Below, piece after piece: positions 1-20,000 of a DNA stretch of 20,000 bases; positions within the stretch are counted from its first letter, which is position 1, and each line of letters begins with the position of its first letter. The stretch comes from an uncultured virus (IMG/VR IMGVR_UViG_3300029977_000134) (lineage: Duplodnaviria; Heunggongvirae; Uroviricota; Caudoviricetes). Where the stretch lies: IMG/VR virus record IMGVR_UViG_3300029977_000134, one strand, 5' to 3'. The translations under genes were made by a program, and so were the position numbers. Under the pieces are notes generated by a model. It made no database searches. It was not told where the DNA came from and saw only the letters and a list, made by a program, of their open reading frames with translations.

Positions 1-2
1 TA

Positions 3-626
3 AGGGATTTTATAGCTTGGAAAAGAGAAGAAAGAGATAAGGCAGACATAAACCTGTATGTGTCTTGGGCTGAGCCTTCGGTCATTCTTGTCCCTGTGTA
101 CAGGTATTCCGCCTTTTCCTTGGGTGGAAAGTTAATACCTGACCTCAAATATAAAGACATTATAAAACTTGAAAACCTTTCCTACTACAGACCTTTTACC
201 CTACCAAAAAAGAGTAAGGTTAGATTTAAGGTAACCGTTGATGATGGTCCCGAAATTATGAGAGCCAGTTCCTTAGGAATTAGCGTTAGTCACCCAACGA
301 TTTATGGTTATACAATGTACCTTGAACCCGATGACATTGATATGGAATTTTTTGAAAGGGATTTTAGAATACTGAGTTTGGCTGAAGGTAAGGATTACTC
401 AAAATCTTTAGATTTTGCTAACTCGGAAATCATAGATTGTTTACATCACCTTGAAGACAGTATGTTTATCGTTCTCAGCTTTCTGTATATGATTTATAGT
501 GGTGGGTATACTGACTATGCCGAAAACAAGTTTTTCTTTCCATTTACTGAAATTTTTCGAAGCTACGGTGAAACTTTCGAGGAGGCTTTGTTTGTTGCGA
601 AAGAAGTGTCAATGTTTATTGGGTAG
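3..626 (+). CDS. Hypothetical protein, 5'-truncated by the window edge; paralogue of 649..1446
   Basis: The frame is open from nt 3 (RDFIAWKREERDKADINLYVSW...), so GTG at 60 is probably not the start. C-terminus FLYMIYSGG..FPFTEIFRSYGETFEE..KEVSMF matches the next ORF. Confidence 0.8.
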   Translation, partial: RDFIAWKREERDKADINLYVSWAEPSVILVPVYRYSAFSLGGKLIPDLKYKDIIKLENLSYYRPFTLPKKSKVRFKVTVDDGPEIMRASSLGISVSHPTIYGYTMYLEPDDIDMEFFERDFRILSLAEGKDYSKSLDFANSEIIDCLHHLEDSMFIVLSFLYMIYSGGYTDYAENKFFFPFTEIFRSYGETFEEALFVAKEVSMFIG

Positions 627-648
627 AATTGAAACGGAGGAGTGAAAA

Positions 649-1446
649 ATGGGTTCCTTAATTAAGACAGGTGAAGTAGTAAAAGTAGACCCGAGGGATA
701 TTATTTACCTTTACAGATTTATAAGAGAGTGTATAACCTGGAACTTGGATGATTACCATAACTTCTTAGACAAAGTAGGCAAGAGGAACTCTGATTATTA
801 CCAAGCCACCCTTACACTCAATTTTTTATTAGTACCTAAATTTAGGTATTCTACGCCTCATGAAAAGATTAAAAATACTGAAGTTCAGCAAGCGGATAAA
901 GTTAAATACGAAAATTTTTCCAACTTTGATGTCTATCAATTTGACCCTAACTCTAATGGAGAAATCTTGGAAATTAAATTTGAATCAGGAATTAGACATA
1001 GTAACACCAGGGCGGTAGCCAGAGTTTGGTGGTTAGATCTTGTTGTAGTTGAAACTGGATTTCATTGTTCAGTAGGGAACACTGATATAAATGCCGCCAG
1101 CGTTGAATACTGTCATTCTGGGACGCTTATTCATGAAACCAATAGTGATATAGAAGACCTTCAAGGATATTTGAGAACCTTAAGATGGACACAGGGTAAA
1201 AGTTATCTGGAACTTTCCAAACGTTCCAAACCTAATGAAACTGGAGTTGTATACAAAATAAGACACTTTGAGGAAAATTTCTTCCTTTTTGTAAACTTCC
1301 TTTACACTTTATATACAGGTGGTTTTAAAAAGGATAGCCCTGAACACACACTTTTTGAACCGTTTACCGAACTTTTAAAGACTTATGGTAATACCTTTGA
1401 GGAAATGTTGTCAACTGTGAAAGAAGTAATGATGTTTGTTGAGTAG
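649..1446 (+). CDS. Hypothetical protein (265 aa), tandem paralogue of the preceding gene
   Basis: RBS GGAGGAG before ATG. Shared motifs LVPxxRYS and FLYxxYxGG...PFTE...YGxTFEE...KEVxMF. Confidence 0.85.
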   Translation: MGSLIKTGEVVKVDPRDIIYLYRFIRECITWNLDDYHNFLDKVGKRNSDYYQATLTLNFLLVPKFRYSTPHEKIKNTEVQQADKVKYENFSNFDVYQFDPNSNGEILEIKFESGIRHSNTRAVARVWWLDLVVVETGFHCSVGNTDINAASVEYCHSGTLIHETNSDIEDLQGYLRTLRWTQGKSYLELSKRSKPNETGVVYKIRHFEENFFLFVNFLYTLYTGGFKKDSPEHTLFEPFTELLKTYGNTFEEMLSTVKEVMMFVE

Positions 1447-1467
1447 AGTAAAAGCAAGGAGATTATA

Positions 1468-1773
1468 ATGGACACTAAAAAAATTGAAGAAGCGTTGAAA
1501 TCACGGTTTACTGGTAACTATCCAAAGGCACAATTTGAAGTTATACTTGACGAGCAGAACAATTTACTAACAGTAAAAACAAACCTATTGCGTAAAATTG
1601 ACGACCAAGGATGTGATAAAGATGAAGATTGTTGTATGAAAGTAGTTTTGAATAAGACTGTAAGGGAAGTTGTTATTATGGCTTTGAAGGGATTTTTTGA
1701 TGTTTATCAAGACAAAAAAACTAAACAAATTTTAGCTAATAGAAACATAATGGTAAACATTGAGCCGATGTAA
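1468..1773 (+). CDS. Hypothetical protein (101 aa)
   Basis: RBS AAGGAG, tight packing with neighbours, no recognisable motif. Confidence 0.75.
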   Translation: MDTKKIEEALKSRFTGNYPKAQFEVILDEQNNLLTVKTNLLRKIDDQGCDKDEDCCMKVVLNKTVREVVIMALKGFFDVYQDKKTKQILANRNIMVNIEPM

Positions 1774-1793
1774 TATAAGGAGGTAGAGTTATT

Positions 1794-3074
1794 ATGACGA
1801 ACAACAATGAGATTTCTTTATATGAGGAAACATTAGATGCTTATGCAAAGGAATTTGCTAACTATATTACTCCAAAAGGAGACACTATATTTGGTTTCTG
1901 GATGCAAACATTGGCGGATTTGGAATTTTTGGATTTGGAATTACAAGGTTTAACTGATGAGTATAAAATTGATGCGGTAAATAGGGTGGTTAATTTCAAG
2001 GGCGACGATGATTTTATAAGATTAAGAATTGCTCACCTTGAAAAAGTAAAAGGAAAAACGACTCTCTATACTGAATTTGTGGATAAATTCGGAGATACTA
2101 ATGCTTATGCATTCCATAATCTTTACCCATACAAAGGAAAATTTTATCCGAGAGTTGTGAGAACTCTAATTAATGCCTTCAAGCTTGATAGTAATTCACT
2201 TCTCTTGGACCCTTTTAATGGCTCTGGAACCACCACACATGAAGCTTCGATTATGGGGATTAAAAGTGTTGGTATAGATGTTACTCCAATGGGTGTTATA
2301 CTATCGGAATTGAAAAATGATTTACTTTTTGCAGATGAAGAGAAGTTGAACTTTTCACAAGAGGATTTGCAAGATATTTTGCAAGCGATAGAAAATAGAC
2401 AATGGGAACATAGCGACCCTCTGATATACAAATTAATGCTTGTGGTGTACTTTGATACGGTTGATGCATTCGCAAGAACTTCGAGGTATAATAAAAAGGG
2501 TAAGATTGGACTTTTTGTGGAGAAATTCAATTACATAAGAGATTGCTACAGGAAAACTAAAGAAATAAAAGAAAAGTACGGACTTAAATTTGAGCCCGCT
2601 AAAATAATAGAAGGGGATGTCATGGAGCTCAAAAATATGAGTGAGTTTGAAGGGAAATTTGATGCGTGCATTACAAGTCCACCTTACTATTTTTCGATAG
2701 ATTATGTAGGGAAAGATAAAATTGCCTATGATTATTTGGGGATTGATATGAAAAAGATTGAATCAAAATACTTGGGAATGAAAGAGGGAACACCAAGTGG
2801 TAATTATAGCGGACTGCCTACAAAAGTTGCTATGTATTACGAAGACTTGAAAGAATCCATTAAGAATATTTACTGGGCATTAAAACCCGGTGGTAAGTTG
2901 GCAATCATAGTTGGAGATAGTACCGTCAATGGTAAGAAAATTCCGACAACGATGATGACCAAGAGATTTTGTGAAGAGGTAGGATTTAGATTTGAAAGGT
3001 TAATATTCAATCCACTTTTAGGTGCTCGTAATAGGGCAATAAGAGGAGAAAGTGTGATAATTTGTAAAAAATAA
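1794..3074 (+). CDS. DNA methyltransferase, N4-cytosine/N6-adenine type (SPPY, probably m4C), motif I before motif IV
   Basis: HNLYPYKGKF (motif X), LLDPFNGSGTT (motif I) and ITSPPYY (motif IV). RBS AAGGAGGT. Confidence 0.92.
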   Translation: MTNNNEISLYEETLDAYAKEFANYITPKGDTIFGFWMQTLADLEFLDLELQGLTDEYKIDAVNRVVNFKGDDDFIRLRIAHLEKVKGKTTLYTEFVDKFGDTNAYAFHNLYPYKGKFYPRVVRTLINAFKLDSNSLLLDPFNGSGTTTHEASIMGIKSVGIDVTPMGVILSELKNDLLFADEEKLNFSQEDLQDILQAIENRQWEHSDPLIYKLMLVVYFDTVDAFARTSRYNKKGKIGLFVEKFNYIRDCYRKTKEIKEKYGLKFEPAKIIEGDVMELKNMSEFEGKFDACITSPPYYFSIDYVGKDKIAYDYLGIDMKKIESKYLGMKEGTPSGNYSGLPTKVAMYYEDLKESIKNIYWALKPGGKLAIIVGDSTVNGKKIPTTMMTKRFCEEVGFRFERLIFNPLLGARNRAIRGESVIICKK

Positions 3075-3085
3075 ATGCTCCTAAC

Positions 3086-3114
3086 TTGACAGCTCAAAAG
3101 GAATGCCTTATAAT
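3086..3114 (+). promoter_or_regulatory. Consensus sigma70-type promoter
   Basis: TTGACA (3086-3091), 17-nt spacer, TATAAT (3109-3114), upstream of RBS and ATG 3146. Confidence 0.85.
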
Positions 3115-3145
3115 TAGATACGTTAAAACTAAGCAGGAGGTAAAA

Positions 3146-3958
3146 ATGTCAAACAAAATCAATGATATAGACCTTTCAAGGTGGAAAGAATACGACGAAA
3201 TAATTACTGATAGTCTCTGGGTTTTCAATAGAAGAGACACTTCAGGAGCTCACTCGGGTTGGTATTGGGGAAACTTTATCCCACAAATTCCCCGTCAAAT
3301 GATGTTAAGATACACAAAGAAAGGTGACTGGGTGTTGGACCCCTTTGTTGGAAGTGGAACAACTTTGATTGAATGTAGAAGGTTAGGAAGAAACGGAATT
3401 GGTATAGAGTTAAATCCAGATGTAGCCCAGAAAGCAAGGGAATTAGTAGAAACCGAGCAGAACATTGATAATGTGATTACAGAAATAGTTGTTGGGGATA
3501 GCAGAACAGTTGATATAAAGCAGGTCTTATCAAAATATGGTATTGACAAAGTTCAATTAGTTATTATGCACCCTCCATACCATGATATTATCAAATTTTC
3601 TAATGATAAACGAGACCTCTCTAATGCAGAAAGTATAGAGGAATTCCTGCAGATGTTTGGACAGGTTGTTGAAAACGTTACTCCATTTTTAGAAGAAGAA
3701 AGATACCTTGCTTCAGTAATTGGTGATAAGTATTCCAAGAGTGAATGGATACCGCTTGGGTTTTATTGTATGAATGAAGTTTTGAAGAGGGGATATATGT
3801 TAAAAAGTATAGTTGTAAAAAACTTTGAGGAAACAAGAGGGAAGAAGAACCAAAGAGAACTCTGGAGATATAGGGCACTGGCTAATGGTTTTTATGTTTT
3901 TAAACACGAGTATATTATGATTTTCAAGAAAAACAAAGAAAACCGTAAGGAGGAGTAA
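3146..3958 (+). CDS. DNA methyltransferase (N4/N6 amino-MTase, HPPY variant)
   Basis: WGNFIPQIPRQMMLRY, VLDPFVGSGTT (motif I), IMHPPYHD (motif IV), C-terminal HEYIMIFKK. Start moved to ATG 3146 (RBS AGGAGGT); the track's TTG at 3086 is the -35 box. Confidence 0.92.
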   Translation: MSNKINDIDLSRWKEYDEIITDSLWVFNRRDTSGAHSGWYWGNFIPQIPRQMMLRYTKKGDWVLDPFVGSGTTLIECRRLGRNGIGIELNPDVAQKARELVETEQNIDNVITEIVVGDSRTVDIKQVLSKYGIDKVQLVIMHPPYHDIIKFSNDKRDLSNAESIEEFLQMFGQVVENVTPFLEEERYLASVIGDKYSKSEWIPLGFYCMNEVLKRGYMLKSIVVKNFEETRGKKNQRELWRYRALANGFYVFKHEYIMIFKKNKENRKEE

Positions 3959-3971
3959 AATGATAGAAATA
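3955..3971 (+). repeat. 17-bp direct repeat, copy 1 (GTAAAATGATAGAAATA)
   Basis: Identical to 4760-4776. Both copies follow GAGG and contain an ATG starting M-I-E-I. Confidence 0.75.
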
Positions 3972-4005
3972 GGAAATAGTATGGATACAGGAAAAACTTT
4001 CTTAC

Positions 4006-4034
4006 TTGACAATTCGGTAAGAATATGCTATAAT
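4006..4034 (+). promoter_or_regulatory. Consensus sigma70 promoter with extended -10
   Basis: TTGACA (4006-4011), 17-nt spacer, TGcTATAAT (-10 at 4029-4034), then AAAGGAGGT and ATG 4060. Confidence 0.88.
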
Positions 4035-4059
4035 TTTGCATAACTAAAGGAGGTGCAAA

Positions 4060-4695
4060 ATGGTTGACGTGCTTGATACAAAGTATGGAGAAGTAGAAAT
4101 AAAAGAAGTAGATTGGCATAGGGGTATGATCCCCTTACCAAGTGGTACAATGATAATAGATGATAAAGTGGTTCAAAAGATAGCACGGGAGTATGGGCTT
4201 GATAAAAAGTTGGATCTAGTAGAGGAGTTTCTCGAGTACTGTGGAATAAATATATATTCTATGGACTTCTCCTCCAGTTACACAGAATTTTTGCATCCTG
4301 GTAGTCCTGATTTGGGGTATAATTTTCATGTAGATTGGATCGATACAGAGATTGAAGATTCTGATATAGAAGATTTTTCAGAAGACTTATCTCCAGAAGA
4401 TAAAAGGTTTCTTTTACAAAAGAAAGAAGATATTGAAGGATTCCTCGATAGTATTAATGATATATATGATAAAATGCTTGACTATGTAGATTCATATGTT
4501 CAATCACTGGAAGAGGAAGCACGTTATGGTGACTCAGAAGAGGGAGATGATGAATTAGAAGAATATGATGAGCCTGAGTTTGATGAAGATACTGAGCCTG
4601 ATTTTGATGAAGATGATGAATCTGGGCTTGACGAAGTTTATGAACCTGAGCTTGATGAAGGCGATGAACCTGAGTTTGATGAAGATGATTGGTAA
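4060..4695 (+). CDS. Highly acidic protein (about 35% D/E) with C-terminal octapeptide repeats
   Basis: Own promoter and strong RBS. Tail DEPEFDED/TEPDFDED/DESGLDEV/YEPELDEG/DEPEFDED. Confidence 0.85.
   Translation: MVDVLDTKYGEVEIKEVDWHRGMIPLPSGTMIIDDKVVQKIAREYGLDKKLDLVEEFLEYCGINIYSMDFSSSYTEFLHPGSPDLGYNFHVDWIDTEIEDSDIEDFSEDLSPEDKRFLLQKKEDIEGFLDSINDIYDKMLDYVDSYVQSLEEEARYGDSEEGDDELEEYDEPEFDEDTEPDFDEDDESGLDEVYEPELDEGDEPEFDEDDW
4567..4686 (+). repeat. In-frame 24-nt tandem repeat, 5 degenerate copies
   Basis: Consensus GATGARCCTGAGYTTGATGAAGAT, with units starting at 4567, 4591, 4615, 4639 and 4663. Confidence 0.9.
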
Positions 4696-4759
4696 TAACT
4701 TTTAAGTAGTTTTCTACTTCCTTAAAAACAAGATTATTAAAACAAACAAAATCGTGAGG

Positions 4760-4776
4760 GTAAAATGATAGAAATA
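4760..4776 (+). repeat. 17-bp direct repeat, copy 2
   Basis: GTAAAATGATAGAAATA, identical to 3955-3971. Confidence 0.75.
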
Positions 4777-4920
4777 ACATTAGAGGATTATCTTGAATAT
4801 GAAAAACCACAACCACATAACAACAATTTTCATCTTATAGCCCACGAACATCTATTCGTCTTTAGAAAGCCAGGAAGAGACGAAAAAATTTCAAAGTTTA
4901 GGAAAAGCACAAAATGGTAA
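4765..4920 (+). pseudogene. 51-aa ORF, probable internally deleted remnant of a DNA methyltransferase
   Basis: Not in the ORF track: MIEITLEDYLEYEKPQPHNNNFHLIAHEHLFVFRKPGRDEKISKFRKSTKW*. FHLIAHEHLFVFRK parallels the terminal strand FYVFKHEYIMIFKK of the MTase at 3146..3958. Confidence 0.6.
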
Positions 4921-4970
4921 CCCTAAACAAATTGCTTTCCAGTCTGTCAAAAGTTATTCAAGGGGTAGGA

Positions 4971-5492
4971 ATGAAAAAAGAGAAGTATATGATTACCGAC
5001 GCAGAAGGTATAAGGGTAGTACATGACTACCTTATGGAAAAGTTCAATCCATCTGTAGAAGTTGAAATCGAGTTTGTTGAAGGCGATGATTACAGTGGTC
5101 TCTTTGAAATCTATGTTATACCGCTTGACGATGGGGCAATAACTTTAATGGGAAAGATAACTCTGGCGGGTGTAGATGGAACTTACAGCATACCTCACTA
5201 TATGCACGAATTTGCCCATCTTTACAAATTTTCAAAAAGTGGTGAAGATTTTGAATATGCTGGCGAAGACTACCATCCAAAGGAGTTTTATAAAGTTTTA
5301 AATGAAGTTATAAAGGCTATAAAAGAAGTTATTCCAGATTTTGAATACCCGCTGGGGTTTGAATACCCAGGGGCAAAACAAATGCTTGAAGAAACAAAAA
5401 GGAAACGTGGAAGGAGATTAACAAGGAGGGACTATGATAAAAGTAAGGAGAAAACTTGTGGACAAATCGACTGGTGCGATTACGATCTCTGA
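4971..5492 (+). CDS. Putative zincin metallopeptidase (SprT/YgjP/WLM-like)
   Basis: HYMHEFAHLY (HEXXH) followed by HPKEFY, the HxxxF third-ligand motif. Start at ATG 4971 preferred (upstream GGGGTAGGA) over 4914. Confidence 0.7.
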   Translation: MKKEKYMITDAEGIRVVHDYLMEKFNPSVEVEIEFVEGDDYSGLFEIYVIPLDDGAITLMGKITLAGVDGTYSIPHYMHEFAHLYKFSKSGEDFEYAGEDYHPKEFYKVLNEVIKAIKEVIPDFEYPLGFEYPGAKQMLEETKRKRGRRLTRRDYDKSKEKTCGQIDWCDYDL

Positions 5493-5679
5493 ATCAAACC
5501 TTTCCTGTCTTGGATGCTTAGTTAATGACTATACAGCAATCAAGTCAATTATTAGTACCCTTGGGAATGTCACATTCATAGACAAACCAAATGGTTTTAA
5601 TGCTTACTTAGTAAACCCTGATGGAAGTAGCCAGTTAATTGCAGAGTATAGAGTTGTACAGTTTGATATAATGGATTAA
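5434..5679 (+). CDS. Hypothetical protein (81 aa, CxxC)
   Basis: RBS AGGAGG before ATG 5434. Overlaps the end of the previous ORF. Confidence 0.7.
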   Translation: MIKVRRKLVDKSTGAITISESNLSCLGCLVNDYTAIKSIISTLGNVTFIDKPNGFNAYLVNPDGSSQLIAEYRVVQFDIMD

Positions 5680-5685
5680 AAAACA

Positions 5686-6099
5686 ATGTCAGTTCTAATT
5701 GTTAGAACCAAAGAGAAACCACCTTATGCATATCAGCTTAAGTATGATGGAAAAACAATATATGTCAGATTACTTGACTCCGAAACCTACCGAACCAAGT
5801 TGGAACTCGAAGTCTATCGAAGCAAGGAAGATAAGAAAATCTACCTTATAGAAAGAAAATTCTTAGACAGAACCTCAGTAAAAGAGCGTAAATACCTCTA
5901 CAAAGGTGAAAGAATTCCCTCCGTTGGAGATGCAGACCCATTCGAGCTTTTCAACCTCATTTCAGGAAAGAAAGGTGCCATCCGTTGGTGTGCAGGGTGG
6001 CAAAAACAAAATGAGGTACTTGACAATTCAAACCATAACTATTATAACTATAACACAACAAAAAGGAGGTGTAACCATGGGTATCAGATACATATATGA
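5686..6099 (+). CDS. Hypothetical protein (137 aa); 3' end runs through the downstream promoter
   Basis: ORF with typical codon usage. The last ~30 codons overlap promoter 6020-6048 and the RBS of gene 6077. Confidence 0.7.
   Translation: MSVLIVRTKEKPPYAYQLKYDGKTIYVRLLDSETYRTKLELEVYRSKEDKKIYLIERKFLDRTSVKERKYLYKGERIPSVGDADPFELFNLISGKKGAIRWCAGWQKQNEVLDNSNHNYYNYNTTKRRCNHGYQIHI
6020..6048 (+). promoter_or_regulatory. sigma70-type promoter
   Basis: TTGACA (6020-6025), 17-nt spacer, TATAAC (6043-6048), followed by AAAGGAGGT and ATG 6077. Confidence 0.75.
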
Positions 6100-6304
6100 T
6101 AAGTATGGTAACATAAAAGCAGTGATAGATGAGGATGACTACACCGCAACAGTAATCGATGTCCATAAAGGTGTAGTCGGTAATGTCGTGAAAGGCAAAG
6201 GTGGAATCAGAGCGATGGCTAACTCATTCAAAAAAGGTATAGTCGGTTACGCTGACAATGATGACGACGCTATCGCAATGCTTCTTGATGATGACGATGA
6301 TTGA
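6077..6304 (+). CDS. Small hypothetical protein (75 aa) with poly-Asp C-terminus
   Basis: True start ATG 6077 (RBS AGGAGGT, own promoter) within track ORF 5906..6304. Sequence MGIRYIYDKYG...LLDDDDD. Confidence 0.8.
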   Translation: MGIRYIYDKYGNIKAVIDEDDYTATVIDVHKGVVGNVVKGKGGIRAMANSFKKGIVGYADNDDDAIAMLLDDDDD

Positions 6305-6669
6305 AAACGAAAATGATTATCTACGACTACAAACGAAAGGTAAGAAAAACAAACTCCAAGAGTGAACCGATGAAATACAAAATGGTAAACAAGTTGAAGG
6401 AGGTAGTAGGAAGGCTGATAGAGAATAACTTCGAACCGATAAAGGGCGACTTCCATCCAAGGACTGTAAGGAGACTTTCAAGAATTAAGGTCTTTGCTTA
6501 CAGCCTTGGATGGGGTCGCCTCATCCAAGTTCGTAAGGGTAAGATATACCCAACTAAATTTTTGAAGAAGATTGTCAAGCTGAAGATTTGGAAACAAAGT
6601 GTAAGAAACAAAAAACTGAAGAATAGGAGGAGACATGAAAATGAGCATAAAACCATTAATAGTAACTGA
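6301..6669 (+). CDS. Very basic hypothetical protein, possibly nucleic-acid binding; start uncertain
   Basis: K/R-rich ORF packed between genes. Several alternative ATGs. Confidence 0.6.
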   Translation: MKTKMIIYDYKRKVRKTNSKSEPMKYKMVNKLKEVVGRLIENNFEPIKGDFHPRTVRRLSRIKVFAYSLGWGRLIQVRKGKIYPTKFLKKIVKLKIWKQSVRNKKLKNRRRHENEHKTINSN

Positions 6670-7552
6670 AAATTTGAACCTGTATCCTGAGAAAATATGT
6701 GGAGATGTAGTCCACGGAACTGCAATACTAACAAAAGGTAATGAAAAAACCATTAAGTTTTTCACAATAAAACTGTATCCAACAAAAAAGTATGAACCGC
6801 CCATAGAATATCAACCTGACCCGTCTATAATTAGTGAGCGAAACTGTTCCTATACGATTTCAAAGGATGACTTCAACAACATACTATCAGTAATTAAGGA
6901 AAAGGCTTCAAGATTTTTAACAGTTACTTTTGATAACTTTGAGCTTGGGAAGGACGATATTGAAAAACTTCATCCAACATTTAAGCAATACAGAAACTTA
7001 CTCAGAGTATATCTATCGGATGAGTCTTATTCACTTTGGAGTGAAGATTACACTGTCAGACACGTTCCAAGAACTTTCAGGATGGAAGTTTTGCATAAGG
7101 GAAAACTTCTTTTCTGGGTTCCAAAGGTGGAAACAGTATCAACTCCACCCGCAAGGGAACTTCAGGATGGAAGAACAATATATGAGCTTATCAGCAATAG
7201 GTTTTTCATTATCGTTGTGGAGAATGGAAACGAAATTGAGAAAGGAATTTATTGGAGATGGAATTCAGATTTCCAGGTAAAGTTTTTCAAAAACGGTGAA
7301 GTAGAATACATCTTCCATTCAGACACAATCCGCAGAAATGACCTCTTTAACGTGAAAGAATATTTAGCCAATATTGAAGTCGTTGAAAAGAATGGAAAAC
7401 GACTTCTAACTTTGGAAAGAAAGAATTTACCTAAAAATGTGAAATCATTCCTTGATAGTTTAGCACCACATTCTTTGAAAATCGATGGGAAATATATCTT
7501 CATACCTGATGAGTGGACAGTAAAAAATTATAACTTTGCAAAAGGGGAATAG
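6635..7552 (+). CDS. Hypothetical protein (about 305 aa)
   Basis: RBS AGGAGGAG before ATG 6635/6641, long ORF, no recognised motif. Confidence 0.8.
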   Translation: MKMSIKPLIVTENLNLYPEKICGDVVHGTAILTKGNEKTIKFFTIKLYPTKKYEPPIEYQPDPSIISERNCSYTISKDDFNNILSVIKEKASRFLTVTFDNFELGKDDIEKLHPTFKQYRNLLRVYLSDESYSLWSEDYTVRHVPRTFRMEVLHKGKLLFWVPKVETVSTPPARELQDGRTIYELISNRFFIIVVENGNEIEKGIYWRWNSDFQVKFFKNGEVEYIFHSDTIRRNDLFNVKEYLANIEVVEKNGKRLLTLERKNLPKNVKSFLDSLAPHSLKIDGKYIFIPDEWTVKNYNFAKGE

Positions 7553-7620
7553 GTTTGAAAGCCCTCCAGTTCGAACCAATAGTGGATATAATCTCTATCA
7601 AGCCTGGGAGGTTGGATGAA

Positions 7621-7968
7621 GTGAAAAGACTGGGGGTACATATCATATTCGAACTATACGGGTGTGACCCAGACACCCTGAAGGATAAGAACTATGTGGA
7701 AGAAGTTATGCTCAGAGCGGCTCGTGAATCCAATGCCCACGCCATTGGTTCTTTCTTCCATCAATTCAAGCCCCATGGAGTATCAGGTGTAATTATCATT
7801 GAGGAGTCTCACCTTTCTATCCATACCTGGCCTGAGCACAGTTATGCAGCTATAGACTTCTTTTATTGTTCAGATGATGTAGAACCGTTAAAAGCAATGA
7901 AAGTATTTTCAGAAAGTTTTAAACCACAAGCAATAGAAAAACAAGTAATTGATAGGGGGTTGGTTTGA
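7621..7968 (+). CDS. speD: S-adenosylmethionine decarboxylase proenzyme (class 1b, pyruvoyl-dependent)
   Basis: LGVHIIFELYGCD...HQFKPHGVSGVIIIEE|SHLSIHTWPEH..AIDFFYC...RG. Start set at GTG 7621 (GGAGG 7607-7611), matching the typical MKxLGxH N-terminus. Confidence 0.92.
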   Translation: MKRLGVHIIFELYGCDPDTLKDKNYVEEVMLRAARESNAHAIGSFFHQFKPHGVSGVIIIEESHLSIHTWPEHSYAAIDFFYCSDDVEPLKAMKVFSESFKPQAIEKQVIDRGLV

Positions 7969-8012
7969 CCCCAAAAAATTAAACCAAAACTTTAAAAAGG
8001 AGGTAATACAAC

Positions 8013-8915
8013 ATGAAACTTGGTATAGACCTTGGATTTGGGTTCACGAAAATAGCGTATGCTACGCCTGATGGGAATATCACTACTTTAAAGTTCCCTT
8101 CCTGGGTAGCATACTTTGAAAGAACCCCAATGAGCCAAATAGAACCTATTGAAGTGGACGGAATTGAATATGTTGTAGGTGAATACGCTAAATATGAAAG
8201 ACAGAAGCTTGAGATGGCTTCCATTGAAGAATTTGTCAAGCTTTCTCCAATTCTGGTCAAGGAAGCTATTAGAAGAACTGGAAGCCCTACGGAAATGGTT
8301 GTTGGAATAGCTCCAAAATTTAAAGATTACCGCTCAGAGATTGAAAAGCGTATTCATAGTACAATTCCTGGAAACTATGAACTTTCAGTAATGCCTCAGG
8401 GGTTCGGGGCTTACATTGATTTAATTGATACAAAACCTGAACTTACTCAAGAAGATATTCTTATTGTTGACATTGGATTTAACACAGTAGATTACATTCT
8501 TATCTCCAATGGTAAAAGAATCAAAGGAAACACAATTGAAAAACTTGGAATGACTGAAGCTGTAAACATTTTCCGTTCACTTATTCCACCTTCATACTCT
8601 CAATTACAAAACTATTCACCTTCAAGACTTTTACAGATTTTTGAATCCCCAAAGGGTGAAGTTCTCGTTATGGGAAGTACATTGAACCTTTCAAGCTTTA
8701 GGGAGAAAGCTATCATAAGGTATTCTGAACTTGTTCTTTCAAGGCTTAAGGAAGAGGTTGGCTCACTTATCACTGAAATACCTTATATTCTTGTAGTTGG
8801 TGGTGGTGCTTACTATGTCAAATTACCTCTTAGGAATGTGATTATCCCAGACCAACCTGAATACGCTAATGCCAGAGGGTTCTTGAAGTATACTGCAATA
8901 AAAAAGGAAAGCTAA
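8013..8915 (+). CDS. parM: ParM/StbA-family actin-like ATPase
   Basis: GIDLGFGFTK (phosphate 1), VMPQG (connect 1), IVDIGFNTVD (phosphate 2), VVGGGAY (adenosine) and PEYANARGF (connect 2). RBS AAGGAGGT. Confidence 0.9.
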   Translation: MKLGIDLGFGFTKIAYATPDGNITTLKFPSWVAYFERTPMSQIEPIEVDGIEYVVGEYAKYERQKLEMASIEEFVKLSPILVKEAIRRTGSPTEMVVGIAPKFKDYRSEIEKRIHSTIPGNYELSVMPQGFGAYIDLIDTKPELTQEDILIVDIGFNTVDYILISNGKRIKGNTIEKLGMTEAVNIFRSLIPPSYSQLQNYSPSRLLQIFESPKGEVLVMGSTLNLSSFREKAIIRYSELVLSRLKEEVGSLITEIPYILVVGGGAYYVKLPLRNVIIPDQPEYANARGFLKYTAIKKES

Positions 8916-8938
8916 CCTTTAACCAACAAAACAAGACT

Positions 8939-10399
8939 ATGGAAAACTTAAAAAACAAGCGTCGAATATATGGAGAGCACCTGACCTCTATTGGTATATT
9001 CAAAGATTACATCCTCCCAGAGATAAAGGACAAGTTATACAGTTACCGATGGGTTGATTTGTTTTGTGGTGAAGGAAATCTAATCCTTCCAATTTTAGAA
9101 ATAATACCTCCCGACGAAAGGGTTGAATTCTTTAAGGAGCACATCTTCCTATTTGATATTCAAGAAGAAATGATTGAAAAATCCGTTTTGAATGCAACGA
9201 AATATGGTATTCCAGAGGATGTGGCAAGACAGAACATTATTCAAAGAGATACGATAAAGAACTACCCAACCTTCATATTAGACAGTGATTTACCAGTTTA
9301 CCATATTACAAATCCACCCTACCTTTATATAGGATACATTGCAAAGCACAAGGAGACCCAGAAATACTTGGATTACTTCAAAGACGAGAACAAAGGTTAT
9401 CAAGACCTTTACCAGTTAGCATTGATGAACGACTTAAGACATGGAATAAAAAACATGGTATATATTATTCCGTCAAATTTTCTCTTTGGGTTTTCAGTAT
9501 CCAATAAGATTAGGAACGATTTTCTACCTTACTACAACATCAAAAAGGCATTTATCTTTGAGAAGAAGATATTTGACTTTACTGGAACCAATGTTGGTAT
9601 TTTCTTCTTCGAAAGAAAAGATAACCCTGAAAAAGAGAGGATAAAGTTTGAAGGTGTAAGAGTAGGTAGAGGTGTTAGTAAGAAAGTATACATTCTTGAC
9701 CCAAAGAACAACTTTAGAGCGAGGAATGAGTTTGAAGAGTTTGTTAAACGGCTTAAAGCCCCTGAACCGTTAGAAGTGTTTTACTATCTGACTGTAGAGG
9801 ATGTTGAAAAGCATAAAGGGAACAAAGAACTGAAGGTAATAGATGTCAACGATTACAATGGCAAAGAATACGCAAAGAAATCTGTATTTGTTGATGATAG
9901 AGTCTATGAGAAAGTAAAATCAAATATTTTATTCATTAGAACAGTTGATACTGGCAGTTATGATGGTAGGGTTGGTTTGTATGTAGTAAATGAAGTATTC
10001 GGTGTAGATGGAATATTAGTGTCAAAATCACCCTATAGAACTCACCCAATACAAGTTTTCCTTTCTCCTGACATACCTCCAGAATACCAGCTAATACTTA
10101 AGGATTACTTCAACCTACTAATAGAGTATTTCAGAGAAAAGACTGACAGCGAATTTATGACAACCTATAAATATTCAAACAGTGGTTACACAAGAAAATA
10201 TCTTGGACTTACGCAGGCCCGAGCCTTAATAGAAACCTTTCCAATTCTTTCTCTAACCAAAGAACAACTCAAGAAACTTCTAAGCATAATAGAAAGGAAA
10301 GATGCCGAAAGTTTAATAGCCTACATGCAACACTTACATAAGCAACTTGACAGTTCACTAAAAGAATACTATAACTATGGCACAGAGGAGGAAACATGA
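8939..10399 (+). CDS. N6-adenine DNA methyltransferase (gamma-like motif order)
   Basis: YGEHLT (motif X), WVDLFCGEGNL (motif I), ITNPPY (motif IV) and YIIPSNFL. Confidence 0.88.
   Translation: MENLKNKRRIYGEHLTSIGIFKDYILPEIKDKLYSYRWVDLFCGEGNLILPILEIIPPDERVEFFKEHIFLFDIQEEMIEKSVLNATKYGIPEDVARQNIIQRDTIKNYPTFILDSDLPVYHITNPPYLYIGYIAKHKETQKYLDYFKDENKGYQDLYQLALMNDLRHGIKNMVYIIPSNFLFGFSVSNKIRNDFLPYYNIKKAFIFEKKIFDFTGTNVGIFFFERKDNPEKERIKFEGVRVGRGVSKKVYILDPKNNFRARNEFEEFVKRLKAPEPLEVFYYLTVEDVEKHKGNKELKVIDVNDYNGKEYAKKSVFVDDRVYEKVKSNILFIRTVDTGSYDGRVGLYVVNEVFGVDGILVSKSPYRTHPIQVFLSPDIPPEYQLILKDYFNLLIEYFREKTDSEFMTTYKYSNSGYTRKYLGLTQARALIETFPILSLTKEQLKKLLSIIERKDAESLIAYMQHLHKQLDSSLKEYYNYGTEEET
10347..10375 (+). 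promoter_or_regulatory. sigma70-type promoter inside the 3' end of the MTase ORF
   Basis: TTGACA (10347-10352), 17-nt spacer, TATAAC (10370-10375), then GAGGAGG and ATG 10396. Confidence 0.75.
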
Positions 10400-10689
10400 G
10401 AAAAAAAGGTAAAAAAGTAATCCCCGTCTCAGTTGCCCTCCCACCACAAATTATTGAACAGATTGACAAAATTGCAGAAGAAAGAAATTTGTCAAGGTCC
10501 AAAGTTATAGTATTAGCAATTGAGAATTTTTTAAACGGGGGTCCTGTGGCCCAATTGTCCAGCTCCAACGGAAATAGTTTTCACTCTCCAGCAAATATCG
10601 GACGGGCTGCAGGATCCCCGCCAAAAATTGTACAGAAAAAGACCACTTTTAATAGTGGTCTAAACCCAGAAGATTTCTGGGGAGAATGA
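10396..10689 (+). CDS. Ribbon-helix-helix (CopG/ParR-like) DNA-binding protein
   Basis: VIPVSVALPPQIIEQIDKIAEERNLSRSKVIVLAIENFL fits the RHH pattern, with a low-complexity linker and acidic/aromatic tail LNPEDFWGE. Lies near parM. Confidence 0.85.
   Translation: MRKKGKKVIPVSVALPPQIIEQIDKIAEERNLSRSKVIVLAIENFLNGGPVAQLSSSNGNSFHSPANIGRAAGSPPKIVQKKTTFNSGLNPEDFWGE
10536..10623 (+). other. GC-rich RNA-type hairpin embedded in the RHH gene
   Basis: CGGGGGTCCTGTGGCCC (10536-10552) pairs with GGGCTGCAGGATCCCCG (10604-10620), 17 bp including 3 G-U pairs. Inner GTCC/GGAC helix; ends in GCCA. Confidence 0.65.
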
Positions 10690-10703
10690 AGGGAGGATAA
10701 AAC

Positions 10704-12344
10704 ATGGTGGTAAATATTAGAAAAAACATCAAACTATCAGAGATAAAGGCACTATTTGACGCCCATTATATCAGACATATGGCCTTACCTGATACCATTC
10801 CAAGTAACTTTGGTGTAACGGCTGATGATTTATACCTTGACACAGTCTATAGGTTTATGAAAGATATAGGTTCCCCTGTTACAAAAGAAGCTCTATATAG
10901 AGTTCACAAATATGCTAACGTTAAGAGAGCCCTGGACTTCCTGAAAAGAGTTAACGATGCTGAGAACATTCCATTCAAGCTTATGCCTCACCAACACGCT
11001 GCAATCATTGATGGATTGCTTAGAACCCATTATGGGATATTTTTTGAGATGAGGCTTGGGAAAACGATAACTGCATTAATTCTAAGTGTTTTCTGGTATT
11101 ACCTTTATGACAATGTTAAAACCGTTTTAGTTCTTGCCCCACTTTCAGCGGTCGAAACTTGGGAACGTGAAGCTAAGCGAATCAAAGAACCGATAAATGT
11201 TATAAACATTCCACTATCAAATGGAAAAGAGATCAAACTTGAGGAAGACAAGCTTAATCTAATAATTACCAATTATGAATATCTCAGAACAAAGAAAGCC
11301 CCAACGCTTTTGTCAAAACTCAAAGTTGGGGAATTTATTCTCATACTTGATGAGGGTCACAGGGTAAAAAATGTCAATACAAAAACTCACAAAATCTCTT
11401 ATGCATTATCAAATATGGCAAGAAAGGTGTTACTCCTCACTGGAACTCCACTTGGTTCAGGACTTGAGGACATCTATGGGATTGCAAAATGCTTACATTC
11501 TGAATATTTACTAGGTGTAAAAAGTCTTACTGAATTCAGGACTACTTATATGTTCCAAATTGGAGATAGGTTCTGGAAGCCTAAAAAGGAATCATATGAT
11601 AGAATAATAAAGAGTATAGCAAAATTCTCAATCTCAGCAAAGCAATCCGATGTTTTTAAGGAAGCAACAGTTCAGAAAGAAATATTGCATTACAGACTTA
11701 ATAGCACTCAAAAGAAATACTATGATTCAATAAAAGAAGGTATTCTTGCAGAGCTTGAAGATGGTGTGATTACGATAAATAATGCTTTAGTTGAATCAAT
11801 GAAACTTCTCCAAGTTCTCAGTGGATTTGTTATAATTCCTGAAGAACCAAAACCAAGAATTGAACATTTTGAAACTGAGAAAGAAAAGTTGCTCCTTGAT
11901 ATTTTCGAGGACTATACTGACCAAGCAGTAGTTTGGATTATCTTTGATGAGGAGGAAAAGAGGTTACTTGAACTCTTTAAACGGTATAAAATTCCAGCCC
12001 GTGCTATTTCAGGTTCAACTCCACCTTCAAAGAGGTCCGAAATCTTGAAGGATTTCCATAACGGGATGTTCAGGGTTCTTATCTCCAAAGCTTCAATACT
12101 TGGAGCGGGTATTGATTTATCAAATGCAAAACTTTCCATATTCTATTCAAGAGACTATTCATACATAAACAGACACCAGGCTTTGTCTCGTCAGCTTAAT
12201 TTAAATAAGCCTGGTGTTTACACAGTTATAGACCTTGTTGGTGCAAACACTATTGACGAAAGAGTTTTAGATGTTATAGAAAGCAAAGAAGATTTAACAA
12301 CAAGAATAAAAGATGCAGCATCTTTCAAGAAATTACTTGTATAG
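10704..12344 (+). CDS. SNF2-family (SF2 DExH) helicase/translocase
   Basis: LMPHQ (Q motif), EMRLGKT (I), VLAPLS (Ia), LDEGH (II), LLLTGTP (III), GAGIDL (V) and QALSR (VI, degenerate). Confidence 0.9.
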   Translation: MVVNIRKNIKLSEIKALFDAHYIRHMALPDTIPSNFGVTADDLYLDTVYRFMKDIGSPVTKEALYRVHKYANVKRALDFLKRVNDAENIPFKLMPHQHAAIIDGLLRTHYGIFFEMRLGKTITALILSVFWYYLYDNVKTVLVLAPLSAVETWEREAKRIKEPINVINIPLSNGKEIKLEEDKLNLIITNYEYLRTKKAPTLLSKLKVGEFILILDEGHRVKNVNTKTHKISYALSNMARKVLLLTGTPLGSGLEDIYGIAKCLHSEYLLGVKSLTEFRTTYMFQIGDRFWKPKKESYDRIIKSIAKFSISAKQSDVFKEATVQKEILHYRLNSTQKKYYDSIKEGILAELEDGVITINNALVESMKLLQVLSGFVIIPEEPKPRIEHFETEKEKLLLDIFEDYTDQAVVWIIFDEEEKRLLELFKRYKIPARAISGSTPPSKRSEILKDFHNGMFRVLISKASILGAGIDLSNAKLSIFYSRDYSYINRHQALSRQLNLNKPGVYTVIDLVGANTIDERVLDVIESKEDLTTRIKDAASFKKLLV

Positions 12345-12353
12345 GAGGTAAAT

Positions 12354-12788
12354 ATGGCATATCAGTGTAAAGGATGTGGTGGAGTTATAACACCTAGTTC
12401 TGTAGGTCAAGCACCTTATGCTGTTATAATAACAAAAGAGGTTTCTGGTACCGACACAAACCCTACATACACTGATGCGTACTGGCATCCAGGTTGCTTT
12501 TTCAAGTATGTGTTAAAAAGTGTTTTCATTGACAGAACTCTTACCACTATCCAATCTGAGTTTGGAATAAATAAAAAGTATTCAGGGGCGAAAGATAACT
12601 CAAAAAGCCTTGCCGAATTTCTTTCTTACCTCATTATGGCTTATCAGTCAATGAAATCCGATTATGATGTTGAAGACGCTTGCAAAACCCTCAAGGAAAC
12701 TGCAAACAAACTCCGAGCTGAAGGGAATAAAAAGGGTGCTGAGAAGATTGAAAAAGCAATGAAAGGAATGTGCGAAAGATTCTTGTAA
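12354..12788 (+). CDS. Zinc-finger protein, CxxC-x36-HxxC (PARP-type/LIM-like finger)
   Basis: CKGC...YWHPGCF. RBS AGGAGGT. Confidence 0.75.
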   Translation: MAYQCKGCGGVITPSSVGQAPYAVIITKEVSGTDTNPTYTDAYWHPGCFFKYVLKSVFIDRTLTTIQSEFGINKKYSGAKDNSKSLAEFLSYLIMAYQSMKSDYDVEDACKTLKETANKLRAEGNKKGAEKIEKAMKGMCERFL

Positions 12789-12798
12789 TGACACCTAC

Positions 12799-12827
12799 TT
12801 AACAGTACAAACCTAATACACTATAGT
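12799..12827 (+). promoter_or_regulatory. Probable sigma70-type promoter
   Basis: TTAACA (12799-12804), 17-nt spacer, TATAGT (12822-12827), then GGAGGT and ATG 12845. Confidence 0.6.
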
Positions 12828-12844
12828 TATACTGGAGGTAAGAA

Positions 12845-13003
12845 ATGAAGCGTGATAAATTCAAACAAATAAAAGATGTATCCAGGAGGCTTATGCCCCT
12901 CAGCTATATGGTGGAAAAAACCGTTGACAACAAGAAAAAGAAATATGTAAGGGTAAATGAAAAAGCAAAACTAAGGGAACAGTTAAAGAAAATGGACTTT
13001 TAG
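12845..13003 (+). CDS. Small basic hypothetical protein (52 aa)
   Basis: Not in track: MKRDKFKQIKDVSRRLMPLSYMVEKTVDNKKKKYVRVNEKAKLREQLKKMDF*. RBS GGAGGT. Confidence 0.75.
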   Translation: MKRDKFKQIKDVSRRLMPLSYMVEKTVDNKKKKYVRVNEKAKLREQLKKMDF

Positions 13004-13014
13004 GAGGAACCAAA

Positions 13015-13188
13015 ATGTATTACACAAACCCGAACATTTACTACTTTAAAACAGTTAACCAAACGGTCTACTTCATTAAAGCTGAAGACAATGATGATTA
13101 CTTTTTAAGCCATTATGATGAGCTCATTTTGTTAAAAATAAAAGAAAGCCATAATGAAGATGGCTTTAAAAAGGAGGTGAGGGTATGA
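13015..13188 (+). CDS. Small hypothetical protein (57 aa)
   Basis: Not in track: MYYTNPNIYYFKTVNQTVYFIKAEDNDDYFLSHYDELILLKIKESHNEDGFKKEVRV*. RBS AGGAGG, ATGA overlap with the Hsp20 gene. Confidence 0.65.
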   Translation: MYYTNPNIYYFKTVNQTVYFIKAEDNDDYFLSHYDELILLKIKESHNEDGFKKEVRV

Positions 13189-13547
13189 AGGGACTAATGA
13201 GGCTCTTTGATGATATAAAAGAAATGGAAAAACTCTTAAACCGTCTCTATGATGAAGCCTTCTATACAGATATGTACGTCAAGAAAGGTGAAAAACCTAA
13301 TGAGACCATCCTTCATCTAGATGTTCCAGGTGTAGAGAAGGATGGAATAAAGGTTTTCATCCGTGGCAGAAAGTTAGTAGTTGAAGCAAAGAGAAGTGAC
13401 AGAGAGGAAGAAAATACAAAGAAATTTGTATACCTTGCTGAAGGTGGAGATATCAAAGTAAAGAAGGCTTCTCTGAAAAATGGGGTCCTTACTCTGACAT
13501 TAGAGGAAGGGCCTTCAGTGGATGAGGTGCAGATAGAGATAGAATAA
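13185..13547 (+). CDS. Small heat-shock protein (Hsp20/alpha-crystallin family)
   Basis: LDVPGVEKDGIKV...LVVEAKR...KASLKNGVLTLTL and a C-terminal IxI motif (QIEIE). Confidence 0.92.
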   Translation: MKGLMRLFDDIKEMEKLLNRLYDEAFYTDMYVKKGEKPNETILHLDVPGVEKDGIKVFIRGRKLVVEAKRSDREEENTKKFVYLAEGGDIKVKKASLKNGVLTLTLEEGPSVDEVQIEIE

Positions 13548-13560
13548 AAAAGCCCCCGTT

Positions 13561-13600
13561 AAATAAAAACCCCCAGGTTTTTCCTGGGGGTTTTTATTTT
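13561..13600. terminator. Bidirectional rho-independent terminator
   Basis: Perfect 17-bp inverted repeat AAATAAAAACCCCCAGG-TTTTT-CCTGGGGGTTTTTATTT between the convergent gene blocks. Confidence 0.95.
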
Positions 13601-13653
13601 GGAGAAACGGAAATTCAAACCTTACTTTTTACTTACATAAAACTTCCAAAACG

Positions 13654-14355
13654 TTATATTGGGAAGTCATCCCAATGGTCATCATCGTCAAAGTCATCTT
13701 CTGAAAGTTCACCCACATCTCCTGATTCTTCAATCTTTTTTAATTTCTCTTCAGTTGGTTCTCTTTCAGATATTTCTCTCCATTTCCTTTTTCTATACCT
13801 TCTAGTGCGTTCTTCAAATCCTCTCATTCTTCTTTCCGCTTGCTCTTTTTCATATTGGGTAGTAAACTTCCCAAAAATATAGTCATCAGGTGTAACAACA
13901 AAGTCAATAAATACATAAGCAAATGCCTCTGCCAGGTCGTCTTCACCAAAAACTCTTCTGAGGAAGTCTTTTGACTTATCTAGTAGTGTATCAACTGGAT
14001 CTTTACCTTTTACCTCATAGTCCTCTTTTGTAAGGTGAACATTGAACGGTATTTCCTTATTCTCAAGTGTGTCAAAGTAGTACAACTCATCTCCTCTATC
14101 TGTTAACCTATATATTAGATCCAAATTACTGATGACCAAATCCACAATGTCATCAAGTTTTCTCCGAATTACATGTGTTACCTTATCTACTAACGCAAAA
14201 GGACTGCGAGAGTTCCTTACCTCATGCTTTAGCTCGTCTAGAATTTCGGATGGGATTGTTTCTGAAATGGCTTCTATCACTGCTCCTTTTATATCACTTT
14301 CCTTAATATATTTTTTGTTTTTACTACTTCTAGGATTATTTCTATTTAGTGGCAT
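13654..14355 (-). CDS. Hypothetical protein (233 aa) with acidic tail; paralogue of 14403..15269
   Basis: Aligns with the adjacent ORF (EIPFNVHL/EIFFNVDL, EPTEEKLK/EPTKEKIK). RBS GGGGGT. Confidence 0.85.
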   Translation of the reverse strand: MPLNRNNPRSSKNKKYIKESDIKGAVIEAISETIPSEILDELKHEVRNSRSPFALVDKVTHVIRRKLDDIVDLVISNLDLIYRLTDRGDELYYFDTLENKEIPFNVHLTKEDYEVKGKDPVDTLLDKSKDFLRRVFGEDDLAEAFAYVFIDFVVTPDDYIFGKFTTQYEKEQAERRMRGFEERTRRYRKRKWREISEREPTEEKLKKIEESGDVGELSEDDFDDDDHWDDFPI

Positions 14356-14402
14356 AGTCTACCCCCATCGACTTTCCTTTTGTAAGGTATAAAACTTTGG
14401 TC

Positions 14403-15269
14403 TCAGTCTTCATCTTCGTCATCGTCATCTTTCTCGTCTTCGTCTTCATCCCAATCTTCATCATCAGGAGATGGTTCTTCTAAATCAACATCAAACAGGT
14501 CTGTATAAGGGGGCTCCTCCAAATCATAGTCAGGTAGGTCTAATTCTTTATCATCTATATCTTCCATGTCTTCCTCATCATATTCATCTTTAGACTTATC
14601 TACTATTCTATCAAGTAGACTTCTTCTACCGTATTCCTCCTCACTACTCTTTCCCTTTCTCCACCCTTCAATCTTTTCATCCACCTGTTTTATTTTCTCT
14701 TTCGTCGGCTCTTCTTTATCACTGGGTGCACTTTTTGTAGGTTTAGGATTGAGTACATAATGGACAAGTATATCAAAGAACTCACCAGCAAGATCCTTTG
14801 TATGTAAGCATTTTTTCAGGAATTCTTCGGTCTTTTCCATCACCCTTCCCCAGGCTATATCCTCTTCTCTTCTCATCATTTCATATTCCTCTTCAGCTTC
14901 ATCTTCATCCTTATCAGTATATCTTACATTTTTCAAGTCAATCTCGAGATCAACATTGAAAAATATCTCATCCTGGGTATATGGATCACGGTAGAATAAG
15001 TCATACTTTTTGCTACCTTCAACAGTCAACCCTAAAAGAAAGCTATTTATATGATCAATGATCTTATCCATATAGTTCTCAATTACAGGGGCATACTCAT
15101 CTTTCAAACTCCATGGGTTATCGGACTTCTTTATTTTGGAAATCATTCTACTTAATAAACTTGGGGATAATTCATGTACAATGGCATGTACTATCTCATC
15201 TTTTAGTTCACGCCCAGTGATTACCTTTTTATCATCCCTCCTTGGGGTTACTTCATCATCTATTGGCAT
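14403..15269 (-). CDS. Hypothetical protein (288 aa) with long acidic tail; paralogue of 13654..14355
   Basis: RBS GGAGGT, shared helical domain, D/E-rich C-terminus. Confidence 0.85.
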   Translation of the reverse strand: MPIDDEVTPRRDDKKVITGRELKDEIVHAIVHELSPSLLSRMISKIKKSDNPWSLKDEYAPVIENYMDKIIDHINSFLLGLTVEGSKKYDLFYRDPYTQDEIFFNVDLEIDLKNVRYTDKDEDEAEEEYEMMRREEDIAWGRVMEKTEEFLKKCLHTKDLAGEFFDILVHYVLNPKPTKSAPSDKEEPTKEKIKQVDEKIEGWRKGKSSEEEYGRRSLLDRIVDKSKDEYDEEDMEDIDDKELDLPDYDLEEPPYTDLFDVDLEEPSPDDEDWDEDEDEKDDDDEDED

Positions 15270-15314
15270 AGTTTACCTCCGTTAATTTTAATTTACTTTG
15301 CATTAATAATTTTT

Positions 15315-16988
15315 CTACAGTTTGTTTTCCTTTAAACCCTCGACAAAAATTCTATAAATTACATCTATAGGATCCACATCCCTATATCCAAGTTTACTTG
15401 CAAGCCTTTTACCAAATTCCTCAAGAATATAGAAATAACCTACACCCTTACTAGCAAGCAAGATTCTACCTCCAAGTTTTTCATAAAGCGTAGTAAGTAT
15501 TTCTTCTTTACACTCTTTAATCTGTCCTTTTATAAATTTTGCAACTTTTCTATCTGCATCTATATCATTCCTCACCAACTCGATGAAATCTTCAATCCTA
15601 TCCCAATCCAAAACTTCATCAACAACGCTTGCTACAATCATTTTGAGAGCCGCTGTCTTATTGTCATCTAACTCCTTGTCCTCTGAGGTCTGGGTATCAC
15701 TTTCTGGACTTTCGGCTGGGATTTGCTGTTCAGGTTCACTAGTTTGGGGTGTTTCTTTGGTTTCATCCTTTGGAGTTTCATCTTTACCACTGTCTTGCTT
15801 CCCTTTCTGACCACCTTGCTGCTTTCCTTGCAGTATTTCTTGTATTCTCTGTTTTCTCTTCTCTATGTCTGATTTTCCAACACCCTTTACACCAACACCT
15901 CTTGTGAATGGAACATATGTAATTCCAGTAGCTTCTGGGAATACCTCAAGGACATGAACCTTAAAAACTGGTATAAACAAATCACCTCTAGGAAGATCCC
16001 AGTCAAATCCTTTTTCTCCTTTCTTTACTTTTTCAGGTCTTTCATACGTATAATAATCCAATATATCATCTTCACTCTTTCCATCTTCAAATGCTTGCAT
16101 GGCATAATCACACTCAATCCACCACCACTTACCATCTCTTGCATAGAGAATTGACCATTGGTCATACGTCACTCCAATTTCAACAGCTGTCTTTAAATCA
16201 ATGTCAGTTACAATGAACCCACCTTCTCCAGAAACCATCTGGTTAGTTGAACTATCGAACCAAGCACCTTTCTGTGTAGTTACTGTATAATTGCCTGGGC
16301 CGAGTTTATTGTCTAAAATTTCCTTAATTGGAATGAGTTTTCTTTTTTCCTCATACAAACCCATTTTTCTCTTCTTTCGGTATTTGTTTATGTCTGGCAT
16401 TAGTTGTCTTAAAAACTGCAGATACTCCTGCTTTTCTTCTTCAGTTATTTGCGTAGGACCACCATTAACCCCTTTCCATACCAACCTGTAGAATTTCTTA
16501 TCAGCCCTTCTGAGAGGATCATAATTTGAAGAGCTCTTGTATGTTGAAATAAACGCCATACCTTTCTTTGAGGGTGAGGAGGCGGAACTTGAAGAGGAGT
16601 AAAAGCTTTTCAATATTCTAATTGTAGTCCTCATTTCACCCTCAGACAGGGATACACAAGAATCCTCAAGCTTTTGGAGTTCATTATCAGAGAGAATCCC
16701 GTAGAACTTTCCAATTTTCTCTTTTGTACTAGAATCAATTTCAGCTTCAACTCTATCAAGGAAATTTAACAAGCAAGAGTATTTTTGCAGCCTACTAGTC
16801 CAGTTTGCACCTAATGTATCCAATATAGAGGTGGAATCCATCTTTGATAGATCTTCTGATTTTTCCTTCTCTTCCAGCTCTTTCCAATCGATTCCAAGTT
16901 CTGCTGGATCGTAATCTATTTCTACTGGATTTTCCTTAGCCCGCTTTCTGATACCCAACAGCTTATTTAGGTTATACACGTAAAACAT
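15315..16988 (-). CDS. Multidomain protein (557 aa): putative SAM-lyase/DUF3293-like domain, linker, and C-terminal domain shared with the two downstream genes
   Basis: RBS AAGGAGGT. Motifs MAFISTYK...INKYR...KGAW...GEGGFIV...AVEIGVTYDQWSILY. The CDS itself is well supported; the domain call is by eye. Confidence 0.6.
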   Translation of the reverse strand: MFYVYNLNKLLGIRKRAKENPVEIDYDPAELGIDWKELEEKEKSEDLSKMDSTSILDTLGANWTSRLQKYSCLLNFLDRVEAEIDSSTKEKIGKFYGILSDNELQKLEDSCVSLSEGEMRTTIRILKSFYSSSSSASSPSKKGMAFISTYKSSSNYDPLRRADKKFYRLVWKGVNGGPTQITEEEKQEYLQFLRQLMPDINKYRKKRKMGLYEEKRKLIPIKEILDNKLGPGNYTVTTQKGAWFDSSTNQMVSGEGGFIVTDIDLKTAVEIGVTYDQWSILYARDGKWWWIECDYAMQAFEDGKSEDDILDYYTYERPEKVKKGEKGFDWDLPRGDLFIPVFKVHVLEVFPEATGITYVPFTRGVGVKGVGKSDIEKRKQRIQEILQGKQQGGQKGKQDSGKDETPKDETKETPQTSEPEQQIPAESPESDTQTSEDKELDDNKTAALKMIVASVVDEVLDWDRIEDFIELVRNDIDADRKVAKFIKGQIKECKEEILTTLYEKLGGRILLASKGVGYFYILEEFGKRLASKLGYRDVDPIDVIYRIFVEGLKENKL

Positions 16989-17116
16989 ACTCTACCTCCT
17001 TAAATTTCATTTTTGACTTAAGAAGTTCTTCACAAGTTTTATCATGACACTTTAAACCATTCCATTTACAATACAAACTTATAGTTTAAAACTCTCGAAA
17101 AGTAAAGAGCCACTAT

Positions 17117-19609
17117 TTATTCACCCCCACACTTTGTTCCAGTATAACCACAATATGGGCAAGGATGATCGCAGTCAAACGGGTATTTTCTATCAGACAC
17201 TACCGCCCTGCCACAATTTGGACAGGTCGAAACAACATCGGAATTTGAAATTGAGAAGACACCAGTATTTTTAACTGATATGATTGGTTTTGTCATCAAA
17301 GCACTCGATAAAGTCTTTTCATACTCAGCCTCAACATCAACATTCTTTTTAAACCATTCAAGAACTCTTGCAAGGATAGCCGGCTTTGAAGGTATAAGAT
17401 ACCCAAAGAAGACTTCACCCTGTTTACCTACTGCTTTCACATTCTTTAAACCTTCAATAAGGAATGAATAATCCTCCCCAACGAGAGCTAACCTTCTTAA
17501 TACAGCTGAAAGGAGTTGTGACAGTGCAACCCACCAGGAGATTTCATCCATTGCATTTGTATTAACAAAAACTTCAAGCGGACTTCGGGTTTCCTTATCA
17601 TAAGTTACCGTTACATAGTAATTGTTATCTTCATACTTGACCTTGTAAGTTCTTGCCTCTAAAACAAATGGTCTCTTTGGAACTCGAATATTAAGGAACC
17701 CATTCTTTCCGTTTTCTTCTTCCTTCTCTTTCTTTTCAGGTTTCTTTACTTTCCTCAAAACCTCAACTTCCCTTGAACCCGTTCTGTAAATTGTAATTCC
17801 CTTAAGCCCAGATTCCCAAGCCCTCATATATATCTTCTCGACTTCTTCAACCGTTGCACTGTTAGGAAGGTTAATTGTCTGCGAGATAGAATTGTCAACA
17901 TACGTCTGCCATATCTTTGTATTTTCAATTCTTGCATCAATTGATACATCTTCAGTGGTTTCAAGGTAAGGTAATTTCATTTTCATTTCGTCAATAATAG
18001 TCAGTATTTCATTGGTGTCCAGAGTTTCCAGGTCTTTTTCAGGATAGTTCATCTTTACATAATTTTCAAGGATACTAACAACCGTTGGGTAAACTATAAG
18101 TTCTTCTTTCCCAAGACTTTCAGACCATCTTTTCATATAAAGGGAAAACATTGGTTCAATGGAAGAAGAAACTCCAGCCAGAAGTGAAATAGTTCCAGTC
18201 GGAGCTATTGAAAGTAATGCAACATTTCTTATGCCTTTCTCGTCAAACATTTTCTTATATTTCTCAGGAAGAAGGTTGTAAATTCTCTGCATAAACCTAC
18301 TTCTCATCATACCTTCATGGTCAAAAGCGGGATAAGGTCCGAACTGGTCAGCAAGTTCGATAGAAGTTTTATAGGCCGTAATTGCCATAGTCTGTGCAAT
18401 CTTTTCAACAAACTTGTAAGCTTCACTTTCAGGGTTTGCAAGGTCATTGAACTTATAACCTTTAAGGAATAGTAAATCTGCAAGACCCATAACTCCAAGT
18501 CCAAGCCTTCTACCCCTTCTATGAGATTCAGCCTGCTGTGGAAGTGGATGCCTATCAAGGTTGTAATCTACTACTGCATCAAGAAATACTATGCCAGCCT
18601 GAACCGCCCTTTCAAATTCAGGAAAATCGAAATCTTTTGTCATCGGGTCATAAAAACTAACAAGATTAAGGGAACCTAAATTACAACAACCGTAATCTTC
18701 AAGGAATATTTCACCACACGGATTAGTACACGTTACGGGTGCAAAGTATTCTGAATTTGATTCAACCTTTGCATTGTCAATAAATAGAACTCCAGGTTCT
18801 CCAAATCTCCAGGCCCTTTCCGCAATCTTTCTGAAAAGTTCCCGAGCATTAACTTCCCTTTCAATCGGTGGGTATTTCCCATCTGGGAATTCAAATCTTA
18901 ACTTGAAAGGTTTGTTTTCTTTTACCGCTTCCATAAACTCGTTTGTAATTATTACAGAAATGTTTGCCCTTTTAACTTGAGCTTCCGTAAGAGCCTTTTC
19001 AATTATCTGAAGAACTGCCTCTTCAACGCTATCTCCGAGCCTACCCTTTATTGTATTGTAAATCGACTTTGCCCATTCCTCGTATAATTCAGACTTAATC
19101 TTCAGGAAATCTTCAATATCTGGATGATCAACTCGCATTGCAAGAAGTAAAGCACCCCTTCTACCCATTTGACCAATTGTATCGGTTGTAACGGAAGCAA
19201 GGTTCATAAAAGATACCGCACCCGTTGAATACCTTGCCGAATTTGAAACTGGAGAACCTTTAGGTCTTAATCTCGACAGGTCAGAACCAACCCCACCACC
19301 ATACGAATAGGTCTTCGCCATTTCACCAAGCCACTTGAATATACCTTCAATACTGTCTTCAGTTATTGGAATGTTATAACAGTTGAGAAGAGTTGCCTTG
19401 GTTCCTTCTCTTCCCGCTCCAAAAATAATACGACCACCTGGAATGAAAGCTTTGTTTTTCATTAACTTCTTTATTCGGTCCTTATAGAGTTTTGGTTGAA
19501 TAGCTTCAACTATCCTTTCTACCGCTTTCTCCCAAGTTTCACCATCAACCGCATACTTTTTCTTAAAAATTTCAGACGAAAATTTGTTGTACAAATCCAA
19601 AAGCTGCAT
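17117..19609 (-). CDS. nrdJ: Class II (adenosylcobalamin-dependent) ribonucleotide reductase with C-terminal TSCPD-like domain and Cys cluster
   Basis: PGGRI, LLNCY, GGGVG, DHPDI, TNPCGE, CNLGSLNL, GLGVMG, IAPTGTIS, SQTIN and KGITIYR (no class I YY pair). C-terminal CPNCG..CPYCG..C. No ATP cone or intein. Confidence 0.93.
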   Translation of the reverse strand: MQLLDLYNKFSSEIFKKKYAVDGETWEKAVERIVEAIQPKLYKDRIKKLMKNKAFIPGGRIIFGAGREGTKATLLNCYNIPITEDSIEGIFKWLGEMAKTYSYGGGVGSDLSRLRPKGSPVSNSARYSTGAVSFMNLASVTTDTIGQMGRRGALLLAMRVDHPDIEDFLKIKSELYEEWAKSIYNTIKGRLGDSVEEAVLQIIEKALTEAQVKRANISVIITNEFMEAVKENKPFKLRFEFPDGKYPPIEREVNARELFRKIAERAWRFGEPGVLFIDNAKVESNSEYFAPVTCTNPCGEIFLEDYGCCNLGSLNLVSFYDPMTKDFDFPEFERAVQAGIVFLDAVVDYNLDRHPLPQQAESHRRGRRLGLGVMGLADLLFLKGYKFNDLANPESEAYKFVEKIAQTMAITAYKTSIELADQFGPYPAFDHEGMMRSRFMQRIYNLLPEKYKKMFDEKGIRNVALLSIAPTGTISLLAGVSSSIEPMFSLYMKRWSESLGKEELIVYPTVVSILENYVKMNYPEKDLETLDTNEILTIIDEMKMKLPYLETTEDVSIDARIENTKIWQTYVDNSISQTINLPNSATVEEVEKIYMRAWESGLKGITIYRTGSREVEVLRKVKKPEKKEKEEENGKNGFLNIRVPKRPFVLEARTYKVKYEDNNYYVTVTYDKETRSPLEVFVNTNAMDEISWWVALSQLLSAVLRRLALVGEDYSFLIEGLKNVKAVGKQGEVFFGYLIPSKPAILARVLEWFKKNVDVEAEYEKTLSSALMTKPIISVKNTGVFSISNSDVVSTCPNCGRAVVSDRKYPFDCDHPCPYCGYTGTKCGGE

Positions 19610-19622
19610 AATACAACTCCTT

Positions 19623-19844
19623 TTATTTCAAAAAGTTATCTCTTATTCCCTCTATCCAATACTGGATATAATACCAGGCTTTTGAAAACTCTTCATCAAC
19701 TGCTTGCCTTATTTCCTGTTTTACATTGTCTTTGAGGGGAAGCATATCCAGGGTTCTGTAGACTGGTTCTTTAATGGTTTCCTGTGAAATCTTTACACAG
19801 GAAGTTAGCAAAATTAGTGAAAGAAGAAAAATTCTCTTCTTCAT
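19623..19844 (-). CDS. Small lipoprotein
   Basis: MKKR, hydrophobic stretch and lipobox LTSC (Cys16). RBS AGGAGG. Confidence 0.8.
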   Translation of the reverse strand: MKKRIFLLSLILLTSCVKISQETIKEPVYRTLDMLPLKDNVKQEIRQAVDEEFSKAWYYIQYWIEGIRDNFLK

Positions 19845-20000
19845 TTTTTAGAACGCCTCCTATTCCTGAGCGCAAACCACCTGGAATTCTTTGCAGCTAC
19901 ATATTCAAATTCACTATCATCTTTTACCTCTACTCCAATTATTTTCACGTGTGAGAAGAGGGCTTTGAAGTACTCTTTGGGGTCTTCTGTAGATGGAAGT
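19841..20000 (-). CDS. 3' end of a hypothetical protein entering from beyond the window
   Basis: Open frame LPSTEDPKEYFKALFSHVKIIGVEVKDDSEFEYVAAKNSRWFALRNRRRSKK* with an ATGA overlap to the lipoprotein start. Confidence 0.7.
   Translation of the reverse strand, partial: LPSTEDPKEYFKALFSHVKIIGVEVKDDSEFEYVAAKNSRWFALRNRRRSKK

Follow-up and report, generated by a model that had tools for sequence, protein, structure and literature searches.

The 20,000-nt stretch of viral DNA analysed here (the window) carries on its minus strand, at 15315-16988, an open reading frame of 557 codons plus stop, exactly as the initial annotation had it; the product is here called P0001. A Shine-Dalgarno-like sequence, AAGGAGGT, can be read on the same strand at 16994-17001, 5 nt before the ATG at 16988. 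Three DNA methyltransferases that depend on SAM are encoded by the same element, as is a SAM decarboxylase. The window, part of a contig of about 75 kb, showed no structural genes in Pfam and PHROGs scans, and neither a tRNA nor an Rfam family was found in it. No RNA run was listed as sharing sequence words with the window; two DNA runs labelled as hot-springs metagenome contain a fraction of 0.24 and 0.14, respectively, of the words sampled, which is evidence neither of habitat nor of expression.

P0001 belongs to an orphan family of eight sequences. A word-index search found seven homologues, all metagenomic proteins (47-91% identity), and when 1.84 billion representatives were searched exhaustively with HMMER, only the family's own two clusters came back. 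When shorter proteins were considered, none of the 45 candidates gave a score with residues 140-370 at E <= 10, and tblastn against 50,697 phage records gave no match at this threshold for either the whole protein or the domain. A pattern search was confirmed in 0 of 227 cases in viral contigs, in 0 of 482 in genome contigs and in 1 of 479 in metagenome contigs, namely the copy designated L002. The dN/dS ratio between P0001 and the L002 copy is 0.31 overall and lowest, 0.14, in the core of the domain described below; the gene is real and conserved. No family was assigned to P0001 in Pfam (E <= 0.01), PHROGs (<= 0.01), NCBIfam (<= 1) or PADLOC (<= 0.001), and sequence searches of the PDB with the single protein, the family profile and the domain profile gave only chance-level rows; among these, ribosomal protein eS8 and spartin, both falling on a lysine-rich insert, were rejected. 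One homologue, P0006 (414 aa), starts at the residue corresponding to M144, but its source is a 2.8-kb contig and it may simply be cut. In P0001, the sequence upstream of M144 contains no convincing ribosome-binding site for an internal start.

AlphaFold2 models of the full-length protein and of the domain, both template-free and built from an alignment of only eight sequences, suggest a three-domain organization, all parts of which are given here with their minus-strand coordinates. The N-terminal tail (residues 1-51; 16836-16988) is predicted to be disordered (pLDDT <50 for 1-53); in the family alignment its first 20 or so residues are conserved and are followed by a variable low-complexity stretch. 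Next comes a predicted N-terminal helical domain (residues 52-131; 16596-16835), with helices over 52-130 at pLDDT of about 57-89 in the full-length model. The central, SAM-lyase-like domain, whose well-modelled part spans residues 143-325 (16014-16562), is interrupted between strands β1 and β2 by a helical insertion (residues 150-234; 16287-16541; predicted helices 159-170, 183-206 and 221-229), which is basic (pI 9.8) and has 21% invariant columns. The insertion is followed by the candidate catalytic core (residues 235-292; 16113-16286), comprising β2, the T-loop, β3, α2, the B-loop, β4 and β5, where translation places the candidate key residues G241 (16266-16268), W243, E255 (16224-16226) and Q277 (16158-16160). 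The most conserved stretch of the whole protein, residues 235-284 with 56% of columns invariant, lies here, and G241, A242, W243, G254-F258, I263-G272 and Y275-W278 are identical in all eight sequences.

Beyond the core, a strand-prone extension (residues 326-372; 15873-16013), including LPRGDLFIP...GVGVK, is conserved (51% invariant columns), yet it is poorly modelled as a monomer, with pLDDT <50. The VIA alignment with T3 SAM lyase extends to model residues 347-359, that is, inside this extension, and extra C-terminal strands have been described in T3 SAMase (PMC8406200). Residues 373-441 (15666-15872), with pLDDT <50 over 385-441 and 9% of columns invariant, make up a predicted disordered linker in which Q, K, E, T, P and S abound; it connects to the predicted C-terminal helical domain (residues 442-557; 15318-15665). 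A weak match of the linker to DUF2201_N (E 0.082) was rejected as it falls on low-complexity sequence. The models agree with the proposal of the initial annotation that extra N- and C-terminal domains flank a SAM-lyase-like domain, which had been placed at 15900-16562, corresponding to residues 143-363.

That proposal was based on five short strings resembling, in the same order, strings of the T3 SAM lyase. All five are present in the order given: MAFISTYKS at 144-152, INKYR at 200-204, QKGAWF at 239-244, SGEGGFIV at 253-260 (which holds E255) and AVEIGVTYDQWSILY at 268-282 (which holds Q277). The T3 strings quoted there all occur verbatim in translated T3 gene 0.3, a protein matching the Pfam family S-AdoMet_lyase (PF23780) with E 5.7e-42 and 143 bits. 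As a sequence statistic, however, the resemblance is not above chance. Smith-Waterman comparison of residues 140-370 with T3 SAMase gave a score of 33; shuffles averaged 28.2 (z 1.1) and reached 33 in 75 of 500 cases. The best local alignment differs from the one proposed. The proposed pairing G241-G55, W243-Y57, E255-E68 and Q277-Q94 was recovered as a whole in one of seven MAFFT runs; taken singly, G241-G55 and E255-E68 were each recovered in only one of seven, Q277-Q94 in six of seven, and K151-R19 in all five runs where it was checked.

Profile similarity to T3-type SAM lyases was likewise absent. Three hhalign runs, one of them against T3 gp0.3 itself, gave probabilities of 0.4%, 0.1% and 0.4%, and the domain HMM gave no more than 0.7 bits with any of 46 T3-clade proteins, compared with up to 4.7 bits on 920 shuffles. 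PF23780 (cut-off 28 bits), which gives 96-124 bits with five other phage proteins, did not match P0001, the domain alone or any of the eight family members even at E <= 10. It should be noted, though, that a control profile of 13 PF23780 proteins misses Svi3-3, a proven SAM lyase, at E <= 10, and because of this a negative sequence search carries little weight here. To our knowledge, the known SAM lyases are so divergent that most of them escape sequence searches.

The only family detected by sequence is DUF3293 (PF11697), which the initial annotation had named beforehand. The match is sub-threshold (E 0.25 for P0001, 0.1 for the domain alone) and covers residues 254-278; it recurs in seven of the eight family members, with a best E of 0.023, and amounts to 12.4-13.6 bits against a curated cut-off of 25, over 25 residues at profile positions 47-71 of 73. 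A profile scan found no DUF3293 in the T3 record, the control being positive only in Deinococcus radiodurans. No paper mentioning DUF3293, PF11697, PF23780 or S-AdoMet_lyase was found in the literature searched. What supports the meaning of the motifs is the evidence from the fold, not the motifs themselves.

In the AlphaFold2 models, β1 (143-148) is followed by the three-helix insert (159-229), β2 (235-245), a short loop, β3 (250-263), α2 (265-274), β4 (279-284) and β5 (287-292). This predicted fold has a ferredoxin-like, PII-like core, β1-α1-β2-β3-α2-β4, and is nearest to that of the solved SAM lyases. A search independent of Foldseek through 48,161 PDB representatives returned T3 SAM lyase and Svi3-3 as the best two, the three representatives of the SAM-lyase family ranking 1, 2 and 4 in one run and 1, 2 and 16 in the other. 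In second-look alignments with the domain model, the best 4 of 983 chains were all SAM lyases (7ock 7.2, 8bb1 6.4, 6znb 5.7, 6zm9 5.4), with PII, GlnK and CutA proteins scoring only 3.4-3.9; with the full model, the best 3 of 999 were SAM lyases. Foldseek also placed a SAM lyase, 6zm9, first for both models, although its E-values (0.76 and 0.035) are not significant and never reach 0.001 in either PDB or BFVD. In BFVD, where probabilities rise to 0.97-0.99, the matches at ranks 17 and 44 are named SAM hydrolase and that at rank 25 is named DUF3293; proteins of 538-923 aa are also among the matches.

A language-model search of the Atlas with residues 140-370 gave best scores of 0.90, 0.90 and 0.89 (201-205 of 256 features shared), and the best matches were all viral clusters, 167-219 aa in length and annotated with PF11697, PF23780 or both; the best 10 family-bearing matches all share a family or clan. 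As an internal contrast, the same search with the C-terminal domain returned no usable match. With the AlphaFold2 models, the PDB fold searches, the Atlas search and the sub-threshold DUF3293 matches pointing the same way, the suggestion of a SAM-lyase-fold domain with an insertion is borne out at the level of the predicted fold.

In the AlphaFold2 model, E255 opens β3 right after a loop of about 10 residues, and Q277 lies between α2 and β4. These predicted positions match those published for the catalytic Glu and Gln, where a T-loop of 10-12 residues has E69/E71 at its C-terminal end and the B-loop carries Q104/Q108 (PMC12255297, PMC7877911). Strict conservation among active SAM lyases is limited to one Gly, one Glu and one Gln (PMC7877911), which are G56, E69 and Q104 in Svi3-3 and G55, E68 and Q94 in T3. 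Their candidate counterparts G241, E255 and Q277 are invariant in all eight sequences of the present family. The G-to-E spacing is 14 here, compared with 13 both in T3 and in Svi3-3 (the latter from PMC7877911). Two neighbouring positions differ: W243 is found in place of Tyr, and W278 in place of the acidic residue that follows the Gln (D95 in T3, E105 in Svi3-3). Since the Svi3-3 changes Y58F and E105Q lower activity only 5-fold and 3-fold, respectively (PMC7877911), the Trp replacements need not abolish catalysis. We infer that G241, E255 and Q277 are the equivalents of the T3 and Svi3-3 residues.

It is established that phages use SAM lyases against type I restriction and BREX, and relatives of these enzymes degrade a CRISPR second messenger. 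Within the SAM-lyase structural family, a PII-like ferredoxin sandwich is common to T3 gp0.3, Svi3-3 and the DUF3293/S-AdoMet_lyase group. On the evidence of the predicted fold and residues, we consider it rather likely that residues 143-372 form a very divergent member of this family, which would act by the lyase mechanism and serve in counter-defence; the 557-aa protein is probably, as far as the models go, an unusually large and divergent candidate counter-defence enzyme. In the scheme that we infer for oligomer, substrate, activity and biological role, the domain would self-associate, creating a SAM pocket between subunits. The amino group on the methionine part of SAM would be held jointly by E255, which ends the short β2-β3 loop, and Q277, from the α2-β4 loop, while G241 would leave room for the ribose and W243 would substitute for the Tyr that stacks on the sulphonium. 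The carboxylate of SAM itself would then attack Cγ, yielding 5'-methylthioadenosine and homoserine lactone. With less SAM in the host, defences that depend on it, among them type I/III restriction and BREX, would be weakened. The insert of about 85 residues and the helical domains on either side of the core, none of which could be assigned to a family, may bind a partner, as T3 SAMase binds MetK, or direct localization.

Wholesale destruction of SAM sits awkwardly with the gene content of the element, because it encodes three SAM-dependent DNA methyltransferases of its own. These would be spared if the same fold and the same lyase chemistry were directed at a SAM conjugate, e.g. SAM-AMP, rather than at bulk SAM, in which case P0001 would be an anti-CRISPR protein against CorA-type type III systems. 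The precedent is phage AcrIIIB4, the only fused phage form of the SAM-lyase family found in the literature searched, which cleaves SAM-AMP and not SAM (PMC12255297). We regard this specificity as distinctly unlikely for P0001: in each of the four VIA runs the predicted fold resembled the SAM-AMP lyase less than it did T3 SAM lyase and Svi3-3, and the host has no known CRISPR or CorA context. It is unlikely, though a little less so, that the domain has kept the fold but is not an enzyme, acting instead as a PII-like ligand- or protein-binding module; as such it might sense SAM or adenosine, inhibit the host's SAM synthetase or serve as a scaffold in a larger, possibly virion-carried protein. 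Non-catalytic binding of nucleotides between subunits is found in the PII superfamily (PMC12255297), a T3 SAMase devoid of catalytic activity still acts against BREX through MetK binding (bioRxiv 10.1101/2023.02.27.530186), and the Tyr and the acidic residue of the known enzymes are replaced in P0001 by W243 and W278. However, P0001 and its homologues retain without exception a candidate for each of the Gly, Glu and Gln strictly conserved in active SAM lyases (PMC7877911), the small losses of Svi3-3 Y58F and E105Q (PMC7877911) imply that Trp at these positions need not kill catalysis, and the window is devoid of structural genes.

A more radical possibility, quite unlikely in our opinion, is that the domain is an unrelated, generic ferredoxin-like α/β sandwich with some other function, matching the SAM-lyase fold by chance or convergence. 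The uniformly negative sequence-profile comparisons with T3-type SAM lyases and the shallowness of the eight-sequence alignment behind the models are consistent with this, but such negative comparisons are also obtained for Svi3-3, missed at E <= 10 by the PF23780 control profile. Moreover, all three representatives of what is a very small family came near the top among 48,161 chains, the independent language-model search returned only DUF3293/S-AdoMet_lyase clusters, and the DUF3293 match falls exactly on the E...Q segment in seven of the eight members.

If the domain is a SAM lyase, as we favour, the methyltransferase difficulty might also be met by the rest of the protein: the N- and C-terminal helical domains and the basic insert could tether the lyase core to a specific host target, so that SAM is removed locally or in a timed manner. 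To this extension we give only a low probability. The target might be SAM synthetase, a restriction or BREX complex or the incoming DNA. Were it true, the virus would partition its SAM economy, its own methyltransferases and SAM decarboxylase continuing to use the pool.

With the P0001 family, the SAM-lyase family would gain a lineage that the curated PF23780 model does not see and that occurs only eight times among billions of proteins, as well as a predicted three-domain architecture whose core carries a large insert. An active P0001 would be a measure of how much decoration the SAM-lyase fold tolerates. It would also supply two new domains, and the partners of these could tell how the depletion of SAM is aimed or timed in a virus whose own methyltransferases need SAM. 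The initial annotation did not recognise this architecture as previously described, and no three-domain form was found in a literature search that did not extend to subscription journals and bioRxiv supplements; its novelty is tempered by AcrIIIB4, a fused form already published. AcrIIIB4 has two domains rather than three, and neither a C-terminal domain nor an internal insert is described.

Among the proteins compared, PII, GlnB and CutA proteins have fold scores clearly below those of the SAM lyases, which sets P0001 apart from PII/GlnB, and PII T-loops exceed 20 residues (PMC12255297) against about 10 in P0001. The SAM-AMP lyase of C. botulinum (9GAB) also scores below the SAM lyases. DUF3293 (PF11697) shares Atlas clusters with PF23780 but is itself without assigned function, and its matches in the P0001 family, below the curated cut-off, cover one third of the model. 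In Svi3-3 (6ZM9, 6ZNB), the key Glu closes a short T-loop and the key Gln lies in the B-loop (PMC7877911, PMC12255297); this enzyme is, however, a small stand-alone trimer, whereas the P0001 domain sits in a large protein, the E-to-Q spacing is 35 in Svi3-3 and 22 in P0001, and the Tyr58/Glu105 pair of Svi3-3 is Trp/Trp in P0001. The T3 enzyme gp0.3 (PF23780; 7OCK, 8BB1) is likewise stand-alone, with 152 aa, while here the domain is embedded in 557 aa with terminal helical domains and has its helical insert of about 85 residues where the small SAM lyases have the single helix α1. T3 Y57 and D95 are both Trp in P0001, the MetK-binding N-terminus of the T3 protein (bioRxiv 10.1101/2023.02.27.530186) has no evident counterpart, and hhalign, Smith-Waterman and HMM comparisons detect no sequence similarity between the two. 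The T3 enzyme and the predicted domain have the same order of elements, β1-helix-β2-β3-α2-β4-β5, G55, E68 and Q94 each have an invariant candidate counterpart in the P0001 family, and both proteins are encoded on mobile, virus-like DNA.

The target gene encodes a protein of 557 residues (15315–16988, minus strand), and a Shine–Dalgarno-like AAGGAGGT lies 5 nt upstream of its ATG. At normal thresholds, no match to the protein was found in Pfam, PHROGs, NCBIfam or PADLOC. Seven metagenomic homologues (47–91% identity) were found, an exhaustive HMMER search through 1.84 billion representatives returned only the family's own two clusters, and searches of phage records, of viral contigs and of species genomes gave no relative; judged by these searches, the target is a member of an orphan family. 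Comparison with the copy on a metagenomic contig, L002, whose gene order, from ORF sizes alone, is the same as that of the window, gave a dN/dS of 0.31 overall, with a minimum of 0.14 in residues 143–372; the ORF is under purifying selection. Invariant columns are most frequent in residues 235–284 (56%) and 326–372 (51%), and account for 22–28% of the flanking domains and 9% of the linker. Synonymous divergence between the two copies is 0.78 in the C-terminal domain (15318–15665, minus strand), 0.34 in the linker and 0.15–0.18 in the N-terminal domain and core. This high C-terminal value, together with the unlike C-terminal ends (ENKL in one, QDIQ in the other), suggests a recombinational exchange of this domain between lineages.

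The initial annotation had placed a SAM lyase domain inside this protein, based on five short strings occurring in the same order as in the T3 enzyme. All five were found at the residues named, window positions 15900–16562 correspond to residues 143–363, and the T3 strings cited in the annotation stand verbatim in the public record of T3 gene 0.3, whose product matches PF23780 (S-AdoMet_lyase) with an E-value of 5.7e-42. While the strings are exact, the likeness scores at chance level as sequence: Smith–Waterman alignment of the domain with T3 gave a z of 1.1, with 75 of 500 shuffles as good; three profile–profile runs against T3-type SAM lyases gave 0.1–0.4% probability; and the domain HMM reached at most 0.7 bits on 46 T3-clade proteins, versus 4.7 bits on 920 shuffles. 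Multiple alignments with T3-type SAM lyases are unstable. With the T3-clade set, MAFFT E-INS-i reproduced the annotation's pairing exactly (G241-G55, W243-Y57, E255-E68, Q277-Q94) and L-INS-i did not recover it; with a 13-sequence PF23780 set, K151-R19 and Q277-Q94 were retained in all five modes, G241 and E255 being displaced. As a control, the profile of these 13 sequences was run against the PDB, where it found T3 SAMase at 3.8e-65 and missed, at E ≤ 10, Svi3-3 and SAM-AMP lyase. Because these are proven members of the SAM-lyase fold family, and the Svi3-3 paper itself describes 'barely detectable sequence similarity' (PMC7877911), a negative sequence comparison is little informative in this family.

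Weak matches were obtained to DUF3293 (PF11697), a family that the annotation had named beforehand. In Pfam at E ≤ 10, residues 254–278 matched profile positions 47–71 of 73 (E 0.25, domain alone 0.1), and the match recurs in seven of the eight family members (best E 0.023); these matches are below cut-off and partial, yet fall exactly on the E...Q segment. By curated sequence models, the domain is assigned to neither PF23780 nor PF11697. An Atlas language-model search with residues 140–370 retrieved viral clusters of 167–219 aa bearing PF11697 and/or PF23780 (scores 0.90, 0.90 and 0.89; 201–205 of 256 features shared), with a family or clan common to all of the ten best family-bearing matches. 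Atlas's own structure model led to the same clusters (TM 0.39–0.47), and the C-terminal domain gave no usable Atlas match.

Two template-free AlphaFold2 models were computed, one of the full-length protein (mean pLDDT 65, about 78–94 in the central domain) and one of residues 143–372 alone (pTM 0.74, residues 143–315 mostly above 85 pLDDT). Both show β1 (143–148), helices 159–170, 183–206 and 221–229, β2 (235–245), a loop of about 10 residues, β3 (250–263), α2 (265–274), β4 (279–284), β5 (287–292) and two further helices, a predicted ferredoxin-like βαββαβ core with three helices at the place of the single α1. Residues 326–372, conserved and poorly modelled, may provide extra strands as in T3 SAMase, or may be ordered only in an oligomer. 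Neither Foldseek nor BFVD gave a match at E ≤ 0.001. With either model, Foldseek's top entry was the Svi3-3 SAM lyase, at non-significant E-values (0.76 and 0.035); the best BFVD rows were unnamed phage proteins (E 1.5e-3 to 2e-3, probability 0.96–0.99), followed by proteins named SAM hydrolase at ranks 17 and 44 and DUF3293 at rank 25, several matches being long (538–923 aa). VIA-align over 48,161 PDB representatives, with no Foldseek pre-filter, placed T3 SAM lyase and Svi3-3 in the first two ranks. Its second-look runs were headed by SAM-lyase entries, which filled the first three places among 999 chains with the full model and the first four among 983 with the domain model; PII, GlnK and CutA proteins gave 3.4–3.9. 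Profile comparison with T3-type SAM lyases was negative; AlphaFold2 and VIA-align support, at fold level, a SAM-lyase-fold domain with an insertion and additional N- and C-terminal domains.

Residues G241, W243, E255 and Q277 are invariant in all eight sequences. In the AlphaFold2 model, E255 opens β3 straight after the loop, and Q277 falls in the stretch joining α2 to β4; in SAM-AMP lyase, the Glu is at the C-terminal end of a 10–12-residue T-loop and the Gln in the B-loop, which connects α2 with β4 (PMC12255297). Only Gly56, Glu69 and Gln104 (Svi3-3 numbering) are described as strictly conserved in active SAM lyases, Tyr58 and Glu105 of Svi3-3 contributing 5-fold and 3-fold to activity (PMC7877911), and in T3 the combined change E68Q/Q94A abolishes catalysis (bioRxiv 10.1101/2023.02.27.530186).

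A class-II-type ribonucleotide reductase gene (17117–19609, minus; PF02867, E 1.3e-109) is the target's immediate upstream neighbour and shares its strand, with a 128-nt spacer between them; the large subunit encoded there has a TSCPD domain and a C-terminal Cys-rich stretch (CPNCG...CPYCG). Directly downstream are two paralogous ORFs (14403–15269 and 13654–14355, minus; BLASTP E 1e-12, 23% identity), both ending in long poly-Asp/Glu tails, without family match in Pfam, PHROGs, NCBIfam or PDB; the corresponding place in L002 holds a single 272-aa ORF. Strongly acidic phage proteins can act as DNA mimics. Another ORF (4060–4695, plus) likewise has an acidic end, an EPEFDEDD-like repeat.

The window, part of a virus- or plasmid-like element, also encodes an Hsp20 and an SNF2 helicase; as the best match of the helicase among catalogued phages has only 25% identity, the element is far from any of them. 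Segregation genes of the kind found on plasmids are present: a ParM/ALP-type actin (8013–8915, plus), which matches the PHROG 691 partition protein at E 1.2e-31, and an RHH regulator of CopG type (10396–10689, plus). The element may accordingly be a plasmid, or a plasmid-prophage maintained outside the chromosome. Two adjacent ORFs without any family (60–626 and 649–1446, plus) have similar C-terminal stretches of about 50 residues, with the pattern, by eye, FLY..Y.GG...F.PFTE....YG.TFEE......KEV.MF, and are probably tandem paralogues. In addition to the candidate lyase, the element has another enzyme that consumes SAM, a bacterial SpeH-type S-adenosylmethionine decarboxylase (7555–7968, plus; PF02675, E 2e-40; TIGR03330, 7.8e-42; PHROG 3125; PDB 1vr7, 6.7e-31). 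The decarboxylated SAM that it makes no longer has the carboxylate required by lyase chemistry. Three DNA methyltransferases that depend on SAM (1794–3074, 3086–3958 and 8939–10399, plus; one is N6_Mtase-like, the other two are of N6_N4_Mtase type) are encoded beside a putative SAM destroyer, which implies differences in timing, compartment or substrate. From ORF order and size, the 486-aa gene among them is apparently missing from L002, where the gap between the 97-aa and 300-aa ORFs is just 111 nt.

We consider it fairly probable that a divergent SAM lyase makes up the central domain, which would oligomerise, hold SAM through E255 and Q277 and promote its intramolecular cyclisation to homoserine lactone and MTA; the lowered host SAM would counter SAM-dependent defences. 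A SAM-AMP lyase serving as anti-CRISPR would not clash with the element's own methyltransferases, and a fused form of such an enzyme has already been published; however, its fold match is weaker, and we regard this reading as quite improbable. A PII-like binding module or cargo scaffold without catalytic activity appears unlikely. Rather improbable, too, is a generic ferredoxin fold unrelated to SAM lyases.

The domain resembles a SAM lyase by predicted fold and candidate residues, a likeness supported at fold level, its activity and role being putative. The basic insert (pI 9.8) and the flanking domains have no assignable family; they may plausibly bind a partner, as T3 SAMase binds MetK. The annotation had not recognised the architecture as described, and no description of such a three-domain, insert-bearing form was found in the open-access literature searched; that a SAM-lyase domain can occur fused, in contrast, is already known from AcrIIIB4, with its N-terminal fusion (PMC12255297). 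What is new is the lineage, the large helical insert replacing α1 and the three-domain architecture of 557 residues. Compared with known SAM lyases, the target has a G-to-E spacing of 14 instead of the 13 of T3 and Svi3-3, W243 in place of their Tyr, and W278 in place of the acidic residue just after the Gln.
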